Of a DNA stretch of 64,000 nt, positions 1 to 64,000 are shown one piece after another (position 1 is the first letter of the stretch; every line of letters starts with the position of its first letter). The stretch spans positions 2,171 to 66,170 of the forward strand of contig WRFY01000124.1 in assembly GCA_009783445.1 (NCBI GenBank), in the 5' to 3' direction. Source of the stretch: Candidatus Azobacteroides sp. (GTDB lineage: Bacteria > Bacteroidota > Bacteroidia > Bacteroidales > Azobacteroidaceae). The notes under the pieces are model-generated. The model saw nothing but the letters and a program-made list of their open reading frames with translations, made no database searches and was not told the DNA's origin. The translations under genes were made by a program, and so were the position numbers.

Positions 1-84
1 CATTGCAAAATCAACCAACTCATCTTTAGACGCCGGCCATGGCGCATCTTCTAATTTTGAAGCTAATTCTAATGTCCAGTACAT
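1..84 (-). CDS. DUF2795-like small protein; only the N-terminal 28 codons are present because the gene runs off the window start
   Basis: Minus-strand ATG at 84. Translation is MYWTLELASKLEDAPWPASKDELVDFAM. The P-x-SKDEL-hydrophobic signature recalls DUF2795. Confidence 0.4.
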   Translation of the reverse strand, partial: MYWTLELASKLEDAPWPASKDELVDFAM

Positions 85-242
85 AATTTCAAATTTTTCG
101 CAAATGTAGAAAAAAATCATTTATATACAAGGTTTCTCCCTTGTAATTTCATCCGTATAGCATTTGTTTTTTAAGGTACTATTTGGAATTTGAAGAATCA
201 ATAGGACTACTATTTTTCTATTACAAATAGAATTCATTTCGT

Positions 243-791
243 TTAGTAGTTGTAAAATACAGATATTTCATCGGTGTTATGAATAAAACTTTGTTTCCGC
301 GACAACAAAAAGAAATAATCCGATAACCGATTGATGTATTTAAATAACAGAGGATCCAATTGGGAAGATTCGTCAATTTGATAAATCATTCTTTCCGCCC
401 GCCGGCAAATGGTACGGCATACATGCGACAGAGAATTGCTTTTGCATCCCCCTGGCAACACAAACGTTTTTAAGGGCGGTATTAAATCTTCGATCTTATC
501 CATTTCTTCTTCCAATCGATAAACGTCTTGCTCAGAAATGCCGCAACCTGTTTTGCTTGCCTCGGTAGCCAAATACGACCCCAGCGTAAAAAGATTGAAC
601 TGGATTTGCAAGAGAAGTTCCCGGTCGTCTCGGTTATTGATTTCATCCAATAAACAAGCCATGAACGAATTAAGTTCGTCTAATGTGCCGTAAGCTTCAA
701 TTCGGGGATTGGTTTTTGGAACTCTTTTTCCTCCGACCAATGAAGTGTAACCTCCGTCGCCCGTTCGTGTGTAAATTTTGCTTTTTTCCAT
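243..791 (-). CDS. pduO: ATP:cob(I)alamin adenosyltransferase, PduO type
   Basis: Track ORF 243..836 trimmed to the internal ATG at 791 (MEKSKIYTRTGDGGYTSL...). The N-terminal TRTGDGGxTSL motif and the size (about 180 aa) are typical of the PduO/MMAB family. Confidence 0.85.
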   Translation of the reverse strand: MEKSKIYTRTGDGGYTSLVGGKRVPKTNPRIEAYGTLDELNSFMACLLDEINNRDDRELLLQIQFNLFTLGSYLATEASKTGCGISEQDVYRLEEEMDKIEDLIPPLKTFVLPGGCKSNSLSHVCRTICRRAERMIYQIDESSQLDPLLFKYINRLSDYFFLLSRKQSFIHNTDEISVFYNY

Positions 792-1578
792 GATTAAAAT
801 ATACATTATAATGCCTTTTCGGCAGTTTATTGTCAAAAAATGCTACTCCTACGACATAAAGATCTATCGTCACTCGTGCCTGCGGAAGATTTTGAAGGAA
901 ACGCCATCCTTTCTTCATTTCTTGATTTTTGCGGATATTATTCAAAACAATAATACCATTTTTCCGTATCAAAGGTTCACACAAAGCATATATTTTTTCC
1001 CATTCCATCGAGTTCGGGAGTAAATTGACGAAAATAAAATCAACTTCTTGCAACAAGATGCAAAGCGCTTTCAGATTCTCTTCATAAGCGCCTTCCATCA
1101 AATGAAGTTGCTTCAAATGATGTGCCAAAATAAAGGGATCGATTGCAGAAAGCAGACCGGGACGTTCTTCCAACACGTAGCATTTGCTTTGCATGCCGGA
1201 AGCTAAAGCAAGATAAAGACCCATAATTCCGGTTGAACCGCCAATTTGAATCACGATCCGGCATTTAAAAAAATGCACGATCCGAAATAAAAATTTGCCG
1301 TAATTGGACGATTGAATTTCTTGAATGGTGATTTTACTCTGAAGATTGTTTTCAGTTAAAATTGTTTTTCTAAAATTTTCTATTTCTTCAAAAGCGTAAA
1401 AAGCCGACTTCTCTTCTATTACCTTGGTAATCAAACTATAAATAAAAGGCGAATGAATACCGTACCCTTTTCGCCGCCGAAAAAGCAAAGGGAGAGACGA
1501 AAAGGAAGAAAACGAAAAAAGCGAAGGAAACGAACGCAACGCCCTTTTCATCCGTTTTGTTTTCTTCATTTTTTTCAT
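697..1578 (-). CDS. class I SAM-dependent methyltransferase (O-methyltransferase-like)
   Basis: Shows the RKGYGIHSPF N-terminal motif and an IQIGGSTG glycine-rich SAM loop. The basic C-terminal tail overlaps the next gene by 95 nt, so the true 3' end is uncertain. Confidence 0.65.
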   Translation of the reverse strand: MKKMKKTKRMKRALRSFPSLFSFSSFSSLPLLFRRRKGYGIHSPFIYSLITKVIEEKSAFYAFEEIENFRKTILTENNLQSKITIQEIQSSNYGKFLFRIVHFFKCRIVIQIGGSTGIMGLYLALASGMQSKCYVLEERPGLLSAIDPFILAHHLKQLHLMEGAYEENLKALCILLQEVDFIFVNLLPNSMEWEKIYALCEPLIRKNGIIVLNNIRKNQEMKKGWRFLQNLPQARVTIDLYVVGVAFFDNKLPKRHYNVYFNHGKKQNLHTNGRRRLHFIGRRKKSSKNQSPN

Positions 1579-1635
1579 CTATACATCATTTGCTTCTATT
1601 TCGTTTCGAGTTGAATGGACAAAATGGCAGATACT

Positions 1636-2250
1636 TCATGTTTCAATAGTTTTAAAAACATAACCTTGCTGCAATAACCATTCAATGGATTTAGGCAAGA
1701 CTTCCATCATTTTGTCGGCCGCTTTGAGCGAATCGTGAAAGACGATCACAGAGCCGTTGCGGGTATATTTTTTTACTTTGTCAAATACTTCTTTGGCTGT
1801 CACTAACCGGCTGTAATCGCGCGTTACCACATCCCACAGGATCACCTTGTAACGCTTTCGCAAATTAAAAAACTGCGAAGGCCGCAAGTGTCCGTAAGGC
1901 GGTCTGAAAAGCGGACTTTGAATCCATTTTTCTGCTACTTTCACGTCGTTCAAATAATCCTTCGTTTTTGTTCTTAGTCCCTGAAGGTGATGAAACGTAT
2001 GATTACCCACCACATGTCCCCGCTCAATCAGCTGTCGATAGACTTCCGGATGTTTCCGCACATTATCTCCAACGCAAAAAAATGTAGCTTTGATCTGGTA
2101 TTGATCCAATAAATCCAATACCCACGGCGTTACATCCGGAATAGGGCCATCGTCAAAAGTCAAATAGACCGCCTTCTCTTCTCCCTGAAACCTCCAGTAC
2201 GCACCTGGAAAAAATGCTCTATAAATAGAGGGAGGTCGTTCAATCAGCAT
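1636..2250 (-). CDS. polysaccharide deacetylase (NodB homology domain)
   Basis: Contains the LTFDDGP and GNHTFHH motifs characteristic of CE4/NodB deacetylases. Confidence 0.85.
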   Translation of the reverse strand: MLIERPPSIYRAFFPGAYWRFQGEEKAVYLTFDDGPIPDVTPWVLDLLDQYQIKATFFCVGDNVRKHPEVYRQLIERGHVVGNHTFHHLQGLRTKTKDYLNDVKVAEKWIQSPLFRPPYGHLRPSQFFNLRKRYKVILWDVVTRDYSRLVTAKEVFDKVKKYTRNGSVIVFHDSLKAADKMMEVLPKSIEWLLQQGYVFKTIET

Positions 2251-2256
2251 AATATT

Positions 2257-5200
2257 TCAACGGTTTCGTCCTCCCCGCGGTAATTTTTCATTCCGTGCTT
2301 GGAATCGTTCCATACTTCTTGAAAAGTCGGGAGAATATTTATCAAATTTTTCAGAATCGTTTTCCGCAAAATAGTACAAAATATTTTGCATAAAAATCAA
2401 ATCTCTTTTTACATCTTCCAAAACACTGCCGTATTGATTTCTATCCAAACGAGTATACCAATTTAGATTTTTGTCGGATATTTCGGCCAGTTTTGTATAC
2501 AATTCGTCGGCTTTTTCTTTTTTTCCAATTTTATGATAGACGTCAGCCAACTCTCCAATGGAAAAATAATCGTAAGGCACATTGTAAGAAGGGATGGCTT
2601 CCAAACAACGATCGGCTGCTTTTTCCGCTTGTTCAAATTTGTTCTCTTCCACTAATTTTTTTGCCAACTGACCGAAAATGATGCGGAAAGTCCGCGCCAT
2701 CCGCATGCAGTTTTCATCTAAGTACAGCCCCGGCTGCTGCAGATTGCCCCATTTATACTTGTTCATCAGATTATCGTAAAGTACATCGGAATTAATTCTC
2801 TCGTAACGCGCTGCTTCAAAAGGCATAATGCGGTAACCCACTCCGTCTTGCCGGAAATAAGGATCCAACCTCATGTATTGATCCGAACCTACAGTGATGG
2901 CAAAATACATGGGACGCGACCAATCGGCATTATTTTTCAGCATTTCCAGAATCATCATTTCCGGCTTGCTCAAATATTTTTTCGGACGGGTCGTCGGTTC
3001 TCCTTTTTCATTGGGCTGGTCGCCAAAATCCAACACAAGGTAAGGATGCAACCAATCGGCATTCTCCGGTTTTACTAATCCGGAACGAATGATTGCGGCT
3101 GAATCTACCGGAATGCTGATCTTATAAGAAGGAACATTATCCAATTCGAAAGCATATCCCGGAAGAGTTTTATCGCGCGGATCATCCGATTTGATTCGTT
3201 TCAATACTCGGTCGACGGGGATAGGGCCTTGCTCCTCATTGAGAATATACGCTACATCGTGTTTGCCCTGTACGTATTCGTATTTTTTCCAGCTAATGGG
3301 AAGCGGCTCCGATTCGTAGGCCTGCCGTTTCATCTGGTCAATATACCAATCCGTTTGCAAATAACTCAAGTTGCAAACGCGAACATCCGTCCGGTATCCT
3401 TCCACTTCCTGGGAGTACCACAAGGGAAATGTATCATTATCGCCATTGGTGAAAATAATGGCATTGGGTTCGCAAGTACTCAAGTAATTCATACCGAAAT
3501 CACGGGTAAGAAACCGGCCTGATCGATCATGATCGTTCCATGTTTGGGAGGCCATCTGCACCGGTATCAGTAGGCAAAGAATGCTACCCAATACAGCCGA
3601 CGGAATCTTGGGCAAGCGAAGGTATTTATTTATTCCCTTAATAACTCCGGCGGTACCGATTCCTATCCAAATACAGAACGCATAAAACGAACCGGCGTAC
3701 GCATAGTCCCGCTCCCTTGGCTGGTAGGGCGTTTGATTTAAATAGACGACAATCGCCAAGCCCGTCATGAAAAACAAGAAGAAAGTCACCCAGAATTGTT
3801 CTGCTCCCTTTTTACCGGCGTATACTTGGAAGAAAATACCTAAAATTCCTAACAACAAAGGAAGCATATAATATTTGTTGTGTCCCTTGTTTTTTGCAAT
3901 GCTGTCCGGCATATCGTCCTGCGGACCAACTAATTGTTGATCAATCCATTTGATGCCTGTAATCCAATTGCCATTGGAAACTTCTCCGTTTCCCTGTATA
4001 TCATTTTGCCGTCCGGAAAAATTCCATAAAAAATAGCGCCAATACATGAAATTAACCTGATATTCGAAAAAATAGCATAAATTTTCTCCGAACGTGGGTT
4101 TGTATACCCATTTGCCGCCATTGGGAGTAGATACCCGCACACGGGTTCCTTTAAAGTTCGACCACTCCTTATATCCTTGCATATAACGCGGATCCGAATT
4201 ATTATACATACGAGGAAACAAAGTATTCAATTCATCGGTATAGATATATTGCCGTCTGCGTCCGGATTCGTAATAGTGATCTTTTTCCGATGGGTCTTTT
4301 TTGGGTACTTGCGTCCAGATCGGACCTTCGTCTTTCATAGCTGCTTCCAGCATGCCCCCTTTTTCTTCGTATTTTACTTCGGAGACAAAAGTTGGTCCGT
4401 AAAACAAAGGCGTTTCGCCATACTGTTCGCGACTCAGATAGGTTCGCAATGTAAATATATCTTCGGGCGAATTCTGATCCATCGGCGTATTGGCCATGGA
4501 ACGGATCACGATTAACGCATAGGAAGAATAACCGATAGTAATAACGAGCAGTCCGAGCAATATGCTGTTCAATGATACCATATTGATTTTTTTTACCGCA
4601 AACAGGAAAACAATCAACGCCAAAATAATGCAGATGCCTATACCCAAGCCATTCCCGAGAAAGGGAATTCCCAACAAAGTGATGGCAATGATAAAAGCAA
4701 TTTTGGCTCGTTCCGGTTTTTGAGTGGGATGCATCGTTTCCCAAATAGCCCACGACAAGACGCCTAAAATAAGCAATAGATAAAACAGGACTCCCGAATT
4801 GTAAGGCAGAGAAAATACATTCACAAATAATAATTCGAACCATCCGCACACTTCGACCAATCCCTGTACTAATCCGAAAAGAATGCCGATCATAATTCCG
4901 AAAGATATCAGCAATGCGATCAAAGCGCCTTTCCATGTCGGTTGGTTTGTTTTACGGAAATAATAGACTAATACAATGGCTGGAATGCAGAGCAGATTCA
5001 ATAAGTGAATAGCGATGGAAAGGCCCATCAGGTAAGCAATCAGGATCAACCATCGGATAGAATAAGAATCATCGGCGACTTCTTCCCATTTCAGGATCAA
5101 CCAAAACACAATGGCAGTCATAAAGGAAGAAAAAGCGTATACTTCGCCTTCAACCGCCGAAAACCAGAACGTATCGGAGAAAGTATAAGCCAAAGCGCCT

Positions 5201-5580
5201 ACCGCACCCGCTCCCCAAATGGAAATCATTTGCGCTGCCGTCATCGTCTGTTGTCCATCAGGACAAAGAAGTTTCTGCATCAGACGGGTAATCGTCCAAA
5301 AAAGAAAAAGAATCGTTAAGGCGCTAAAAATAGCAGACAAAGCATTCAACATTTTTGCTACCTGCGAAGGTTCGGATGCCAAATGAGAAAAAAGATTACC
5401 CATTAACATGAAAATAGGCGCTCCGGGTGGGTGGCCTACTTCCAATTTGTATGCGGATGAAATAAATTCGCTGCAATCCCAAAAACTTGCCGTCGGTTCG
5501 ATTGTCAATAAATAAACAGTGGCCGCAATGGCAAAGATAACCCATCCCAACACATTATTCACCAATTTGTATCTTTTCAT
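2257..5580 (-). CDS. DUF2723 / GT117-type polytopic membrane glycosyltransferase-like protein
   Basis: 1107 aa with many TM segments. The N-terminal TIEPTASFWDCSEFI...GHPPGAP motif is typical of DUF2723, and the C-terminus is TPR-like. Confidence 0.8.
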   Translation of the reverse strand: MKRYKLVNNVLGWVIFAIAATVYLLTIEPTASFWDCSEFISSAYKLEVGHPPGAPIFMLMGNLFSHLASEPSQVAKMLNALSAIFSALTILFLFWTITRLMQKLLCPDGQQTMTAAQMISIWGAGAVGALAYTFSDTFWFSAVEGEVYAFSSFMTAIVFWLILKWEEVADDSYSIRWLILIAYLMGLSIAIHLLNLLCIPAIVLVYYFRKTNQPTWKGALIALLISFGIMIGILFGLVQGLVEVCGWFELLFVNVFSLPYNSGVLFYLLLILGVLSWAIWETMHPTQKPERAKIAFIIAITLLGIPFLGNGLGIGICIILALIVFLFAVKKINMVSLNSILLGLLVITIGYSSYALIVIRSMANTPMDQNSPEDIFTLRTYLSREQYGETPLFYGPTFVSEVKYEEKGGMLEAAMKDEGPIWTQVPKKDPSEKDHYYESGRRRQYIYTDELNTLFPRMYNNSDPRYMQGYKEWSNFKGTRVRVSTPNGGKWVYKPTFGENLCYFFEYQVNFMYWRYFLWNFSGRQNDIQGNGEVSNGNWITGIKWIDQQLVGPQDDMPDSIAKNKGHNKYYMLPLLLGILGIFFQVYAGKKGAEQFWVTFFLFFMTGLAIVVYLNQTPYQPRERDYAYAGSFYAFCIWIGIGTAGVIKGINKYLRLPKIPSAVLGSILCLLIPVQMASQTWNDHDRSGRFLTRDFGMNYLSTCEPNAIIFTNGDNDTFPLWYSQEVEGYRTDVRVCNLSYLQTDWYIDQMKRQAYESEPLPISWKKYEYVQGKHDVAYILNEEQGPIPVDRVLKRIKSDDPRDKTLPGYAFELDNVPSYKISIPVDSAAIIRSGLVKPENADWLHPYLVLDFGDQPNEKGEPTTRPKKYLSKPEMMILEMLKNNADWSRPMYFAITVGSDQYMRLDPYFRQDGVGYRIMPFEAARYERINSDVLYDNLMNKYKWGNLQQPGLYLDENCMRMARTFRIIFGQLAKKLVEENKFEQAEKAADRCLEAIPSYNVPYDYFSIGELADVYHKIGKKEKADELYTKLAEISDKNLNWYTRLDRNQYGSVLEDVKRDLIFMQNILYYFAENDSEKFDKYSPDFSRSMERFQARNEKLPRGGRNR

Positions 5581-5704
5581 TCTTATAGTTTTTAAGTACT
5601 TCTCTATAATTTGTTTTGGGGGGCAAAGTTAGTAAAATAATCATAAATAAAAAACATTCTTTCTATTTTCCCTGAACCAAGATATTAAATGATAAGACAA
5701 CACA

Positions 5705-5739
5705 AAAATAAGTGCGGACTTGTAGTCCGCACTTATTTT
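5705..5739 (-). terminator. Rho-independent terminator closing the RiPP operon and lipoprotein gene
   Basis: Perfect 16-bp stem (AAAATAAGTGCGGACT / AGTCCGCACTTATTTT) with a 3-nt loop. On the minus strand it is followed by TTTTTGTG. Confidence 0.75.
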
Positions 5740-5780
5740 TGCATCAAAAAAATGCTTTTAACACATTTTCTGTAAATCAA

Positions 5781-6431
5781 TCACTTTTCTTCTTTTACAT
5801 TTCCTTCCGCATCCGCTGTAAAATTAAATTTAAGATAAGATATTTCTGTCCCAAGCCCTCCGGATTTAGCTGTCGTTCTTGATCCCTGACGACTTTCAAT
5901 GGTAAAAGAATGAATGATTTTCGACGGATCGGCGTTTACGATAATGTCATACGTTCTTATTCCGGAAAATTCATTTTCTGATTCTTCAACCATTTTTCCC
6001 GCTTTGTTGACATTAGAGGCAATTTTTGAAAAATCAATTTCACTTAATTTCAATACATCTTCGGGCTTAACCGTAGGAGTATCGGTATCATCATCCACGT
6101 ATTTTCCGAGAGTTGATCTTTCTTTTCCTTCGGAATTACTGCCCAAAGTAATGTATTTACATTTTACGGTATTCGAACCGGATTCGAAGTAATAGACTTG
6201 GGCTGATGTTACCGTTTTGGAAAAGTTGTCTCCTGTTCCCGCGGATCCGAGAGAGATTTCGATAATTTTGGCGTCGGAACCGACAAATTTCTCAATCTTT
6301 GAACGCAAATTGTCATCAATGTCTTTTTGGTTAGTAATATCAATTCCGAAAAGACCGCTGCATGAATGCTGTGTCAACGCTGTTGCAACTACAACAGACA
6401 ATAAAAGAATTGTACGCAAATGTTTCTTCAT
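5781..6431 (-). CDS. hypothetical lipoprotein, last gene before the terminator
   Basis: Signal peptide with a lipobox-like Cys (LTQHSCSG). No family recognised. Confidence 0.6.
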   Translation of the reverse strand: MKKHLRTILLLSVVVATALTQHSCSGLFGIDITNQKDIDDNLRSKIEKFVGSDAKIIEISLGSAGTGDNFSKTVTSAQVYYFESGSNTVKCKYITLGSNSEGKERSTLGKYVDDDTDTPTVKPEDVLKLSEIDFSKIASNVNKAGKMVEESENEFSGIRTYDIIVNADPSKIIHSFTIESRQGSRTTAKSGGLGTEISYLKFNFTADAEGNVKEEK

Positions 6432-6547
6432 AACGATAAATTATAATATTCAATAAAGTGCAAATATACAAAATAAAAACGAAGTTCAGCATTTTTCCCA
6501 TGTTAGCCGCCTATTCCGTCCTATTTTTCTCTCTGAATCGCCAGTTT

Positions 6548-7063
6548 TCATCGTTTCAACCATCCAAAAAGGACTTTTAGCAAACGCTCTTTTTTCAACA
6601 AAACAGTGGCGTTTCCCTGCATAGAAGGATAATAAGAAATGATTTTACCGCTGGATAAACGAAGATTGTCTTGCAAATTAACCTTAGCTATCAAATATTT
6701 ACACCCTTCTTTCCTGACAACGACAGAGTCTTTTTTTTCAATCCGACCGAAGAGCTGTCCGTATTTGTTTTTGTTGTAGCCTTCTATTTCAATCATAACA
6801 GATAACCCGAGTTCCATTTTTGACTGTAAGGCAATGGGAATTTCAATTATTGCGCCATAAGCAGAATTTTCCATGGGAACAATGTACGCAGTTGCTTGAA
6901 CAGTTTCGGTGTAGGGGAAGAAGTAACTTCCAATAATCAATAAAGTGAACACAACAAATAAAACAGTAATGCCGCTGCGTACTACCAATGGAGGCATTTT
7001 CCCTATGATCGACCGTACTTTCTCACTTCTTAATTCTATCGAATCCATATTTTCAATTTCCAA
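6548..7063 (-). CDS. short HlyD-family membrane-fusion-like protein lacking the coiled-coil hairpin
   Basis: The N-terminus (ELRSEKVRSIIGKMPPLVVRSGITVLFVV, one TM) is typical of bacteriocin-exporter HlyD partners in Bacteroidota. It is only 171 aa, and its start overlaps the ABC gene stop by 11 nt. Confidence 0.6.
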   Translation of the reverse strand: MEIENMDSIELRSEKVRSIIGKMPPLVVRSGITVLFVVFTLLIIGSYFFPYTETVQATAYIVPMENSAYGAIIEIPIALQSKMELGLSVMIEIEGYNKNKYGQLFGRIEKKDSVVVRKEGCKYLIAKVNLQDNLRLSSGKIISYYPSMQGNATVLLKKERLLKVLFGWLKR

Positions 7064-9293
7064 GTTCCAACTGATTCTTAACTAAATAATAATAAGCTCC
7101 TTTACTTTTTATTAATTCCTCATGAGTGCCGATCTCTATTATCTCTCCTTTGTCTAATACAACTATCTGATCGGCATTTTTTACCGTACTTAACCGGTGG
7201 GCCACTACCACTACTGTTCGTCCCTGATAAAATGCATTCAGATTTTCAATAATCATTTTTTCATTATTAGCATCCAAAGCATTAGTTGCCTCATCCAGAA
7301 AGATAAATTGAGGATTGCGATAGACGACCCGTGCAATCAGAATGCGTTGTTTTTGCCCATAGCTCAATCCCTGTCCTTCCTGACCAATAATGGTATTGTA
7401 TTTAAGGGGCAGTTTTTCAATATGATCTTTAATATTTGCAATCGTTACCGCATTTTGCAGTCGTTCTAAATCAATATCTTCATCGTTTACTGCCACATTG
7501 CGAGCGATGGATTCGGAAAAAATATAGCCATCCTGCATCACCACTCCACATTGCTTCCTCCACCAGTGAATATCGATGTCCTGCAAATTCTTATCCGCTA
7601 TGTTTATTTGCCCTTCGGTAGGCGGATAGTACCCTAAAAGCAGTTTAATAAGTGTTGTTTTTCCACTTCCGCTTGCCCCGACAATAGCAGTTACTTTTCC
7701 TTTAGGTAGAGTAAGATTAATGTTATTCAATGCTTTAGGAGAATAAGGTCCTTCATATTGAAAAGCGAGATTGCTTATATGAATATCTTCGCCCTGATAC
7801 AACTCCAAAGCGTCTTTCTCCGCATCTTCTTCATTTTTTTTGACATGTATCTCACTGATACGTTCCAAACTGATGCTTACATCCTGCCATTGGTAAACAA
7901 AGTTAACTAACTGTTCTACAGGACTATTCAATTGTCCGATAATATATTGTACCGAAAGCATCATCCCCAGTGTAAGTTGTCCGTGGATGACCGATGTAGC
8001 CGCCAGAATAGTGATGACAATATTTTTCAGTTCATTGATGGCCATAGCTCCTGCTTCCTGTGTCTGTTGTAACGAGAGCGTATCAAGATTGACTTTGAAC
8101 AAATCGGCCTGCACATCTTCCCATTCCCAACGTTTGCGTTGCTCGCACCCTTGCAGCTTAATCTCCTGCATCCCATTAATCAACTGGTATACCTTACTTC
8201 GATTTTTTCCCTCCTGTTCAAAAACTCGGTAATCGAGCATTCGCCTGTGCTTCAGGGAAAGGAGTATCCATACGGCATAAAGAACCGTGCCAATGAAAAA
8301 CACCAGAAAGATTCGCAAATCGTACAATAATAAAACAATGCCAAAGATTAGCAAACTGAAAAACGAAAAGAGGACATTGAGGCTTTGCGCTGTGAGGAAA
8401 CGCTCCACCCGGTTATGATCTTCGATGCGCTGAAGCAAATCGCCCAACAGTTTGGTATCGAAAAAGCTCATCGGGAGCTTCATCAACTTGATAAAGAAAT
8501 CGGAAATAAGTGAAATATTAATACGGGCGCTGATGTGCAGCAAGATACGACGCCGAATAAAATCAACTGCAGTATGTCCGAAGAGTAACATTAACTGTGC
8601 CAGCAAGATAAGATAGATAAAGCTGATATTTTGGTTGGCAATTCCCGTATCTACAATGGCCTGCGTAAGGAAAGGGAAAAAGAGCTGCAACAGACTACCC
8701 AACAATAACCCCAACAGAAGCTGTCCGAAAAGCTGACGATAAGGTAAGAAATAATTGCTCAAGAAGCGAAAACGATTACGAGTAATAATCTCTCCTTCCT
8801 GTCGATAAAAGGCTTCGGTAGGCTGTAATATCAATGCGACTCCTTTCTCTTCTCCACATGATCGCGTACTAATCCAATTATCACAAAACTCTTGCTCACT
8901 GTACTGCAACAAGCCTTTACCCGGATCGGCGACTTTAACTACATATTCTGCCATTGCAGACTTGACCCGTAATCTCCATTTCTTTTTGGAAATTTCATAT
9001 ACCACTACAAAGTGATTCTGCTGCCAATGAACGATGCAAGGCAGCGGAGCTTTTTCTGTTAATTGTGTAAAAGTAAATCTACCACCCACCGTTCGAAAAC
9101 CGATTTCTTCGGCTGCTTCGCTTATGCCAAGCATGGATACGCCTTCGCGGGAAAGATGCGATTTTTTCCGCAAACCTTCCAACGAATAGCGGCGACCATA
9201 ATAGGCCGCGACCATGCGCAGGCAGGTGGGTCCGCAATCCATGACATCGAGCTGGTGGAAAACAGGGAAGTTATTCATGGAAAAATTTCTCAT
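7053..9293 (-). CDS. peptidase C39 domain-containing ABC transporter (peptide cleavage/export permease-ATPase)
   Basis: N-terminal C39 motif QLDVMDCGPTCLRMV, a six-TM ABC membrane domain, Walker A GASGSGKTT, signature LSYGQKQR and Walker B FIFLDEATNALD. Confidence 0.9.
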   Translation of the reverse strand: MRNFSMNNFPVFHQLDVMDCGPTCLRMVAAYYGRRYSLEGLRKKSHLSREGVSMLGISEAAEEIGFRTVGGRFTFTQLTEKAPLPCIVHWQQNHFVVVYEISKKKWRLRVKSAMAEYVVKVADPGKGLLQYSEQEFCDNWISTRSCGEEKGVALILQPTEAFYRQEGEIITRNRFRFLSNYFLPYRQLFGQLLLGLLLGSLLQLFFPFLTQAIVDTGIANQNISFIYLILLAQLMLLFGHTAVDFIRRRILLHISARINISLISDFFIKLMKLPMSFFDTKLLGDLLQRIEDHNRVERFLTAQSLNVLFSFFSLLIFGIVLLLYDLRIFLVFFIGTVLYAVWILLSLKHRRMLDYRVFEQEGKNRSKVYQLINGMQEIKLQGCEQRKRWEWEDVQADLFKVNLDTLSLQQTQEAGAMAINELKNIVITILAATSVIHGQLTLGMMLSVQYIIGQLNSPVEQLVNFVYQWQDVSISLERISEIHVKKNEEDAEKDALELYQGEDIHISNLAFQYEGPYSPKALNNINLTLPKGKVTAIVGASGSGKTTLIKLLLGYYPPTEGQINIADKNLQDIDIHWWRKQCGVVMQDGYIFSESIARNVAVNDEDIDLERLQNAVTIANIKDHIEKLPLKYNTIIGQEGQGLSYGQKQRILIARVVYRNPQFIFLDEATNALDANNEKMIIENLNAFYQGRTVVVVAHRLSTVKNADQIVVLDKGEIIEIGTHEELIKSKGAYYYLVKNQLELGN

Positions 9294-9308
9294 ATTCTCA
9301 TTTTTGTT

Positions 9309-11666
9309 TCACAAACGATTTATATCGTCCAATGCCGCATTCGCTCCTCGGTATTGCTTCTTGTAATTATTGAACTGGTAACGAATGGTGAGAAGCAAAG
9401 CGCGTGTTTCGTATTTTGTCATTTTTGTATAGGAAACGGTATTGACTCGCACATCTATCCGATTATTTATCCAGTTGAATAAATCAGTTACTTGCAAATT
9501 AGCCAATAGTTTTTTATTGAAAAAATATTTTCGCAATCCGATCTCAATCGATTTCATCTCGTTCGTCTCTATTGCATAGTTATTCATTTTTCCTTGATAA
9601 TTCAGATTCAAGGAAAAAATATATTTTCGAGGAAGAACAAATTCATTATTGATGCTGCAAAAAAATACCGTTCGATTTCGGCTTTGCTCTTTCCCCAGAT
9701 AAGACAGATTGAAGAAAGGTTGGCTCACGCCGACTGTCACTTGCGTTTGACCGAATTTGTATGGAACATCGCCTGTTAAAAGGAAATCTAATTTTTGATA
9801 TTTCGGGTAATTGACGTAGGTCATAACTGTTTGGGACGAATTTTGTTCCGAATCTTCAATGGTAAATCCAATTGGATGATTTACGTAGGTATAATCCAAT
9901 CGAAAATCCAATATTCGATAATGCAGATGGTAATCGAATAGATACATATCTTCCGAATTGAGCAGGGGATTTCCTCTTTCCCGCAGGAAACGATTCACGT
10001 AGTAGTCTTCGCTACTGAGCAGAGAAAATGCAGGACGTTGAATCTTTCGTGCCATTTCCAATCCCATTTGCGTGTTTCCAACTATTTGAGAAATGGAAAG
10101 ACTCGGATAGAATCCGCTATAATTTCGATCTATTTCTACTTGGCGAGCGCTGTCGATAGTCGTTAAAGCCTTTGTCCATTCGTACCGCATCCCTATTTGA
10201 ATTGCCAGTTTACCGAATTGTCTACTATAATTTGCAAAACCAGCGACTTTATTTTCTTTATTTGTGTAAAAGTTGTCAGCTATATATTGTTCCGGATTTA
10301 ACAGAAAACCTGAACCTTTCACTTGATTACATTCTCCGCCAAATTCCAAGCTTGATAGTTCGTTCAAACGGTATTCCAAAGTAAATTTTCCTGCATATAG
10401 ATCGTAATTCGAACGACTGTTAAGCGTCAGTTCTCTGTTTTCTACTGATGAGGACTCCATTATTTCCTGTCCGGTTTTATTATGGGTTTTCAAGTAATCC
10501 ACATCCAAACGCAAACTAAACGATTTTCCATAATCTCCCTTATAAAAAGCGTTTAGCAGATGTTTTTCAGGCTGGCTTTTTGCCTTAAAAAGGGTCGTGA
10601 TTTGGTCGTAATTTTGAGCGTTAGCCCAAACGGTCTGAATTCCGGAAGAATTGATTTTTTCGTTTCCAAAAGTATACTGATATTGGCATCCAACAGCCTG
10701 CCGAGTCGTGACAGACCAATCGATTCCAGACGTAAAAACAGTTGATAAATCTTTATGTTTCTGAGGCATTTCCATTTTTTGCAACCAAGTTGTATCCGTA
10801 TAAACAACATAATCGGTTACTGTATTCCATCGCGTTTTTTCCCGAGTATGATTGCAGGAAGCAAAGAAAACAAAATTAGGGAGTGCATAGCTTAATTCGA
10901 AATCCTCCATGCTACTGAAATATTTCCGTTTCTCAACTTGCTGAGAGATTTGAACGCTCCAACCATCTTCCCCGCTTCGTTTGGTTTTGATCAGTAAAAC
11001 AGCTCGCCCTTCTGCATCGTATTTCGCACCCGGATTTGTAATTAACTCAATACTAATAATATTAGTTGAAGATAGACGATTAAGCTCGGTTTTATCGTAC
11101 AATTTTCGGTTGTTGATGTAAACAATCGGCGTTCCTTTGCCAAAAACAGTTATTTCATCTTCATTTATTGTAACGCCCGGAATTCGTTTGATAACATCGT
11201 TGGCATTGCCCACAGAGGCTAACAAAGAAGAATTGACATGAACTATCCAGTTGTTTCCTATTTTGGAAAAAACGGGTTTAGGCGTTGTTACTACAATTTC
11301 GCTCAACAAATAGTTATCTTCTGTCAGCATAATTTCGCCTAATTCGATCGACTGTTGTTGTATGATTGTTTGCAGGGTGATTGTCTGGTAACCCAAACAA
11401 GCAATTTGCACAAGGAGTTCGCCTTGCTGAACATTTTCAAACGAAAATTCACCAGTTTCTGAACAAACAGTTCCATTAATAAAAGAAGAATCTGCTGCAT
11501 GGAATAAAATTACATTGGCATATTCTATTGGGATTTGTTTTTCGTTTACAACTTTGCCCGAAAGAGTTTGCGCATGAATCGCCATTTTGTTTCCAATGAA
11601 TAATAACAGCAGAATTTGCAGAAAATAAAATTGTTGTTTGCATACGAAATGATTAGTCATTTGCAT
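9309..11666 (-). CDS. outer-membrane beta-barrel protein, TonB-dependent-receptor-like, with an N-terminal carboxypeptidase-regulatory-like domain
   Basis: Signal peptide, a CarboxypepD_reg-like beta-sandwich (LSGKVVNEKQIPIEYANVIL), a plug-like segment (IKRIPGVTINEDEITVFGKG) and a long beta-strand-rich C-terminus ending in an aromatic-rich region. Its start overlaps the rSAM gene stop by 14 nt. Confidence 0.75.
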   Translation of the reverse strand: MQMTNHFVCKQQFYFLQILLLLFIGNKMAIHAQTLSGKVVNEKQIPIEYANVILFHAADSSFINGTVCSETGEFSFENVQQGELLVQIACLGYQTITLQTIIQQQSIELGEIMLTEDNYLLSEIVVTTPKPVFSKIGNNWIVHVNSSLLASVGNANDVIKRIPGVTINEDEITVFGKGTPIVYINNRKLYDKTELNRLSSTNIISIELITNPGAKYDAEGRAVLLIKTKRSGEDGWSVQISQQVEKRKYFSSMEDFELSYALPNFVFFASCNHTREKTRWNTVTDYVVYTDTTWLQKMEMPQKHKDLSTVFTSGIDWSVTTRQAVGCQYQYTFGNEKINSSGIQTVWANAQNYDQITTLFKAKSQPEKHLLNAFYKGDYGKSFSLRLDVDYLKTHNKTGQEIMESSSVENRELTLNSRSNYDLYAGKFTLEYRLNELSSLEFGGECNQVKGSGFLLNPEQYIADNFYTNKENKVAGFANYSRQFGKLAIQIGMRYEWTKALTTIDSARQVEIDRNYSGFYPSLSISQIVGNTQMGLEMARKIQRPAFSLLSSEDYYVNRFLRERGNPLLNSEDMYLFDYHLHYRILDFRLDYTYVNHPIGFTIEDSEQNSSQTVMTYVNYPKYQKLDFLLTGDVPYKFGQTQVTVGVSQPFFNLSYLGKEQSRNRTVFFCSINNEFVLPRKYIFSLNLNYQGKMNNYAIETNEMKSIEIGLRKYFFNKKLLANLQVTDLFNWINNRIDVRVNTVSYTKMTKYETRALLLTIRYQFNNYKKQYRGANAALDDINRL

Positions 11667-12990
11667 AATTAAGTATGTGTGCTAATGATTTTTTTGAATC
11701 ATAGAATTTATCCATTATATGATAAATACTTTTTTCTATTTCATTACAAGGACATAATTTATTCAAATTAGTTAAATTTTTTGAGGAGAATAATCTATAG
11801 CTACAAATTCCATAGCAAACAGGAAGCAGGTTACAATCTAAACACTTCTTATTATCAAAAGTAGCTTTATTTAGTTTCCTATACAACAAGTGGTCGTTCC
11901 ATTCTATTGTTCCATCTTTTGTTAAAACGCCATCCTCTATTTCCTTTTCAAAATTGACTGCATGACATTTGAATACTCTACCATCATAATTAATTATAGA
12001 TTGATAATATTTGTCGGCCGGACAAGCCAATGTATTCGTATGAATTATGGAATGAGTTCTTATTTCAGTGTTGAATCCTGCATTCTCAAATATTAACAAC
12101 TTCTGTCCAATTTCATCAAAGGATACTCTTTCTTGATCTTGGTCTATTTGCTTAATTAATACCATTATTTTTTTTCGAATATGCAAAGGAAATGATTCGA
12201 TAATATTCGTAATGGAATCAAAATATTCCTTGGTAAAATTAATTCTAAGAATTAATGTTTTAGGATTCAAATTTTCAGCTAATAATATAATGCTATTAAC
12301 AATTCTGTCATATGAATCGGTTGTATTTTTTTGATATCGAATCCTATTATGTATTTCTTTAGGCCCATTCAAAGTTATTTGAATGGATTGCATATTAATA
12401 TCTCTAAACAATGGCAACATTTTTTCATTTAAAAAATATCCGTTTGTTGTGATTTGAGATTCGAGAAATACATTGTTTAAGTCACAAAATTCTTTTGTTT
12501 TTTCGGAAATTGGTTTTAATATATTTTCATAACATAATAACGGTTCTCCTCCATACCAATTTAAGAAAAATGCAGATTTATTTTTTACTGTATTATTTAT
12601 GAATTTGATTGTTGCATTAACAGTTTCTTTATTCATTATGCCTTTACACCTATCTTCATAACAATACCAACAATTAAAATTGCAATTTAATGTAGGAAGA
12701 ATCATAAGCCAATATGAATCATTATTAAAAACTTCTTTCCGATTATGAAAAAGTAAAATATTTTTTATATTATTGTCAATTTCTATATCATTAATTATTC
12801 CTAATTTATGCATTGTGCTAAAAAAAACAGGTTCATCTGTTTTCGTCTTATTTAAGTTTTCTTTGTAAGATATTAGTTTATTGTACTTGTTATCTTCTAT
12901 CTTGAATAACATTTTCTTAAACAAATTAACCCCGACCACTATGCTATTATAGCTTTTAAAGTAATTATATTTACTTAATATATATCCCAT
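11653..12990 (-). CDS. radical SAM / SPASM-domain peptide maturase
   Basis: CX3CX2C cluster LNCNFNCWYC (encoded at about 12661-12690). C-terminal SPASM motifs C-x13-G-x4-C (CPADKYYQSIINYDGRVFKC) and CX2CX5CX3C (CLDCNLLPVCYGIC). ATG at 12990 is preferred over the track's TTG at 12996. Confidence 0.88.
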   Translation of the reverse strand: MGYILSKYNYFKSYNSIVVGVNLFKKMLFKIEDNKYNKLISYKENLNKTKTDEPVFFSTMHKLGIINDIEIDNNIKNILLFHNRKEVFNNDSYWLMILPTLNCNFNCWYCYEDRCKGIMNKETVNATIKFINNTVKNKSAFFLNWYGGEPLLCYENILKPISEKTKEFCDLNNVFLESQITTNGYFLNEKMLPLFRDINMQSIQITLNGPKEIHNRIRYQKNTTDSYDRIVNSIILLAENLNPKTLILRINFTKEYFDSITNIIESFPLHIRKKIMVLIKQIDQDQERVSFDEIGQKLLIFENAGFNTEIRTHSIIHTNTLACPADKYYQSIINYDGRVFKCHAVNFEKEIEDGVLTKDGTIEWNDHLLYRKLNKATFDNKKCLDCNLLPVCYGICSYRLFSSKNLTNLNKLCPCNEIEKSIYHIMDKFYDSKKSLAHILNYAND

Positions 12991-13007
12991 CTTCAACTTT
13001 TTATATT

Positions 13008-13098
13008 AGGAGCTGCTTCTAAATAAATCATCTATAATTTAATTTCATTTTAAAAGAAAATGAACTATATTTTATAAGATTAATTTCTGGCAGCTCCT
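13008..13098 (-). promoter_or_regulatory. extended imperfect stem-loop between the precursor gene and the maturase gene
   Basis: GC-rich 9-bp basal stem (AGGAGCTGC 13008-13016 / GCAGCTCCT 13090-13098). A roughly 14-bp AT-rich middle stem follows, then an apical 8-bp stem TTCATTTT/AAAATGAA. No U-run follows on the minus strand. Confidence 0.45.
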
Positions 13099-13211
13099 TA
13101 GTTATAAGATATTATACCTACTCATTTACAAAATGATACTTTAACATGATTTATCATTCTGAATCTAAATAAGTTTTAGAATATGAAATCATAATTGATC
13201 ATCAATCAGCA

Positions 13212-13382
13212 TTAACAATAAGTGCCTGATTTTGAACCACAATAGACTCCTGATTTACCGACAGCAGAATCATTAATCAATAAGGCAGACGCATCAACTC
13301 CTCCTATAAGTTGTTTTTTTTCTTCCTTTGTCAATACAATTTTCTTACAATTTTTCAAATTATTTATTTTATTTGTTTTCAT
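13212..13382 (-). CDS. RiPP/bacteriocin precursor peptide with a double-glycine leader (56 aa); not in the ORF track
   Basis: Hand translation of the minus strand gives MKTNKINNLKNCKKIVLTKEEKKQLIGG|VDASALLINDSAVGKSGVYCGSKSGTYC*. The leader is Lys-rich and ends in LIGG. It lies directly upstream of the rSAM/SPASM and C39-ABC genes. Confidence 0.8.
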   Translation of the reverse strand: MKTNKINNLKNCKKIVLTKEEKKQLIGGVDASALLINDSAVGKSGVYCGSKSGTYC

Positions 13383-13762
13383 TTCTCGATAAATTTTTAT
13401 GTTAATAATAATTTTATTGGCGAAACTTTCGCATTCATCGCGTCCAACAAGTTACCCAACCTTGTTGGGAACTTTGGAAAATCAATAATATTTCGTACCT
13501 TTACGGCGCCTTCTTGTGATTTTGCATTTATTATTTCGATTGTTATGTTGAATATAAACCTCGCAGGGAGGCTATTTTTGTTTGCAAATTAAGGGGGCGA
13601 GCCTTGCTTTGCCATAAACGACAAATTCGTTCGTTTACATTTGCAAAAATAGAAATAAAAAATGGAACAAAATCCAAATGTTTGAAATAGTTTGTGAGCG
13701 TACCGATTTCGTCCATCAGCGTAGCATTTTTATCCTGCCAATGTCATAATATGAATGATAAA

Positions 13763-14083
13763 TTATTTTTGGTTGAACAATAATTTCAATTTCTGCGTGT
13801 TCCTGACCGAAAAACAGAAAACTTTGTCTCCGGATAGTTTAACCTCTTTTCTCTTAAGATCAATGGACTTTATGTGATGCGTATTAATAATACATTGCCG
13901 GCTTATTTGGATAAAACAGTCCGGTAATTCCGAAAGTATTTTCCGTAATGATTTTACACAATGGAAAGAAGGTTCGTTTTCCATATAAAATGTACATAAG
14001 TAATCATTAACCTCAACAGCCAATAGCGACTCCATTTGAATAACACGTAATTCATTTCCATTTTTTACAGTGAAACAATTCAT
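13763..14083 (-). CDS. stand-alone LytTR-domain DNA-binding protein with no receiver domain
   Basis: 106 aa. The pattern (...LLAVEVNDYLCTFYM...KSLRKILSELP..FIQISRQCIINTHHIKSID...V.LSGDKVF.FS) matches LytTR domain spacing. Confidence 0.75.
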   Translation of the reverse strand: MNCFTVKNGNELRVIQMESLLAVEVNDYLCTFYMENEPSFHCVKSLRKILSELPDCFIQISRQCIINTHHIKSIDLKRKEVKLSGDKVFCFSVRNTQKLKLLFNQK

Positions 14084-14160
14084 AAATCCAATGTAAATGT
14101 TACTTCATTCATTCCCTGACTGAAGAGAGTTAAAAATGCAGAAGCGTGGGAATTATTCGT

Positions 14161-14309
14161 TTATCTAATTTGAGGTACGACCAAGCACCGCGCTAAAATA
14201 AACAGTTACCCCACGCTAAGCAGATATATACGTGAGGTATATATGCTAAGCATAGCGTTTATTCTGTTTATCCCTTAGCTAAAAAATTGGTCGTTCTCAA
14301 ATTAAGGAT
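14161..14309. repeat. long imperfect inverted repeat forming a hairpin of about 150 nt, possibly a structured leader RNA or a MITE-like element
   Basis: Outer arms are TTATCTAATTTGAGGTACGACCAA and TTGGTCGTTCTCAAATTAAGGATAA. Middle arms are GCTAAAATAAACAG and CTGTTTATcccTTAGC. Inner arms are GCTAAGCagATATATAC and GTATATATGCTAAGC around the loop GTGAG. Confidence 0.6.
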
Positions 14310-14757
14310 AAAGCAAAACGCTTCAATATGTTAATTCTTAATATTCATTTATTATTATCAAGAATTGTACGACAAACTTACATGAAAATTTGAAGATTTC
14401 CAAATGTATCCGGCAGCGATTCAGAAAGAAAAATTTGAAAAATAAAATACTGAAAATAAAAAGTTTGTAAAATTTGAAAAATAAAAAAAATTGCAGAAGT
14501 TAAGCAGCTTATTTTATTAATTTACTAATTTTCAGCACATTATACAATTTTCACAAGCTAAGAGCTTTTTATAAACCGACTAACATACTCCATCTTAATT
14601 TTTATAAAAAAACTAATAATCAATGAAATATGAAGATAAATTATCTAAAAAATGATGGAGTCGAGGTTTTTAGTAATTTAAATGTTGACCTGATACTCGT
14701 AGGATAGGTAAATCTCTCGCAAGAACAAGTTTTACACTTAATCTGACCTGTAAATTC

Positions 14758-15774
14758 TCAACTATTCTTTCTGTAAAGTGGAAAAAAATCTTTATTACTG
14801 TTTTTCCTTTTTTGCTCAAGACTTAAAGCCTCATAAATTTCCTTATTATGAATGTATTTCCATGCTTTGAATCGGAAACGGATGTCGGAAAAACGCGATT
14901 TGAAGTCGAAAAGCGAATCGTTTTTGCCATCTCGTCCCCCGCCCAAATGCAGGCAATGCATTTTCCGTCTTATTCCTTCTTTTCTCGCCTGATCCAGTAT
15001 CAGTTTGAGCGGACTGAATGATAGAAAATCGTTTCGCGTAGCATTCAAATGCGCTTGCATGATTCCATTGCAAAATGTGCAAAGCGAACCGCCAATCACT
15101 TCTCCCTTGTAAGCGGCTAAGAAAATGCAAGCATCCGCTTTTTTCAAAATGGCATTGAAGTACTCTGCAGGAAAATAATAAAATGGAGTCGCTTTGACTC
15201 GATCCATGTTTTCCCTATATATTTGGATAAAAGCGTTTACATCACTTTGATTGGAAGCCTTAAATACAGTTACTCCTTTGTTTTTCAAATAGTTGATTCT
15301 ATTTTTCAGCGAACGGGCATATTGTTTTTTCTGTTCAGATTCGGGCAAATCCAAATCTATCCCCACGGTCAGATTCATATCTTCGACCTCGCCCAAGCCG
15401 TCCAGCAATTGTTCTTGATTTTCCCATAAAGGATGCAAACGAGAAAAAACGCTTACGATTCGTTGGGCATCGAAATAATCTTTCAATGTTTCGTGAAACA
15501 AGCGAATATCGTTAAGAGTCGGGCGTTCGTTTTGCGACAAAGGGCCGACATAACCATACACGGAAGTGATGTCCTGCCACTCCGTTCCTTCAATTTTCCG
15601 TACAATGACAGGAAGTGCAAAAGAAGCGGTATCGTTCCGAAAATGCAGTAACAAAGCCTTTCCCGATAAATCCAATTGCTGATAAAAAGCCAAATGATAA
15701 AAATCGTAGGCATACATAGAGCGAATAATGTCGTTCCATTTTCTTTCGTTGTCCGCAGTAATTATTTCCAGCAT
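14758..15774 (-). CDS. FemAB-family / GNAT-fold acyl(aminoacyl)transferase-like protein
   Basis: 338 aa with a two-lobed GNAT-like pattern. It is translationally coupled to the upstream sugar-phosphate transferase (TAATG overlap at 15774). The family assignment is made from memory of similar Bacteroidales proteins. Confidence 0.55.
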   Translation of the reverse strand: MLEIITADNERKWNDIIRSMYAYDFYHLAFYQQLDLSGKALLLHFRNDTASFALPVIVRKIEGTEWQDITSVYGYVGPLSQNERPTLNDIRLFHETLKDYFDAQRIVSVFSRLHPLWENQEQLLDGLGEVEDMNLTVGIDLDLPESEQKKQYARSLKNRINYLKNKGVTVFKASNQSDVNAFIQIYRENMDRVKATPFYYFPAEYFNAILKKADACIFLAAYKGEVIGGSLCTFCNGIMQAHLNATRNDFLSFSPLKLILDQARKEGIRRKMHCLHLGGGRDGKNDSLFDFKSRFSDIRFRFKAWKYIHNKEIYEALSLEQKRKNSNKDFFPLYRKNS

Positions 15775-17180
15775 TAATAAGCGTGTTTATCCCCTTTGAT
15801 CGTGTTAATAATGGTAACAAATACAATTTTCAAATCCAGCAGGAAAGTCCAGTTTTCCAAATACCACACATCGCAACGGACGCGTCCTTCCATTTGTTCG
15901 ACTGTTCGAGTTTCTCCTCTGTAACCATTGATTTGCGCCCATCCGGTAATACCCGGTTTCACTAAATGACGCACCATGTATTTATCTATAAGTTCGGAAT
16001 ACAATTGAGTTTGTTTCAGCATGTGCGGACGAGGGCCCACGATACTCATTTCTCCTTTTAGCACATTGATAAACTGAGGCAGCTCATCCAAATTGGAACG
16101 CCGCAAAAAACGGCCAATTCGAGTGACGCGCGGATCGTCTTTTTCTGCCTGTTTCTCGTCGGCAACCTCATTGACTTGCATGGAACGAAATTTATAACAG
16201 AAAAAACTGTTTCCATACAATCCGGTTCTCTCTTGTTTGAATATAATGGAACCGGGCGAAGACAGCTTGATAAGCAATCCGATAACGAGGTAAAAAAAAG
16301 GAAAAAGCGTACAGATAAAAAGCGCAGAAAAAACCAAATCGAACATGCGTTTAATCGCCTGATTATACACAAATTGTAAAGGTTCGGATCGAATAGCCAA
16401 TACAGGAACGGATTCCATATTTTCCAATTCGAGTCTTTTTTTTACATAACGCGAAAATTCGGGTACCAAATAAAACCGAATCCTATAGTTTTCCGCGAAA
16501 TTGAGCAAGCGGACAATTTTTTCATCTTGCGAATTGGGAAGCGTACAATAAATAGCATTGATATGATTTTTCAACGCGAAAGCTTCTACTTCACGAGTCA
16601 TTCCCAAATAATTGGGCAATGTATCTTTCAACTGTAGGTTATCGTCGAAAAAGCCATGTACAAGAAAACCGTACGACAATTCTTTTTTCATTTCGGCATA
16701 CAAATCCATTCCATTTTTACCTGCGCCCACAATTACTACTTGCCAGAGATTTTTCCCATATTGACGGAATTTTTTCAAAGTTTCTCTCGCAATAATCCGC
16801 CAGAGGGTTAAAAAGAAAAATAAAGCTATATAATAATGGACGATCAAGCGAAGGGGAAGAAAATCGGATTTTAAACGCAGGAAGAACAAGCAACAAGTAA
16901 AAATAGCTCCATGCAAAGCTACCAGTGTAATCGCACGCTGCACCACCTTATCCGTAAACAAAATAGGCTTGTCGATCTTGACGGGAACAAAATAGTTAGC
17001 AAAGAAATAGCAGATATTCAACAGCAGAAAAGTCATATTGATTTTGGAAAGAAAATCTTCCGTGCACCACTCTTTCTCCCAATGATAAAGAATAACAAAC
17101 AGCACATTTACCAAAATGATGTCCCCTAAAATGACCACCCATTTAATTAACAAACTGTATCCGCTCCTTTCTTTTAACAT
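15774..17180 (-). CDS. polyprenyl glycosylphosphotransferase (WbaP/EPS initiating sugar transferase)
   Basis: N-terminal TM segments and a central Rossmann-like region. The C-terminal bacterial sugar transferase domain carries KFRSM...DELPQF.NVLKGEMSIVGPRP. Confidence 0.85.
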   Translation of the reverse strand: MLKERSGYSLLIKWVVILGDIILVNVLFVILYHWEKEWCTEDFLSKINMTFLLLNICYFFANYFVPVKIDKPILFTDKVVQRAITLVALHGAIFTCCLFFLRLKSDFLPLRLIVHYYIALFFFLTLWRIIARETLKKFRQYGKNLWQVVIVGAGKNGMDLYAEMKKELSYGFLVHGFFDDNLQLKDTLPNYLGMTREVEAFALKNHINAIYCTLPNSQDEKIVRLLNFAENYRIRFYLVPEFSRYVKKRLELENMESVPVLAIRSEPLQFVYNQAIKRMFDLVFSALFICTLFPFFYLVIGLLIKLSSPGSIIFKQERTGLYGNSFFCYKFRSMQVNEVADEKQAEKDDPRVTRIGRFLRRSNLDELPQFINVLKGEMSIVGPRPHMLKQTQLYSELIDKYMVRHLVKPGITGWAQINGYRGETRTVEQMEGRVRCDVWYLENWTFLLDLKIVFVTIINTIKGDKHAY

Positions 17181-17272
17181 AGCCGTCGTCTAATCGTGTT
17201 GCGCATTGGACAAATTTAGCAAATTAATGGGAAACAAACAAAAAAGTTTACAATTTATGCCACAAAATACAT

Positions 17273-18481
17273 CTATTTTGGAGTCATAATCACTACCCTA
17301 TTCCAATGGTTTTCTTTGTAAGGCTGTTCTTCCGAACCTTTCCATTCCACTATGATTTTGTCGGAAGGCACCTTATATTTGGTCATCAATTCGTTAGCAA
17401 CTGTTTTAGCTCGTTTTTCAGAAAGTAGTTTATTATAGGCTTGCGTCCCCGTATTTTTGTCGGCATATCCCACTACTTTGATTTTACTTCCGGTATCGCG
17501 GATAAATTCGGCCACATTGAAAACGCTGATTTGTTGATTTTCTTCTACTTTTGAACTATTCAAACGGAAGAATACCACATTGGGAATGTAATTAATTTCG
17601 GGTGAAACCGTTATTTCAGGCGCCGCTTGCGGAACAGGGGATATGGCGGAAGGAGGAACAATCACTGGCTGATTATTCGCTTGACGGTTCACTTGTTGCA
17701 ACTCAGCGCTTAGTCTTTCATTTTCTATATGCAATTTGTTGATTTTTTCATTCAACTCATTGACGAATAATGGACTTGCGGGTTCTATCAAGTCAAAACC
17801 ATTTTTACCCAATAGAAATGTCACCCCGCCGGAAGCGAAAAGAATGGCTTCATTATCGCCATGAAGAACGATCCGGTCGAAATAGTCGGGAATGACGCTG
17901 GCGCCCAAGTCAAAATCCAAGCTGATTCGCTTGCTTAAACGAACGCCCAACTGAACTCCTCCGTTTACGGACAGCGCATTGGAAGCATCGCGATAATTCG
18001 ATTGTACGCCTTCTTGTTGAGGAATTTTAGCATCATTGGCTAACTGAAACCGATGAGCAAATCCCAATCCTACATAAGGCGCGAAATTAAAAATTTTGCT
18101 GGGGGAATATCCGCCTATTTGATTGGCCAAGTTCCACATCGCATCTATATGAATATTATAATGAGTATCCCGCTGTTCGAAAGTTTTTTGTTCTTCGAAT
18201 CCGTGAAGCGATCCTCCCTGTCCTTTGATACGCACTCCCCAAAAAGGACTAAACCATTTTCCTACAGCAACTTCTGGCATCACAGTAATTTTCTTGCTCC
18301 ATTCAGTTTTGTCGTTATTTCCTACCAGCGCTTGCCCCCCGCCTCCTATATGTATAAACCAATTATCGTTGATATGAGAATGATCATACATTTGTTGAGC
18401 ATAGGTCGGAAATATAATTAAAGAGCTGAGTATTAAACCAAAAACAATTAATGTTGTTTTCATAAGCGAAATTTTATGCAA
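17273..18481 (-). CDS. OmpA family outer-membrane protein
   Basis: Signal peptide, an N-terminal beta-barrel-like region, a coiled segment, and a C-terminal OmpA domain (VVFFRLNSSKV...GYADKNTG...YNKLLSEKRAKTVANEL). Confidence 0.8.
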   Translation of the reverse strand: MHKISLMKTTLIVFGLILSSLIIFPTYAQQMYDHSHINDNWFIHIGGGGQALVGNNDKTEWSKKITVMPEVAVGKWFSPFWGVRIKGQGGSLHGFEEQKTFEQRDTHYNIHIDAMWNLANQIGGYSPSKIFNFAPYVGLGFAHRFQLANDAKIPQQEGVQSNYRDASNALSVNGGVQLGVRLSKRISLDFDLGASVIPDYFDRIVLHGDNEAILFASGGVTFLLGKNGFDLIEPASPLFVNELNEKINKLHIENERLSAELQQVNRQANNQPVIVPPSAISPVPQAAPEITVSPEINYIPNVVFFRLNSSKVEENQQISVFNVAEFIRDTGSKIKVVGYADKNTGTQAYNKLLSEKRAKTVANELMTKYKVPSDKIIVEWKGSEEQPYKENHWNRVVIMTPK

Positions 18482-18556
18482 TAATACTAAAAAAATCGGA
18501 TATTGTTATCATATTTTGCATTATTTTTAGTAAATATACTCTCTTTAATAAACGAA

Positions 18557-21500
18557 TCATTTGTATTCATCCCAGCTTTTGATCGGTATATTCTTCATCT
18601 CTATTTCACAAAAAGCATATATAAAAGCAGAAGCCAAACGCGAATTGGTAATCAGTGGAATATTGAAATCAATCGCACCTCGTCTAATTTTATATCCATT
18701 CGATAATTCACCTGCCGTCAGATTTTTAGGTATATTCACTACCAAATCAAATTGTTTTTCGTGGATCATTTCCAGCGCATTGGGTTTTCCCCCTTCGCTG
18801 GGTTGATTGACGTGAAGCGAAGGTATCCCGTTTTCGCTCAAGTAACGGTGTGTTCCTTCTGTGGCAAAAAGCGTATAACCCTTTTGCTGCAACAATCGGC
18901 AAGCATCCAGCAAATCCAGTTTGGAGTGCGGAGTTCCACTCGAAATCAAAATATTTTTTTTAGGAATCCGCATGCCGACAGACAACATGGATTTTAAAAC
19001 GGCCTCATAAAAATCGTCTCCAATGCAACCCACTTCTCCGGTAGAAGCCATGTCTACTCCCAATACGGGATCTGCTCTTTGCAAACGGGAGAACGAGAAT
19101 TGCGAAGCTTTGATGCCTACATAATCCAAATCGAACTCGTTTTTGCTCGGTTTTTCTACCGTTTCTCCCAACATAACACGGGTAGCTATCTCTATGAAAT
19201 TCAATTTCAATACTTTGGATACAAATGGAAAACTGCGCGAAGCCCGCAGGTTGCATTCAATCACTTTAATATCGTTGTTTTTGGCTAAGAACTGGATATT
19301 AAAAGGGCCCGTGATCTGCAAAGCCTGAGCAATTTCCTTTGCAATGTGTTTGATTTTCCGAACGGTTTCGACATACAATCGCTGAGGAGGAAACTGGATG
19401 GTAGCATCGCCGGAATGAACGCCTGCAAATTCGATGTGTTCAGAAATGGCATACGTCACAATTTCTCCCTGATTGGCCACTGCATCTATTTCGATTTCTT
19501 TAGCCCGTTGAATGAATTCGCTCACGACTACCGGATGTTTTTGAGAAACATTGGCCGCCACTTTCAAAAAAGTTTCCAGTTCGATCTGATTGGAACAGAC
19601 ATTCATCGCCGCACCTGAAAGCACATACGAAGGACGCACCAATACCGGAAAATCCACCTCCCGCACAAAGTCGTTGATATCCGACATCGAACTCAATTCT
19701 TTCCATTTGGGCTGGTCTATTTTCAGCCGGTCGAGCATGGACGAAAATTTATGACGGTCTTCCGCATTGTCGATGCTCGCCGCAGACGTTCCCAATAGAG
19801 GGACGCCAGCCTCATCCAACGAAAGCGCCAGATTATTGGGAATTTGCCCTCCAGTAGATAAAATCACTCCATGCGGATTTTCCAATTCGATAATATCCAT
19901 CACCCGTTCGTAGGTCAATTCGTCGAAATACAGCCGGTCGCACATGTCGTAATCCGTCGAAACCGTTTCGGGATTGTAGTTGATCATTACGCCCCGCCAA
20001 CCCCTCCGCCGAATGGTTTCCAACGCATTCACCGAACACCAGTCGAATTCCACGCTACTGCCAATGCGGTAAGCGCCGGAACCCAAAACCACCACCGAAC
20101 GACGATCGCCCAGATAACGGACATCGTTTTCTTTGCCGTTGTAGGTCAGATATAAATAATTGGTTTGAGCCGGATACTCAGCCGCCAAGGTATCAATTTG
20201 TTTTACTACGGGAACAATGCCCCACTTTTTACGCTGCTCGCACAAGTTTTTTTTCAGGGCGGTAGCCGTATCGGAATTTTTATACAATAATTTGGCTATT
20301 TGAAAATCGGAAAAGCCTTTTTGTTTCGCCGCTCGCAACAATTCCACAGGCAATTCTTCGATCGAATGGTATTGGCTTATTTTTTTGGACGTCTGGTATA
20401 TCAACTGCAATCGTTGGAGAAACCAGAGATCAATCCGCGTCAATTCGTGAACCTGTTCTATCGAATAACCGGCTTCCAGCGCTTGGGCTATGATAAAAAT
20501 CCGTTTATCGGTCGGTTCGGATAAAGCTCTGTCGATATCGTCCACTTCCAAATCTTTGTTGGCTACAAAACCATGCATTCCCTGGGCAATCATCCGCAAT
20601 CCTTTTTGAATAACCTCTTCAAAACTGCGGCCAATGGACATTACTTCGCCCACGCTTTTCATGCTTGAACCGATTTGCTGCGATACGCCGTGAAACTTAC
20701 CCAAATCCCAGCGAGGAATCTTGCAAACAATATAATCGAGAGCCGGTTCAAAAAATGCAGTGGTCGTTTTGGTTACCGAATTTTTCAATTCGTGCAAGCC
20801 ATAGCCCAAAGCTAATTTGGCGGCAATAAAGGCCAAAGGATAACCCGTGGCTTTGGAAGCCAGGGCAGAAGAACGACTCAAACGGGCATTCACTTCAATT
20901 ACGCGATAGTCTTCCGACACGGTATCGAATGCATATTGGATATTGCATTCGCCCACAATCCCGATATGGCGGATGATACGAATCGCCAGCTCGCGCAATT
21001 TGTGGTATTCCCGATTGGTCAGCGTTTGCGAAGGAGCGACGACAATACTTTCACCGGTATGGATACCCAACGGATCAAAATTTTCCATGTTGCAAACCGT
21101 AATGCAATTGTCGTATTGGTCGCGGACAACTTCATATTCTATCTCTTTCCAGCCTTTTAATGATTTTTCAATTAACAGTTGATTCGAATAATTGAAAGCT
21201 TTTTCCGCCAATAGCTGCAACTCTTCCGAATGGTTGCAAAATCCGCTTCCCAAACCGCCCAAAGCATAAGCGGCGCGGACAATGATTGGATAACCCAAGG
21301 TTTGAGCCGCTATGTGCGCATCTTCGATCGATTCGACCGCTATGCTTTTGATAGATTTTACTTGGATTTCGTCTAATTTTTTGACAAACAGTTCGCGGTC
21401 TTCGGTATGAATGATGGATTGCACCGGCGTTCCCAAGACTTCCACCTTGTATTTTTCGAACACACCCGAAAGGTAGAGTTCTACGCCGCAATTCAAAGCC

Positions 21501-22888
21501 GTTTGTCCGCCAAAGGACAACAGAATACCGTCGGGTCTTTCTTTCTCGATTACTTTTTCTACAAAAAAAGGAGTAACCGGTAAGAAATAGATCTTATCAG
21601 CCACTCCTTCAGAAGTTTGTACAGTAGCAATATTTGGATTAATTAAAACGGTGTAGATGCTTTCTTCCTTCAAAGCCTTCAAAGCTTGCGAGCCGGAATA
21701 GTCGAACTCGCCAGCTTCGCCGATTTTTAAGGCTCCAGATCCCAACAAGAGAACCTTCTTGGGGAAAACGGATTTCTTTTTTTCTTCAACCTTGTATTCC
21801 GCAATTTTTTTTCCGCGTTTTGCTTGCATATTTTCGAGAAACAGATCGAAAAGAAATTCGGTGTCAGTAGGACCAGAAGCAGCTTCCGGATGAAATTGTA
21901 CCGAAAACCAAGGTTGAGTTTTATGGCGGATTCCTTCATTGGAATCATCGTTCATGTTAGTGAAAAAAACTTCCCAATCGTCGCTCAATCGAGAGACGTC
22001 CACTGCATAACTGTGATTTTGCGAAGTAATGAAACACCTGTTAGAATGAGCCATTCGTACCGGTTGGTTGTGGCTCCGGTGTCCATATTTCAATTTGTAA
22101 GTAACAGCTCCGCCAGCTTTTGCCAATAAATGATTTCCCATACAAATGCCAAGAATAGGTTTGCCGCTTTTCATGGCCTCCTGTATATGTTCGACAGTGA
22201 TTCCGCAATGATCTGGATCGCCAGGCCCATTGGAAATCAGCAAGCCGTCATATTCGAGGGTATTGAAATCGTAATCCCAAGGAACGCGGATGATGTTGAC
22301 GTCTTTTTTCAGCAAACAGCGGATAATATTATGCTTTACGCCACAATCCACTAACACAACGGTTTTGGAACCATTTCCATATCGCAGCGTTTCTTTGCAA
22401 CTGACCCGTGCCACTAAGTTTTCTAAAGAAGGATCAATGAAATCAATTTCGTCGGGAGAATCAAAAATGATTTTCCCTTTCATCGAACCTTCTTCCCGAA
22501 TCATTTTCGTCAACGCACGGGTATCTACCCCGTAAATTCCCGGCGTTTTATGTTCTTTCAACCAATTGCCCAGACTTTTACAAGCGTTCCAATGACTGTA
22601 TTCATTCGAATAGTCGGATATAATCAATCCGCTGACATGAATTTTTTCCGATTCGTAAAATTCAGATAATCCATTGATAATCCGGTCTTCCGGCACCCCG
22701 TAATTTCCAATAAGGGGATAAGTGACCGTCAAAATTTGCCCTGCGTAAGAAGGATCAGTCAAACTTTCGGGATATCCGACCATCGCCGTATTGAATACCA
22801 CTTCGCCTGCTGCAGGAGTCTCGTAACCAAAAGAATAACCCTCGAAAGTCGTTCCGTTTTCCAAGACTAAGGCAATCTTCTTGTCCAT
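18557..22888 (-). CDS. carbamoyl-phosphate synthase with glutamine amidotransferase (CarA-like) and synthetase (CarB-like) parts fused in one ORF
   Basis: The N-terminal ~370 aa are CarA-like (GICMGNH Cys, QFHPEA His). A Lys-rich linker (AKRGKKIAEYKVEEKKKSVFPKK) follows. The rest is a full CarB with both ATP-grasp halves (LLLGSGALKIGEAGEFDYSG and VVVLGSGAYRIGSSVEFDWC) and an MGS-like C-terminus. Confidence 0.85.
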   Translation of the reverse strand: MDKKIALVLENGTTFEGYSFGYETPAAGEVVFNTAMVGYPESLTDPSYAGQILTVTYPLIGNYGVPEDRIINGLSEFYESEKIHVSGLIISDYSNEYSHWNACKSLGNWLKEHKTPGIYGVDTRALTKMIREEGSMKGKIIFDSPDEIDFIDPSLENLVARVSCKETLRYGNGSKTVVLVDCGVKHNIIRCLLKKDVNIIRVPWDYDFNTLEYDGLLISNGPGDPDHCGITVEHIQEAMKSGKPILGICMGNHLLAKAGGAVTYKLKYGHRSHNQPVRMAHSNRCFITSQNHSYAVDVSRLSDDWEVFFTNMNDDSNEGIRHKTQPWFSVQFHPEAASGPTDTEFLFDLFLENMQAKRGKKIAEYKVEEKKKSVFPKKVLLLGSGALKIGEAGEFDYSGSQALKALKEESIYTVLINPNIATVQTSEGVADKIYFLPVTPFFVEKVIEKERPDGILLSFGGQTALNCGVELYLSGVFEKYKVEVLGTPVQSIIHTEDRELFVKKLDEIQVKSIKSIAVESIEDAHIAAQTLGYPIIVRAAYALGGLGSGFCNHSEELQLLAEKAFNYSNQLLIEKSLKGWKEIEYEVVRDQYDNCITVCNMENFDPLGIHTGESIVVAPSQTLTNREYHKLRELAIRIIRHIGIVGECNIQYAFDTVSEDYRVIEVNARLSRSSALASKATGYPLAFIAAKLALGYGLHELKNSVTKTTTAFFEPALDYIVCKIPRWDLGKFHGVSQQIGSSMKSVGEVMSIGRSFEEVIQKGLRMIAQGMHGFVANKDLEVDDIDRALSEPTDKRIFIIAQALEAGYSIEQVHELTRIDLWFLQRLQLIYQTSKKISQYHSIEELPVELLRAAKQKGFSDFQIAKLLYKNSDTATALKKNLCEQRKKWGIVPVVKQIDTLAAEYPAQTNYLYLTYNGKENDVRYLGDRRSVVVLGSGAYRIGSSVEFDWCSVNALETIRRRGWRGVMINYNPETVSTDYDMCDRLYFDELTYERVMDIIELENPHGVILSTGGQIPNNLALSLDEAGVPLLGTSAASIDNAEDRHKFSSMLDRLKIDQPKWKELSSMSDINDFVREVDFPVLVRPSYVLSGAAMNVCSNQIELETFLKVAANVSQKHPVVVSEFIQRAKEIEIDAVANQGEIVTYAISEHIEFAGVHSGDATIQFPPQRLYVETVRKIKHIAKEIAQALQITGPFNIQFLAKNNDIKVIECNLRASRSFPFVSKVLKLNFIEIATRVMLGETVEKPSKNEFDLDYVGIKASQFSFSRLQRADPVLGVDMASTGEVGCIGDDFYEAVLKSMLSVGMRIPKKNILISSGTPHSKLDLLDACRLLQQKGYTLFATEGTHRYLSENGIPSLHVNQPSEGGKPNALEMIHEKQFDLVVNIPKNLTAGELSNGYKIRRGAIDFNIPLITNSRLASAFIYAFCEIEMKNIPIKSWDEYK

Positions 22889-23075
22889 ATTTGTAAAGGA
22901 TTTTTAATCGTATGCAAATGTACGTGAAATATTTTAATTACCCATAGACTATTCGAAAAACGTGGAGATTCAAAATAATCTATCCAATGAATTTTTTTGC
23001 AACAATACAACAATGATTCAATTTTTTTCCTAATTTTGTACACTTAACCATTCCGCTTAAAATCGAATAAATTAA

Positions 23076-25040
23076 ATGTCTCAGACGAATAACTTTTTTA
23101 TTTTTTATCCTTATTTTTTTATAAAAAGAAAGGCGTTTTTGATTGCATTCATTTGCGTGTCCGCTTTTTGTTATTCACAAGAAGGGCAAGGAATGCATTA
23201 CGACGCGGGAGGATACAATGATGAGACGAAAATATACATCGGCAACCCTCATTCGAAAGAATATTCGCAGCTAATCCCTTTCAATAGTTACTATCCAAAC
23301 AACATCGTACAAACGCTTTATTACGAGAAGGAAATAGGGAAAAAAGGTCTTATATCCGCAGTGGAGTACTATTACTCGTTCGAAGCGGGACATCCGGTTT
23401 TAAACAAAACATTGAAAATTTACATGTCTGTCACCCAGAAAGACAATTTGTATGAAGGATGGATTACCCAAGATACGGTACTCGTTTATGAGGGAAGCAT
23501 TGATTTGTTTGATCAGCAATGCAGCGTAACGATCCCTCTTCAACAACCGTTTTTGTACGACGGCGGTAACCTGCTGATTACTACGATGGAAGTCGACACG
23601 AGAATTCATATTCCGATCAATCAATTCCTTTGTTCGCCCAGCGAACAGTACCGTCTGCGCGCTACAACCAATCTGTACTTTCCCGTGCATTTCGGCCAGA
23701 TGGGCCAGGTCATGCAGTACATGCCCAATATTTCCTTGATTCTGAATACGAAAGGGGCCGAATGGAGCGGAGTTGTCACCGACGAACGTCAGCAACCGCT
23801 TCCGGGCGCTATCGTGGAAATACAAGGCAAATCATGGAAAAAAGTGACCAATGCGCAGGGGAAGTATACCTTCGATTTTATACCGGCTGCGGACTACGTC
23901 CTCCTTGTTTCCAAAGCAGGTTACCTTCCGCAATCGAAAACCGGCACAATGGAAGAAAGCAAGCTGATTTTTGATTTTGCGCTGGAAAAATGCCCCGTAT
24001 ATCCGGTAAAAAATCTGGCGGTAACGCTTCATGCGCCGCAATGGAATCAAGTCAAATTGTCGTGGGAGCAACCGGACAGCGTAACTGCCGAAAATCAGGT
24101 CACTGGATACAAAGTGTATGTCAACCATTTGCCGGTAAGCAACGAACCGATTCAGTCGCGAACGTATGTCGATTCTGTTCCTCCGGGCCAATACCTCTAC
24201 GAAGTCTCTGCTGTATGGAATTCCGACAGCGAATCGCCGGCTCTGGCTAAAGAAATCGAAATGACTCCGGAAACAATCGTCCGGGAATATCCTTTCAAGG
24301 AAGGATTTGAATCTGGCCAAATCCCAGCGTCGTGGGAAATCGCGGCTATACAAAACAACCGAGATTGGGAAATCGGGAAAGAAATAAACGACGAAGGAAA
24401 AACTTTCGTATCGCATAGCGGACAGTATTTTGCCTATCTGTTAGACGAAGACCACTATTCGACTACGACCCGCTTGATAACGCCTATGTTGGATTTACAT
24501 GCCTTATCGAATCCGCATTTGAGTTTTTGGCATCTACAAGCGCAAACAGATTTTTTTGATTTGGACAGTTTAGCCGTTTTTTATAAAAATAATCCGGACG
24601 GAAAATGGAAATATCTGGCAGGATACGGCGGTAAAATCGAATCTTGGAAGAAAGAAACGATTCCACTGCCCGAAGCAAGTGGTACGTATTGGATTGCCTT
24701 CAAAGGAATTACCATGTGGGGGCATGGCTTGATGCTGGATGACGTCGAAATATACGATAAAAAAGGAGACGCAAGCGTAATCGCCAAACCTGTGCTGCAA
24801 GACAGGACAGAGGGTATCCGTACTTTCCCCAATCCGGTACAGAACCGTTTGACCATTTCGGGAGAAAACATCGAAAAGGTGGAGATTTACAATATTTTAG
24901 GGGGAAAAATTGATCTTGTCCCGTTTAACGGGAATAAACAGCAACAAATCGACATGCACTCCTACGAAACCGGAATATATCTGCTGAAAATTTATCTTTC
25001 GGATGGCAAATTTGCTACCAAACGAATTGTTGTGAAATAG
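23076..25040 (+). CDS. T9SS type A sorting domain-containing surface protein (CarboxypepD_reg, Fn3-like and choice-of-anchor-J-like regions)
   Basis: The C-terminal ~80 aa (FPNPVQNRLTISG...IYNILGGKI...GIYLLKIYLSDGKFATKRIVVK) form a classic Por/T9SS CTD. An internal GVVTDERQQPLPGAIVEI motif is also present. Confidence 0.8.
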   Translation: MSQTNNFFIFYPYFFIKRKAFLIAFICVSAFCYSQEGQGMHYDAGGYNDETKIYIGNPHSKEYSQLIPFNSYYPNNIVQTLYYEKEIGKKGLISAVEYYYSFEAGHPVLNKTLKIYMSVTQKDNLYEGWITQDTVLVYEGSIDLFDQQCSVTIPLQQPFLYDGGNLLITTMEVDTRIHIPINQFLCSPSEQYRLRATTNLYFPVHFGQMGQVMQYMPNISLILNTKGAEWSGVVTDERQQPLPGAIVEIQGKSWKKVTNAQGKYTFDFIPAADYVLLVSKAGYLPQSKTGTMEESKLIFDFALEKCPVYPVKNLAVTLHAPQWNQVKLSWEQPDSVTAENQVTGYKVYVNHLPVSNEPIQSRTYVDSVPPGQYLYEVSAVWNSDSESPALAKEIEMTPETIVREYPFKEGFESGQIPASWEIAAIQNNRDWEIGKEINDEGKTFVSHSGQYFAYLLDEDHYSTTTRLITPMLDLHALSNPHLSFWHLQAQTDFFDLDSLAVFYKNNPDGKWKYLAGYGGKIESWKKETIPLPEASGTYWIAFKGITMWGHGLMLDDVEIYDKKGDASVIAKPVLQDRTEGIRTFPNPVQNRLTISGENIEKVEIYNILGGKIDLVPFNGNKQQQIDMHSYETGIYLLKIYLSDGKFATKRIVVK

Positions 25041-25162
25041 CAATAAAATATGAATTCTTTGGGTTCAAGATTTGGCATTATTATTATTGACTTAATGCTA
25101 AATACGCATTCGAAAACGAAAAATAAATAAGTGAGCATAAGTAATTTCAATATTTTTTCGTG

Positions 25163-25198
25163 CCTTTTTATTATCCTTATTTTTGAAAGTTCCCTTAG
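25163..25198 (+). repeat. solo copy of the 5' arm of the repeat family seen at 49.1-49.4 kb
   Basis: CCTTTTTATTATCCTTATTTTTGAAAGTTCCCTTAG here versus CCTTTTATTAACCTTATTTTCGAAAGTTCCCTTAG at 49091-49125. Confidence 0.55.
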
Positions 25199-25532
25199 CG
25201 CTTTGTAAATGTCTGCCAGTGATTGGTAGGATAACGTAGATGAAGGCAGATTTTTATATTTATCTGCGTTAATCCGTTTCCTCTGCATTTCAAACTAAAT
25301 TATTTTTTGTTACTTTTGTCTGTATTTTAGGTAGTACAAATTATGAATGGGGGTCTTCCGAAATCCTTGCCCGATGATCCTTCTTTGGTGGAGAACGTCC
25401 GACGAGTTCCTGAGCGAGGGTTCGGGGGATGAATCGCAGAAGCAAAATATTCTCCATCCTTTTATATTTAAAAATTAAAAAACATAATTAGCTCCTTGAA
25501 TTATTTATTATTCCTTAACAAAAACAATTGAC

Positions 25533-26432
25533 ATGGACAAAATAGTTGAATGTGTTCCAAATTTTAGCGAAGGACGCAATTTGGAAAAAGTGGATCGAAT
25601 TGTAAGCGCTTTCCGCGCAAAAGAGAACGTCAAATTGTTGGATTACAGCAACGATAATGATCACAACCGAATGGTTGTAACGGTGATAGGCGAACCCGAA
25701 GCCGTGAAGAATGCGGTAATCGAAGCTGTAGGAATAGCCATTGAAGAAATTGATTTGACCCGACACAAAGGCCAACATCCCCGCATTGGAGCAACAGATG
25801 TCATTCCATTCATTCCAATTAAAGGGATGAGTATGGAAGAAACAGACGCTTTGGCGCAGGAAGTCGGGAAAGCGCTGGCCGAAAAATATCAATTGCCTAT
25901 TTTTTTATACGAAAAATCGGCTTCAGCCGAACATCGTCGAAATCTGGCGGCCATACGGAAAGGCGAATTCGAAGGTTTGGTCGAGAAAATGAAACAACCG
26001 GAATGGAAACCCGATTTTGGTCCGGAAGAACGCCATCCGACGGCCGGAGCGACAGTCGTCGGCGTGCGTATGCCGCTCATTGCATTCAACGTGAATCTGC
26101 ATACAAACCGGCTGGAAATAGCCGATAAAATAGCTAAGAAAGTACGCTTTTTGGGAGGCGGTTTGCGGTTTTGCAAGGCAATGGGCGTGGAATTAAAAGA
26201 GCAATCCCTGACTCAAGTATCCATGAATTTGACGGATTATACTAAAACGGCCATTTATCAGGTCGTAGAAATGGTTCGTTTCGAAGCGCAAAGGTATGGA
26301 GTCTCTCTTGCGGGATGCGAATTGATTGGTTTGGTTCCCTTGCAAGCAGTCGTCGACACAGCTTCTTATTATTTAGGATTGGAAAACTTTTCAGTGAAAC
26401 AGATACTGGAATCTCATTTAACGGAAGAATGA
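25533..26432 (+). CDS. ftcD: glutamate formimidoyltransferase
   Basis: The N-terminus IVECVPNFSEGRN and the overall length (299 aa) are typical of the formiminotransferase domain. Confidence 0.85.
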   Translation: MDKIVECVPNFSEGRNLEKVDRIVSAFRAKENVKLLDYSNDNDHNRMVVTVIGEPEAVKNAVIEAVGIAIEEIDLTRHKGQHPRIGATDVIPFIPIKGMSMEETDALAQEVGKALAEKYQLPIFLYEKSASAEHRRNLAAIRKGEFEGLVEKMKQPEWKPDFGPEERHPTAGATVVGVRMPLIAFNVNLHTNRLEIADKIAKKVRFLGGGLRFCKAMGVELKEQSLTQVSMNLTDYTKTAIYQVVEMVRFEAQRYGVSLAGCELIGLVPLQAVVDTASYYLGLENFSVKQILESHLTEE

Positions 26433-26466
26433 GAAAAGCGGCTCTTGTATTTGCACTTCTTCGGCC

Positions 26467-28266
26467 TTAATCCAATTTCAACACCGCCAAAAAGGCTTTT
26501 TGCGGCACTTCCACATTACCGACCTGTTTCATCCGTTTTTTCCCTTCTTTCTGTTTTTCAAGCAGTTTGCGTTTCCGGCTGATATCTCCTCCGTAACATT
26601 TGGCCGTAACGTCTTTGCGGACAGCCTTAATCGTTTCGCGAGCGATAATTTTAGCGCCGATAGCCGCCTGCACTGCTACATCGAACTGCTGACGCGGAAT
26701 CAATTCTTTCAATTTTTCGCACATCTTGCGTCCGAAACCGACGGCATTGTCCACATGAGTCAACGTCGACAAGGCGTCTACCTGTTCTCCGTTTAACAAA
26801 ATGTCTAATTTAACCAATTTAGAAGGTCGGTAATCGTGCAAATGATAATCGAAAGAAGCATATCCTTTGGAAATACTTTTCAATTTGTCGTAAAAGTCAA
26901 TTACGATTTCGCCCAATGGAAGGTCGTAAATAATTTCTACGCGGTCGCCAGAGATATAGTTTTGTTTTACCAAAACGCCTCTTTTTCCCAGACAAAGGCT
27001 CATAATCGGACCTATGAAAGTAGTGTTCGTGATGACCGACGCGCGGATAAACGGTTCTTCAATACGATCAATCAAAGTAGGCTCTGGAAGTCCGGCAGGG
27101 TTGTGCACTTCTTTGCAATTTCCCTGCTTGTCGTATACTTTGTACGAAACATTGGGAACGGTAGTAATCACATCCATATTGAATTCCCGATCCAAACGTT
27201 CCTGAATAATTTCCATGTGGAGAAGCCCCAGGAAGCCGCAACGAAATCCGAATCCCAAAGCTACGGACGATTCCGCTTGAAAAGTCAGGGAAGCGTCGTT
27301 CAATTGAAGTTTTTCGAGAGAAGAACGCAGATTTTCAAAATCTTCGCTTTCTATTGGGTAGAGGCCGGCAAAAACCATCGGCTTAACTTCTTCAAAACCT
27401 TCGATCGCACGATCGCAGGGACGTTTTACGTGAGTGATCGTATCTCCTACTTTCACCTCCTTCGATGCTTTGATACCCGAAATAATGTATCCTACATCTC
27501 CGCAACCGACTTCCTCGCGAGGCGACATTTCCAATTTCAGAATGCCCACTTCATCCGCTTCGTATTCTTTGCCGGTAGCTACAAATTTGACCCAATCGCC
27601 TTTTTTAATCGAACCGTTGACAATCTTGAAGTAGGCGATAATTCCTCGAAACGAATTGAATACCGAATCGAAAATCAGCGCTTGCAGAGGCGCGTCAGGG
27701 TCTCCCTTTGGCGCGGGAATGCGTTCGACGATGGCATCCAGCAGCGGGTAAACGCCTGCTCCGGTTTTGCCGCTGGCGCGGAGAATGTCCGAAGGATCGC
27801 AACCCAGCAATTCCACCATCTGATCTTCCACTTCTTCCGGCATAGCGTTAGGCAAATCGATCTTATTCAATACCGGAATGATTTCCAAATCGTTTTCCAA
27901 CGCCATATACAAGTTCGAAATAGTTTGAGCTTGAATTCCTTGCGTAGCGTCTACAATGAGTAAGGCTCCTTCGCAAGCCGCAATGGAACGCGACACTTCA
28001 TACGAAAAATCCACATGTCCCGGAGTATCAATCAGATTGAGCGTATATTCTTCTCCTCTGCAAGTATATTTCATTTGGATGGCATGGCTTTTAATGGTAA
28101 TTCCTCGTTCTCTTTCCAAATCCATATCGTCCAGCACTTGCGCTTGCATGGCTTTGGGTTCAATGGTTTGAGTATATTCTAATAAACGGTCGGCCAAGGT
28201 GCTTTTACCATGATCTATATGAGCGATGATGCAAAAATTCCGGATATGTTTCATTTCATTTTTCAT
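26467..28266 (-). CDS. lepA: translation elongation factor 4 (LepA)
   Basis: [23 protein letters not shown]1 motif, [12 protein letters not shown] and a LepA-specific C-terminus. The start may instead be the ATG at 28254, given a TATCTTTG -7 box at 28274-28281. Confidence 0.95.
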
Positions 28267-28303
28267 TGTTCGGCAAAGATACGGAATTCTCAGACAACAA
28301 ACA

Positions 28304-28337
28304 AAAAGGCCCTCTTCACAGGGGCCTTTTATTTTTT
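28304..28337. terminator. orphan hairpin plus T-run upstream of the lepA promoter
   Basis: 9-bp stem AAAAGGCCC/GGGCCTTTT and a 9-nt loop. It is followed by ATTTTTT on the plus strand and by a T-rich tract on the minus strand. No annotated gene ends here. Confidence 0.45.
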
Positions 28338-28933
28338 AGTTTTAATAGGCATTAGTCTTTTAAGGCAAAAAGATTGTTTTAGGTTATCGGCTACAAAGAT
28401 GTAGGTTTTTTTAATATCCACCAAAAAAAAAAAGATATTCTATAACATATTTTTAAGGTTTTTGAGATTTATTCCGATAAGCGTAAATTTTAAAAAAGAA
28501 TACTTGAAAAAGAGGATTTTGAGTGGAAAGCCAAAATGAACAGGTTGAGGGAATTAGTTATCGACAGATTTCTATATATTTTTTCAGAGAATCTAATTAT
28601 AGTGACGTTCTACAAAATATTCCGCTATAATTAATTAATAGCCAAATTATTATATTATTTTTGATTGAATGCTTTATTATGGCATTTAGTATCATAAAAA
28701 AACATTACATTTTGATTATCAACCACATAGATTAATACTGTAAATTATTAGTTTATAGCAGATTAAACGAACATGCTTTTTAAAACGCCAAAAAAAAATT
28801 TATCCTTTCGTTCAAATACGGCGACAAATGGAATTGATAAGGGATATTGCGCCTTTTTCATCCCGCATATTTGTAAATCAGAAAATTTTCATGTAAGTTT
28901 GCATGAATTCAGAAATAATGTAAACAAAACAGA

Positions 28934-29455
28934 ATGGAAGAAATCGTTTTCTCTCAGTATACCGTTGATTTTGCACGTGCTGCATTAGACTATTGTATTT
29001 TTGTAGAAAAAGCAAAAAACGTCAATAAAAAAGCGTTTGTTGAGAATATGACGAAAATCTTACCTTTGCTGTATCTTAAAGTATCCATTCTTCCTGAAAT
29101 TCAAGAAAACTACGATTCGGATTTAGAATCGAAAGTGAGTGAAGATTTTTATGCGCAAGTGGAAAGCAATATCAGCGATTTGCTGGGCGAAGACAATGTA
29201 TATTTGGAAACTTTTCATCCGGATATTCAGTTGAGCGATTCGCCTGTCGCAGCAAAAATTTCGGAAGACTTGGCCGATATTTATCAGGATTTGGGTAATT
29301 TTATAGCCGTTTTCAAAAATGGCCAAAAAGAAACCATGAACGATTCTTTATTGTTATGTGTTGAAGACTTTAAAAAATACTGGGGGCAACGCTTAGTGAA
29401 TGCTCTCAAAGCTTTGCATGACATAAAATATAAATCAACAATCGAAAAGGATTAA
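28934..29455 (+). CDS. DUF5063 domain-containing protein
   Basis: 173-aa acidic protein. Its position directly upstream of a 3'-5' exonuclease matches the conserved Bacteroidales gene pair as I recall it. Confidence 0.6.
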   Translation: MEEIVFSQYTVDFARAALDYCIFVEKAKNVNKKAFVENMTKILPLLYLKVSILPEIQENYDSDLESKVSEDFYAQVESNISDLLGEDNVYLETFHPDIQLSDSPVAAKISEDLADIYQDLGNFIAVFKNGQKETMNDSLLLCVEDFKKYWGQRLVNALKALHDIKYKSTIEKD

Positions 29456-29466
29456 ATTAATACGTT

Positions 29467-30048
29467 TTGGGAAAATCAATCACAAAAGAAGAAATAGCAC
29501 AATTTACTATTGAAGAATTTAACGGTCGGATATTCGAAATACAAACTTTGGAAGAAACAGAGGAAGCCGTAGAATATTTATCCAAATTCAAGTTCATTGG
29601 ATTTGATACGGAAACTCGTCCTTCTTACCGGAAAGGAAAACTGAATAGAGTCGCTCTTCTTCAATTGGCTACGGATGATGTGTGTTTCCTTTTTCGTTTA
29701 AATATAATCGGACTTCCTCCTGTAGTAATACAACTGTTGTCCGATCCAAAAATACAGAAAATCGGACTGTCGTTGAACGACGACTTCCGTTCGTTGAGTC
29801 GGCGAATGCGATTTACACCGAACAATTTTGTTGATTTGCAAAAAATAGTAGCCTATCACAACATTGAAGATATCGGTTTGCAAAAAATATATGCGCTCCT
29901 TTTTCATAAAAGAATTTCTAAAAATCAAAGGCTAACCAATTGGGAGGCTGAAAAACTCACCGAACCCCAAAAAAAATATGCAGCTTTGGATGCATGGGCT
30001 TGCCTGAAAATATACGAAAAATTATGTCTCGTAAAAAACTCTATTTAA
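29467..30048 (+). CDS. 3'-5' exonuclease (RNase D / DnaQ-like fold)
   Basis: GFDTETRPSY (ExoI), ALLQLAT and YAALDAWACLKIY (ExoIII) motifs. Apparent TTG start. Confidence 0.8.
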   Translation: MGKSITKEEIAQFTIEEFNGRIFEIQTLEETEEAVEYLSKFKFIGFDTETRPSYRKGKLNRVALLQLATDDVCFLFRLNIIGLPPVVIQLLSDPKIQKIGLSLNDDFRSLSRRMRFTPNNFVDLQKIVAYHNIEDIGLQKIYALLFHKRISKNQRLTNWEAEKLTEPQKKYAALDAWACLKIYEKLCLVKNSI

Positions 30049-31208
30049 ATTCCGGAAAAGAGGAATCTCTTAAACGTTATCATCCATGGGTGTTTTCAGG
30101 AGCCGTCAGTCATTCCGATGGAGTTATTGAAGAAGGAGATATTGCAGAAATTTACGATGCAAAAAAAAATTTCTTAGCGGTAGGACATTGTCAGATCGGT
30201 TCGATCGCCGTCCGGATACTAAGCTTTGAAAATGAAGCTATTAACAAGGAATTTTGGAAAAAGCGATTCGAATCTGCCTATCAATTGCGGAAACAACTGG
30301 GTTTGGTCGAAAATCCCCGCAACAATGCGTATCGTTTAGTACATGGCGAAGGCGATTTATTATCCGGATTGATTGTAGATATTTACGCCGATACGGCTGT
30401 CATGCAGGCACATTCTCCCGGCATGCACTTGGCCAGAATCGAATTGGCCGAAGCATTGAAAGAAACGCTGGGCGATTCAATCCATAATATATACTACAAA
30501 TCGGAGATGACTCTGCCTTTCAAAGCGGATTTGGATGCCGAAAACGGCTATTTGCTGGGGGATCGCAGTTCGTTGGACATTCTTGAAAACGGACTGAAAT
30601 TCCGTGTAGATTGGATCAAAGGACAAAAAACCGGATTTTTCGTCGATCAACGCGAAAACCGTCGTTTGTTGGAACAATATGCAAAAGGAAGAAACGTATT
30701 GAACCTGTTTTGTTACACCGGAGGATTTTCCTGTTATGCCCTGCGAGGAGAAGCCAAACAGGTACATTCGGTCGACAGTTCGGCCAAAGCCATAGTGCTG
30801 ACCAACGAAAACATAGCCTTGAATTTTCCGGATGATAACCGCCACCAATCCTTTGTGGAAGATGCATTTAAATACTTAGGAAAAATGGACGAATCGTATG
30901 ATTTGATTATTTTGGATCCGCCTGCTTTTGCCAAACACCGAAATGTATTAAGGAATGCGCTGCAAGGATACCGGAAATTGAATGCCACAGCTTTCGAAAA
31001 AATTCAATCAGGTGGAATTATCTTCACATTCTCTTGTTCTCAAGTAGTTTCCAAAAACGATTTTCGATTGGCCGTGTTCAGTGCGGCGGCGCAATCGGGG
31101 AGAAAGGTCAGAATCTTGCATCAATTGGTTCAACCGGCCGATCATCCCATCAATATTTATCATCCGGAAGGAGAATACCTGAAGGGACTAATTCTGTGGG
31201 TCGAATAA
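30024..31208 (+). CDS. rlmI: class I SAM-dependent rRNA methyltransferase (RlmI-like, PUA plus MTase)
   Basis: MSRKKLYLNSGKEESLKRYHPWVFSGAV N-terminus, a GFFxDQRENR motif, and NLFCYTGGFS SAM loop and DPPAF motifs. Start moved to the ATG at 30024. Confidence 0.8.
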   Translation: MSRKKLYLNSGKEESLKRYHPWVFSGAVSHSDGVIEEGDIAEIYDAKKNFLAVGHCQIGSIAVRILSFENEAINKEFWKKRFESAYQLRKQLGLVENPRNNAYRLVHGEGDLLSGLIVDIYADTAVMQAHSPGMHLARIELAEALKETLGDSIHNIYYKSEMTLPFKADLDAENGYLLGDRSSLDILENGLKFRVDWIKGQKTGFFVDQRENRRLLEQYAKGRNVLNLFCYTGGFSCYALRGEAKQVHSVDSSAKAIVLTNENIALNFPDDNRHQSFVEDAFKYLGKMDESYDLIILDPPAFAKHRNVLRNALQGYRKLNATAFEKIQSGGIIFTFSCSQVVSKNDFRLAVFSAAAQSGRKVRILHQLVQPADHPINIYHPEGEYLKGLILWVE

Positions 31209-31235
31209 AAGATAACGTAATTTTCTACTAAAATG

Positions 31236-31266
31236 TTTGCACAAAGGAAAAAAAACTTTACCTTTG
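31236..31266 (+). promoter_or_regulatory. candidate Bacteroidota promoter for the ilv operon (-33 TTTG, -7 TACCTTTG)
   Basis: TTTG at 31236-31239 and TACCTTTG at 31259-31266 with 19-nt spacing. This matches the TTTG / TAnnTTTG consensus known for Bacteroides sigma-A promoters. Confidence 0.45.
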
Positions 31267-31286
31267 CAAGCAGAATATACAAAAAA

Positions 31287-31352
31287 GTGATAATTAATAA
31301 TTTACAAGGTTTAGTGTTGAGCAACATTTCTCTAATCGTCGCCAAGAGATAA
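31287..31352 (+). CDS. candidate ilv leader peptide rich in Ile/Leu/Val
   Basis: The GTG-initiated ORF reads (M)IINNLQGLVLSNISLIVAKR*, with 11 of 21 codons encoding I/L/V. An in-frame ATG at 31233 would give a 39-aa version. The stop codon abuts the antiterminator arm. Confidence 0.5.
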   Translation: MIINNLQGLVLSNISLIVAKR

Positions 31353-31392
31353 GAGAAAGGTTGGGCATTATATAAATCAATTCAATAAATAG

Positions 31393-31422
31393 AACCTTTC
31401 TCTTTTAGGGAAAGGTTTTTTT
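31393..31422 (+). terminator. attenuator terminator upstream of ilvD
   Basis: Stem AACCTTTCTC / GGGAAAGGTT (10 bp including one G-U), a 5-nt loop, then a T-run (31418-31422). Its 5' arm can alternatively pair with AGAGAAAGGTT at 31352-31362. Confidence 0.65.
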
Positions 31423-31479
31423 GTATGAAATGAGCATGCTGTTTTATAGACATTCCTTAAAAAAATAAATGATGTACAG

Positions 31480-33318
31480 ATGAAAATTCAATTACGCAGT
31501 CATGCCAGCACGCACGGACGCAAGATGGCAGGCGCACGCGCCCTTTGGAAAGCCAACGGAATGAAGGAGGAACAAAAAGGACAACCGATCATTGCCGTAG
31601 TCAACTCATTTTCGCAATTTGTTCCCGGACATGTTCACCTGCATGAAATCGGACAATTTGTTAAAGCAGAAATAGAAAAATGGGATTGTTTTGCCGCCGA
31701 ATTCAATACCATTGCTATCGACGACGGCATTGCCATGGGACACGACGGAATGTTGTATTCGCTACCCTCTCGCGATTTGATTGCCGATAGCGTAGAATAC
31801 ATGATACAAGCGCACCAAGTCGATGCTATGGTCTGCATCAGTAATTGCGATAAGATTACGCCGGGAATGTTGATGGCCGCTGTACGGTTGAATATTCCGA
31901 CGGTTTTTGTGTCGGGCGGGCCGATGGAAGCCGGACGCTTGGACGGCGAAGGATTGGATTTGATTGATGCGATGGTGCAAAGCGCCGACGAATCCGTTTC
32001 GGACGAACAAGTTCAAAGGATTGAGCAACAGGCTTGTCCCACTTGCGGTTCTTGTTCTGGGATGTTTACCGCGAATTCCATGAACTGTCTGAACGAAGCC
32101 ATCGGACTTGCTTTGCCCGGTAATGGAACTTTAGTTGCTACACATGCCAATCGAAAGAAAATGTTTGCCGAAGCGGCGCGGTTGATAGTAGAAAATACGA
32201 TTCAATATTACCGAGACGGAAATGAAAACGTTTTGCCGAAAAGTATTGCTACGCGAAAGGCTTTTCTCAACGCCATGACATTGGATATTGCCATGGGCGG
32301 CTCTACGAATACCGTCTTGCATCTTTTGGCCATTGCTCAAGAAGCAGGAGTCAATTTCACGATGAAAGATATAGACGAACTTTCCCGCAAGACGCCTTGT
32401 TTGTGCAAAGTAGCCCCCAATACCCGTTCCTATTATGTTCAGGATGTCCACAAAGCGGGAGGCGTTTTGGGAATTCTCGACGAATTGGACAAGGCCGGCT
32501 TAATTGATTCTTCCGTTCGACGAGTTGACAACAAAACGCTGAAAGAAGCAATCGTCGAATACCGCATTAGCGGCGATTCCATGACGTTGCAAGCAGAACA
32601 CCTCTATTTGTCGGCTCCGGGTAACCGGTTCAATTTGATACTGGGTTCTCAAGATAATTTTTACCTTTTGGAAGAATTGGATGTCGACCGGACAAACGGT
32701 TGCATTCGCGATATTGCGCATGCCTACAGCAAAGACGGCGGATTAGCGGTATTGAAAGGCAACATAGCTCTTGACGGATGCGTCGTGAAAACCGCTGGAG
32801 TGGACGAGAGTATTCTGAAGTTTTCCGGCCCCGCTAAGGTGTTTAATTCGCAAGAAGCTGCCTGCGAAGGGATTTTAGGAGGAAAAATTGTTGCCGGCGA
32901 CGTAGTTGTCATTGCATACGAAGGGCCTAAAGGCGGTCCGGGAATGCAAGAAATGTTGTATCCGACTTCATACATCAAATCGCGTCATCTGGGAAAAGAA
33001 TGCGCGTTAATCACCGACGGGCGGTTTTCGGGAGGAACGTCGGGTTTGTCTATCGGACATATCTCGCCTGAAGCGGCAGCCGGCGGAAACATCGGTTTGG
33101 TGCGCGACGGCGATATCATCGAAATCGACATCCCCTCTCGTAAAATAAACATCCTTCTGAACAACAAAGAACTGACCGACCGCCGGTTGGCCGAAGAAGC
33201 TCGCGGGAAAAACGCATGGACGCCGAAGGGACGGAATAGGAAGGTATCCAAGGCTTTGCAAGCATACGCGCGTTTGGTTAGTTCGGCCGATAAAGGAGCC
33301 GTTCGAGTGATTGAGTAG
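31480..33318 (+). CDS. ilvD: dihydroxy-acid dehydratase
   Basis: [29 protein letters not shown]-terminus, the [12 protein letters not shown] motif and 612 aa. Confidence 0.95.
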
Positions 33319-33559
33319 GAATGATTTATATAGACGAGTAATTGAGCATAAATCGAAAGAAATACCCGGATTGACAAAAAAATATAATTGTGACAAGTTG
33401 GTTTTTTATGAAGAATACAGTAATATTGAAGAAGCAATAGCAAGAGAAAAACAATTAAAAAGTTGGGAAAGAGAATGGAAAAATATATCAGTCGAAAAAA
33501 TAAATCCTACACAAGAGGATTTATCATTAAAGTGGGATTATAAAGATGGAAATTGTTAA
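33311..33559 (+). pseudogene. 5'-truncated GIY-YIG nuclease family remnant
   Basis: Retains ...NDLYRRVIEHKSKEIPGLTKKYNCDKLVFYEEYSNIEEAIAREKQLKSWEREWK, the C-terminal two-thirds of small GIY-YIG proteins. It lacks the N-terminal GIY/YIG strands. The frame is closed by TGA immediately upstream, inside the ilvD stop region. Confidence 0.6.
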
Positions 33560-35321
33560 CGATAATCGGGGGATGGCGGATCAAGCCCGCCATGACAATA
33601 ATGGCTCCCGCGTCAAGTGCGGAAGGGTAGTTTCCATGACCGGGTCGCAAGCGCTTATCGAATCGCTTCTCCACAAAGGAGTGGATACCATTTTCGGGTA
33701 TCCGGGGGGGCAAGCCATTCCTATTTACGACACATTGTATGACTACAAAGACCAGTTGAATCATATTTTGGTGCGTCACGAGCAAGGCGCTACCCATGCG
33801 GCTCAAGGTTATGCCCGCGTATCGGGAAAAGTAGGCGTGGCATTGGTAACTTCCGGCCCCGGCGTTGCCAATACGATTACTGGCATTGCCGACGCTATGA
33901 TGGACAGCACACCGATTGTAGTCATTGCCGGACAGGTACCCGCTTCCTTATTGGGAACAGACGCTTTTCAGGAAGTGGATGTAATTGGCGTTACGCAACC
34001 CATTACCAAATGGGCGTATCAAGTGCGGAATGCCGATGAAATTGCATGGGCTGTTGCCCGCGCTTTCTATATCGCATCAACCGGCCGGCCGGGGCCGGTG
34101 GTATTGGATATAGCCAAGAATGCACAAGTAGGAGAAACCCAATATCAACCGGTTACAATCAATCATATTCGTTCGTATATTCCGCTTCCCGATATCGACC
34201 CGGAAAAAATTGCCGAAGCGGCTCAATTGATCAACGCTTCAAAAAAGCCTTTGGCCTTAGTAGGACAAGGCGTTATTTTGGGAAATGCCGAAAAAGAATT
34301 ACTGGATTTTCTGCGGAAAGCCGATATTCCGGCTGCATCAACTATTCTGGGTCTGTCCGCATTGCCTTCCGACGAACCTTTGAATGTGGGGATGCTGGGA
34401 ATGCATGGCAATATTGCTCCCAATCTGAAAACCAACGAATGCGATGTTCTGATTGCTATTGGGATGCGTTTCGACGATCGAGTGACGGGCGATTTGGCTA
34501 CGTATGCCAAACAAGCAAAAATCATCCATTTGGATATTGACTTTGCAGAAATCAATAAAAATGTCAAGGTGGATGTTCCAGTCTTGGGCGATGCAAAGGA
34601 CACTTTGGCCGCGTTAACCCAGCTGTTGAAAGAAAATAAGCACACCGAATGGAGGGAAGAATTCAAATCGCATTGGGAAAGAGAAATACAAGCGGTTATC
34701 AACAAAGAGATTCATCCAAAATCAGGACCTCTAAATATGGGCGAAATAGTGAATAAAGTTTCCGAAGCAACCGGACATCAGGCTGTTTTGGTAACCGATG
34801 TAGGACAAAACCAGATGATCGGCGTTCGTTATTTCAAATACACTCAAACGAGAAGCGTGGTAACTTCGGGTGGATTGGGAACCATGGGATTTGGACTACC
34901 CGCGGCTATCGGAGCAAAGTTCGGCGCTCCCGACCGTACCGTTTGCCTGTTTGTCGGCGACGGCGGTTTGCAAATGACCATCCAGGAATTAGGAACGATT
35001 ATGCAATCGAATGTCGATCTAAAAATCATACTGCTAAACAACGAATATTTGGGAATGGTACGCCAATGGCAGGAGTTGTTTTACGAGGAACGTTATTCCG
35101 AAACAACAATGAAAAATCCGAATTTTATTCGGATTGCAGAAGCCTACAACATACCCGGACGTTCGGTAACGAAACGCGAAGAATTGGACGAAGCCATTCA
35201 AGAAATGCTGGCGGCGAAGGGCGCTTATCTATTAGAAGCCAAAGTAGTTCCAAAAGGCATGGTGTATCCGATGGTTCCTGCCGGCGCTTGCATTACGAAT
35301 ATTTTACTGGGGAATGAATGA
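33546..35321 (+). CDS. ilvB: acetolactate synthase large subunit (biosynthetic type)
   Basis: MTGSQALIESLLHKGVDTIFGYPGG and the TPP motif GGLGTMGFGLPAAIGA...GDGG. The true start may be an internal ATG (for example 33636), because the first 30 codons overlap the GIY-YIG remnant. Confidence 0.92.
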   Translation: MEIVNDNRGMADQARHDNNGSRVKCGRVVSMTGSQALIESLLHKGVDTIFGYPGGQAIPIYDTLYDYKDQLNHILVRHEQGATHAAQGYARVSGKVGVALVTSGPGVANTITGIADAMMDSTPIVVIAGQVPASLLGTDAFQEVDVIGVTQPITKWAYQVRNADEIAWAVARAFYIASTGRPGPVVLDIAKNAQVGETQYQPVTINHIRSYIPLPDIDPEKIAEAAQLINASKKPLALVGQGVILGNAEKELLDFLRKADIPAASTILGLSALPSDEPLNVGMLGMHGNIAPNLKTNECDVLIAIGMRFDDRVTGDLATYAKQAKIIHLDIDFAEINKNVKVDVPVLGDAKDTLAALTQLLKENKHTEWREEFKSHWEREIQAVINKEIHPKSGPLNMGEIVNKVSEATGHQAVLVTDVGQNQMIGVRYFKYTQTRSVVTSGGLGTMGFGLPAAIGAKFGAPDRTVCLFVGDGGLQMTIQELGTIMQSNVDLKIILLNNEYLGMVRQWQELFYEERYSETTMKNPNFIRIAEAYNIPGRSVTKREELDEAIQEMLAAKGAYLLEAKVVPKGMVYPMVPAGACITNILLGNE

Positions 35322-35459
35322 AATAGAAATTTTTTATATCTCATCAAGAAATGATAACTTTGTAGAAAGATTGAAAATTTCAAAAAAATGATATCAGAAA
35401 ATTTATTAACGATAAAAGAAGCTAGCAAATGGGCAACAAGAAACTAATAACTTATAACA

Positions 35460-35639
35460 ATGAATGATAACATTATCTTTCAAATTACAATCGAAGATTT
35501 GCAGAATGAAGCAATGGAAAGAATTAACAGAAAATTAAATGAGGATGAAATAACCATTGCTAAAAAAGGTATTGAATGGGGAATTGTTAATTTTGCACTT
35601 GATATTACATACAACACGATTTTCACAGAAATGATTTAA
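35460..35639 (+). CDS. hypothetical 59-aa ORF in the AT-rich insertion (not in the ORF track)
   Basis: Hand translation gives MNDNIIFQITIEDLQNEAMERINRKLNEDEITIAKKGIEWGIVNFALDITYNTIFTEMI*. Its stop lies 1 nt before the ATG of the next ORF. Confidence 0.35.
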   Translation: MNDNIIFQITIEDLQNEAMERINRKLNEDEITIAKKGIEWGIVNFALDITYNTIFTEMI

Positions 35640-35640
35640 T

Positions 35641-35832
35641 ATGAATAAAATAAAAGAATGTAGTCCATCCGATTTATTGGCTGATCAATTTCTTGAGAAA
35701 GCGCAAGTATTTAATAATAATATTGAAGTGATAAAAGTACTGAAATCCAGAACATATAATAGTGAAGAAGTAAATGTTTTAGTCCGTGCTTCTTCGGATG
35801 GAAACAGACGACATTTTAATGTATACTTATAA
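35641..35832 (+). CDS. hypothetical 63-aa ORF in the AT-rich insertion
   Basis: Track ORF MNKIKECSPSDLLADQFLEKAQVF..., tightly coupled to the preceding 59-aa ORF. No family recognised. Confidence 0.35.
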   Translation: MNKIKECSPSDLLADQFLEKAQVFNNNIEVIKVLKSRTYNSEEVNVLVRASSDGNRRHFNVYL

Positions 35833-35919
35833 ATTTAAAATAATGATAATCAATTGAATAAATATAAATATTAAAACTTATCAGTAAATAATAATGACGT
35901 TTATTATATATAATTTCCA

Positions 35920-36195
35920 ATGATTCTAAAAAAGCACAAGCAGGCTTTAACTTCTTTGTGTGAAAATTCAAATCATTATAGATTTGTTGTCAATGAAAAT
36001 TTTGGTGAATGGCAAAAATGTTAGCATGAAGATATCTATACTTTGATGTTGTCAAACCCTGATTTCCGTAAAAAAAAATTGCGGGTAAAAAATCAAGAAG
36101 TAAATCAACTTGAGCTCGAGTTGCTATTGAGTGATGAAAAAATCAAAGAAGTCTATATATGCTCAGAAAAGATTATTGGCAGAAATGACTATTGA
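35920..36195 (+). pseudogene. 91-codon reading frame interrupted by one in-frame TAG
   Basis: MILKKHKQALTSLCENSNHYRFVVNENFGEWQKC, then TAG at 36022-36024, then HEDIYTLMLSNPDFRKKKLRVKNQEVNQLELELLLSDEKIKEVYICSEKIIGRNDY*. Confidence 0.35.
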
Positions 36196-36254
36196 TAGTT
36201 TAGAAATGCCGGAGATTGATGAATATTTTGGAAAATTTAATAGGTAATAATTAT

Positions 36255-36818
36255 ATGGAAGAAAGAACTTTATACACCATCACCATATTCTCGGAAAATA
36301 CCGTTGGCTTGTTGAACCAAGTGACGATTATTTTTACTCGACGAAGATTGAATATTGAAACGCTCTCGGTTTCGCCATCCGCAATTGAGGGCATTCACAA
36401 ATTTACGATCACGACTTTTACCGATAGAGAAACGATTGACAAGGTTGTCAAACAAATCGACAAACGCGTGGATATCATAAAGGCTTATTACAATACCGAC
36501 GAAGACTTGGTTTTCGAGGAAATAGCGCTGTACAAAATATCTACTCCCAAGTTATTGTCTTTGGGTTCGATAGAAGATATTGTTCGGCGATACAATACCC
36601 GTATTCTGGACATGACCGAGATTTGGACTGTTTTGGAAAAAACAGGACATTACGACGAAACACAAGCCTTGTTCAACGAATTGAGCGCGAAAACAGGCGT
36701 ATTGCAATTCATCCGTTCTGGACGCATTGCCATCACCAAATCCAAAGTGGAACGCTTGAGCGATATGCTGGCGGCTATGGAAGAAAAACTAAATAGAGCG
36801 CCAATGCTTAATTTCTAA
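36255..36818 (+). CDS. ilvN: acetolactate synthase small (regulatory) subunit
   Basis: ACT-domain N-terminus LYTITIFSENTVGLLNQVTIIFTRRRLNIETLSVS. Start moved to the ATG at 36255 (MEERTLY...). Confidence 0.88.
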   Translation: MEERTLYTITIFSENTVGLLNQVTIIFTRRRLNIETLSVSPSAIEGIHKFTITTFTDRETIDKVVKQIDKRVDIIKAYYNTDEDLVFEEIALYKISTPKLLSLGSIEDIVRRYNTRILDMTEIWTVLEKTGHYDETQALFNELSAKTGVLQFIRSGRIAITKSKVERLSDMLAAMEEKLNRAPMLNF

Positions 36819-36823
36819 TTTTC

Positions 36824-37564
36824 ATGACATTGCCCAAAGTAGGTTCGTTTCAGTTTTATGTAGAATCGTATGTGTGTGATTTTACAGAAAAAGCAACGCT
36901 CACGGTGATCTGCAATTTTATTTTGGATGCAGCTTCTATTCATGCCCAACAGCGCGGATTCGGCTATGAGCAAATTTCGAAAGCCAAAGCCGCCTGGGTT
37001 TTATCGAGGCTGTCCATTGAAATGTATGAATATCCATGCCACAATCAGCATTTAACTGTTGAAACATGGGTAGAAAATGTGAGCCGCTTTTTCACTCAGC
37101 GTTGTTTTCGTTTCATCAGCCCAAATGAAAAAGTCTTGGGTTATGCGCGTACCATCTGGGCTGCTATTGATATTGCAACCCGCCGCCCCATTGACATTCC
37201 GGCATGGCGTCCTGATTTATTGGAATATCTCTACGCAGAAAAAGAATGTCCGATAGACAAAATGAATAAAATACCGGAAGTAGAAAACGAAGAACCAACA
37301 ATAGGTTATACGGTACGTTACAGCGATATGGACATCAATAAGCACATGAATAGCGTAAAATACATCGAACATATTATCAATGTATTTGATCTGAATATGT
37401 TCAAAGAAAAATTTATTCAGAAATTGGAGATTGTCTATTTGGCGGAAGGAAATTTTGGCGACAAACTGAAGTTATATAAACGGGAAATATCGCCGGATGA
37501 ATATTTGATCGACACGAAAAAAGGCAAAGAATCCATTTGCAGAAGCCGGATCATTTGGAAATAA
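36824..37564 (+). CDS. acyl-ACP thioesterase
   Basis: 246 aa with a double hot-dog pattern (...YSDMDINKHMNSVKYIEHI...). It occupies the position between ilvN and ilvC seen in Bacteroides ilv operons. Confidence 0.75.
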   Translation: MTLPKVGSFQFYVESYVCDFTEKATLTVICNFILDAASIHAQQRGFGYEQISKAKAAWVLSRLSIEMYEYPCHNQHLTVETWVENVSRFFTQRCFRFISPNEKVLGYARTIWAAIDIATRRPIDIPAWRPDLLEYLYAEKECPIDKMNKIPEVENEEPTIGYTVRYSDMDINKHMNSVKYIEHIINVFDLNMFKEKFIQKLEIVYLAEGNFGDKLKLYKREISPDEYLIDTKKGKESICRSRIIWK

Positions 37565-37603
37565 CAAAAAAACATATATTAACTTACAAAAAAAACAAAA
37601 ATT

Positions 37604-38650
37604 ATGGCAGTAATGAATTTTGGCGGAGTCGATGAACAAGTCGTTACACGCGAAGAATTTCCACTGGAAAAAGCAAAAGAGTTTTTGAAGAACGAAACCA
37701 TTGCCGTGATTGGTTATGGGGTACAAGGACCGGGGCAATCGCTGAATTTGCGGGACAATGGCTTCAATGTGATTGTCGGCCAACGCAAAGGGGGCAAAAC
37801 ATGGGAAAAAGCCATCGCCGACGGTTGGATCCCGGGCAAAACGCTTTTTGAAATAGAAGAAGCGGCAGAGAAAGGAACTATTATCCAATATTTGCTGTCC
37901 GATGCTGCGCAAATAGCAGTATGGCCTCGTATCAAACCTTATCTGACTGCAGGAAAAGCCTTGTATTTTTCTCACGGTTTTGGAATTACTTACAAAGATC
38001 GGACTGGGATTGTTCCTCCGGCTGATATAGACGTGATTTTAATAGCCCCCAAAGGTTCGGGTACTTCTTTGCGCCGGATGTTTTTGGAAGGGCGAGGCTT
38101 GAATTCGAGTTTTGCCGTTTTTCAGGACGCTACCGGCAAAGCGCGTGAACGAGTAATTGCTTTGGGTATCGGAGTGGGTTCGGGTTATTTATTCGAAACC
38201 GATTTCAAGCGCGAAGTATATTCCGATTTAACGGGCGAACGCGGAACGTTGATGGGCGCTATTCAAGGGATACTTTTGGCTCAGTATGAAGTGTTGCGCG
38301 AAAACGGACATTCTCCATCGGAGGCATTCAACGAAACGGTGGAAGAATTGACGCAATCGCTGATGCCTTTATTCGCAGAACGGGGAATGGATTGGATGTA
38401 TGCCAATTGTTCGACTACCGCCCAGCGAGGCGCATTGGATTGGATGGGAGCATTTCACGATGCTACCAAGCCGGTTTTTGAAAAAATTTATCGCGAAGTG
38501 GCTAACGGAAACGAAGCTCAACGTTCGATCGATACCAATTCCAAACCCGATTACCGCGAAGGTTTAGAACTCGAACTGAAAGCTTTACGCGAAAGCGAAA
38601 TGTGGCGGACAGGAGCTGTTGTCCGCAAGTTGCGGCCCGAAAATAACTAA
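37604..38650 (+). CDS. ilvC: ketol-acid reductoisomerase
   Basis: NADP-binding loop VIGYGVQGPGQSLNLRDNG, 348 aa and a conserved C-terminal knotted-domain sequence. Confidence 0.95.
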   Translation: MAVMNFGGVDEQVVTREEFPLEKAKEFLKNETIAVIGYGVQGPGQSLNLRDNGFNVIVGQRKGGKTWEKAIADGWIPGKTLFEIEEAAEKGTIIQYLLSDAAQIAVWPRIKPYLTAGKALYFSHGFGITYKDRTGIVPPADIDVILIAPKGSGTSLRRMFLEGRGLNSSFAVFQDATGKARERVIALGIGVGSGYLFETDFKREVYSDLTGERGTLMGAIQGILLAQYEVLRENGHSPSEAFNETVEELTQSLMPLFAERGMDWMYANCSTTAQRGALDWMGAFHDATKPVFEKIYREVANGNEAQRSIDTNSKPDYREGLELELKALRESEMWRTGAVVRKLRPENN

Positions 38651-38657
38651 TAAACGT

Positions 38658-38687
38658 TTCCTGGCGGACTACAGGGTCTGCCAGGAA
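38658..38687. terminator. bidirectional hairpin between the convergent ilvC and helicase genes
   Basis: 12-bp stem TTCCTGGCGGAC / GTCTGCCAGGAA (one G-U) with a 6-nt loop. Confidence 0.6.
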
Positions 38688-38702
38688 TTGGATTCCCCTT
38701 TT

Positions 38703-41411
38703 TCAGAATACCATATTCGGATTCAGAATATACATCCCGCGTTGTACGCGCACGAAAGCTTCTTTGCAATAAGGCGAATCTTTTTCTATTTCGTTGAGCG
38801 CTAAGATACTGTTGATATAAGTCCGTTTTTTGCGGTAGGAAGGCAAGATTTCATCGGGAATAAATTCGGCCCAAGCGGTTAATTCGTCCATTGTAAAAAC
38901 AGGGCGTCCATCCCGTATTTCATCTTGACTGTTCAAGCGATGCCGAGTGGCGGGTGCATTGCGCATCAGCATAATCAAGAAGAACAACATGCTATGGAAA
39001 CCTACTCGAAACTGCCGTTTCCCCTGTTCGTACACTAAGGCGGGCGGACACACTTTTTCCCAGCATTGTATCAGTGTCCGTTCGTCGGCAGATTGCGCTT
39101 GCTTTTGCTTGCTTTTCTTATTTTTCAGATAACTATCGAGCAAATAATCGGCCGCTAAACGTTTGGATTTGTCTAAAAGAGTGATGGAAGCTCCTTGTGT
39201 CAATAAATTAAGAGCTATTTCTACCTGCCCGTGGTGCAGTGCGATCATCAAGCCGGAAACATTGTCGTCGTTGGCAAAGTCTACTCCATATTTCTGGATA
39301 GTCGTTTGGATCTTCGATTTATTGCCTAAGCGCAGATTTTTCTCATATTCCTTGCGATCGGTACGCAATTCCTTCATATACAGAATAGCACGCTGAAATT
39401 GCAACCGAGCTAAAGCGTCTGCCCAATCGTAGCGGCGGTGATGGATAGCGTATTGAAACAGTTGTTTGCGCTCCCGTTTCACTTCGGCTTCTTTCAATGC
39501 GGGGTTGAGCGCTCGCTCGCGAACGATCTCCAATTGTTCTGGGCTAAGATATTCATAACCGAGGTATTTAGCGCGTATTTGCTCCGCTTGCTCCTGTTTG
39601 CCCTGTTCTTCGAGACGGCGGGCTTCGTCGAGCCATTCCTCTTTCGACGATTTGGCTTCGCGAACCTGTATCTCAGCCTTGTTTTCCTGCATTTGCAAAA
39701 GCTTCAGCATAGGATGGTTGGCGAGCCGCTCGAAGATGTAAATGTTTTTGATAGCGCGCGTGATGGCCACATAGAAGGAGTTGATGTAAAATTTGTAGAT
39801 TTCGGCATCCTTATCGTGCTTATCGCCGGAGCGGTTGTAGCGCAACTCTTCCTGCTGGAGGTCTTCGGCGCTTACTCCTGAGGTGATTTCGCGATACTCT
39901 GCTTCGTGAGAAGAGATGAAATCGGCGAGTATCACATTTTCATATTCCAAACCTTTGGCTTCGTGAATACTGAATATCAGCGGCGTTTTGAAGAAGCGGG
40001 CGGCTTGCGCCTTTTGCGCGTTGGAAGGAACAATAACGGCGTATTTGGCGCTGTCTTGCGTACGGCGATTCAACTCTTGCTTTTTTTTGTCATCGTTGCC
40101 GTAAAGCAAAACTTCGCCTTTTTCATGACTCACGGTATCTACCAAGTAGTTGCTTTCGCGGTCGATAGAGCCGAAACGAGCATTTTTGATTTTCAGCAAA
40201 TTGTTGCTCAATTCTACTACATTCAAACTGTTGCGGTAGTTTGTACGCAAAATTTTAATCGGATTGCCTTTCTCTTTGGCATCGCCTGAATGGTAGAAAT
40301 AAGTTTTTATTTTACTCCACGAAAAAAAATTGGGATGGACGATCTGGTTGCTATCGCCGGTGAGAATAAAGTGCGTGGATTTTTTCAGCGAAGCAAGAGC
40401 GCATTTCAGCTGGATATTGGTCATGTCCTGCACTTCATCAATCATCACATAATCATAACAAGGTTTTACCTTTTGCAAATAGTCAAAGCAAAGGATATTC
40501 CCATCGTATAGATTTTCCTCGCCCAACCATTCAAGGTATTTGGTAAAGATAGGATAGAGGCGTTCCCTTTCGGGAAGCGAAAATATGGATTGTTTAACGC
40601 CCAACCCCAAATATTCTTCTTGCGATAGCCAGGCCGTATGAATGGGAGAACCGGTAATAACGCCTTTAAATTCTTCATAGACACGATACGGCTCATTGAT
40701 TTTCACCACATGCTGGTAGCGCGAGTACCAACGTTCGAAAATGTTGAAATCGACTTCGCGCCCGTCAGGTTTTTGCCACAAAGCAAGATAATCGCGGAAA
40801 GAGAGAAAGTCGGCATCTTGCATTTCATTATCGTATCCGTAGGAATAATAGAGATTGGATGCGTTATCAACCAAATACTTCGACAAAGAAAGATAGGCTA
40901 CGTTACCCGGCAATTCTTTGAGCTTTTCCAGTACAAGCGCCGTCTTACCACTTCCCGCAGAACCCACAATAATGAGCGGCGGATGCAACGTATAGACCGA
41001 TTGCTGAAACTGATCGAAAGAAATAAACTTGTTGAGCGTATGGATAGCCTTATTTTCGGGATGAATATAAGGCAATTCGATCGTCGTTTTTTCTATCTCT
41101 TTATCAGTCGATTCAATACGCATGAGACGGTCTTCCTCCACGGGCGCGCCTCCCCGCAAAAAGCGGCTGCGAGCATAATTGTGATCTTTAATCACTTCGA
41201 GCAAAAGAAGATATTTATGTTGCTGGCAAGTAACAAAATTAAATAAGAGACGATCTCGAATATCCAACCTGGCTCGATAAAAATTCGTACCCGTCATTTT
41301 GCGAACATCCGCGCTTTTGAAATCGCCCGCCTGCAGTTGCTTCAAAGTCTTGGGAAAAGTCTTTTCAACCGACTGAATGTCTAAATCACTATGATATAAT
41401 ATATCAAACAC
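38703..41411 (-). CDS. multidomain SF1 (UvrD-like) helicase with a RelE/ParE-like N-terminal domain and an ankyrin-like C-terminal region
   Basis: Walker A VGSAGSGKT, IDEVQDMT (motif II) and IHEAKGLEYENVILADF (UvrD C-terminal). The N-terminal ~90 aa show a RelE/ParE-like pattern (VRKMTGTNFYRARLDIRDRLLFNFV...YLLLLEVIKDHNY). A coiled-coil follows the helicase core, then GLMIALHHGQVEIALNLLTQGASITLLD. Confidence 0.75.
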   Translation of the reverse strand: MFDILYHSDLDIQSVEKTFPKTLKQLQAGDFKSADVRKMTGTNFYRARLDIRDRLLFNFVTCQQHKYLLLLEVIKDHNYARSRFLRGGAPVEEDRLMRIESTDKEIEKTTIELPYIHPENKAIHTLNKFISFDQFQQSVYTLHPPLIIVGSAGSGKTALVLEKLKELPGNVAYLSLSKYLVDNASNLYYSYGYDNEMQDADFLSFRDYLALWQKPDGREVDFNIFERWYSRYQHVVKINEPYRVYEEFKGVITGSPIHTAWLSQEEYLGLGVKQSIFSLPERERLYPIFTKYLEWLGEENLYDGNILCFDYLQKVKPCYDYVMIDEVQDMTNIQLKCALASLKKSTHFILTGDSNQIVHPNFFSWSKIKTYFYHSGDAKEKGNPIKILRTNYRNSLNVVELSNNLLKIKNARFGSIDRESNYLVDTVSHEKGEVLLYGNDDKKKQELNRRTQDSAKYAVIVPSNAQKAQAARFFKTPLIFSIHEAKGLEYENVILADFISSHEAEYREITSGVSAEDLQQEELRYNRSGDKHDKDAEIYKFYINSFYVAITRAIKNIYIFERLANHPMLKLLQMQENKAEIQVREAKSSKEEWLDEARRLEEQGKQEQAEQIRAKYLGYEYLSPEQLEIVRERALNPALKEAEVKRERKQLFQYAIHHRRYDWADALARLQFQRAILYMKELRTDRKEYEKNLRLGNKSKIQTTIQKYGVDFANDDNVSGLMIALHHGQVEIALNLLTQGASITLLDKSKRLAADYLLDSYLKNKKSKQKQAQSADERTLIQCWEKVCPPALVYEQGKRQFRVGFHSMLFFLIMLMRNAPATRHRLNSQDEIRDGRPVFTMDELTAWAEFIPDEILPSYRKKRTYINSILALNEIEKDSPYCKEAFVRVQRGMYILNPNMVF

Positions 41412-41898
41412 TCTTCAATAATTATATAACAATTTTTCATTTTGGAGCACGACGCTTGCGCCTCCAAAAAGCGATACAAAAATAAGGCCAAGTTTTCATT
41501 TTTCCAACTACCTCGATTTGTTTTATTTTTTGTCAATGGAGAAAATAGGCCAGATATCTTCCGCATGCTCCAGCTTACCCCTCAGCCTGCAGATGAGCAT
41601 TCGGTGAAAATAGCGGGTCAAGCGCACCCGAACAGAATCCACAATTAGCAATTTTTCTCATTTTTCTGTTAGTTTTAAAGAAATTTATAGAAGACTGTCT
41701 ATAGGCTATATAAGCGCATACACAGGGGCTATGTAACAACAAACAAAAAACACGATACATTTTGAACAAATCAAGTAACGCATAAAAAGCCGATTGTCTG
41801 TAAATATTTCCTATCTTTGTAAGATGCAAAAGGGGCATAAAATATTTTTTGCAGCTTTTGAAGTGGTATTTGTAACTTTATTAAAAAAAGGTATTTTT

Positions 41899-44800
41899 AT
41901 GAAAAAAATCAAATTTTTTATTTTATTCCTTTGGATTCCTTTTTGTCTATCAGCTCAAGACTTATCTGTGTCTGGTACGGTGAAAGATAAAAACGGCGAT
42001 GCGCTGATTGGCGTGAGCATTGTAGAAAAAGGGACTACAAATGGGACGGTCACCGATATAGACGGTGAATACTCTTTGAAAGTGTCGAGTAACGCGACAC
42101 TTGAATTTTCGTATATAGGCTTTACTACCCAATCGATCCCCGTTCAGGGACGAAGCCGGCTTATTGTGGTTATGGAAGAAGACACCAAAGCTCTGAGTGA
42201 AGTGGTGGTAATCGGGTACGGTACTCAACGGAGAGAAGCCGTAACCGGATCGGTAGCTTCCATACAGGGTAACGTGTTGCGCGATATACCTGCCGGTAAT
42301 GTTACCAACGCTTTGCAAGGACGTTTACCCGGCGTGGTGATGACGCAAACCAACTCGCAGCCCGGACAGAACATGCAGATTCGTATCCGCGGTACCCGTT
42401 CATTAAATGCTACCAACGATCCGCTGGTAGTATTAGACGGTATTCCTTTTGCAGGCAATATCGGCGACATCAACCCGAGCGACATTAAAGCCATTGACAT
42501 CCTGAAAGATGCGTCCGCTACCGCGATTTACGGTTCGAGGGGTGCAAACGGCGTCATTATGGTAACCACCTATAAAGGAAATCTCGGACAACAAGCGCGC
42601 GTCTCCTACGACGGCTATTACGGCGTGGTTACGTTGTTTCACCGATATCCCATGATGACCGGAGACCAGTTATACCGATTAAGAGGAGTCGCCGCTAAAT
42701 ACACGATGACGGATGAAAACGGGAATCTTGTACCTGCATTGGGTCGAGATGAACAGCTGGGACAAAATAGCGATTGGCAAGACTTCCTGTATAAAAAAGA
42801 AGGAATGACCACGAATCATCACATCAATGTAACGGGTGGAACCGACAAGGCTTCGTATAATTTCGGCGCAGGATATTTCAAACAAACATCCCTTCTACCG
42901 GAGCAGGATTACAGCCGTTTTAACCTGAACTCTAGTCTCGACCAGCAAATCGGCCAATACATCAAAGTAGGTTTTACCACCAATACGAACTATGCCCTGA
43001 CCAACGGACAAAACCTGAGTTTGGTTCAGGATTTATTATTGTCTCCGTTAATTAATCCTTACAACGAGGACGGCAGTTGGAAAAACTTAGGCTCCGACCC
43101 TATAAACGCCAATCAATGGCTTTATTCCAGAAAGACTTCGGAATCCTTTGGCGATAGGTATGCCGATAACCAAAAAACGTTCGGGACTTATAACTCCATC
43201 TATGGCGAAGTGAAAATACCCGGCGTGGAAGGTTTGAGTTACCGCATCAATATCGGCTTAAATTATTGGACGCTTAACAGAGGACAATACCGCGGCGTCG
43301 GCGTTTTTGCCAGCGGTCTATCTACCGCATCTGTGCAACAGCAAAACAATACGAACTGGGCGGTAGAAAATATCTTGACATACGACAAGTATTTTGATAA
43401 ACATCACATTAATTTAACCGGCTTGTATTCGGGAGAGCAAACGCAATCCACTCAAACGTATGTTTCTGCCACCAATGTGCTTGCAGACTTTTTCCAGTAT
43501 TACAATTTGGGGCAAGTGGAAAATTCCGGAACTGATATTGTGGTTAACCCGAGTAATTCAAACGGGCAGGGTCAGTATTTAAACAAGTTTGGTCTGATAT
43601 CGTGGATGGGACGCGCCATGTATGATTACGACAGCCGCTATATGCTGTCGGTTGCAATGCGTGGGGACGGCTCTTCGCGTTTAGCGCCCGGACATCAATG
43701 GCATGTCTATCCCGCTATTTCCGCCGGCTGGAATATATCCCGCGAAGCATTTATGGACGATGTGCAGGGGGTGAATAATCTGAAATTACGCTTAGGGTGG
43801 GGACAAACGTCCAACCAAGCCATAGATCCGTATCAAACGCTTGGACAACTTTCATCGCAACCGTATAATTTTGGTGCGACCACTGCTACCGGGTATTATG
43901 TTAGCCTGGCGCCGAATCCTGATTTGGGTTGGGAATATTCCAAAACATGGAACTTCGGGATTGATTTCGGATTTCTCAAGAATCGTTTAACCGGTTCGAT
44001 TGATTATTATGCGGTAAAAACAACCGACCTTCTTTACAAGATATCCTTACCTCGAACTTCGGGAGTAGATCAACAAACGGCCAACGTGGGCAGTTCGCAA
44101 AACAAAGGTCTTGAGATTGCTTTGAACGGAACGATTTTTGACAATCCGGACGGTTGGTCTTGGGATATCGGCGTCAACTTTGCGGCCAATAAAAATAAGA
44201 TTACCAGCATTGGAGGGGGTAGACTTTATGATATCACGAATTTCTTTTTTGTAGGTCAGCCGATTAACGTCATTTACGATTATAAAAAAATAGGGATTTG
44301 GCAGCAAAACGACCCGTATTTGAATATTTTGGAACCGGGCGGAAATCCGGGTATGATTAAAGTATTGTATACTGGCGACTACAATCCGAACGGTACTCCC
44401 GTCAGACAAATCGGTACCTCCGGCGTTTACGGCAACGGGACCGACGATAGACAAGTCATGGGAGTGGATCCTTCCTGGCAAGGCGGTTTCAATACGCGCG
44501 TGGCTTATAAAAATGTGGACTTGACGGTACTGGGCACTTTTCAGCACGGCGGTTTGTTGATTAGCAGTCTTTACAACTCTGCCGGCTATTTGAATAATTT
44601 AACTGGACAACGCGGGAATGTTGACGTTGATTATTGGACTCCGACCCATACTTCCGGTACCTACCCATTGCCAGGGGGTGCGCCAACAGGCGATGGTCCT
44701 AAATATGGTTCTACCCTGGGTTATTTTGACGCCTCTTATTTGAAAGTAAGCAACATTACATTGGGATATAATTTTAACCAAACTCAATGGATGAAATATT

Positions 44801-45042
44801 TGGGCGTAGATCGGGCACGCGTATATTTTACGGTACAAAACGCTTTTGTGCTCTTTTCGCCTTATAACAACCAGTCAGGTCAAGATCCCGTAACGAATTC
44901 TACGAACGCGAACACGAATGGCAGCAACCCATTCGTTGCAACAACCAATACAACGAATATTGGTAGAACAGTGCTGCCCATGGTGGGCGCCAACACGCCG
45001 TCAACGCGTACTTACCTTTTAGGACTAAATGTATCGTTTTAA
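41899..45042 (+). CDS. SusC/RagA family TonB-linked outer membrane protein
   Basis: Signal peptide, CarboxypepD_reg (VSGTVKDKNGDALIGVSIVEKGT), a plug (IDILKDASATAIYGSRGANGVIMVTT) and a C-terminal barrel ending in F. Start moved to the ATG at 41899. Confidence 0.92.
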   Translation: MKKIKFFILFLWIPFCLSAQDLSVSGTVKDKNGDALIGVSIVEKGTTNGTVTDIDGEYSLKVSSNATLEFSYIGFTTQSIPVQGRSRLIVVMEEDTKALSEVVVIGYGTQRREAVTGSVASIQGNVLRDIPAGNVTNALQGRLPGVVMTQTNSQPGQNMQIRIRGTRSLNATNDPLVVLDGIPFAGNIGDINPSDIKAIDILKDASATAIYGSRGANGVIMVTTYKGNLGQQARVSYDGYYGVVTLFHRYPMMTGDQLYRLRGVAAKYTMTDENGNLVPALGRDEQLGQNSDWQDFLYKKEGMTTNHHINVTGGTDKASYNFGAGYFKQTSLLPEQDYSRFNLNSSLDQQIGQYIKVGFTTNTNYALTNGQNLSLVQDLLLSPLINPYNEDGSWKNLGSDPINANQWLYSRKTSESFGDRYADNQKTFGTYNSIYGEVKIPGVEGLSYRINIGLNYWTLNRGQYRGVGVFASGLSTASVQQQNNTNWAVENILTYDKYFDKHHINLTGLYSGEQTQSTQTYVSATNVLADFFQYYNLGQVENSGTDIVVNPSNSNGQGQYLNKFGLISWMGRAMYDYDSRYMLSVAMRGDGSSRLAPGHQWHVYPAISAGWNISREAFMDDVQGVNNLKLRLGWGQTSNQAIDPYQTLGQLSSQPYNFGATTATGYYVSLAPNPDLGWEYSKTWNFGIDFGFLKNRLTGSIDYYAVKTTDLLYKISLPRTSGVDQQTANVGSSQNKGLEIALNGTIFDNPDGWSWDIGVNFAANKNKITSIGGGRLYDITNFFFVGQPINVIYDYKKIGIWQQNDPYLNILEPGGNPGMIKVLYTGDYNPNGTPVRQIGTSGVYGNGTDDRQVMGVDPSWQGGFNTRVAYKNVDLTVLGTFQHGGLLISSLYNSAGYLNNLTGQRGNVDVDYWTPTHTSGTYPLPGGAPTGDGPKYGSTLGYFDASYLKVSNITLGYNFNQTQWMKYLGVDRARVYFTVQNAFVLFSPYNNQSGQDPVTNSTNANTNGSNPFVATTNTTNIGRTVLPMVGANTPSTRTYLLGLNVSF

Positions 45043-45073
45043 CACATTGTTTATTTAAAATAAATTAAATTGT

Positions 45074-47083
45074 ATGAAGAATATAAAAAATAAAATAGCA
45101 ATAACGGGACTTGTCCTGATGTCTTTATATATGGGAGCTTGTTCCGACAGTTTATTGGAGGAACACCCGCGCTCATCCTTTACGGCGGACTATTTTAAAA
45201 CGCCGGAAGGAGTTGCATCCGGCTTAACGGCGTTGTATCAGAATTTACGCCAAGAGTATGGCGGTTACTATTTGTCGGCTTGCGAAAACAGCACGGATGA
45301 ATATACCTACGGCAACAGCGCCGATAATAATCAATGGGATATTGACATGACGCCGGGCAGAGGCGCAGGCATCACTTCCTCTACTTGTCGCTCGGATGTA
45401 TTATGGAATGCGATGTTTGCCAATATCAATACGGCAAATGGCATTATTCAATACGGCGACGCGGAATCTAACGCTTCCCTGATAGCGGAAGCCAATTTTT
45501 TCCGCGCTTTCGACTATTTCATGCTGGTACAAACCTTCGGCGGCGTGCCGCTGGACTTCGGCTCTGGCGAATTGCAGTTTAACACCAGCGCCGCAACTAC
45601 TTCCGTGCGTAATACCGTGCCGTATGTGTATACCAAAGCAATATTTCCCGATTTGTTGAAAGCAATAGATAATTTGCCCGAAACGGGACGATATGTCTCC
45701 GGAAATATGAATGCCGGTTCCACAGCGACTAAAACTTTGGCTCGTCTGTATTTAGCCAAAGCCTACTTGACGTATGCATGGTGGTTGGAAAATCCGAACA
45801 ACATCTCTACTTATCCCAAATGCGACCGCACCGATCCAGACGAACATAATGCTTCTTGGTATTTTCAACAGGCCTACAACATTGCAACAACGGCGATCGC
45901 GAATCCCGGACCTTTCGGCTTGCAACCCACCTTTTACGACCTCAACGTGGCAAGCAACGATCGCAATAACGAACAATTACTGTATGCTGACCATATTGGA
46001 AACAACGATTTTTACAATGGAGGAGGCTCCAATGGAGGAGGAAATGTAGGATCTCCGCAAAATAATGCTTGCTGGCTGACGACTTGGAATTATACGTTAA
46101 TTGGAAACGGTACTCCCGTACAACGCGAAGAGTCGCAAGATCTGGGACGGCCTTGGAGTCGCATGGCGCCTCCAGTGGAAGTCTTTACGAAAACTTTTGC
46201 GGATAAAACCAACGATTCCCGTTACGACGGTACCTTTACTACGGTTTATCGCGGCAACTGGAATAAATCCGGAGCGGCTGATGCAACCATCAAGACACCT
46301 ACTTTAACAAATGCCAACGGATTGTCCATTGCTCCCGGAGACCCTGTGCTGACTTTCTTAAACGAGGATGACGACGCCATACAGTATCCGGCCGATTTCA
46401 AAGGAACCAGCGGCTTAGGCTTAGGAACTTTGGCCGGCAGATCCGATTATGTGGTAGGGCCGAGTGCGATTAGCCGCGGCGTTTACCCCAATTTATGGAA
46501 AATTGGACCGGTAGGGCCTGCTGACGCCAGCACAGTGATTGGAACGAATGCCGCTAACTCCAGCAATATTCGTCCATGGTTTATCGCGAAGTTTTCTGAA
46601 CTGTTCTTTATCGCTGCGGAAGCGGCCGTAAAAGGCGCCGCTACGCAAGCGGTAGCCGGACCTTATAACAATGACGGAACAGCAAGAGGTCTGATTAATG
46701 TCATTCGCGCCCGCGCCGGCAAATGGAGTTGGGACAACGGAGGCAATGTTGCGAAGGTGCTGAACAATAGCGACGCCATGACGGCCGCTACGCCAGCGAC
46801 GATTGATATTTATTACATTTTGGCGGAACGCAGCCGCGAATATTTCGGCGAAGGCTACCGCTGGTACGATTTGGTACGCACGCAAACATGGTCGGAAATC
46901 GCAGCAACTTACAGCATTTGCGAATCTCCCGCTACCAATACGACCGACCATACGCCGAAACCTTATACGCGTACCGCGATAGACGATCACTATTACTTGC
47001 GTCCGATTCCGTCATCGCAAATTTCCTCGTTGTCGATGAGCGATGACGAAAAAACGGCTTATCAAAATCCGGGATATAAATAA
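45074..47083 (+). CDS. SusD/RagB family nutrient-binding outer membrane lipoprotein
   Basis: Lipobox (YMGACSD), TPR-like SusD features (RAFDYFMLVQTFGGVPL; ERSREYFGEGYRWYDLVR) and a position downstream of SusC. Confidence 0.9.
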   Translation: MKNIKNKIAITGLVLMSLYMGACSDSLLEEHPRSSFTADYFKTPEGVASGLTALYQNLRQEYGGYYLSACENSTDEYTYGNSADNNQWDIDMTPGRGAGITSSTCRSDVLWNAMFANINTANGIIQYGDAESNASLIAEANFFRAFDYFMLVQTFGGVPLDFGSGELQFNTSAATTSVRNTVPYVYTKAIFPDLLKAIDNLPETGRYVSGNMNAGSTATKTLARLYLAKAYLTYAWWLENPNNISTYPKCDRTDPDEHNASWYFQQAYNIATTAIANPGPFGLQPTFYDLNVASNDRNNEQLLYADHIGNNDFYNGGGSNGGGNVGSPQNNACWLTTWNYTLIGNGTPVQREESQDLGRPWSRMAPPVEVFTKTFADKTNDSRYDGTFTTVYRGNWNKSGAADATIKTPTLTNANGLSIAPGDPVLTFLNEDDDAIQYPADFKGTSGLGLGTLAGRSDYVVGPSAISRGVYPNLWKIGPVGPADASTVIGTNAANSSNIRPWFIAKFSELFFIAAEAAVKGAATQAVAGPYNNDGTARGLINVIRARAGKWSWDNGGNVAKVLNNSDAMTAATPATIDIYYILAERSREYFGEGYRWYDLVRTQTWSEIAATYSICESPATNTTDHTPKPYTRTAIDDHYYLRPIPSSQISSLSMSDDEKTAYQNPGYK

Positions 47084-47125
47084 TTGAACTTATTGAATTT
47101 ATTAAAATTATTAAAATTAAAAATT

Positions 47126-48790
47126 ATGAATAATAAAATAAAATATGCGATGCTCGTTTTGTCGGCGATGATAATATTAAGCGCTTGCAGCGACTCGGAT
47201 AATGGAGGAGGAATAACCATTCCTCCCGGTTCAAGCTTGAAAGCCTCATCTCCGGTTACCATCGGGATGGAAACGGATTATGACGCAGTAAGCAATTCCG
47301 CTTATCTGCAAACGGCTGCGGCCAATGCTTCTCAAACCACTTTCGGCTATACCATGAAGCATGGCGCGATCGTCCAGGATGACGGTTCGTTCGACTTTAC
47401 GAGGGCTGATGCGCAGTATGCGGCTGTTTCGGCGGCAGGGTTGAAAGTATGGGGGAATACCTTATGCTGGTATCAAAATCAGAATCCCAATCCCATGAAC
47501 CCTTTAGTCGGCATTATTAACATGCCCAACTTATTGCCCAACGCCGATTTTGAAGAATGGGATGAGGACGGACCTGTAAATTGGGCTTACCGAAACGGAA
47601 GCGGCACTTATGGGAATTTCTCAAAAGGTACAGGTACAGGCAACATGCAAACCGGTTCTTCTTCCCTGTCTATGGAGATTATTCAAGCAGTTACTTCACT
47701 CGGAAGCAGTTGGCGTTTACAAATAGAAAGCCCCGAAACTCCTACAGTGGTCGGTCATAATTATAAAGTAACGTTTTGGGCTAAGGCTTCTGTGAGCGGT
47801 TGCGTTGCTCAATACGAGTGGGACCATGCCGGTTCTCCAATATATAATTCCGCTAATCTTACAACGGATTGGGCGCAATATACTTTAACATTCGGCGATG
47901 GCGGCGCTACCCCTCTGAAGGCAACCAAAGAGGTCTCGACTATTGCCTTTGACATGGCGTATAATCCTGTAGGCGCAATCATTTATATCGATAATGTCGT
48001 GATTACCGACCAAACGGCGGCTGATGAACTGGCGGCTGCCGCAGGTACGCCCGAACAAAGAACGGCGAACATCGATGCGGCGCTGCACAAGTGGATCAAC
48101 GGCGTGGTTACGCACTACAAAGGCCAAGTAGTCGGTTGGGATGTAGTAACCGATTTGTTTGCAGATAATGGCGCTATCCGTACCAATGCCAATACACCGA
48201 ATACAAACGCTGTTTCCGATTGGTTTGTATGGTCGGAGTTTCTGGGTAAAAATACGGGCGTAGCGGCGTTTAAATATGCCCGTGACGCCGACCCAAATGC
48301 GTTGTTGTTCATCAGCGAATCCGGTTTGGAAACCAATATGACAAAGCTTGACTCATTGATTAACTACGTACAATGGCTGCAAGGGCAAGGAACGCCTATC
48401 GACGGCATCGGCGTGAAAATGCATGTCGCTATCAATACGACAACAAAAGCCGGTTATGATTATCTGTTCCAAAGGCTGGCCGCTACAGGCTTAAAAATAC
48501 GGATTTCCGAATTGGATGTATCGGTTAATGGCTTCCCTGCTAATACAGGATACTTTCAATTGACGCCGCAAGTATTGGGATACCAAAGTACAACCTATCA
48601 AGAAGTTGTTTCTTCTTATTTGAAGAATGTACCTGCCGCGCAACGGCAAGACATCACGATTTGGGGCGTAAACGACGGAAACAGTTGGCTTTATAGCAAC
48701 AACAGAGGAAATGATTACCCATTGTTGTTCGATGATAGTTTTGCGCCCAAACCGGCATACGGCGGATTTTTGCAAGCATTGAAGCAGTAA
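47126..48790 (+). CDS. GH10-like lipoprotein with an inserted CBM-like beta-sandwich; catalytic motifs degenerate (possible xylan-binding SGBP)
   Basis: Lipobox (LSACSD). GH10-like N-terminal segment (VWGNTLCWYQNQNP), an inserted ~150-aa module, then WDVVTD (canonical WDVVNE), ISESG (canonical NDYN) and KMH (canonical QSH). ISELDV (nucleophile motif) is retained. Confidence 0.65.
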   Translation: MNNKIKYAMLVLSAMIILSACSDSDNGGGITIPPGSSLKASSPVTIGMETDYDAVSNSAYLQTAAANASQTTFGYTMKHGAIVQDDGSFDFTRADAQYAAVSAAGLKVWGNTLCWYQNQNPNPMNPLVGIINMPNLLPNADFEEWDEDGPVNWAYRNGSGTYGNFSKGTGTGNMQTGSSSLSMEIIQAVTSLGSSWRLQIESPETPTVVGHNYKVTFWAKASVSGCVAQYEWDHAGSPIYNSANLTTDWAQYTLTFGDGGATPLKATKEVSTIAFDMAYNPVGAIIYIDNVVITDQTAADELAAAAGTPEQRTANIDAALHKWINGVVTHYKGQVVGWDVVTDLFADNGAIRTNANTPNTNAVSDWFVWSEFLGKNTGVAAFKYARDADPNALLFISESGLETNMTKLDSLINYVQWLQGQGTPIDGIGVKMHVAINTTTKAGYDYLFQRLAATGLKIRISELDVSVNGFPANTGYFQLTPQVLGYQSTTYQEVVSSYLKNVPAAQRQDITIWGVNDGNSWLYSNNRGNDYPLLFDDSFAPKPAYGGFLQALKQ

Positions 48791-48982
48791 CATTTGAGAG
48801 GTGAATTAGATATTATGAATTATATATTTTTAGTGGATTTAAGTTTAGTTTCGTATAAAAAAAGAAATAGGTACACCATACGAAGGAGGCATGGTTTATT
48901 AATGCAAAAAACAAGTTATCTGAAAAATAATTCATAATCCTTTTAACAGTTTTGTTCAAACAAGGGACAACTGTTGTTCAAA

Positions 48983-49015
48983 TTACGGCCGATACTTTTC
49001 AAGTATCGGCCGTAA
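48983..49015 (+). terminator. strong hairpin downstream of the GH10-like gene
   Basis: Perfect 15-bp stem TTACGGCCGATACTT / AAGTATCGGCCGTAA with a 3-nt loop. The following T-tract is weak (CTTTATTGT). Confidence 0.55.
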
Positions 49016-49098
49016 CTTTATTGTACTTTCTCTGTTCGTTATAAAGCGTTTTCTGTTGCCTTCCCTTTGTAAAGAATAGTACTCAGCAACCTTTTATT

Positions 49099-49247
49099 AA
49101 CCTTATTTTCGAAAGTTCCCTTAGTAGAAGAGATAATGCATCTATTTCCCCTCCCTTATCACCTTATTAATTAATTGAAAATAAAGGAATAAAGGAAAAT
49201 GTCAAGAGGGCGGTCAAGGTTATGAAGGGAGCTTTCAAAATAAGGTT
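49099..49247. repeat. palindromic MITE-like element, copy 1
   Basis: Terminal inverted repeats AACCTTATTTTCGAAAGTTCCCTT (49099-49122) and AAGGGAGCTTTCAAAATAAGGTT (49225-49247). The interior is also self-complementary around TTAATTAATT. Confidence 0.7.
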
Positions 49248-49260
49248 CAAGATTTTTATT

Positions 49261-49399
49261 AACCTTATTTTCGAAAGTTCCCTTAGTAGAAGAGATAATA
49301 CATCTATTTTCCCTCCCTTATCACCTTATTAATTAATTGAAAATAAAGGAATAAATGAAAATGTCAAGACTATGAAGGGGAACTTTCTAAAATAAGGTT
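49261..49399. repeat. palindromic MITE-like element, copy 2 (direct tandem of copy 1, 162-bp period, about 11-nt internal deletion)
   Basis: Near-identical to copy 1. TIRs lie at 49261-49284 and 49375-49399. Confidence 0.7.
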
Positions 49400-49618
49400 A
49401 ATGGGTAAGGAATTGATCAGTCGATCAATCATAAAACAACAAATACTGAAACAACGGCCATCAAAAAAAACTTACAATAAAAATGTAACCGAAAGGAAAA
49501 CTTATGTTACCATAGGAAAATACCGCGCAACATTTTCAGAAAAAACTATGACCAAAAGAGTATATCTTGCAAAAAAAATAACGCCCAATAAATAAAGTTA
49601 TTTTATCAATTTTTATAT

Positions 49619-51538
49619 ATGAAATTGCACTACAAAATATCAATTATTGTTTTTTTGTTGTTTGCAGCAGGACTCGTCCCTGCACAAGTCCGTTTGCCGC
49701 AACTCATCAGCGACGGCTTGGTATTGCAGCGCGAGTCGCCGATCAAAATCTGGGGATGGGCTTCGGCGGGTGAAGCCATTCAGTTGACTTTCAAAAATAT
49801 TCCGTATAAAACTTCGGCCAATGCCGACGGCCAATGGGAAATACAGCTGCCTTCGCAAAAGGCGGGAGGCCCCTATACGATCAAAATCAATACCATTGAA
49901 ATCAAAAACGTGTGGATAGGCGACGTCTGGTTATGTTCCGGACAATCGAATATGGAAACGCCTATTTCTCGAGTGCTGGCCCTGTTCGGAAAAGAAATAG
50001 AAAACTACAGCAATCCGCAGATTCATTACGTAAAAATACCGTTGCAATATAATTTTCACAGCCCGCAACAGGATGTACCTTCTTGTTCATGGGTGGAATT
50101 AAACCCGGAAACAGCCTCTGATTTTTCGGCGGTCGCTTATTTTTTTGCAAAAGAATTATTCGAAAAAACAGGCGTTCCCATCGGATTAATCAACTCCAGC
50201 GTAGGAGGGTCGCCGGCTGAAGCATGGATTGGCGAAGAAGCCTTGAAACCTTTTCCGGCTCTGCTGAACGATATGCGCCTCTGCCAATCGGACGAGTTTG
50301 TGGCCGAGATGCTTCGATTAGGTTCGTTGCCCGGTCGCCGTTGGAATGCGGTTTTGAGCGAGCAGGACAAGGGATTGAACGAAACGGTTCAATGGTCTTC
50401 GCCCGCCTATAACGATGAGGCTTGGCCAAGCATTGATTTGCTGGACAATAGTTGGGGACAAAGAAATACGCAACCGCTAAACGGCGTTTTCTGGTTTCGG
50501 AAAACAATAGATGTACCGCAAGTATACGAAAATCAACCGGCGATGCTCTATATGGGCCGCATCGTTGACGCCGATTCGGCGTTCGTTAACGGAAAATGCG
50601 TCGGCACAACCGGTTATCAATATCCTCCCCGCAATTATCCGATTCCAGCAAATCTCTTGAAAGCTGGAAAAAATCAAATTACCGTACGTTTGGTCAGTCA
50701 GGTTGGATTTCCTGAATTTGTTTTGGATAAACCGTACAAATTGGTTTTTCCCGACAGAGAAATCAGTTTGGAAGGCCAATGGAAATACAATACAGGAGCG
50801 CTCATGCCTCCCTTGCAAGGAGGAGGAATTTCCTTTCAAAACAAACCGACAGGGCTTTACAATGCAATGATTGCCCCGTTGAAAAACCACGTCCTCAAAG
50901 GAATTATTTGGTACCAAGGCGAATCGAACGCCGATCGTTATTTCGAATATTACGATTTAATGACAGCGCTTATCAACGGCTGGCGGAATCTATGGAGCGA
51001 AAACTTGCCTTTTATTGGCGTCCAGTTGGCTAATTACAAGAAACCCGAATGGTTGCAGCAGTACAGTGCATGGGCAGAGCTACGCGATGTACAACGAAAA
51101 CTGTATCAGACTGTTCCCAATACAAGAATGGCCGTCGCTATTGATATAGGCGAATGGAACGATATTCATCCGTTGAATAAAAAAGAGGTGGGCAAACGCT
51201 TGGCCTTGCAAGCGCGCAGCCTCGTATACGGCGAAAAAATTGTTTGCGAAGGACCTGTTTATCAATCGAAAATCACGGAAGGCAACCGCGTGATTCTTTC
51301 CTTTAAAGCAGGAACCGATCATTTAAAGCCGGTCGACGAATTGAAAGGTTTTGCAGTTGCCGGTACTGACGGCATTTTTCAAAGGGCGCAAGCAATCATC
51401 GAAGACAACCGCGTGATTGTCTGGAACAATAAAACGGTTTATCCCCTGAAGGTACGCTATGCTTGGGCGGACAATCCGGACGCAGCCAATTTGTATAATC
51501 AGGAAGGTTTGCCTGCATCTCCTTTTCAAACCGAATAA
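49619..51538 (+). CDS. sialate O-acetylesterase family (SASA/DUF303) carbohydrate esterase
   Basis: GDVWLCSGQSNME catalytic Ser motif and a second SASA half (IIWYQGESN). Signal peptide present. Confidence 0.8.
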   Translation: MKLHYKISIIVFLLFAAGLVPAQVRLPQLISDGLVLQRESPIKIWGWASAGEAIQLTFKNIPYKTSANADGQWEIQLPSQKAGGPYTIKINTIEIKNVWIGDVWLCSGQSNMETPISRVLALFGKEIENYSNPQIHYVKIPLQYNFHSPQQDVPSCSWVELNPETASDFSAVAYFFAKELFEKTGVPIGLINSSVGGSPAEAWIGEEALKPFPALLNDMRLCQSDEFVAEMLRLGSLPGRRWNAVLSEQDKGLNETVQWSSPAYNDEAWPSIDLLDNSWGQRNTQPLNGVFWFRKTIDVPQVYENQPAMLYMGRIVDADSAFVNGKCVGTTGYQYPPRNYPIPANLLKAGKNQITVRLVSQVGFPEFVLDKPYKLVFPDREISLEGQWKYNTGALMPPLQGGGISFQNKPTGLYNAMIAPLKNHVLKGIIWYQGESNADRYFEYYDLMTALINGWRNLWSENLPFIGVQLANYKKPEWLQQYSAWAELRDVQRKLYQTVPNTRMAVAIDIGEWNDIHPLNKKEVGKRLALQARSLVYGEKIVCEGPVYQSKITEGNRVILSFKAGTDHLKPVDELKGFAVAGTDGIFQRAQAIIEDNRVIVWNNKTVYPLKVRYAWADNPDAANLYNQEGLPASPFQTE

Positions 51539-51583
51539 TAAAAAGAATAATTGCTGAAATTTACGCTTTTTTTAACCAATAGA

Positions 51584-54121
51584 ATGATCAAACATTTAAA
51601 TAAATTATCTTTCATTTGCTGGATAAACCTGACAGGAAGTTTGTTTCTTTTCAGTTGTCATGATCGTCATGCTTCTTCGCAATTGCTGAATTTATGCTTG
51701 AACGATTCGGGTTATTTTGAAGCGAGAGGATTGAACATTTTTGTTTTCAGCAACGGATACGACGGTTTGTTCGATGATGCTAAAATCAGCGGCATCGAAA
51801 TGATTCATCATGGCGTCCGCACGGCGACCAATGGCGATGTGCGTCTGAATCCAACACCCGGACAGTGGGATGCCATTCCCGAATTTTTAGAGCGAAAAGT
51901 AGATTCAACAAACCATTGCATTGAAGCCGCTCTAAAATATGCTCAATACGATTTTCAATACCGCATTCGCGGAGAAGTTCGCGAGGGAGATTTTTATTTG
52001 AGCGTATATACCGACCAGCCCATTCCAGAAGCTTTGAAGGGTATCGCCGGCTTGAATCTCGAATTTTTACCTTCTGCCTATTTTGGCAAATCGTATATCG
52101 CGGACGAAACAACCGGCGTGTTTCCGCTTTATCCTTCCAGTGATATGCAAACGATTCAGGGAGAAATAGAACCTTTTCCTTTGGCTTCCGGAAAACAGAT
52201 CATCCTGGCTCCGGACGATCCGGAACGAAATATATCGATCCGCAGTTTGGATAACGAACTGATGTTGTTTGACGGACGAAATAAAGCCCAAAACGGATGG
52301 TTTGTGATACGAAGCCTTCTACCCGCTGGTAAATCGGGCAAAATTGCCGAATGGTTGATCACAGCTCAAACGATTCCGAATTGGACGCGCCGGCCAGTCA
52401 TCGCTCATTCGCAAGCAGGATATCATCCCGAACAGCAAAAAATAGCAATGATAGAGTTGGATAAAAATGATAAACCCTTATCTTCTATTCAATTACAAAA
52501 AGTGAATAGCGATAGAAGTTTCGCAACGGTTTTACAGGGAAAAACCAAAGAGTGGGGCCGTTACTTGCGTTATCATTACCTCTCTTTCGATTTTTCCGAT
52601 CAAAAAGACCCCGGTATCTACCGTTTAAAATACGGCGATGTAACAACAGCGCCTTTCCGAATTGCTGCCGACGTTTATCAAAACGCTTGGCATCCGACAT
52701 TGGATATTTTTCTTCCGGTACAAATGGATCATGTTTTTGTGCGGGAAGCCTACCGCGTTTGGCATGGCGCCTCCCATTTGGACGACGCCTTGCAAGCTCC
52801 CGTCAATCATGCCCATTTCGATCTGTATGCACAAGGACCAGTAACCGGCAACCGTTTCAAACCTTTGGAACACATTCCCGGACTGAATGTAGGCGGTTGG
52901 TACGATGCCGGCGATTTCGACATTCGTACGCAAACCCAGCAGTCGGTTGTTTTAGACTTGGTTCGTTCCTGGGAATATTTCGATTTGAACCGCGACGAAA
53001 CTACCATCCAGCAAAAAAATCGATATGTAGAAATACATCTTCCTGATGGAAAGCCCGATATATTGCAACAAATCGAACACGGCGCACTGCAATTATTAGC
53101 GCAGCAAAAAGCGGTTGGATATGCAGTCAATGGAATTATAGCCGCACATATTGGGCAGTACCGGCATTTGGGCGACGGAGCAAACAAAACCGACAATTTA
53201 GTTTATAATTCACGTTTAGACAGCCTGCAATCCGATGGGCGCTCCAGCGGAACTTTCGACGACCGATGGGCTTTTACCAACCGATCCACTCCGCTCAATT
53301 ATGGTTCGGCAGCAGCTTTAGCGGCGGCTTCCCGCGCCTTGAAAACGTACGATGAGTCTTTGGCTGCCGACTGTCTTCTTACCGCTCAAAAAATCTGGAA
53401 AGAAGAACACAGTCACGAGCCCGATATTTTTGTCTATCAACGGCTGAATACCATTGGCGGGCCTTTGGACATGGAAGAAATGAGAGCCGCTATCGAACTG
53501 TTGCGTACGACCGGAGGGGCAGAATATAAAAATCGAATCCTCGAAATGTATTCTGAAGCGGAAAAACATTTCGAAAGATTTGCTTCCTTGATTGCTCAGG
53601 CTATTCCGCTGATGGACGCCTCTTTCAAACAACAGGTAGAACCTGCGGTAAAAGCCTATATCGAACAAATGGATTCTCTCGAACAAAAGAATCCGTTCGG
53701 CGTTTTTATTTTCGACGGAGGATGGGCAGGGAATGGCCGGATCGTTCAGAGAGCTATCACAGCTTACCTTTTGTATCAATCATTTCCAGAATTAGTAAAT
53801 AAAGAATCTGTTTACAAAGGGTTAAATTATATTTTCGGTTGTCATCCCGATAGCGATATCTCGTTCGTTTCGGCTGTGGGAACCGAATCGAAGCGAGTAG
53901 CTTATGGAAATAACAGAGCCGACTTTACATTTATCGCCGGCGGCGTTGTTCCGGGCATATTGATCTTAAAACCGGATTTTCCCGAAAATAAGGAAGACTG
54001 GCCTTTCTTTTGGGGTGAAAATGAGTATGTTACGAATTTAGCGGCAAGCTACATCTTTTTAGTGAATGCTGTCAACGATCTTCTTCTGTCTTCTAAAAAT
54101 AAAATAAAAATAATTACATGA
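51584..54121 (+). CDS. glycoside hydrolase family 9-like protein with an N-terminal Ig-like (CelD_N) domain
   Basis: GGWYDAGDFDIRT motif (GH9 DAGD catalytic pair) and C-terminal GENEYVTNLAASYIF (NEVA-like). Start moved to the ATG at 51584. Confidence 0.6.
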   Translation: MIKHLNKLSFICWINLTGSLFLFSCHDRHASSQLLNLCLNDSGYFEARGLNIFVFSNGYDGLFDDAKISGIEMIHHGVRTATNGDVRLNPTPGQWDAIPEFLERKVDSTNHCIEAALKYAQYDFQYRIRGEVREGDFYLSVYTDQPIPEALKGIAGLNLEFLPSAYFGKSYIADETTGVFPLYPSSDMQTIQGEIEPFPLASGKQIILAPDDPERNISIRSLDNELMLFDGRNKAQNGWFVIRSLLPAGKSGKIAEWLITAQTIPNWTRRPVIAHSQAGYHPEQQKIAMIELDKNDKPLSSIQLQKVNSDRSFATVLQGKTKEWGRYLRYHYLSFDFSDQKDPGIYRLKYGDVTTAPFRIAADVYQNAWHPTLDIFLPVQMDHVFVREAYRVWHGASHLDDALQAPVNHAHFDLYAQGPVTGNRFKPLEHIPGLNVGGWYDAGDFDIRTQTQQSVVLDLVRSWEYFDLNRDETTIQQKNRYVEIHLPDGKPDILQQIEHGALQLLAQQKAVGYAVNGIIAAHIGQYRHLGDGANKTDNLVYNSRLDSLQSDGRSSGTFDDRWAFTNRSTPLNYGSAAALAAASRALKTYDESLAADCLLTAQKIWKEEHSHEPDIFVYQRLNTIGGPLDMEEMRAAIELLRTTGGAEYKNRILEMYSEAEKHFERFASLIAQAIPLMDASFKQQVEPAVKAYIEQMDSLEQKNPFGVFIFDGGWAGNGRIVQRAITAYLLYQSFPELVNKESVYKGLNYIFGCHPDSDISFVSAVGTESKRVAYGNNRADFTFIAGGVVPGILILKPDFPENKEDWPFFWGENEYVTNLAASYIFLVNAVNDLLLSSKNKIKIIT

Positions 54122-54154
54122 ATTTTGAAGGTTTAACCTATAATTTATTATTGC

Positions 54155-56665
54155 ATGAAAACAAAAAGAGTCTACATTCTTATCCTTTCCTTTTTTCTCT
54201 TTTCTACTAAATGGGTATTCGGTTTTGGGGTAGAAAAATTTGTATTTACTACCGGCGAACAATCCAATTATTTTTCATTGACCGAAAACGGCCGGCCGAT
54301 TCCGATCAAATCGGATGTCATCAACGATTATCCGGGAGTATGTCGAGCGGCGGATACTTTGAAAGCCGATTTCAAAAGAGTTACAGACCATGAAGCGGCT
54401 GTTTCGGGGAAGACGGCCATCCTTATTGGCACCGTTGGAAAATCGGAACTAATAGATCCGTTGCTCAAGCAAGGGAAAATAGAAAAAAACGATTTGCTGG
54501 GCAAACGTGAGAAATTCATTATCACGGTAGTTGACAATCCGTCGCAGGACATAGAGAAAGCCTTGGTGATTGCCGGGAGCGACAAGCGGGGAACCATCTA
54601 TGGCATTTACGAGCTTTCGAAGCAAATTGGCGTTTCTCCCTGGTATTGGTGGGCCGATGTACCAGTCGAACGTCATACAGATATTTTCGTTCGACCGGGC
54701 GTTTATACCGATGGAGAACCGTCTGTTGTGTATCGAGGCATCTTTATCAACGACGAAGCTCCGGCTTTACAAGGTTGGAGCAACGAACAGTTCAAAGGCG
54801 TTAATTCCAAAATGTACGCACATGTTTTTGAATTGATTTTGCGTCTAAAAGGTAATTTTCTTTGGCCAGCCATGTGGAACAACGCTTTTTACGACGATGA
54901 TCCGGCCAGCGGCGCTTTAGCCGATACAATGGGAATTATTGTCGGCACTTCGCATCACGAACCATTGGGACGCGCTCACGATGAATGGCGCCGCCATGGC
55001 AAGGGCGCATGGAATTACGAAAAAAATTCGGCCGAATTGCAGGATTTCTGGCAGAAGGGCATGGAACGCATGAAAAACTATGAAACGGTAGTAACCATTG
55101 GAATGCGAGGCGATGGAGATGAACCGATGAGCAAGGAAGCAGACGTCAATCTGTTGCAGAAAATTGTGGAAGATCAGCGCAACATTATTGCGCAGGTAAC
55201 CGGCAAAGATGCCGATCAAACGCCTCAAGTTTGGGCATTATACAAGGAGGTGCAAGAATATTATGATAAGGGGATGCGCGTTCCGGACGATATCACCCTC
55301 TTGCTTTGCGACGACAATTGGGGAAATGTGCGGAAATTGCCTCATCTCGATGCGCCCAAACACAGAGGAGGATACGGCATGTATTACCATTTTGATTACG
55401 TGGGCGGTCCCCGCAATTACAAATGGTTGAATGTCAGTCAGATTCAGCGGATTTGGGAACAGATGAGCTTGACCTATTCCCATGGCGTCGATAAACTTTG
55501 GGTTGTCAATGTGGGCGATTTGAAGCCCATGGAATTTCCTATCAGCTTTTTTCTCGATATGGCATGGAATCCCAACCGTTTCAACGCAAGCAATTTGTTT
55601 CAATACACCGAAGATTGGTGCGCCCAGCAATTCGGCAAAAAATACGCTTCGGAAGCGGCGCGCCTCATCGATCTGTATACCCAATACAATCGGCGCGTGA
55701 CGCCCGAATTGTTGGATGCCAACACCTACAGCTTAGAAAATTACAACGAATTTGAGACGGTAGTCAACGAATACAAGGAATTGGCGATGGATGCTTTTCG
55801 ACTTTACAACCTGATACCCAATGCCTATAAAGATGCCTTCGACGAGTTAGTCTTGTTTCCGATCAATGGTTGTTGCAACTTGTATGAAATGTATTTTGCA
55901 GTAGCAAAAAATAGGGCTTACGCTCGGCAACAAGACCCCAAAGCCAATGAATGGGCAGACAAAGTGAAGACTTGTTTTGAAAGGGACTCCCTGTTGACCG
56001 TTCATTATAACTGCGACATTGCGAACGGCAAATGGCCGCACATGATGGATCAGGTACGCATTGGTTATACCGATTGGCAGCAGCCTCCCCACAGTATTAT
56101 GCCGGATGTTCAGTATGTTCATTCTCAATCGGACGCCGAGCAACATGCGCCTTTTGTCGAAAAAGACGGATACGTCTCCATCGAAGCGGAACATTTTGCC
56201 CGTTCGAAAGGAAGCGACAAAATCCATTGGGAAATCATTCCGAATTTAGGAAAAACCTTGTCGGCTGTTACGATTTTTCCGCAAAATGTTTATCCTAAAG
56301 CAAACGAACAATTGTATCTGGAATATGACGTTATTTTTACCTCTACGGGACTGTTTACGGTAGAAGTATTCCTCGCGCCGACCTTGAATTTTAATGCAAA
56401 CGAGGGGTTGCGTTATGCCATATCTTTTGATGGCGGAGAAGAAAAAATTGTTAATTTCAATGGACATTATAATGGAGAACTGGGAAAATGGCAGGGTGAA
56501 AGCATTATCCGTTCTTCCAGTCAGCATCTGATTTCTGAAGCCGGCAAGCACAGTCTGCGTTTCCGTGTATTGGAACCGGGTATCGTGTTGGAAAAGATCA
56601 ACATTGATACAGGAGGTTTGAAACCTTCTTATTTGGGAGCGCCGGAAAGTGAAAGAGAAAAATAA
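54155..56665 (+). CDS. glycoside hydrolase family 115 (xylan alpha-glucuronidase-like)
   Basis: YRGIFINDEAPAL and IVGTSHHEPLGRAHDEW motifs as remembered for GH115. 836 aa, within a xylan-type PUL. Confidence 0.75.
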   Translation: MKTKRVYILILSFFLFSTKWVFGFGVEKFVFTTGEQSNYFSLTENGRPIPIKSDVINDYPGVCRAADTLKADFKRVTDHEAAVSGKTAILIGTVGKSELIDPLLKQGKIEKNDLLGKREKFIITVVDNPSQDIEKALVIAGSDKRGTIYGIYELSKQIGVSPWYWWADVPVERHTDIFVRPGVYTDGEPSVVYRGIFINDEAPALQGWSNEQFKGVNSKMYAHVFELILRLKGNFLWPAMWNNAFYDDDPASGALADTMGIIVGTSHHEPLGRAHDEWRRHGKGAWNYEKNSAELQDFWQKGMERMKNYETVVTIGMRGDGDEPMSKEADVNLLQKIVEDQRNIIAQVTGKDADQTPQVWALYKEVQEYYDKGMRVPDDITLLLCDDNWGNVRKLPHLDAPKHRGGYGMYYHFDYVGGPRNYKWLNVSQIQRIWEQMSLTYSHGVDKLWVVNVGDLKPMEFPISFFLDMAWNPNRFNASNLFQYTEDWCAQQFGKKYASEAARLIDLYTQYNRRVTPELLDANTYSLENYNEFETVVNEYKELAMDAFRLYNLIPNAYKDAFDELVLFPINGCCNLYEMYFAVAKNRAYARQQDPKANEWADKVKTCFERDSLLTVHYNCDIANGKWPHMMDQVRIGYTDWQQPPHSIMPDVQYVHSQSDAEQHAPFVEKDGYVSIEAEHFARSKGSDKIHWEIIPNLGKTLSAVTIFPQNVYPKANEQLYLEYDVIFTSTGLFTVEVFLAPTLNFNANEGLRYAISFDGGEEKIVNFNGHYNGELGKWQGESIIRSSSQHLISEAGKHSLRFRVLEPGIVLEKINIDTGGLKPSYLGAPESEREK

Positions 56666-57173
56666 GAAGGTCAGTATTGTATAAAATATCCTTGTAGTAA
56701 ACAGCACATTAGGAATGAATGAAAATAGCGATTATTTTTTGGTAGTGTCATAAATCGATCCCGTCGTAAATGGCACTACCTTTTGATATACGCCTTCGTC
56801 ATTTCCCATCGTTAAATATTTAGTTAAAAAAATAATTGTTATGTTTTGCAAAAGCATAAGTTTTTCCGGTTTTGACAAGATAATAAACAAAAAATAAAAT
56901 TTTCACCTTTACTTGACCAACTCGCCTAAAACCATGACTTCCAACGGCTAAAATTCATAAAGACAGAATAATATATGGATCGCAATGCGAGTATTATGAA
57001 CTGATCTTCATCGAAATGTAACATCCAAACAAATTTAAGCAACGCTTTTTTAATTTATGTTACAAAAATATAAGATTTATGTTGCTTTCTGAAGGGTCAA
57101 AAGTTTATAAGAATACTTATCTTTGTAGCTATAGGTGAGAATTTAAACCTGTAAACAATTTAATACAATTTTT

Positions 57174-60100
57174 ATGAGTAAAAACGACAAAAAGCAGGAT
57201 AGTAGAAAACAGCTCTGTCTGTTTCTAATGCTATTATGGATCGGCGTCTGTCATTTGCATGCCCAAACCTCGAGCGAACTGACCGTAAGAGGGGTTGTAA
57301 CGGGCGCCGGCGAAACACTCCCGGGCGCGAGTGTTGTGGTAAAAGGCACCTCTCAGGGGACTGCTACCGATTCGGATGGGAACTACTCTCTTACAGTTCC
57401 AAACGAGAAAGCAGTTTTGGTTTTCAGCTACTTGGGCTATCTTAACCAAGAAGTCACGGTGGGAAGCCGGAAAGTAATTGATGTAACTCTTGCAGAAGAT
57501 TTAAGAACGCTGGACGAAGTAGTCGTTGTCGGTTACGGTACGATGAAAAAGAGCGATCTAACGGGAGCAGTAACTTCGGTTAAAAGCGATGCTATTCTGA
57601 AATCCGTGCCGACTTCGCTCGACCAGGTATTGCAGGGACGTGCAGCGGGTGTACAAGTCGTGCAAAATGCGGGTAATCCGGGTGCAAGCGCTTCTATCCG
57701 CATTCGAGGCATCAATTCGATAAACGCTTCCACTGAACCAATCTATGTGATTGACGGCGTTATAATTAATGGAGGAGCAACTACAGGCCTCAGCGCATCG
57801 GCCAGCACCAATCCATTGGCATCTATTAATCCAATGGATATCGTTTCGATGGATATCTTGAAAGATGCCTCGGCAACGGCTATTTATGGCGCGCAAGCTT
57901 CCAATGGCGTGATTATCGTCAATACCACCAGAGGGAAAAAAGGCGAAGCTACGATTAATTACAACGGCTACGTCGGTTGGCAGGAATTGCCGAGACATTT
58001 GAATGTACTCAATTTGCGGCAACAAGCAACGCTTCGCAATGAGAAGGTGGAAAAAGGGGTAGCAAATCTAACCCCCTACAATAGCTTTGTACGCCCGGAC
58101 TTGTTGGGACCGGGTACGGATTGGCAAAATGAATTGTTTAATGTGGCTCCGATGACCAGCCACAATCTTTCTATTTCGGGTGGAAGCGACAAATCTACTT
58201 ACAGTTTATCGGCAGGATATTCCAATCAAAATGGGATTGCAGAAGGTTCGGGATTCCGCCGTTTGAACCTGTCAGGTAGTTTAGATTCGCAAGTAAAGGA
58301 ATGGGCGCGCGCGGGCGTTAATTTTGCATTTTCCAATACCCGTCAAAAACTGACTCTATCCGACAACACCTTGGGATCCAACCCTTCGTTGGTATTAACA
58401 GCTCTAAGCGCTAATCCCAGCGTGCCTGTACGCAACAACGACGGCACATTCGGTATGCCTGAAGGCCAATTTTCGGGGGGTGGTATCAATCCTTTAGCCA
58501 AAGCGCTAATGATCGATAATCACCAATACAATTCGGGGGGAAGAGCCAATACTTTTGTGGAATTGACGCCTTCTTTTGTGAAAGGATTGTCGTATCGGAC
58601 GGAATTTTCTTTTGATTTGAATTTTTACAACACGTTTCTTTTTGTACCCAGTTACTATTTGGCTGACTGGGACGCTCAACTTGTCAATCAAAGAACAGAT
58701 ACAAAACAATATAACGTATATTACAGCTGGCGCAATATTCTTACCTACGACAAGCAGTTCGGCGTGAATAAAATTACGGCCATGCTCGGACAGGAAATGT
58801 CGAAGTCCACTTGGGATTATCTTCAAGGCTCTCGCCCAGGATTGCCTACCAATGGAGCTACGGATATAAGATTAGGCGATCCTTCAAGAGCCGCAAATGA
58901 TGGTTATACGGGTGAAAGCTCCTTGTTGTCGTATTTTGGACGTTTATTCTATTCGCTGGAAGATAAATATTTACTTACGGCCACTTTGCGTCGGGACGGT
59001 TCTTCCAAATTTGCTCCCAAGAACCGGTGGGGCTGGTTTCCTTCGTTTGCTTTGGCATACAGAATTTCGGAAGAAAGTTTTCTGAAAGACAATGAAACGA
59101 TCAACAATTTGAAATTTCGCGCGGGTTGGGGTTTGGTAGGGAACCAAGACATCCCCGACAACCATGCGTGGTTGCCTGTATATACCGCAGTAGCATCCCC
59201 CTGGAGTTCGGGATTGCAAGCCTCCAATACGCCAAACGAAAAGTTGGTATGGGAAAGCACCAATTCTACCAACGTGGGATTTGATTTAGGCTTGCTGAAA
59301 AACCGTATTGAAGTCATTCTTGATCTCTATTATAAAAAGACAAACAATCTTTTAATGCAAGCGCCGCTGCCGGCATACGTAGGTACAAGCGGTACAGGCG
59401 GAAGCACTCCTCCATGGGTCAATTTGGGATCTTTGCGAAACCAAGGACTTGAAGTTACGGTGAATACGCAAAACATTGTAACGAGAAATTTTCAATGGAA
59501 CACGAATGTTGTCTTTTCACTCAACCGGAATAAAGTGCTCTCGTTGAATACGGCTTCAGGCCAAGACCTCCGCTATGCGTCCGATAACTTTTTTGGAGGA
59601 CAGACTACTATTGTAACCCGCTCTGTGGTAGGAAAACCCATCGGGCAATTCTATGGTTATCAGGTAATCGGACGTTTTGAAAAAGCAACCGATTTGTATA
59701 GGACGAACGACCAAGGAGAAATTGTGCGCACCCCGGTATTCACCACCACCAGCGGTTTATTGCCTATTGACGAGGGAGCAGGCGTTTGGATTGGCGATTA
59801 CATTTACCGCGACGTGAACAACGACGGGCAAATAGACGAAAAAGACCGCACATTTATTGGCAATCCGGAGCCGAAATTTACGTATGGCATCAACAATAAT
59901 TTTACTTTCAAAAACTGGGATTTAGGCATACAATTAGTTGGCGTGTATGGCAATGATGTGGTCAATTATTTGAGACGGTATATGGACGATCCGTATTTTA
60001 GCGTCACCAATTTATTTGCGCGAGCGCTAAATTATGCAAAATTGGACCTGATTGATCCAGCTGGACCGAACGATTACCGCAATGTAAAAATAGTAGGAGG

Positions 60101-60431
60101 AGACCCCCACGCGCCGCGTCTGTCGTTGTCTGGAGCAACAGATGACCACAACTATGCGTTTTCCGACCGATTTGTAGAAGACGGCTCGTATTTGAGAATT
60201 CAAAACGTTTCGCTTGCCTATAGTTTTCCGAGAAATTGGCTGCGCCATACAGGAATCAGCAATCTGAAACTGTATGCGAATTTGCAAAATCTGTATACCT
60301 TTACCAAATATAAGGGCTTTGACCCTGAAATTGGTACAGACGGATCCGGTACTCAAAGGACGACAGGCGTTGATACTGGACGTTATCCTTCTCCCCGTAT
60401 TTATACTTTTGGACTTAATCTAACATTTTAA
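57174..60431 (+). CDS. SusC/RagA family TonB-linked outer membrane protein (second pair)
   Basis: VRGVVTGAGETLPGASVVVKGT CarboxypepD_reg, plug MDILKDASATAIYGAQASNGVIIVNT and a terminal F. Confidence 0.92.
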   Translation: MSKNDKKQDSRKQLCLFLMLLWIGVCHLHAQTSSELTVRGVVTGAGETLPGASVVVKGTSQGTATDSDGNYSLTVPNEKAVLVFSYLGYLNQEVTVGSRKVIDVTLAEDLRTLDEVVVVGYGTMKKSDLTGAVTSVKSDAILKSVPTSLDQVLQGRAAGVQVVQNAGNPGASASIRIRGINSINASTEPIYVIDGVIINGGATTGLSASASTNPLASINPMDIVSMDILKDASATAIYGAQASNGVIIVNTTRGKKGEATINYNGYVGWQELPRHLNVLNLRQQATLRNEKVEKGVANLTPYNSFVRPDLLGPGTDWQNELFNVAPMTSHNLSISGGSDKSTYSLSAGYSNQNGIAEGSGFRRLNLSGSLDSQVKEWARAGVNFAFSNTRQKLTLSDNTLGSNPSLVLTALSANPSVPVRNNDGTFGMPEGQFSGGGINPLAKALMIDNHQYNSGGRANTFVELTPSFVKGLSYRTEFSFDLNFYNTFLFVPSYYLADWDAQLVNQRTDTKQYNVYYSWRNILTYDKQFGVNKITAMLGQEMSKSTWDYLQGSRPGLPTNGATDIRLGDPSRAANDGYTGESSLLSYFGRLFYSLEDKYLLTATLRRDGSSKFAPKNRWGWFPSFALAYRISEESFLKDNETINNLKFRAGWGLVGNQDIPDNHAWLPVYTAVASPWSSGLQASNTPNEKLVWESTNSTNVGFDLGLLKNRIEVILDLYYKKTNNLLMQAPLPAYVGTSGTGGSTPPWVNLGSLRNQGLEVTVNTQNIVTRNFQWNTNVVFSLNRNKVLSLNTASGQDLRYASDNFFGGQTTIVTRSVVGKPIGQFYGYQVIGRFEKATDLYRTNDQGEIVRTPVFTTTSGLLPIDEGAGVWIGDYIYRDVNNDGQIDEKDRTFIGNPEPKFTYGINNNFTFKNWDLGIQLVGVYGNDVVNYLRRYMDDPYFSVTNLFARALNYAKLDLIDPAGPNDYRNVKIVGGDPHAPRLSLSGATDDHNYAFSDRFVEDGSYLRIQNVSLAYSFPRNWLRHTGISNLKLYANLQNLYTFTKYKGFDPEIGTDGSGTQRTTGVDTGRYPSPRIYTFGLNLTF

Positions 60432-60448
60432 TGAAGATAATAATATAT

Positions 60449-62122
60449 ATGAAAAAAATAGCTTTTTTAACGCTGCTCAGTTTGATAGTGTTCGGCTCTT
60501 GCAGCGATTTTTTAGATATCAAACCGAATGATATAATTATAGGCGATGCCTTGGCTGAAGAAAATTTGGATGCGTTGACTTCGCCTTTGTATAATAAGGC
60601 GTGGTATGATTACAACAATCAATTTTACTACGCCATGGAGGGTATGGCCTATAATTTGGAACACAATGCGGACTATATTGGATACTTTACGCATTTAACT
60701 TTTACAGGACAAACCAGTTGTTTAGTAGCGGCATGGGGATCCTTTTACAATGTGATACAGATGGCCAATAAAGTAATTATCAGCGTTAATTCTGTAAATG
60801 CAGAGGAAACCAAAAAAACTCAATGTATTGCTGAAGCGCGTTTTATGCGGGGTTTAGCTTATTGGTATCTGGCTTCGCTGTGGGGCGATGTGATCCTTTC
60901 AGACGACCCGACTCCTCTGGTCAATAATCCGCTTGTAAATAAAAATCCCAAAAGCGATGTATATGAATTCGCTATCCGCGATATGGAGTTTGCCGCTAAA
61001 TACTTGCCCGAAACTTCGTCGGCAGCAGGTCGCCTCAACCGTTATTGTGCGTTTGGTATGTTGTCGCGCCTCTATTTGGATTATTCCGGTTTTAAGGCAT
61101 CCAATTTCGGCGACAATCCAAACGTAGGTACTCGCGATGCAGAATATCTGGGTTTGGCTCAAAAAGCCGCGGCAAAAGTGATCGGAAGCGGCCAATTCAA
61201 ATTGCTGGATAATTACGAAAATTTGTTTCAAATTGCTAATAATGACAATTCAGAAACCCTCTTTGCCTTTCAATGGGTGGGGGGACTTGATGGCAATAGC
61301 AATGCAGGATTTGGCCTTACCAATTCGCAGGCTTCTTATCTTGCTTTCACCAGCCTAATTTGCGGCGATGGAGGCTGGGGCGCATTTACAGAAATCACCT
61401 ACGACATGGCGAAGGAATATGAATCGACCGATACCATTCGTCGCCGTGCTACCTGGATGGGAGCGGGAGACTATTATCCTGAACTCAACTCAACTGATGG
61501 CGGATTCCGCATTGGCAACGGCGAGGACGAATACAACAGCGGACACGACCCGTATAACAGCTGTTTGAATGTAAAAAAAGGCGTTACCGGTAATGTGAAA
61601 GACGATCCGGCCATTAACGCTCGTAATTCGGGAGTGGATAACTATATGTTGCGCTATGCCGAAGTGTTGTTGAACTATGCCGATGCAACGCTTGGTAACA
61701 ACGCCAGTCTCGATAATGCCACAGCATTGGGATATTTCAATGCAGTACGTACCCGCGCAGGTCTTCCGGCAAAAACGAGCGTTACTTATGAAGATTTGCG
61801 CCACGAACGACGGGTAGAATTTTGCATGGAAGGACGTTACTGGTTCGATTTGGTGGCTCGCTCTTATTACCGGCAATCGGAAGTAATTAGTTACATTACT
61901 GCGCAAGATCGGGGAACTGTTCCAGCATTTCTGTTTGATGCGCCCAATAATCTGCGCATCAACCCCGACAAAAATTCCACCACACGCGCAGTAGGAGAGA
62001 TTAAAGCGGGAACTTTTAAGCTGCCTTATCCTGAGTCGGAATTAATACAAAATCCCAAATTGGGCGACGCTGCCGCTTCTTATCAATTTACGGAAGAGAG
62101 GATTACGGATTTATTCAATTAA
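60449..62122 (+). CDS. SusD/RagB family nutrient-binding outer membrane lipoprotein (second pair)
   Basis: Lipobox (VFGSCSD), RFMRGLAYWYLASLWGDVIL and ERRVEFCMEGRYWFDLVAR. Start moved to the ATG at 60449. Confidence 0.9.
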   Translation: MKKIAFLTLLSLIVFGSCSDFLDIKPNDIIIGDALAEENLDALTSPLYNKAWYDYNNQFYYAMEGMAYNLEHNADYIGYFTHLTFTGQTSCLVAAWGSFYNVIQMANKVIISVNSVNAEETKKTQCIAEARFMRGLAYWYLASLWGDVILSDDPTPLVNNPLVNKNPKSDVYEFAIRDMEFAAKYLPETSSAAGRLNRYCAFGMLSRLYLDYSGFKASNFGDNPNVGTRDAEYLGLAQKAAAKVIGSGQFKLLDNYENLFQIANNDNSETLFAFQWVGGLDGNSNAGFGLTNSQASYLAFTSLICGDGGWGAFTEITYDMAKEYESTDTIRRRATWMGAGDYYPELNSTDGGFRIGNGEDEYNSGHDPYNSCLNVKKGVTGNVKDDPAINARNSGVDNYMLRYAEVLLNYADATLGNNASLDNATALGYFNAVRTRAGLPAKTSVTYEDLRHERRVEFCMEGRYWFDLVARSYYRQSEVISYITAQDRGTVPAFLFDAPNNLRINPDKNSTTRAVGEIKAGTFKLPYPESELIQNPKLGDAAASYQFTEERITDLFN

Positions 62123-62135
62123 AAATGGAGAAAAT

Positions 62136-63497
62136 ATGAAAAATATAATATTAAAAAACAGTTGGACTTTGGCTCTTTTGCTTTGCAGCGTAGTCCTGTT
62201 CAATTCCTGCAAAGATAAGGATGATTGGGGTGAAAACTTTAAAAAGAATTCCAGTGCGCCTTTAATAACAAATATATACCTCGAAGATGCAAATTCCAGT
62301 GTTCCTGATCGCAAAGTGGACTTTGCACGTTTGGGACAAACCATCCGCCTTGAAGGAGAAAATTTTCTGGGCGTCGACAAAGTAGTGATCAATGGTTACG
62401 AAATTACTTTCAGTCCCACGCTTATGTCTAATAATTCTATGATTGTACAGATCAGCAGCAAAGTTCCAACCGTTGATGCTGCCGACGATGTACGAGACAA
62501 AATCGTTTTGGAGAAGAAGGGAGTGGACCCCTACACTTATACCTTTGAAATCCGGGCGGCTGCGCCTACGATTACCAACATTTCCCATAGCATGGCAAAA
62601 GCCGGAGATCGGATTACGTTGACTGGTACTGGATTGCAAGAAATTACAACCGTGACTTTTCCGGGCAATAAGGTAGTGAATACCGGCATTGTTTCCGACG
62701 ACGAAAACGGACTATCCTTCTCGGTTACGGTTCCTGAAGGCGTATCGGACGAAGGCGGAGCCATTTTGGCAGTCGGCGCTAACGGCGGCGCTTACTCGCC
62801 AGCCTGTTTTAACTACAAAAAAGGTTTGCTGCATAACTTCGACGACGTGCGGAATTTTTCGTGGGGACAAGGGGCAGGGTTGACTGAAGACACCATCCTT
62901 CTGACCGATTTGATTCCCACTTCGGGCAACGGGCCCAAATCTCAGGGCGGATATAAGGAATTTAATTCCGGTGGCAATTTAGCCGCAGGTACCAGTCAGC
63001 GTTTCTGGCTCAACTCCGCGAATGCAGCCATTACGGCGGCCTTAAATACGATACCTGCTTCCACTTCTGCAGACGAGTGTGGTATTCAAATGGATATTTA
63101 TGTGGTAGGCGAATGGAATTCAGGCTTTATCCGCTTCGCGGTCGTTGACGGTTACGGAGACGGGAGATATTGTATGGTCTATCAACCAGTATATGTGGAT
63201 AAGGTTTATACTCCGAGCGCTTTTGTCAATCCGAATTGTTGGTTTACTATAACCCTGCCGTTTGGCTCCGGCCCTGATTTTGCCGGCCAAATGTACGGCG
63301 ATATAGTTTCTGCAATAGGGCAAGCTCCTTACCTACAGATAGGTCCATGGCTTGACAATACGAAACTGAGATACACTATCAATCAAGTAGACGAAAATAT
63401 CTTCAATCCGGTACCTGCGACCGAAAAAGTGTATTTCGACAACATTCGCGTAGTGCCATTGACGACGCCTCCTTACAGCGATTTTCCGGATGAATGA
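62136..63497 (+). CDS. surface glycan-binding lipoprotein candidate (IPT/TIG-like repeats, SusE/F position)
   Basis: Lipobox (LFNSCKD). Two Ig-like segments (GQTIRLEGENFLGVDKVVINGYEI; GDRITLTGTGLQEITTVTFPGNKVV) and a position after SusD. Confidence 0.55.
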   Translation: MKNIILKNSWTLALLLCSVVLFNSCKDKDDWGENFKKNSSAPLITNIYLEDANSSVPDRKVDFARLGQTIRLEGENFLGVDKVVINGYEITFSPTLMSNNSMIVQISSKVPTVDAADDVRDKIVLEKKGVDPYTYTFEIRAAAPTITNISHSMAKAGDRITLTGTGLQEITTVTFPGNKVVNTGIVSDDENGLSFSVTVPEGVSDEGGAILAVGANGGAYSPACFNYKKGLLHNFDDVRNFSWGQGAGLTEDTILLTDLIPTSGNGPKSQGGYKEFNSGGNLAAGTSQRFWLNSANAAITAALNTIPASTSADECGIQMDIYVVGEWNSGFIRFAVVDGYGDGRYCMVYQPVYVDKVYTPSAFVNPNCWFTITLPFGSGPDFAGQMYGDIVSAIGQAPYLQIGPWLDNTKLRYTINQVDENIFNPVPATEKVYFDNIRVVPLTTPPYSDFPDE

Positions 63498-63525
63498 GTA
63501 TAAATAACGAATTAATAGATTTATT

Positions 63526-64000
63526 ATGAATATGAAAATAAAAATAAAAAATATCCTGTCGCTTATCCTGCTTGCGGGGGTAGTGAGTTTGAATTCCTGC
63601 TACGACGAAAAAATGGAATGGGGAGATACTTATACCCATCCTGCGACGACGGCGGAATTACCCCTAGCCTTGAAAGAAGCGATTTCCCGATACGAAGTAT
63701 TAAAGAATTATACCGATTTTACATTGGGCGCAGGCATCGATTTTACGCTATATCAGAATAATGCCGCTTATAGTGATATTGTCAATAAAAACTTCACCGA
63801 AATTACGCCCGGAAACGAAATGAAGCACTATTCTGTTGTGGATAATAAAGGCGCTTTAAATTTTACCTTATTAGATAAGGTATTTCCTATGTTGAAAGCA
63901 AGCGGACTGACGGTTTATGGCCATACCTTAGTGTGGCATCAAAATCAGAATGCCACTTATCTGAATGGATTGATAGCGCCAACCATCATTCCCGGTACTC
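63526..64000 (+). CDS. GH10 endo-1,4-beta-xylanase, N-terminal part (runs off window end; not in the ORF track)
   Basis: Hand translation gives MNMKIKIKNILSLILLAGVVSLNSCYDE...FTLGAGIDF...NFTEITPGNEMKH...LTVYGHTLVWHQNQNATYLNG, a canonical GH10 N-terminal pattern. Confidence 0.7.
   Translation, partial: MNMKIKIKNILSLILLAGVVSLNSCYDEKMEWGDTYTHPATTAELPLALKEAISRYEVLKNYTDFTLGAGIDFTLYQNNAAYSDIVNKNFTEITPGNEMKHYSVVDNKGALNFTLLDKVFPMLKASGLTVYGHTLVWHQNQNATYLNGLIAPTIIPGT

Follow-up and report, generated by a model that had tools for sequence, protein, structure and literature searches.

The stretch of DNA analysed here (the window, 64,000 nucleotides) belongs to a metagenome-assembled genome (MAG) of 'Candidatus Azobacteroides sp.', from the termite-gut Bacteroidales. 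The locus under study holds seven intact minus-strand ORFs, all at the coordinates first noted for them (Table 1), and the domains named in the preliminary description are all recovered: a LytTR regulator, a GG-leader peptide, a radical SAM (rSAM)/SPASM enzyme, a PF14905 barrel, a peptidase-C39 ABC exporter, a short HlyD-like protein and a lipoprotein. The locus is read as a biosynthetic operon for a ribosomally made peptide modified by a radical SAM enzyme (RiPP), an explanation that seems probable as a whole, transport included. The general design, which combines an rSAM enzyme, a C39-ABC exporter and a TonB-dependent transporter, is already known and catalogued in Bacteroidota and Bacteroidales. 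As far as could be found, the part that has so far gone unstudied is the family of peptides with Gly-x-Tyr-Cys motifs in tandem, together with the TonB-dependent outer-membrane transporter whose gene always lies next to it.

Table 1. Features of the locus, with positions in the window
Feature	Position	Strand	Basis or detail
LytTR DNA-binding protein of 106 aa, stand-alone, lacking a receiver domain	13763..14083	-	PF04397, E = 2e-12
Candidate Bacteroidetes-type promoter (TTTG ... TAnnTTTG)	13644..13678	-	Consensus match; putative function
Precursor peptide gene, 56 aa	13212..13382	-	ORF list and homologous peptides at related loci
Precursor leader, M1-G28	13299-13382	-	Ends LTKEEKKQLIGG
Precursor core, V29-C56	13215-13298	-	VDASALLINDSAVGKSGVYCGSKSGTYC, two KSGxYC repeats
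Structured intergenic spacer between precursor and rSAM genes	12997..13211	-	RNA fold and inverted repeat I5
Radical SAM/SPASM peptide maturase	11653..12996	-	PF04055 and TIGR04085; 445 aa from ATG at 12990
TonB-dependent-transporter-like outer-membrane protein, 783-785 aa	9309..11666	-	PF14905, PF13715, AF2, Foldseek
Peptidase-C39 ABC exporter (PCAT), 746 aa	7053..9293	-	PF03412, PF00664, PF00005
Short membrane-fusion (HlyD-family) protein, 166-171 aa	6548..7063	-	Alignment to the membrane fusion protein of locus L022
Lipoprotein-like protein, 216 aa	5781..6431	-	ORF; same apparent transcription unit as the cluster
Intrinsic-terminator-like hairpin closing the unit	5700..5744	-	Terminator scan

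The sizes of the gene overlaps depend on the choice of start codon. Those reported earlier, 14 nt between the rSAM and barrel genes and 11 nt between the exporter and HlyD-like genes, agree with the ORF coordinates. With the ATG starts of the public gene call for the identical contig (rSAM 445 aa, barrel 783 aa, short membrane fusion protein 166 aa), however, the first is reduced to 8 nt and the second is replaced by a 4-nt gap. The same description had placed all genes in one unit, with the LytTR gene immediately upstream. The seven ORFs are indeed co-directional, but 380 nt separate the LytTR gene from the precursor gene downstream of it, with a Bacteroidetes-type promoter match in between, so that the LytTR gene is probably on a separate transcript; a candidate promoter of its own is found at 14404-14373. 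The match in between precedes the start codon of the precursor by about 262 nt, and the pattern occurs 14 times in the window, against 5.9 matches expected by chance. At the other end, the terminator is found where it had been described, with a stem of 17-20 bp (20 pairs in the scan, 7 of them G-C) and then a T-rich tail.

About 115 related loci were compared, of which 19 genome loci were used for the gene-presence counts. Their common core consists of the precursor, the rSAM enzyme, the TonB-dependent-transporter-like barrel, the C39-ABC exporter and a membrane fusion protein. The two outermost genes of the locus do not belong to it. No LytTR homologue is present at any related locus, the other loci having unrelated HTH genes, and no AgrA-type repeat pairs occur within 13383-14760 (the window as a whole has 7, where chance would give 15.9), which argues against the earlier inclusion of the LytTR protein in the system. 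The lipoprotein-like product, also listed earlier as part of the system, matches no family of Pfam or NCBIfam, even with the threshold relaxed to E <= 10, and among the related loci compared its gene is found only in the window's own contigs. Since both genes are found in this genome alone, they are, on this comparison, local neighbours and not conserved parts of the system.

The precursor peptide and its maturase

The first step of the proposed pathway would be the synthesis of the 56-aa precursor, in which a double-glycine leader of 28 aa is followed by a core of equal length with the two KSGxYC repeats at its end. Both units are encoded by a direct repeat in the DNA (13215-13232 and 13239-13256), and the C-terminus of the core reads GTYC. 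Homologous peptides are encoded upstream of homologous rSAM genes at loci L020, L022, L024, L108, L113 and L114, and the peptide P0251 is also homologous; in the alignment of these precursors (A3), residues L17, T18, E21, G27 and G28 are invariant. Wherever the sequence upstream of a close rSAM homologue is available, it encodes a GG-leader peptide with at least one G-x-Y-C motif. In the closest clade, which comprises 8 independent loci, the precursors carry one or two such motifs at the C-terminus wherever upstream sequence is present, and of 19 genome loci at a greater distance, at least 12 have Cys-rich peptides with a GG leader. The motif varies in a few cases: the first motif of L022 is DGLYKK, where Lys replaces Cys and Tyr is kept, L114 has GHTC, with Thr replacing Tyr, and P0251 has Phe instead of Tyr before the Cys. 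Because homologous GG-leader peptides precede the rSAM gene in close relatives, the 56-aa peptide is, judging by this conservation, a genuine gene and not a chance ORF. The neighbourhood comparison across relatives thus bears out the small ORF as a conserved companion of the rSAM gene and, together with the domains, supports the earlier reading of the locus as a RiPP cluster in which an rSAM/SPASM enzyme is accompanied by a double-glycine precursor and a C39-ABC exporter.

The spacer between the precursor and rSAM genes contains a 9-bp GC-rich stem (AGGAGCUGC/GCAGCUCCU, inverted repeat I5). The RNA fold of 12985-13215 reaches -49.6 kcal/mol, with z = -3.0 relative to shuffles, and the spacer may set the ratio of precursor to enzyme transcripts.

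The maturase combines an RRE-like N-terminal domain with a CX3CX2C motif, a GGEPLL motif and a seven-Cys SPASM motif. It matches PF04055 with E = 5.7e-13 and the SPASM domain TIGR04085 with 38.1 bits (cut-off 27). The cysteines of CX3CX2C (C103/C107/C110) and, within the SPASM pattern CX9-15GX4C ... CX2CX5CX3C ... C, the residues C323, G337, C342, C383, C386, C392 and C396 show no variation among 26 homologues. In the structural model, residues 1-90 form strands and helices, as befits an RRE-like peptide-recognition domain with a putative role in leader binding. The leader would dock on this domain, and a 5'-deoxyadenosyl radical, together with the auxiliary Fe-S clusters, would then serve to cross-link the peptide internally at its conserved G-x-Y-C motifs.

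The solved structure nearest by sequence is that of the thioether synthase CteB (5WGG, E = 9e-14), which is also nearest by fold (5WHY/5WGG, E = 2e-15 to 6e-15 over 407-424 columns, including the N-terminal domain). Among curated families, the best matches are Clo7bot (157 bits, cut-off 600), CefB (143, cut-off 600), TIGR04463 and PapB (NF047865; 99, cut-off 340); SCIFF (TIGR03974) scores 69.5 bits against 425. All of them remain far under their cut-offs, and no family cut-off is passed. The best families are all maturases of Cys-rich peptides or of ranthipeptides, and Cys is the most conserved residue of the core in close and distant clades alike, which is compatible with a Cys-to-carbon thioether. 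By analogy with CteB, a Cys thioether of the sactionine or ranthionine type is the likeliest single product, at a little under an even chance.

The main alternative is that the enzyme makes no thioether and instead cross-links the conserved Tyr through a C-C or C-O bond, as in cyclophanes, ethers or Itf-like products, with another role for the Cys. An aromatic residue (Tyr, or Phe in P0251) precedes the Cys in nearly all motifs, and the first motif of L022 retains its Tyr where the Cys is lost. DynA, YhhB, XyeB and SuiB, which form cyclophanes, ethers or C-C bonds, appear among similarly distant SPASM matches, and ItfD, whose Bacteroides cluster resembles this one in design, joins Ile and Trp by a C-C bond, as summarised in PMC11002830. 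This alternative is nevertheless given well under an even chance: the best sequence and fold matches lead to a thioether synthase and to families for Cys-rich peptides, the Cys is the better conserved residue, and several peptides end in ...YC, where a three-residue cyclophane running C-terminally from the last Tyr is impossible. On the side of the thioether itself, the scores below all curated cut-offs, the Lys-for-Cys and Thr-for-Tyr replacements in L022 and L114, and the C-C bond made by ItfD all count against it. A quite different explanation would make the protein a non-peptide enzyme, such as an anaerobic sulfatase maturase, beside a spurious small ORF. Structures of anSME do occur among the fold matches, and TIGR03942 is matched with 67.3 bits, but the cut-off of that model is 349 bits, no sulfatase gene is found among the neighbouring genes, and the small GG-leader ORF is conserved beside homologous rSAM genes, together with a GG-specific C39 exporter. 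An anaerobic sulfatase maturase is therefore excluded, and a non-peptide role in general is hardly credible.

Export and the outer-membrane transporter

The exporter has the architecture of a PCAT, with an N-terminal C39 peptidase, an ABC membrane domain and an ATPase domain. Its C39 domain (PF03412, E = 1.5e-29) carries Gln14, Cys20 and His94, as read from the sequence, and the ATPase contains Walker A (GASGSGKT), signature (LSYGQ) and Walker B (FLDE) motifs. The scores against TIGR03796 (444 bits) and TIGR01193 (387 bits, cut-off 524) both stay under the equivalog or subfamily cut-offs. A C39-ABC gene is present at 16 of the 19 genome loci. The exporter would cleave the modified precursor after the Gly-Gly and move the 28-residue product over the inner membrane with the help of the truncated membrane fusion protein.

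The preliminary description had called this partner a mini-HlyD. It is HlyD-like, and more precisely a membrane fusion protein from which about 263 internal residues are missing: its counterpart at L022, a protein of 434 aa, is matched by it at residues 2-57 and 322-428. It keeps the N-terminal IELRSEKVR motif, a transmembrane helix and the C-terminal beta-barrel domain, and has neither the lipoyl nor the alpha-hairpin domain; TIGR01843 is matched with only 20.9 bits (cut-off 208), at profile positions 322-409 in the C-terminal part. Such a protein could be a deletion product in a decaying cluster that yields no mature peptide. The membrane fusion protein of L105 and the PCAT of L020 are split, and the locus sequence is known from metagenome assemblies alone; because it belongs to a MAG, the locus might not be active. 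Yet the seven ORFs are all intact, as are the catalytic motifs of the rSAM, C39 and ABC domains, and the core motif of the precursor is conserved. Similar short proteins occur at L002, L020, L034/35, L052 and L086, with full-length forms at L001, L022, L026 and L107. Five or more lineages besides this one have short proteins of similar build, among them Bacteroides fluxus and contigs from the human gut. This recurrence argues for a functional short form over a one-off deletion, and decay is considered unlikely.

The outer-membrane barrel of the preliminary description is confirmed and can be defined more closely. After a signal peptide, the protein has a carboxypeptidase-regulatory-like N-terminal domain at 31-111, then a plug at 131-226 and the barrel itself at 233-763, and it matches PF14905 (152 bits) and PF13715 (CarboxypepD_reg); the Pfam Plug domain scores 15.5 bits, under its cut-off of 23.9. 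A TonB-box-like LSEIVVTT is found at 119-126, in a low-confidence linker before the plug, and 48 barrel homologues share the consensus LxEVVVT along with many invariant plug residues. The AF2 model has a mean pLDDT of 86, and its top PDB matches by Foldseek are TonB-dependent transporters, among them PirA, Cir, PfeA and FepA (E about 1e-19, probability 1.00). As modelled, the protein has a complete TonB-dependent-transporter fold, of the 22-strand type with an N-terminal plug according to these matches.

At 8 of 8 independent loci of the closest clade, the gene immediately after that of the rSAM enzyme is the barrel gene. Sister clades, whose rSAM enzymes are 46-52% identical, have different cores and keep the PCAT, and the barrel is absent from them; three of the four also carry a membrane fusion protein. 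The identity of the barrel follows that of the rSAM enzyme with r = 0.85, whereas the identity of the exporter follows that of the rSAM enzyme with r = 0.55, over non-independent pairs from 7 loci; between the window and L105, the rSAM enzymes are 86% identical, the barrels 70% and the exporters 60%. The barrel is thus proposed to be the cognate outer-membrane partner of the G-x-Y-C peptide family. Its fold, and the fact that it tracks the rSAM enzyme more tightly than the exporter does, favour peptide-specific uptake over a passive export duct, so that TonB-dependent uptake of the mature peptide, alone or with a cargo, is put at slightly better than even. L022 and L107 have a full-length or near-full-length membrane fusion protein in addition to the barrel; there a TolC-type route is plausible and the barrel would be redundant for export. 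The cluster contains no genes for a periplasmic binding protein, an inner-membrane importer or TonB/ExbBD, which counts against uptake. The wide association of PF14905 proteins with very different RiPPs of Bacteroidota would, for its part, fit a generic secretion role.

Ranked below uptake, at roughly three chances in ten, is the reading in which the barrel serves as the outer-membrane exit channel and replaces TolC for a PCAT whose fusion protein has no TolC-docking hairpin, a part of the missing internal residues. The 28-residue peptide must cross the outer membrane somehow, no TolC gene is present in the cluster, and barrel homologues are found at 10 of the 19 genome loci, beside many different rSAM-RiPP loci of Bacteroidota. 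Makarova et al. predicted that the PF14905/TonB-like proteins for which RiPP loci of Bacteroidetes are enriched act in export (PMC8939145), and Fernandez-Cantos et al. took the outer-membrane protein (OMP) of such clusters as the third component of export (PMC10352776). However, the structural matches are all importers, the plug and the TonB-box-like motif are strongly conserved, the sister clades export through the PCAT, mostly with a membrane fusion protein, without any barrel, and short fusion proteins also occur at loci with no detectable barrel (L034/35, L052 and L086). With uptake as the preferred direction, a more speculative extension, doubtful as it stands, would be 'secrete-and-recapture': the cross-linked peptide would be more than a bacteriocin lost on secretion, leaving through the PCAT and returning through the co-inherited transporter. 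In termite-gut Bacteroidales it would serve as a scavenger, either a metallophore or a carrier of nutrients, or else as a signal that is taken in. If so, the rSAM-barrel pair would be a peptide/receptor module shuffled among generic exporter modules, and the TonB-dependent-transporter genes in many RiPP clusters of Bacteroidota, Itf included, would encode uptake receptors and not ducts. The transporter of this locus goes strictly with a single type of precursor, and the sister clades lack it; the locus offers a sharp test of export versus uptake for such genes in Gram-negative RiPP clusters of the phylum. If uptake is true, many 'bacteriocin' annotations in gut Bacteroidota need rethinking.

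Relation to known systems

Bacteroidota very commonly have radical SAM RiPP clusters that include a C39-ABC exporter. The only one with solved chemistry found in the literature is the Itf cluster of B. thetaiotaomicron (Clark & Seyedsayamdost 2022; BGC6 in PMC10352776). As summarised in PMC11002830, it comprises the rSAM enzyme ItfD, the YcaO protein ItfB, the PCAT ItfE and the TonB-dependent transporter ItfF. The preliminary statement that no such product of Bacteroidales had been characterised is thus outdated in general, and holds, as far as found, for the present family. Itf resembles the locus in its Bacteroidales host, SPASM-type rSAM enzyme, C39-ABC exporter, in-cluster TonB-dependent transporter and C-terminal precursor motif, and differs in its YcaO enzyme (backbone amidine), its core with Ile-Thr-Phe/Trp and its Trp-Ile C-C bond made by the rSAM enzyme. 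The locus in the window has no YcaO domain in any of its ORFs, no Trp, a G-x-Y-C core and a short membrane fusion protein; the two rSAM enzymes are compared here by description. With one precursor, one enzyme and a short G-x-Y-C motif, the family is compact and a tractable target for the chemistry of the enzyme.

A resemblance to the 'GG-Bacteroidales' families of TIGRFAMs (rSAM TIGR04148, target TIGR04149, pseudo-rSAM TIGR04150) had also been suggested. These too pair a GG-leader peptide of Bacteroidota with an rSAM enzyme, and the leader in the window resembles TIGR04149, yet the precursor scores 18.2 bits, under the cut-off of 25, and the close-relative precursors P0249 and P0251 show no match. 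TIGR04148 is not among the best 25 of the 44 NCBIfam matches of the rSAM enzyme, all 25 of them below cut-off (provided that the release includes this model), and no further rSAM-like ORF that could be the pseudo-rSAM partner is found in the locus. Membership is therefore rejected.

Clusters of rSAM, PCAT, membrane fusion protein and OMP surveyed in silico in Bacteroidales (PMC10352776) have the same parts and come from the same phylum, and the association of barrels with RiPPs was already noted from the enrichment of PF14905/TonB-like proteins in SPASM and graspetide loci of Bacteroidetes (PMC8939145). Both surveys deal with human-associated or graspetide loci and assume export, and do not include the rSAM clade of the window, its G-x-Y-C precursors or the strict rSAM-barrel adjacency. 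Methanobactin operons likewise contain a RiPP precursor (MbnA) and a dedicated TonB-dependent transporter, MbnT, which has been shown to re-import the peptide (PMC9601215); they provide a precedent for the uptake route favoured above. The methanobactin operons differ in their unrelated MbnBC enzymes, their exporter and their occurrence in Proteobacteria, and no sign of metal binding is seen at the locus in the window.

The CteB/thermocellin and ranthipeptide/SCIFF-type maturases (PapB, Clo7bot, CefB, TIGR04463), the best sequence and fold matches of the enzyme, stand apart by scores 3-6 times under the cut-offs and by the Gram-negative host, GG-leader/PCAT export and different core motif of the present locus. 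What they have in common with it is the RRE-like N-terminal domain, the rSAM core, the seven-Cys SPASM motif and Cys-containing substrates.

Layout of the operon and its place among known systems

The locus is a real, well-formed RiPP operon, and the preliminary description was right in the core of its reading. The seven minus-strand ORFs and the hairpin that it listed were found again at 5700-14083 (see table), and its domain calls were borne out by Pfam and NCBIfam. The gene overlaps depend on the start codons chosen: with the ATG starts of the public gene call, the genes for the radical SAM/SPASM maturase (rSAM) and the outer-membrane barrel still overlap, by 8 nt, while the overlap between those for the C39-peptidase ABC exporter (PCAT) and the HlyD-like membrane fusion protein (MFP) is gone. 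Exact protein matches assign the window to a MAG with the name 'Candidatus Azobacteroides sp.' (NCBI proteins MCL1938904-MCL1938909), in which the precursor is annotated as a hypothetical protein. The public gene call belongs to the identical 72-kb contig, k141_849847 in ENA assembly ERZ27257293. That call lacks the LytTR ORF; in the LytTR-precursor spacer (13543-13716) it has a 57-aa ORF without homology, which is probably spurious and shares sequence with the candidate promoter. Searches of Pfam and NCBIfam at the permissive threshold E <= 10 gave zero matches for the lipoprotein and no clue to the short MFP. Relatives of the locus include organisms whose taxon names point to the termite gut, namely Candidatus Azobacteroides, Candidatus Symbiothrix, and Dysgonomonas termitidis.

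Features of the locus by descending window position
Feature	Position	Strand	Remarks
Further match of Bacteroidetes-type promoter pattern	14404-14373	minus	5' of LytTR gene
LytTR ORF, 106 aa	13763-14083	minus	PF04397, Pfam E = 2e-12
Bacteroidetes-type promoter match TTTG...TAnnTTTG	13678-13644	minus	5' of precursor; pattern search
Precursor ORF, 56 aa	13212-13382	minus	first gene after LytTR in transcription order
rSAM ORF, 445/447 aa	11653-12996	minus	PF04055 and SPASM TIGR04085
Barrel ORF, 783/785 aa	9309-11666	minus	PF14905 and carboxypeptidase-regulatory-like N-terminal domain
PCAT ORF, 746 aa	7053-9293	minus	Peptidase_C39, ABC_membrane, ABC_tran
Short MFP ORF, 166/171 aa	6548-7063	minus	weak match to C-terminal part of HlyD model
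Lipoprotein ORF, 216 aa	5781-6431	minus	no family match
Strong hairpin and T-rich tail	5744-5700	minus	last element of the 5700-14083 set

The design, which pairs an rSAM/SPASM enzyme with a GG-leader peptide and adds a PCAT, is said to have been catalogued in Haft's TIGRFAMs. In silico surveys of Bacteroidota have catalogued it too, frequently with genes for an MFP and an outer-membrane protein (PMC8939145; PMC10352776), and the Itf cluster of Bacteroides thetaiotaomicron is an example with an embedded TonB-dependent transporter and characterised chemistry (PMC11002830). The statement that no such Bacteroidales product has been characterised is therefore outdated, and the novelty of the locus was overstated; a literature search found no characterised product for the G-x-Y-C family, to which the window belongs. 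The suggested membership in the 'GG-Bacteroidales' TIGRFAMs fails on all three of its defining features, and TIGR04148 is not among the best 25 of 44 NCBIfam matches. The locus is a new, uncurated family within a known kind of system, distinguished by its G-x-Y-C precursors, a strict rSAM-barrel linkage, and the short MFP. The cluster type will not surprise a specialist, but as a target the family is clean, both for new rSAM chemistry and for settling what the transporter genes inside Bacteroidota RiPP clusters are for.

The G-x-Y-C precursors and their maturase

Around 115 related loci were collected from species-representative genomes, metagenomes, and exact-protein look-ups, and the closest clade was defined by an rSAM at least 53% identical to that of the window. 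A GG-leader peptide lies just 5' of the rSAM gene at every closest-clade locus having upstream sequence, so the small ORF at 13212-13382 is a real precursor, as had been proposed; the loci L105, L106, and L107 end at the 5' end of the rSAM gene and yield none. The leaders share the pattern ...LT.EEKK.L.GG (precursor alignment A3). The core of the window precursor is VDASALLINDSAVGKSGVYCGSKSGTYC, and the others end in ...SCGKSGLYCGNKSGTYC (L113/P0249), ...ADKGGLYCSSKSGIYC (L108), ...ADKGGTFCSDKTGTYC (P0251), ...SDGTYCSQSGLYCPQ (L024), ...KIGHTCGKSSATYC (L114), ...GTGSLYCQCSAGIGG (L020), and ...EDGLYKKTKKSGLYCNK (L022). The G-x-Y-C motif occurs in all of these closest-clade cores, and twice in most of them; the two KSGxYC units of the window are a direct repeat in the DNA as well. 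No second GG-leader peptide was found in the window.

When 1.84 billion representative proteins were searched exhaustively with phmmer, two other peptide clusters related to the precursor came back, a third match (P0250) being a spurious repeat protein; a protein search of a 5.8-billion-sequence set returned nothing but the precursor itself. The G-x-Y-C family thus appears to be small, although its count is a lower bound because small ORFs are under-called. The patterns of a metagenome scan based on alignment A1 were too general and brought in mostly distant rSAM loci, with only L025-L027 at least 42% identical. Sister clades, with rSAMs 46-52% identical, have cores of the CSCT[FY]Y...GCxCxC type (L001, L026, L116), and loci further away have other Cys-rich cores. 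The sister-clade locus L116 (1-10171, human gut metagenome ERZ916611; rSAM 49% identical) is a more complex RiPP cluster with no TonB-dependent transporter: it encodes two tandem CSCTYY...GCxCxC precursors, LanC-like/glycosyltransferase and S41 peptidase genes 5' of the rSAM gene, and, after it, a 349-aa protein without family match and a glycosyltransferase.

The CX3CX2C motif, GGEPLL, and the full SPASM cysteine set of the rSAM are invariant in 26 homologues, and its SPASM domain matches TIGR04085 with 38 bits against a cut-off of 27. The best curated families (Clo7bot, 157 bits; CefB, 143; TIGR04463, 142; geopeptide maturase, 115; PapB, 99) are all maturases of Cys-containing peptides, with scores far under the equivalog cut-offs of 340-600, and membership fails for each curated maturase family. 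Assignment as an anaerobic sulfatase maturase, which would have spoken against a peptide substrate, falls far short of its cut-off (67 bits, where 349 are required). Among solved structures, the thermocellin thioether synthase CteB is nearest both by sequence (E = 9e-14) and by fold (model pLDDT 87, 407-424 columns aligned), and the fold alignment takes in an N-terminal strand-and-helix domain, the counterpart of the peptide-recognition element of CteB. Taken together, these sub-cut-off matches and the likeness to CteB place the rSAM in an uncurated subfamily of SPASM enzymes that modify peptides.

For its chemistry, a thioether at the conserved Cys residues is tentatively favoured. One concrete, speculative possibility is a Cys-to-Gly alpha-thioether, since in the cores Gly at -3 comes next in conservation; Cys-Gly sactionines have a precedent in StsB (PMC10288494). 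A C-C or C-O cross-link centred on the Tyr has to be taken seriously as the alternative, given that the aromatic residue of the motif is likewise conserved and that the first motif of L022 keeps the Tyr and has lost the Cys. Moreover, ItfD, the one characterised enzyme from a similar Bacteroides cluster, makes a C-C bond.

The embedded barrel and the export module

The AlphaFold model of the barrel, built on an alignment of 48 homologues, is confident (pLDDT 86). After the signal peptide it shows an N-terminal domain with a beta-sandwich fold (residues 31-111), then a linker of low confidence (118-126), a plug (131-226), and a large barrel (233-763). Its top Foldseek matches in the PDB are solely TonB-dependent transporters (E about 1e-19), including PirA, Cir bound to microcin V, PfeA, FepA, PhuR, and BtuB; no PDB chain was found by sequence, and the Pfam Plug model matches weakly (15.5 bits). 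Many plug residues are invariant in the family alignment, and the linker LSEIVVTT, which presumably resembles the TonB box of Bacteroidota SusC-type transporters, agrees with the family consensus LxEVVVT. At the C terminus of the PF14905 family (window 9309-9380 region), a conserved tail of about 20 residues past the last strand, with the consensus NNYKKKYRGxxAAxDDIxRL, replaces the usual terminal aromatic residue, with a short helix at 777-782 in the model.

The barrel gene lies directly 3' of the rSAM gene at all eight independent loci of the G-x-Y-C clade (the window, L020, L022, L024, L105, L107, L113, and L114). The sister-clade loci L115, L116, L001, and L026 have no barrel; all four have a PCAT and all except L115, whose contig ends inside the PCAT gene, also an MFP. 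In a comparison across 7 loci, rSAM identity is followed more closely by the identity of the barrel (Pearson r = 0.85, 21 pairs) than by that of the exporter (r = 0.55, 15 pairs), both values being descriptive since the pairs are non-independent. Between the window and L105, identity is 86% for the rSAM, 70% for the barrel, and 60% for the exporter, while L105 and L107 share 80% identity in their exporters. These gene-by-gene differences point to a precursor-rSAM-barrel module that would recombine with PCAT-MFP modules at about 9293-9309.

Peptide-specific, TonB-dependent uptake is the reading leaned towards for the barrel, because the barrel has an importer fold, because the plug and the TonB-box-like motif are conserved, and because two clade members have a full-length or near-full-length MFP in addition to the barrel. 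Re-import of a RiPP through its own transporter has a precedent in methanobactin and MbnT (PMC9601215). A role as export duct is considered less likely, but published surveys assume it (PMC8939145; PMC10352776), PF14905-type barrels stand beside RiPPs of many unrelated kinds in Bacteroidota (at 10 of the 19 genome loci), and the cluster encodes no inner-membrane importer.

The C39 domain of the PCAT is intact as read from its sequence (Gln14, Cys20, His94) and its ATPase motifs are canonical, which fits export-coupled cleavage of the precursor after Gly27-Gly28. Two stretches of the 434-aa MFP of L022 align with the short MFP: residues 2-57, with a cytoplasmic IELRSE motif followed by the TM helix, and residues 322-428, which form the C-terminal beta-barrel domain. 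About 263 central residues, which would make up the lipoyl and alpha-hairpin domains, are missing from the short MFP. Comparable forms of 126-177 aa occur in L002 (Bacteroides fluxus), L020, L034/35, L052, and L086, a recurrence that suggests that the short form is probably functional; L001, L022, L026, and L107 have full-length or near-full-length MFPs. A tie between the short form and the presence of a barrel was rejected, as there are short forms without a detectable barrel and full-length forms with one. In L105 (5676-6976) the MFP is split into two ORFs (270 and 167 aa), and in L020 (7995-9933) the PCAT is (373 and 287 aa), through frameshifts in the assemblies or because the export module is decaying.

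GC content follows a steep gradient along the window operon, from its 5' part (11653-13382; precursor 29%, rSAM 26%) to the following genes (7053-11666; barrel 37.5%, ABC 41.5%). The low GC of the rSAM and precursor genes suggested a recent horizontal transfer, a reading that was rejected: every clade locus, including L020, L022, L024, L105, and L107, has the same gradient (rSAM 26-29%, barrel 32-37%, ABC 41-49%), which therefore belongs to the gene families or modules themselves. In L022 (121-8963, GCA_031548005.1, JAVBRK010000015.1; rSAM 57% identical), a second putative RiPP cluster directly 5' of the rSAM cluster holds genes for the N- and C-terminal parts of a LanB-type dehydratase and thioredoxin-family and TraB/PrgY-type genes.

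Transcription and flanking elements

The sole strong terminator lies 3' of the lipoprotein gene, and its position and that of the promoter match make a single transcript from about 13644 to about 5700 plausible, with LytTR probably having a promoter of its own; the promoter pattern has 14 matches in the window against 5.9 expected. Between the precursor and rSAM genes, the spacer has a more stable predicted fold than its shuffled versions (z = -3.0), as is common in RiPP operons. An Rfam scan of the whole window gave zero matches.

Two of the seven genes, those for LytTR and the lipoprotein, are probably bystanders, contrary to the earlier reading of both as parts of the system. The lipoprotein gene is unique to the genome of the window. 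The LytTR protein consists of a DNA-binding domain and nothing else, and adjacency is its one link to the cluster: no homologue was found at any related locus, the equivalent place being taken by an HTH_3 gene in L020 and an unannotated 137-aa ORF in L024, and a search for AgrA-type repeat boxes found none near the locus.

Two near-identical promoter-like 32-mers, which may be a shared regulatory element, lie 5' of the LytTR gene (14373-14404, minus strand, TTTGGAAATCTTCAAATTTTCATGTAAGTTTG) and about 14 kb off on the opposite strand (28870-28901, plus strand, TTTGTAAATCAGAAAATTTTCATGTAAGTTTG). The AT-rich region 5' of the LytTR gene also holds a perfect 18-nt direct repeat, AAAATTTGAAAAATAAAA, at 14430-14447 and 14469-14486, with its copies 39 nt apart.

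Follow-up and report, generated by a model that had tools for sequence, protein, structure and literature searches.

Conserved linkage of a C39-ABC exporter, a short HlyD-like protein and a predicted TonB-dependent transporter in a Bacteroidales peptide-antibiotic operon

Genes of the operon

The window, the whole 64,000-nucleotide stretch of Candidatus Azobacteroides sp. contig WRFY01000124.1 analysed here, carries a gut-type Bacteroidales peptide-antibiotic operon with a conserved three-gene transport set. On the minus strand, a radical SAM (rSAM)/SPASM peptide maturase (11653..12996; Pfam PF04055) is followed by a 785-aa outer-membrane barrel resembling TonB-dependent transporters of the Oar type (9309..11666; Pfam, AF2, Foldseek), a C39-ABC exporter (PCAT; 7053..9293) and a short HlyD-like membrane-fusion protein (MFP), here called the mini-adaptor (6548..7048). 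The first-pass annotation had correctly placed the barrel gene between the rSAM and ABC genes. It had also described overlapping stop and start codons. Direct reading of the sequence bore this out at the rSAM stop/barrel start, with an overlap of 14 nt, but not at the barrel/ABC junction, where there is a 15-nt spacer. The gap between the ABC and mini-adaptor genes is 4 nt, counted from the ATG start of the latter.

The exporter matches Pfam models for a C39 peptidase, an ABC membrane domain and an ATPase (PF03412, 1.5e-29; PF00664, 8.3e-29; PF00005, 9.1e-34), and is 52-85% identical to PCATs from related loci. Its best NCBIfam match, NHLM_micro_ABC1, falls under the cut-off of that model, and the maturase matches several NCBIfam rSAM/SPASM RiPP maturase models, all far under their cut-offs. 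The presumed cargo is a 56-aa GG-leader precursor peptide, read from the sequence at 13212..13382 (minus strand), whose leader ends in LIGG and whose 28-aa core contains two Cys; it matches TIGR04149 weakly (18.2 bits against a cut-off of 25, E 0.0018). A stand-alone LytTR DNA-binding protein of 106 aa (13763..14083, minus strand; PF04397, 2.1e-12) is a candidate local regulator outside the conserved module, since no LytTR homologue was found in 80 related loci. An autoinduction circuit through this protein, suggested in the first-pass annotation, is consequently unsupported.

The module resembles the colicin V/class II microcin system (the PCAT CvaB, CvaA and TolC) and the HlyB-HlyD-TolC system in that a C39 ABC exporter cleaves a GG leader and the adaptor gene lies directly downstream of the exporter gene. 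It differs from both in having no linked TolC gene and in including a TonB-dependent-type barrel. The earlier observation that the operon lacks a TolC-family gene holds for the window's entire contig, on which PF02321 has no match, and the more than 100 related loci examined likewise lack a PF02321 gene. Other contigs of the genome contain 28 PF02321 domain matches, corresponding to about 13 genes with two domains each. A TolC could conceivably be used in trans. The genome also encodes four to five TonB genes (TonB_C proteins).

Anatomy of the mini-adaptor and the barrel

The HlyD-like open reading frame was first called at 6548-7063 (minus strand), giving 171 aa. Because its homologues all begin at MDSIELRSEK, the true start is the ATG at 7048 and the protein has 166 aa; it is short, as first described, but its size needed correction. 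It combines two helices, one cytoplasmic and amphipathic, the other a TM helix (residues ~20-43), with a single MFP beta-barrel domain and a further helix at the C-terminus. The AF2 model (pLDDT 77) contains an N-terminal helix (residues 4-16), a TM helix (20-43) and a single beta domain, in agreement with the N-terminal TM segment and short beta-domain without a coiled coil noted before. The cytoplasmic segment and single TM helix typical of HlyD proteins were recovered by AF2 and BLASTP, and the beta-barrel domain by TIGR01843, BLASTP and Foldseek. TIGR01843 is the sole family match and covers only model positions 322-409 of 422 (E 1.5e-4). Foldseek matched MacA, EmrA, BesA (4kkt, 4kku) and HlyD (7sgr_C, from the HlyB/D complex, TM 0.52), with a probability of 1.00 for MacA, EmrA and ZneB. 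The model of the 166-aa protein contains neither a segment corresponding to a lipoyl (barrel-sandwich) domain nor a long helical pair that could form a coiled-coil alpha-hairpin. The mini-adaptor thus shares the cytoplasmic helix, TM helix and beta-barrel domain with HlyD and CvaA, but is without the roughly 270 residues that form their lipoyl domain and alpha-hairpin.

Alignment with a 437-aa HlyD of the same genome, which matches HlyD_3, points to how the short form arose. By BLASTP, residues 2-50 of the mini-adaptor align with residues 10-58 of the longer protein (47% identity) and residues 32-150 with 303-414, while residues ~60-300 of the full-length relative have no counterpart. As judged from these alignments, the mini-adaptor is a full-length Bacteroidales HlyD from which the lipoyl domain and coiled-coil hairpin were removed by internal deletion. 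We also considered whether it might be a fragment of a frameshifted HlyD gene, one of the two outcomes that the first-pass annotation had named as refuting its view. This was ruled out: homologues measure 147-195 aa throughout, from 100% down to ~27% identity, and the 216-aa open reading frame downstream encodes an unrelated lipoprotein-like protein without homologues in related loci. At 50% identity the family falls into more than 100 clusters, and it is unrecognised by Pfam; none of 22 members reached any gathering threshold, and the HlyD-type matches among them were single sub-threshold ones (HlyD_3, E 0.018; HlyD_D23, E 0.036). No longer relative and no fusion turned up when such forms were looked for, which is weak evidence.

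A natural MFP without an alpha-hairpin has been described before, in BesA of Borrelia burgdorferi, which retains lipoyl, beta-barrel and membrane-proximal domains (PMC3807786); the mini-adaptor has only the single beta-barrel domain. The partners differ as well. The RND pump served by BesA can itself extend to the TolC-like BesC through a periplasmic domain, whereas the ABC exporter paired with the mini-adaptor lacks such a domain.

The barrel protein consists of a signal peptide, a CarboxypepD_reg extension (residues 34-113), a predicted TonB box (LSEIVV, 121-126), a plug (~130-230) and the barrel proper (~235-764), followed by a short tail. Pfam matches were obtained to PF14905 (OMP_b-brl_3, 2.4e-44), to CarbopepD_reg_2/CarboxypepD_reg (PF13715, PF13620; ~1e-10) and to TonB_dep_Rec_b-barrel (PF00593, 1.8e-6). 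The AF2 model (pLDDT 86) has the fold of a TonB-dependent transporter (TBDT), with a beta-barrel around an N-terminal plug. Such barrels canonically have 22 strands. Foldseek matched PfeA, Cir, FecA and BtuB (E 1e-15 to 1e-18), with TM 0.5-0.68 against PfeA, PirA, Cir and FecA (E ~1e-18). The TonB box lies ahead of the plug in a low-confidence linker of the model, and the motif L121-x-E123-[VI]-V-V is conserved among 39 homologues (L in 38, E in 34 and V in 30), as are the plug motifs. The CarboxypepD_reg domain, plug-like segment and importer architecture described in the first-pass annotation were thus all found, together with the TonB box that it had proposed to look for. By predicted fold and motifs, the barrel is a complete TBDT of the Oar type.

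Conservation and divergence of the transport genes

Synteny with the rSAM and ABC genes, whose absence from related genomes had been named beforehand as grounds for doubt, is kept in dozens of genomes, and the order barrel-PCAT-mini-adaptor has been retained across Bacteroidales (Prevotella, Bacteroides, Marinifilum and Paludibacter). Bacteroides pyogenes, B. fluxus, B. oleiciplenus, Phocaeicola massiliensis and many Prevotella species are among the cultured organisms that carry the module. Only four families recur across 56 non-redundant loci, namely the ABC exporter, the mini-adaptor, the barrel and the rSAM protein; no TolC, TonB or SusD-like gene recurs there. The maturases beside the three-gene set vary or go undetected.

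In a sample of 401 genomes, the PCAT gene is preceded by a barrel gene in 15 of 17 loci with a mini-adaptor and in 2 of 20 with a full-length HlyD (Fisher p 1.7e-6, relatedness ignored). Co-variation of barrel and mini-adaptor, which the first-pass annotation had proposed to look for, therefore exists. However, the ABC tree requires adaptor type to have changed at least four times and barrel presence at least six times, so that the association is largely phylogenetic, and an independent-contrast comparison had two to three usable pairs. A representative search gave adaptor size classes of ~160, ~240, 284-379 and ~435 aa; in barrel-linked loci the adaptors range from 153 to 437 aa, one having 239 aa, and one locus has a barrel and PCAT without any adaptor. 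This graded series is in keeping with relaxed selection on the part that spans the periplasm.

The small number of independent evolutionary events leaves room for the barrel to be unrelated cargo, or a producer immunity or decoy protein, linked to the transport genes through shared inheritance of a mobile cassette, the peptide leaving by vesicles or lysis. Close barrel homologues are indeed common as stand-alone genes, and a barrel-profile scan of the whole order, in which two candidates per genome were scored and which is no inventory, returned mostly stand-alone paralogues. Yet the gene order is retained with TonB box and plug motifs intact although barrel identity falls to ~20%, which points to selection for a role in the operon, and the barrel start overlaps the maturase stop. 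For the immunity decoy proposed earlier we found no supporting evidence. We regard this family of explanations as improbable.

Pairwise distances were compared in a mirror-tree test. ABC and adaptor distances are strongly correlated (Spearman rho 0.81), and these two proteins co-evolve. The barrel diverges independently of both (rho 0.12 with the ABC protein and 0.03 with the adaptor), with the qualification that barrel distances, like those of the rSAM protein, are near saturation, which weakens the test. Mean p-distances are 0.81 for the barrel, 0.74 for the maturase and 0.35 for the ABC protein. PCAT-linked barrels interleave with stand-alone ones on the barrel tree. The barrel and rSAM protein of the window are closest to those of a paralogous cluster in the same genome, while the respective ABC proteins belong to different clades, which suggests that rSAM and barrel travel jointly as a cassette. 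The first-pass statement that the barrel stands in place of TolC and a full adaptor therefore goes too far: barrel and mini-adaptor are associated, but they do not co-evolve, and barrels also occur with full-length HlyD or with no adaptor.

These results bear on a one-step channel, in which a ring of mini-adaptors would dock on the barrel from the periplasmic side, at its CarboxypepD_reg domain and plug, and form a tripartite machine without TolC. The genes are adjacent and tightly linked in many loci, and the N-terminal extension of the barrel offers a possible docking site. Against this stand the lack of barrel-adaptor co-evolution, the locus with no adaptor and, as weak evidence, the failure to find fused forms. 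Judging from the models, a beta-barrel domain plus a ~90-aa Ig-like domain would also be far too short to cross a normal periplasm. We consider such a machine very improbable.

Routes across the outer membrane

As far as we know, all T1SS and PCAT systems characterised to date dock TolC through the alpha-hairpin and lipoyl domains of the adaptor. PCATs themselves lack a periplasmic domain. With these docking parts absent from the mini-adaptor, a peptide of ~3 kDa needs another route across the outer membrane, and the three-gene set suggests a TolC-independent exit from the cell. The reading that we favour, although we put its chances slightly below even, is a two-step export of the GG-leader, rSAM-modified peptide by PCAT, mini-adaptor and barrel. 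The PCAT would cut the leader after LIGG and pump the peptide over the inner membrane. The mini-adaptor, retaining only the ABC-contacting parts of HlyD (cytoplasmic helix, TM helix and membrane-near beta-barrel domain), would form a short collar round the PCAT exit; unable to reach or open TolC, it would leave the peptide free in the periplasm. The barrel, which would be produced from the same transcript, could then draw energy from a TonB system of the cell through its TonB box, and the peptide would cross the outer membrane through it.

Several observations favour export. The module encodes no outer-membrane protein other than the barrel, the barrel accompanies adaptor reduction, the adaptors form a graded series, and the three-gene set is kept beside differing or undetected maturases. 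The several TonB genes of the genome are also in keeping with it. A precedent with a like layout is Oar of Myxococcus xanthus, which is needed for PopC secretion and is the one TBDT shown in that work to take part in secretion out of the periplasm (PMC6434023). Oar shares with the present protein the CarboxypepD_reg extension, TonB box, plug and TBDT-type barrel, predicted there to have 22 strands (PMC6434023). It differs in matching PF07715 (Plug), the barrel here belonging to PF14905. No ABC exporter is linked to Oar, whose cargo is a protease of ~50 kDa, whereas here the barrel is operon-linked to a PCAT and the putative cargo is a small modified peptide.

Export through such proteins has already been suggested for clusters of the same kind, from the same taxonomic order and with the same outer-membrane family. 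Outer-membrane proteins of pfam14905 in Bacteroidetes graspetide loci were predicted to export RiPPs (PMC8939145), which favours the export reading further. The Bacteroidales RiPP clusters BGC6-9 were described as having a PCAT and an outer-membrane protein with 'no MFP identified', and the existence of an adaptor and of a distinct transport mechanism was explicitly left open (PMC10352776). Both surveys missed the short adaptor. The mini-adaptor family defined here, with its origin by internal deletion and its linkage to the barrel, is probably the missing MFP. Literature on bacteroidetocins with HlyD and on lanthipeptides with TonB yielded nothing specific.

The export reading is weakened by the importer hallmarks of the barrel, all of which it has: a conserved TonB box, a conserved plug and a TBDT fold. 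It is further weakened by the absence of co-evolution with ABC or adaptor (given the near-saturated distances), by the interleaving with stand-alone barrels, by the largely phylogenetic association and by the occurrence of barrels beside full-length HlyD. We know of no TBDT that exports a small peptide, although the literature was not searched systematically. Some of these features would be expected if the barrel were instead the cognate receptor and importer of the mature peptide, acting as a public good, metallophore or signal, with export by the PCAT and another outer-membrane route. Siderophore and methanobactin receptors are encoded within their biosynthetic clusters. A product-specific receptor should diverge as fast as the maturase and be uncoupled from the ABC/adaptor pair, both of which were observed, and the rSAM-barrel cassette and the tandem multi-barrel arrays in several loci point the same way. 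On the other hand, a receptor would leave the exit of the peptide unexplained just where the adaptor lacks its TolC-docking hairpin, and gives no reason why a reduced adaptor accompanies the barrel. The loci show no recurrent gene for a periplasmic binding protein or an inner-membrane importer, and the LytTR gene is not conserved. Re-import or sensing, one of the three roles proposed in the first-pass annotation, thus survives as the main live rival by virtue of the importer architecture but has lost its LytTR link; we judge it unlikely, though to be taken seriously. The unconventional outer-membrane exit proposed alongside it is the best supported of the three, the direction of transport through the barrel, the release into the periplasm and the dependence on TonB being ones that we infer.

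More broadly, Bacteroidales may possess a TolC-free mode of secretion in which the PCAT with a vestigial one-domain adaptor delivers the peptide to the periplasm and a product-specific TBDT is then run 'in reverse' as an exporter, a generalisation that we hold tentatively and with somewhat more doubt than belief. The adaptor absent from published descriptions of these clusters is probably a large unannotated family without the hairpin, and its linkage to an Oar-type barrel, with cultured carriers at hand, makes the question of outer-membrane exit testable. If the barrel is a receptor, the peptides would be shared goods or signals and not plain toxins. If it is the exit, this would be a second documented export role for TonB-dependent transporters, and heterologous production of Bacteroidales RiPPs would require the barrel gene. 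A TBDT working in reverse would, to our knowledge, be the first to export a small natural product, and would represent a general route of RiPP release in the phylum.

Operon layout and the short adaptor

On the minus strand a compact operon carries genes for a stand-alone LytTR protein (13763-14083), a 56-aa precursor (13212-13382), whose leader is rich in Lys and ends in LIGG and whose 28-aa core contains two Cys, a radical SAM/SPASM maturase (rSAM, 11653-12996), a 785-aa outer-membrane barrel (9309-11666), a C39-peptidase ABC exporter (PCAT, 7053-9293) and a short HlyD-like protein (6548-7063), the mini-adaptor. The first-pass annotation placed the barrel between the rSAM and ABC genes with overlapping stop and start codons; the rSAM stop and barrel start do overlap, by 14 nt, but barrel and ABC genes are separated by 15 nt. 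It also gave the mini-adaptor 171 aa. Since every homologue begins MDSIELRSEK, the start is the ATG at 7048, 4 nt past the ABC stop, and the protein has 166 aa. A 216-aa lipoprotein-like ORF directly downstream (5781-6431, minus strand), with a signal peptide and a Cys at about residue 24, matched nothing in Pfam or NCBIfam, lacked homologues among 80 related loci, and is probably outside the module.

The short gene is not a fragment of a frameshifted HlyD gene: a protein search found 38 relatives besides the window's own, of similar length (133-180 aa, most 149-180) and 31-77% identity. When HMMER was run in full against 1.84 billion cluster representatives, 2210 proteins matched at E up to 1e-10; more than 100 of the best 150 were single-stretch matches of 147-195 aa, with smaller classes at ~240, 284-379 and ~435 aa. 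None of 22 family members scored above threshold against Pfam, and TIGR01843 matches the mini-adaptor weakly, in its C-terminal beta-barrel part only. As first proposed, there is no coiled coil: in the AF2 model (pLDDT 77) a cytoplasmic helix and a TM helix precede a single beta-barrel domain, and a short helix closes the C-terminus. Foldseek matched it to beta-barrel domains of MacA, EmrA, ZneB and BesA, and to the HlyD chain of the HlyB/D complex (7sgr_C, TM 0.52; 166 residues modelled in that entry).

The mini-adaptor aligns to residues 10-58 and about 303-414 of the 437-aa HlyD that adjoins a paralogous PCAT in the same genome. At the level of sequence, this two-block alignment identifies it as the full Bacteroidales bacteriocin-type adaptor minus its lipoyl and hairpin middle. 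Adaptors between the 160-aa and 435-aa forms suggest stepwise or repeated internal deletion. Intermediate lengths among the cluster representatives were 238-245 aa (P0068, P0078, P0079, P0101, P0107) and 284-379 aa (P0090, P0095, P0109, P0122); a 239-aa barrel-linked adaptor (L132:5237-5953) keeps a lipoyl remnant and has no hairpin.

Conservation of the module and its link to the barrel

A scan of species-representative genomes returned 375 adaptor relatives. In the best 80 of these, from Prevotella, Segatella, Hoylesella, Bacteroides, Phocaeicola, Marinifilum, Labilibaculum, Microbacter and Paludibacter, the order rSAM-barrel-PCAT-mini-adaptor recurs wherever enough DNA is available, so that the barrel is syntenic with the rSAM and ABC genes. 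When all ORFs of 56 non-redundant loci were clustered, only four families recurred: ABC (56/56), mini-adaptor (55/56), barrel (43/56 by BLAST, more by HMM) and rSAM (33/56). The absence of TolC from the operon extends further, with about 13 TolC-family genes in the genome, none on this contig and none recurring in related loci. No recurring TonB/ExbBD or SusD-like gene was found in the 80 best or 56 non-redundant loci. LytTR had been suggested as a partner in autoinduction; no LytTR gene recurs across related loci. The module also occurs on short MAG contigs from bins outside Bacteroidota, recorded as Chromatiaceae bacterium (L006) and Veillonella sp. (L061), whose PCATs share 79% and 59% identity with that of the window; contaminated binning explains these more readily than gene transfer.

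Among 401 genomes sampled evenly across the order, about 24 had the mini form and more than 100 the full-length form, which showed up as matches in two pieces within a frame of about 440 aa. Barrel and mini-adaptor do tend to occur together: of the mini loci that could be evaluated, 15 of 17 had a barrel upstream of the PCAT, versus 2 of 20 full-length loci. The Fisher p of 1.7e-6, from one sampling frame, overstates this evidence because the PCAT tree requires few changes (at least 4 in adaptor type, at least 6 in barrel presence) and gives only 2-3 independent contrasts; full-length-linked transporters form essentially one clade.

Other combinations occur. A mini-adaptor lacks an adjacent barrel at L145 and perhaps at L071 and L151, and at L126:4056-9453, which has no adaptor, the gene that comes after rSAM, barrel and PCAT encodes an MscS-type mechanosensitive channel. 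Barrel and full-length HlyD are found together at L098, L104 and C115, a second contig of the window's own genome, with broken-looking neighbour genes in two of the three (C115 and L098, where the ABC gene is split). C115 (L097, 1-7046) holds a second, paralogous cluster made up of an rSAM remnant, a barrel and a PCAT (46% and 60% identical to their counterparts in the window) and the 437-aa HlyD. Its rSAM is frameshifted and lacks the N-terminal ~100 residues, with multiple stops upstream, and its barrel is frameshifted about 40 residues before the end; ABC and HlyD are both intact. This looks like a decaying rSAM-barrel cassette beside a working exporter, unless the single frameshifts are errors of the 125-contig assembly.

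Architecture and evolution of the barrel

Pfam assigns PF14905 and CarboxypepD_reg to the barrel. In its four-part AF2 model (pLDDT 86, pTM 0.76), an Ig-like N-terminal extension (34-113) leads through a low-confidence linker to a plug (about 130-230) and then to a large barrel. Foldseek matched the TonB-dependent transporters (TBDTs) PfeA, Cir, FecA and BtuB (E 1e-15 to 1e-18). The plug noted earlier is thus modelled, and classic plug motifs are conserved in PCAT-linked homologues. A candidate TonB box, LSEIVV, lies in the linker; over 39 PCAT-linked homologues L is conserved in 38, E in 34 and V in 30. The genome encodes 4-5 TonB proteins. Strong barrel-profile matches occur in 359/401 genomes of the order, many of ~830 aa and away from any PCAT; these look like a paralogue that nearly all Bacteroidales carry. 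Two or three barrel genes stand in tandem at L142:3-6431, L076:1-7775 and L125:8001-19085; some arrays lie upstream of one PCAT, and another is stand-alone with ORFs of 160-208 aa between barrels.

Pairwise distances over 27 loci carrying all four genes gave a Spearman rho of 0.81 for ABC-adaptor, compared with 0.12 for barrel-ABC, 0.03 for barrel-adaptor and 0.18 for barrel-rSAM, comparisons with barrel and rSAM being near saturation because their mean p-distances are 0.81 and 0.74 (ABC 0.35, adaptor 0.61). In midpoint-rooted FastTree trees, PCAT-linked and stand-alone barrels interleave, and the window's barrel is sister to that of C115 while the two PCATs fall in different clades. By these correlations and the barrel tree, ABC and adaptor appear as a slowly evolving constant unit, and barrel and maturase as fast-evolving exchangeable parts. 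G+C is 0.26-0.33 across maturase, precursor and LytTR (11001-14000) versus 0.38-0.43 across the barrel 3' half, ABC and adaptor, which fits an exchangeable maturase end. An adaptor docked directly on the barrel, as a TolC-less tripartite channel, is unlikely because the two show no co-evolution and the domains are too short to span the periplasm.

A possible export route

The PCAT has no periplasmic domain of its own, and we know of no mode by which a hairpin-less adaptor reaches TolC; release of the peptide into the periplasm would therefore be the simplest outcome. BesA, a known hairpin-less adaptor, depends on the large periplasmic domain of its RND pump (PMC3807786), which the PCAT lacks. 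The barrel is the sole outer-membrane component of the module and shares its subclass architecture with Oar, the single TBDT for which a role in secretion has been demonstrated (PMC6434023). From this content and likeness we tentatively propose, at slightly less than an even chance, a two-step export in which the peptide would leave the periplasm through the TonB-energised barrel. The main rival, which we judge less likely than not, takes the barrel as a TBDT gene in a biosynthetic cluster is conventionally read, namely as the product's cognate receptor or importer. It agrees with the fast, product-like evolution of the barrel, but offers neither a way out for the peptide nor a reason for the reduced adaptor.

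That barrel and PCAT lie together was already known. PMC10352776 asked whether a distinct transport mechanism operates or a membrane-fusion protein was still to be detected, and PMC8939145 recorded pfam14905 proteins at graspetide loci of Bacteroidetes, predicting an export role for them. What is new is the definition of the mini-adaptor family, its derivation from full-length HlyD through loss of an internal segment, the way it goes with the barrel, and the apparent evolutionary uncoupling of the barrel from the ABC/adaptor pair.

What the first reader, a model, noticed from the sequence alone, without database searches (positions are those of the whole stretch)
13212..13382. Unannotated precursor peptide: Lys-rich LIGG leader and a core ending in a tandem KSG(V/T)YC repeat
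This ORF is below the size cutoff of the supplied track. Hand translation of the minus strand gives MKTNKINNLKNCKKIVLTKEEKKQLIGG-VDASALLINDSAVGKSGVYCGSKSGTYC.

The leader has the L-x-x-x-E-x-K-x-L-x-GG architecture cleaved by C39 peptidase domains. The predicted 28-aa core carries only two Cys. Each sits at the end of a near-identical heptad (GKSGVYC / SKSGTYC), and the second Cys is the C-terminal residue.

The repeated motif suggests two equivalent rSAM-installed crosslinks, for example Cys thioethers to a residue within each repeat, or chemistry centred on the adjacent Tyr. This core pattern is not one I recognise from characterised sactipeptides, ranthipeptides or streptide-like peptides.
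Basis: seen in the sequence. Interest (0 to 1): 0.85.

Follow-up and report, generated by a model that had tools for sequence, protein, structure and literature searches.

The report
Radical-SAM peptide precursor, conserved G-x-Y-C repeat
The small gene is real: it encodes the precursor of a rare, uncharacterised family of enzyme-modified secreted peptides from uncultured gut Bacteroidales, and its conserved tandem Gly-x-Tyr-Cys ending is probably where a neighbouring radical-SAM enzyme installs cross-links of still unknown chemistry.

Summary
The ORF at 13212..13382 (-) exists and translates exactly as reported. It heads an operon: precursor, radical SAM/SPASM enzyme, TonB-receptor-like outer-membrane barrel, C39-peptidase ABC exporter, truncated HlyD-like adaptor.

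- Every relative of the enzyme at 53-86% identity whose upstream DNA was available has a small ORF in the same place. The ORF carries the same Lys/Glu-rich L-T-x-E-E-K-K-x-L-x-GG leader.
- Synonymous differences exceed non-synonymous ones in 35 of 36 gene pairs.
- Twelve distinct peptides share a C-terminal [G]-[VLTIA]-[YF]-C unit, tandem in nine. The rest of the core is free to vary.

The family is rare. A profile search of 1.84 billion representative proteins found about ten members. No curated model or paper found covers it.

The enzyme has the CteB-like three-domain architecture with a seven-Cys SPASM motif. It is closest by sequence, fold and active-site residues to thioether-forming maturases. 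The most likely mechanism is one small Cys thioether ring per repeat, then cleavage after GG28 and export. That chemistry is inferred, not shown.

Verdict: a new variant of a known kind, namely Bacteroidota GG-leader radical-SAM RiPPs. Interest is moderately high.

The parts
13212..13382 (-). Precursor peptide gene, 56 aa. Leader is residues 1-28 (nt 13382..13299), ending in GG. Core is residues 29-56 (nt 13298..13215). Stop codon is at 13214..13212.
   Evidence: Sequence and translation. Identical protein in GenBank as a hypothetical protein. Twelve homologues share its leader and C-terminal motif, and nine were read from DNA lying directly 5' of a homologous rSAM gene or of an ORF in that position cut by the contig end. 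pS > pN in 35/36 pairs.
13239..13256 (-). Repeat unit 1, K43-S-G-V-Y-C48: first predicted modification site.
   Evidence: Motif table from 21 instances in 12 peptides: -3 G 20/21, -2 V/L/T/I/A, -1 Y 19 + F 2, 0 C 20/21, -5 K 13/21.
13215..13232 (-). Repeat unit 2, K51-S-G-T-Y-C56: second predicted modification site and C-terminus of the peptide.
   Evidence: Same motif table. 15/18 nt identical to unit 1.
13007..13099 (-). Long stem-loop in the 220-nt spacer between the precursor and the rSAM gene. The outer arms are GGAGCTGC (13097..13090) and GCAGCTCC (13016..13009). Probably an attenuator or mRNA-stabilising hairpin.
   Evidence: The fold of 12985..13215 has z = -3.0. Arms located. A strong hairpin follows the precursor stop codon in L023, L106, L108, L107 and L109, although the sequences differ.
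11653..12990 (-). Radical SAM/SPASM peptide maturase, 445 aa from the ATG at 12990. It has an N-terminal RRE-like domain, a CX3CX2C core and a seven-Cys SPASM domain.
   Evidence: Pfam Radical_SAM and NCBIfam SPASM domain; best family hits are Clo7bot, CefB, TIGR04463 and PapB maturases, all far below cutoff. Closest solved structure is CteB by sequence and by fold. Conserved Cys listed. GenBank MCL1938909.1 is 445 aa.
9309..11666 (-). Outer-membrane beta-barrel protein, 785 aa, like a TonB-dependent receptor. Layout: signal peptide, CarboxypepD_reg domain, weak Plug match, OMP_b-brl_3 barrel. Its role (export duct or re-uptake receptor) is unknown.
   Evidence: Pfam hits and N-terminal sequence. 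It sits between rSAM and exporter in the window and in all seven related loci of the G-x-Y-C clade that extend that far. It is absent from sister clades.
7053..9293 (-). Peptidase-containing ABC exporter (PCAT), 746 aa: C39 peptidase, ABC membrane domain and ATPase. Predicted to cut after GG28 and export the core.
   Evidence: Pfam and NCBIfam hits. Catalytic Cys/His/Asp motifs are present in the translation.
6548..7063 (-). Truncated HlyD-type membrane-fusion protein, 171 aa. The N-terminal membrane anchor is joined in frame to the C-terminal barrel domain, and about 265 central residues are missing.
   Evidence: tblastn with the 434-aa HlyD of locus L106 matches only its residues 2-57 and 322-428, in one frame. 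There is a weak TIGR01843 hit. A 126-aa counterpart exists in L023.
13763..14083 (-). LytTR DNA-binding-domain-only protein, 106 aa, 380 nt upstream on the same strand. It is a candidate regulator and is not conserved in the other loci.
   Evidence: Pfam LytTR, E = 2e-12; sequence. Other loci carry XRE/HTH_3 regulators at this position instead.

Best explanation
The ORF is the precursor gene of a radical-SAM-modified, ribosomally made secreted peptide (RiPP).

Shown:
- It is a conserved coding gene at the head of an operon: precursor, rSAM/SPASM maturase, TonB-receptor-like outer-membrane barrel, C39-peptidase ABC exporter, short HlyD-like adaptor.
- Its leader and its C-terminal [G]-[aliphatic]-[Y/F]-C units are the conserved parts.

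Inferred:
- The Lys/Glu-rich leader (L-T-x-E-E-K-K-x-L-x-GG) docks on the N-terminal RRE-like domain of the maturase.
- The enzyme makes a 5'-deoxyadenosyl radical and abstracts an H atom from a residue inside each G-x-Y-C unit.
- The neighbouring Cys thiolate is probably held by the open iron site of the first auxiliary cluster, as in CteB. It captures the carbon radical.
- The result is one small thioether ring per unit, so two consecutive rings (-4.03 Da in all).
- The acceptor carbon is unknown. Candidates are the Gly C-alpha at -3 (a four-residue sactionine ring), the benzylic C-beta or the C-alpha of the adjacent Tyr/Phe, and the aliphatic residue at -2.
- The C39 domain of the exporter then cuts after Gly28 and pumps the 28-residue core out.
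- The operon-encoded barrel handles passage through, or re-uptake across, the outer membrane.
- The biological role is probably a narrow-spectrum antimicrobial or a signal. No data bear on this.
For: - **Real gene:** exact translation. Nine of the 12 homologous peptides were read from DNA lying directly 5' of a homologous rSAM gene or of an ORF in that position cut by the contig end; where the downstream enzyme is identified it is 55-79% identical. Two more are paired with an enzyme only by matching contig lengths, and no context was obtained for P0127. The profile search of 1.84e9 proteins returns only small peptides of this type at E <= 8e-8. pS > pN in 35/36 pairs.
- **Modification site:** the G/Y/C positions are nearly invariant while the rest of the core varies.
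- **Enzyme architecture:** CX3CX2C plus a seven-Cys SPASM motif, all conserved in 16/16 relatives. No extra Cys lies between residues 283 and 325 to supply a fourth ligand to auxiliary cluster I.
- **Enzyme affinities:** the best NCBIfam hits are maturases of Cys-rich peptides and PapB. The best solved structure is the thioether-forming CteB, by sequence (E = 1e-19) and by fold (E = 3e-16).
- **Active-site residues:** the six CteB 'catalytic site proximity' residues F112, F152, T186, S210, H363, Q364 (PMC10288494) map to Y113, Y148, T183, T208, H345, A346 through the alignment. That is identical or conservative at 5 of 6.
- **Cys as the common theme:** more distant relatives of the enzyme all sit beside GG-leader peptides whose only shared feature is Cys.
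- **Tyr hydroxyl and disulfide not required:** Phe replaces Tyr twice, so the phenol OH is not essential. Two members have a single Cys (P0125, P0128), so an intramolecular disulfide cannot be the conserved feature.
- **Precedents:** one rSAM enzyme makes a pair of consecutive 4-residue sactionine rings in streptosactin (PMC13361665). Cys-Gly sactionines occur in StsA and BlaA (PMC10288494). An adjacent-residue thiomorpholine occurs in enteropeptins (PMC12395415).
- **Export:** the PCAT has an intact catalytic triad.
Against: - No chemistry was or could be tested here.
- The enzyme scores far below the cutoff of every curated maturase family (best 157 bits against a cutoff of 600). It is only 17-20% identical to CteB, so functional transfer is weak.
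- SPASM enzymes with similar folds also make C-C and C-O links, epimerise, or form cyclopropanes. TigE is the fourth-best fold match.
- The strict requirement for an aromatic residue next to Cys has no explanation in a simple Cys-to-Gly model.
- The open-site argument for auxiliary cluster I rests on general knowledge of CteB, not on a test.
- The adaptor protein is truncated, and in one relative the exporter is split. Some of these loci may therefore be decaying and non-functional.
- Expression is unknown.
Confidence: 0.6

Rival explanations
1. The precursor and operon are the same, but the maturase does not make a Cys thioether of a known type. It acts on the invariant aromatic residue. Options are a carbon-carbon or carbon-oxygen cross-link from the Tyr/Phe ring or its beta-carbon, an aryl-sulfur Tyr-Cys link, or excision or rearrangement chemistry. 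This would define a new class of modification.
For: - Tyr/Phe is as conserved as Cys (21/21 aromatic), and no described thioether motif requires it.
- The enzyme belongs to no curated family.
- Its fold neighbours include SuiB (Lys-Trp C-C link), TigE and ChlB as well as CteB.
- One repeat has Lys in place of Cys but keeps G-L-Y (P0125).
Against: - Sequence, fold and active-site residues are all nearest to thioether-forming enzymes.
- Cys is the only feature shared by the substrates of the wider enzyme clade.
- Three-residue cyclophane chemistry needs a residue two positions after the aromatic one. That residue is absent when the peptide ends in YC, and it is Gly in the first unit of the window peptide.
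- Hits to cyclophane-forming families are weak (33-67 bits against cutoffs of 310-450).
- Phe substitution excludes chemistry that needs the phenol oxygen.
Confidence: 0.22
2. This rival concerns function and is compatible with either chemistry. The mature peptide is not a bacteriocin but a molecule the producer takes back up: a quorum signal or a metal-binding peptide. Uptake would go through the operon-encoded TonB-dependent-receptor-like barrel, much as methanobactin operons encode their own TonB-dependent importer.
For: - A receptor-like barrel (CarboxypepD_reg, weak Plug, 22-strand-type barrel family) lies between maturase and exporter in the window and in all seven G-x-Y-C clade loci that reach that far. 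It is absent from sister clades.
- Small DNA-binding regulators (LytTR here, XRE/HTH_3 elsewhere) flank the loci.
- Thiol and phenol side chains are good metal ligands (general chemistry).
- No immunity gene was recognised.
Against: - The Plug match is not significant (E = 0.088) and no TonB box was demonstrated.
- If the Cys thiols are consumed in thioethers they cannot bind metal.
- Barrels of this family could equally be the outer-membrane exit duct, replacing TolC. That would fit the shortened adaptor.
- The methanobactin analogy is from memory.
Confidence: 0.25
3. The peptide is an unmodified (or merely disulfide-bonded) double-glycine-leader bacteriocin or pheromone, and the neighbouring radical SAM enzyme has another substrate.
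For: - Double-glycine peptides exported by PCATs without further modification are common (general knowledge).
- The window peptide has exactly two Cys.
Against: - Where the DNA downstream of a family peptide was available it carries this enzyme or an ORF in its position, and every enzyme relative with upstream DNA has the peptide. Substrate motif and enzyme clade change together.
- The enzyme has an N-terminal RRE-like peptide-binding domain aligned with that of CteB.
- Members with one Cys cannot form an internal disulfide.
Confidence: 0.04
4. The ORF is a chance open frame in AT-rich intergenic DNA and is not translated.
For: The region has about 30% G+C, and small ORFs abound there.
Against: Start, leader, GG, motif and stop position are conserved across loci whose enzymes are only 55-79% identical, with an excess of synonymous change.
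Confidence: 0.01

Closest known systems
Bacteroidales rSAM-only RiPP gene clusters with GG-leader precursors, PCAT, membrane-fusion protein and outer-membrane protein. These were mined bioinformatically (PMC10352776). The related NCBIfam model is TIGR04149, 'rSAM-modified RiPP' of Bacteroidota.
   Same: - Same phylum.
- Small Lys/Glu-rich leader ending in GG.
- Radical SAM/SPASM enzyme as the sole tailoring enzyme.
- PCAT plus adaptor plus an outer-membrane component.
- No product has been characterised.
   Different: - The window peptide scores 18.2 bits against a TIGR04149 cutoff of 25. Only 3 of 8 family members match at all.
- The core motif G-x-[YF]-C is not described there.
- No pseudo-rSAM partner is present.
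- The outer-membrane gene here is a TonB-receptor-like barrel placed between maturase and exporter.
CteB / thermocellin and other ranthipeptide (SCIFF, PapB/freyrasin) systems.
   Same: - Closest solved structure and fold, with RRE, rSAM core and seven-Cys SPASM.
- Similar active-site lining residues (with PMC10288494).
- The substrate Cys is the probable sulfur donor.
   Different: - 17-20% identity.
- Scores of 69 and 99 bits against cutoffs of 425 and 340.
- The precursor has two Cys at the extreme C-terminus rather than six Cys in 45 residues or CX3D repeats.
- Gram-negative export apparatus.
Streptosactin (GggB, streptococcal 'GGG' RaS-RiPP).
   Same: - A short core in which one rSAM enzyme installs two consecutive small (4-residue) thioether rings on a tandemly repeated motif (PMC13361665).
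- This is the best topological model for two G-x-Y-C units.
   Different: - Firmicutes, under Rgg/SHP control.
- As I recall (not checked here), the Cys lies N-terminal to its acceptor in streptosactin. In G-x-Y-C it is C-terminal to every conserved candidate acceptor.
- No relationship between the enzymes was detected here.
Enteropeptins (KgrC) and suisactin (QmpB): sactipeptides with very small rings.
   Same: They are precedents for a thioether between Cys and the adjacent residue (a six-membered thiomorpholine, PMC12395415) or with one intervening residue (PMC13361665). Both geometries are possible within x-Y-C.
   Different: - Different precursors, with a Lys-Gly-Arg motif and Arg-to-N-methylornithine tailoring.
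- Different enzyme clades.
- Gram-positive hosts.
NCBIfam Clo7bot (TIGR04334), CefB 'Cys-every-fifth' (NF038107) and TIGR04463 maturases.
   Same: These are the best-scoring curated families for the enzyme (157, 143 and 142 bits). All are SPASM maturases of Cys-containing repeat peptides.
   Different: - The scores are a quarter of the cutoffs (525-600).
- Their substrates are Cys-rich repeats of other kinds.
- I found no paper describing their chemistry.

Membership tests
TIGR04149 (GG_sam_targ_CFB) rSAM-modified RiPP precursors of Bacteroidota | Score at or above the curated cutoff (25 bits) of the family model | tested here: not met
   18.2 bits, E = 0.0018, aligned over residues 1-51. Only 3 of 8 family members match at E <= 1.
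TIGR04149 (GG_sam_targ_CFB) rSAM-modified RiPP precursors of Bacteroidota | Small peptide with a GG-ending leader encoded next to a radical SAM gene in a Bacteroidota genome | tested here: met
   (Candidatus Azobacteroides sp. MAG).
TIGR04149 (GG_sam_targ_CFB) rSAM-modified RiPP precursors of Bacteroidota | Partner enzymes of the GG-Bacteroidales system (rSAM TIGR04148 and pseudo-rSAM TIGR04150; the partner identities are recalled from memory) | tested here: not met
   Neither model is among the 25 best NCBIfam hits of the enzyme. The operon has no second rSAM-like ORF.
Double-glycine-leader peptides processed by peptidase-containing ABC transporters | Leader ending in GG, with a hydrophobic residue at -4, Glu at -8 and a hydrophobic residue at -12 | tested here: met
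   L25 (-4), E21 (-8) and L17 (-12) are invariant in the family. The -7 position is Lys, not hydrophobic.
Double-glycine-leader peptides processed by peptidase-containing ABC transporters | Cognate exporter with a catalytically complete C39 domain in the same locus | tested here: met
   Peptidase_C39 E = 1.5e-29. The Cys (MDCGPTCL), His (NHFVVV) and Asp (ADPGKG) motifs are present.
Double-glycine-leader peptides processed by peptidase-containing ABC transporters | Cleavage after the GG pair | not testable with these tools
   Needs an in-vitro assay with the C39 domain, or detection of the mature peptide.
Ranthipeptides (SCIFF/CteB, PapB) | rSAM/SPASM maturase with an N-terminal RRE and a seven-Cys SPASM motif | tested here: met
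Ranthipeptides (SCIFF/CteB, PapB) | Maturase reaches the family cutoff (TIGR03974, 425 bits; NF047865 PapB, 340 bits) | tested here: not met
   69.5 and 99.4 bits.
Ranthipeptides (SCIFF/CteB, PapB) | Precursor with a six-Cys SCIFF pattern or CX3(D/E) repeats | tested here: not met
   Two Cys only, each in G-x-Y-C, with no acidic residue four positions after Cys.
Ranthipeptides (SCIFF/CteB, PapB) | Thioether from Cys sulfur to a beta- or gamma-carbon | not testable with these tools
   Needs MS/NMR of the modified peptide.
Sactipeptides | Thioether from Cys sulfur to an alpha-carbon | not testable with these tools
   Needs MS/NMR, for example NaBD4/NiCl2 desulfurisation as in PMC10288494.
Sactipeptides | Classical hairpin layout: donor Cys in the N-terminal half and acceptors in the C-terminal half | tested here: not met
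   Both Cys are within the last nine residues. Only the non-hairpin streptosactin-type layout remains possible.
Three-residue cyclophane peptides (triceptides) | Aromatic residue followed by two residues, the second of which supplies a beta-carbon; maturase of the XyeB/GrrM/YhhB/FxsB families | tested here: not met
   The last unit ends at Y-C with no third residue, and the first unit is Y-C-G in the window peptide. The enzyme scores 33-67 bits against cutoffs of 310-450.

The most novel reading that the evidence does not exclude
The maturase installs a cross-link not yet described in any RiPP. It would join each Cys to its neighbouring aromatic residue, for example a thioether at the benzylic beta-carbon of Tyr/Phe giving a seven-membered ring, or an aryl-sulfur bond. 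The doubly modified peptide would then be recognised and re-imported by the operon's own TonB-receptor-like barrel. This would make the family a new class of signal or metal-handling peptide specific to insect-gut Bacteroidales.
Probability: 0.15. Interest if true: 0.85.

Novelty: new variant of a known kind. Interest (0 to 1): 0.6.

Why it matters
Radical SAM/SPASM enzymes have repeatedly yielded new peptide cross-links, and each new conserved substrate motif has been a reliable pointer to new chemistry or topology.

No RiPP of this rSAM-plus-PCAT type from Bacteroidota has a characterised product in the papers I found, although such clusters are abundant in gut Bacteroidales (PMC10352776).

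This family offers a compact test case:
- one enzyme and a 28-residue core;
- a sharply defined 4-residue motif present once or twice;
- natural variants (Tyr to Phe, Cys to Lys, single versus double unit) that already amount to a mutational series.

The clade-specific coupling to a TonB-receptor-like barrel and a shortened adaptor also bears on an open question. That question is how diderm Bacteroidota move PCAT-exported peptides across, or back across, the outer membrane.

Tried and rejected
**Searches that added little**
- The word-indexed protein search with the peptide alone found only the peptide itself. Relatives appeared only after going through the enzyme's neighbours and then searching with an alignment.
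- The metagenome scan with the enzyme alignment returned mostly distant relatives (25-35% identity), with only three above 40%. It was useful for the wider picture but not for this clade.
- Rfam found nothing in the whole window.
- The sigma-70 promoter scan was no better than shuffles and found no terminator near the gene. Bacteroidota promoters are not covered by that tool.
- Pfam and NCBIfam gave nothing for the 171-aa and 216-aa ORFs downstream of the exporter, apart from a weak HlyD hit.
- The PDB sequence search found nothing for the barrel protein.
- Literature searches for TIGR04149, Clo7bot/CefB, termite rSAM RiPPs, PF14905 and the sample accessions gave nothing on this motif or on sample origin.

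**Readings considered and rejected**
- Triceptide cyclophane: there is no third residue after the last Tyr.
- Splicease-type Tyr excision: the motif is Y-C, not Y-G, and the nif11-type maturase model scores 71 bits against a cutoff of 519.
- Mycofactocin-like C-terminal chemistry: five of the 12 peptides carry extra residues after the last Cys.
- Cyclopropylglycine formation as by TigE: position -2 includes Ala and Thr.
- A Cys-to-Asp/Glu link as in PapB or QhpD: acidic residues upstream are common, but their number and spacing are not conserved.
- Internal disulfide as the conserved feature: some members have a single Cys.

- Co-folding enzyme and peptide could not be attempted. Structure prediction takes one protein (or an alignment of one) and only unaltered window or search-derived sequences.
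Full report
**1. The observation**

The minus strand of 13212..13382 carries an ATG-to-TAA ORF of 56 codons.
- GG occupies residues 27-28, which leaves a 28-residue core.
- The core has only two Cys, C48 and C56.
- Each Cys ends a K-S-G-(V/T)-Y-C unit (nt 13256..13239 and 13232..13215). The two units are 15/18 identical in DNA.

Small ORFs are plentiful here: 173 ORFs of >=30 aa lie in 19 kb, and the region has about 30% G+C. The ORF alone therefore proves nothing.

The sequence is in GenBank as hypothetical protein FWF52_11010 (MCL1938910.1) of a Candidatus Azobacteroides sp. MAG.

**2. Surroundings**

All genes lie on the minus strand, in this order:

| Coordinates | Product | Evidence |
|---|---|---|
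| 14083..13763 | LytTR-domain-only protein, 106 aa | |
| 13382..13212 | the peptide | |
| 13211..12991 | 220-nt structured spacer | |
| 12990..11653 | radical SAM/SPASM protein, 445 aa | |
| 11666..9309 | 785-aa outer-membrane barrel: signal peptide, CarboxypepD_reg domain, non-significant Plug match, OMP_b-brl_3 barrel | |
| 9293..7053 | C39-peptidase ABC exporter | |
| 7063..6548 | 171-aa HlyD-like protein | |

- The rSAM start is the ATG at 12990, not the TTG listed by the ORF finder. The family consensus and GenBank MCL1938909.1 agree on 445 aa.
- The exporter shows the catalytic Cys, His and Asp motifs of active C39 domains.
- The HlyD-like protein keeps only the N-terminal membrane anchor and the C-terminal barrel of a normal 434-aa adaptor, joined in frame.
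- A 216-aa lipoprotein of unknown function follows. It is not conserved in related loci.

**3. Are the small ORF and its frame conserved?**

The enzyme has about 125 relatives at E <= 1e-30. I fetched the DNA around those at 55-86% identity.
- Wherever upstream DNA existed, a small ORF lay directly 5' of the enzyme gene. This held for L109 (79%), L022 (69%), L023/L024 (64%), L108 (62%), L106 (57%) and L107 (55%).
- An alignment-based search and a full HMM search of 1.84 billion representative proteins added P0127, P0128, P0131, P0132 and P0135.
- This gives 12 distinct peptides in all.

They share M-K at the start, the block L-(T/S)-x-(E/D/V)-E-x-K-x-L-x-G-G and a C-terminal motif. The 12-20 residues between are barely alignable.

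Across 21 motif instances:

| Position relative to Cys | Residues seen |
|---|---|
| -5 | Lys 13 times |
| -3 | Gly 20 times, Ser once |
| -2 | Val, Leu, Thr, Ile or Ala |
| -1 | Tyr 19 times, Phe twice |
| 0 | Cys 20 times, Lys once |

- Nine peptides have two units and three have one.
- Seven end exactly at the last Cys. Five have 1-8 further residues, so a free C-terminal Cys is not a requirement.
- Codon-level comparison of the nine genes for which I had DNA gives pS > pN in 35 of 36 pairs. Omega is below 1 in 33 of the 34 pairs where dS could be estimated, although synonymous sites are close to saturation.

The ORF is a conserved coding gene. Its leader and its G-x-[YF]-C units are what selection preserves.

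**4. How specific is the association?**

A neighbour-joining tree of the enzymes puts the window, P0002-P0010 and P0008 in one clade.
- All members of that clade with known context have the tandem motif. All that extend far enough have the barrel gene between enzyme and exporter.
- A sister pair (P0012, P0023) goes with single-unit peptides ending G-I-[FY]-C-(C)-H. This pairing rests on matching contig lengths.

The next clade is 46-52% identical. It comprises Dysgonomonas sp. ZJ279, a human-gut contig, L115 and L027.
- It has two or three tandem precursors of a different type, with CSCTYY...GCSCxC cores.
- These come with an S41 peptidase and a glycosyltransferase, and without a barrel gene.

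More distant relatives (25-35%) sit next to GG-leader peptides whose only common feature is Cys. One of them (L053, 32%) has tandem precursors ending ...TNIGYCGHTHSEDTNIGYCS. A repeated G-Y-C ending therefore recurs outside the clade.

Substrate motif and enzyme clade change together, as expected for an enzyme-substrate pair.

The family is rare.
- The exhaustive profile search gave 14 hits at E <= 0.001.
- Ten were small peptides of this family.
- The other four were long proteins matched in several short stretches, which I did not examine.

Known sources are a Candidatus Azobacteroides MAG, another NCBI MAG and a handful of JGI/ENA/Logan metagenome samples. I could not establish the origin of those samples. 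An insect-gut origin is my guess from the organism name.

**5. The enzyme**

The protein has four relevant features (numbering of the 447-residue translation; subtract 2 for the real protein).
- CX3CX2C at C105/C109/C112.
- The canonical SPASM pattern: C325-x13-G-x4-C344, then C385-x2-C388-x5-C394-x3-C398, then C415. All of these are present in 16/16 relatives.
- Two further conserved Cys of unknown role, C155 (14/16) and C171 (16/16).
- No Cys lies between residues 283 and 325. Auxiliary cluster I would therefore have three protein ligands. In CteB that arrangement leaves an iron for the substrate Cys, which is established knowledge of CteB and was not tested here.

The AlphaFold model has mean pLDDT 83 and pTM 0.79. 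It shows an N-terminal strand-and-helix domain, a TIM-like core and a SPASM domain.

Its best PDB matches are CteB (E = 3e-16, aligned over about 420-440 columns including the N-terminal peptide-binding domain), then TigE, anSME, SuiB, SkfB and ChlB. By sequence, CteB is also first (E = 1e-19 with the family profile).

NCBIfam ranks the families as follows, all far below their cutoffs, so the enzyme belongs to none of them:
- Clo7bot: 157 bits
- CefB: 143 bits
- TIGR04463: 142 bits
- geopeptide maturase: 115 bits
- PapB: 99 bits

PMC10288494 defines six active-site-lining residues of CteB: F112, F152, T186, S210, H363 and Q364. Through the alignment these correspond here to Y113, Y148, T183, T208, H345 and A346. 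That is identical or conservative at five of six. The sactisynthase StsB has Y, T, I, S, K, L at the same positions. This is a small piece of evidence for CteB-like thioether chemistry.

**6. Most likely mechanism**

Shown:
- a conserved precursor gene;
- a co-varying SPASM maturase with a peptide-binding domain;
- a PCAT with a complete catalytic triad;
- conservation concentrated in the leader and in the G-x-[YF]-C units.

Inferred:
1. The leader binds the N-terminal domain of the maturase.
2. The maturase abstracts a hydrogen within each unit, and the unit's Cys sulfur captures the radical.
3. This gives two consecutive small thioether rings.
4. The exporter then removes the leader after G28.

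Arguments for Cys as the reactive partner:
- the enzyme's affinities (section 5);
- Cys as the common denominator of substrates across the wider clade;
- tolerance of Phe for Tyr, so the phenol oxygen is not needed;
- members with a single Cys, so a disulfide is not the conserved feature.

Precedents exist for each candidate geometry:
- a pair of consecutive 4-residue sactionine rings made by one enzyme (streptosactin, PMC13361665);
- Cys-to-Gly sactionines (StsA and BlaA, PMC10288494);
- rings with one intervening residue (suisactin, PMC13361665);
- a ring between adjacent residues (enteropeptin thiomorpholine, PMC12395415).

I cannot choose between Gly C-alpha, the aliphatic residue and the aromatic residue as acceptor. 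The invariance of the aromatic residue is not explained by the simplest Cys-to-Gly model. It keeps open the possibility of a link to the benzylic carbon, or of chemistry not yet described.

**7. Other features bearing on function**

- **Hairpin after the precursor.** A stable hairpin follows the precursor stop codon in the window. It has long-range arms GGAGCTGC/GCAGCTCC at 13097..13090 and 13016..13009, and the spacer folds with z = -3.0. Hairpins also follow the stop codon in L023, L106, L108, L107 and L109, although the sequences are unrelated. This fits the usual RiPP arrangement, where a partial terminator or stabiliser gives more precursor than enzyme transcript.
- **Regulators.** Small DNA-binding proteins flank the loci but differ in family: LytTR here and XRE/HTH_3 elsewhere.
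- **The barrel.** The clade-specific TonB-receptor-like barrel could be the outer-membrane exit. It could instead be an uptake receptor for the finished peptide, which would point to a signal or metal-binding role rather than a bacteriocin. The Plug match is not significant (E = 0.088), so I leave this open.
- **Possible decay.** The adaptor is truncated here and in L023, and the exporter is split in L023. Some copies may be decaying, which is a caveat for function in this particular genome.

**8. Comparison with what is known, and verdict**

The general kind is known from genome mining but has no characterised product: a Bacteroidota GG-leader peptide with a radical SAM/SPASM enzyme and a PCAT (PMC10352776; NCBIfam TIGR04149).

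Three things appear to be new:
- this precursor family, with its G-x-[YF]-C units;
- its enzyme clade, which lies outside all curated maturase families;
- the barrel gene inside the operon.

The only curated model that touches the peptide does so below its cutoff. Full-text searches found nothing on the motif.

I file it as a new variant of a known kind. Its interpretation is supported as far as sequence analysis can go. The cross-link chemistry and the cleavage site remain to be shown experimentally.

Noticed in passing
window 6548..7063 (-); L023 9926..10306: The HlyD-type adaptor after the exporter is only 171 aa. It matches residues 2-57 and 322-428 of the 434-aa adaptor of locus L106 in a single frame, so the central coiled-coil/lipoyl part is missing. 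Locus L023 has a 126-aa counterpart (42% identical at the N-terminus), and its exporter is split into 373 + 287 aa ORFs. This is either a natural 'mini-adaptor' or gene decay.
   Followed up: partly
window 9309..11666 (-); L020-L023, L025, L106, L107: A TonB-dependent-receptor-like barrel gene sits between maturase and exporter only in the G-x-Y-C clade. Sister clades (L001, L116, L053) go straight from the maturase or other tailoring genes to the exporter. No NCBIfam model and no PDB sequence matches this protein.
   Followed up: partly
window 13763..14083 (-) and 14385..14486: There is a LytTR-domain-only protein of 106 aa with no receiver domain. The AT-rich 600 nt upstream of it carries three copies of AAAATTTGAA at 39-45 nt spacing, two of them extended to 18 nt. 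These could be regulator binding sites or just low-complexity DNA.
   Followed up: no
window 13572..13589 and 13639..13652: An inverted repeat (CTATTTTTG TTTGCAAAT / ATTTGCAAA CAAAAATAG) lies 190-270 nt upstream of the precursor start. Each arm contains a TAnnTTTG-like sequence, the Bacteroidetes -7 promoter box as I recall it. It may be a promoter or operator for the precursor operon.
   Followed up: no
L053 48..242 and 275..469: A distant relative of the maturase (32% identity) has two tandem GG-leader precursors ending ...TNIGYCGHTHSEDTNIGYCS and ...TNIGYCGHTHSEDTNIGVCM. A tandem G-Y-C ending therefore recurs in another enzyme clade.
   Followed up: no
L001 5331..5918; L116 4573..4941; L115 about 200..390; L027 about 2690..2884: The 46-52% identical enzyme clade (Dysgonomonas sp. 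ZJ279, a human-gut contig and others) has two or three tandem precursors with cores of the type CSCTYY(D/N)xPS...GCSCxC. They are accompanied by an S41 peptidase, a glycosyltransferase and, in L001, a LanC-like fragment. This looks like another uncharacterised RiPP family.
   Followed up: partly
L107 5372..5545: A second, unrelated GG-leader peptide lies 3 kb downstream of the G-x-Y-C operon in this contig. Its core begins EKRCCCCACAGTSG.
   Followed up: no
window 11000..15000: G+C falls to 25-33% across the maturase, precursor, LytTR gene and the intergenic region, against 41.7% for the window as a whole. This is compatible with horizontal acquisition of this end of the operon.
   Followed up: no
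window rSAM residues C155 and C171 (numbering): Two Cys in the radical SAM core, outside the three cluster motifs, are conserved in 14/16 and 16/16 relatives. CteB has no Cys at the position aligned with C171. Their role is unknown.
   Followed up: no
window 5781..6431 (-): A 216-aa predicted lipoprotein (signal peptide ending ..LTQHSC) with no family match lies at the end of the operon. It is not found in the related loci examined.
   Followed up: no
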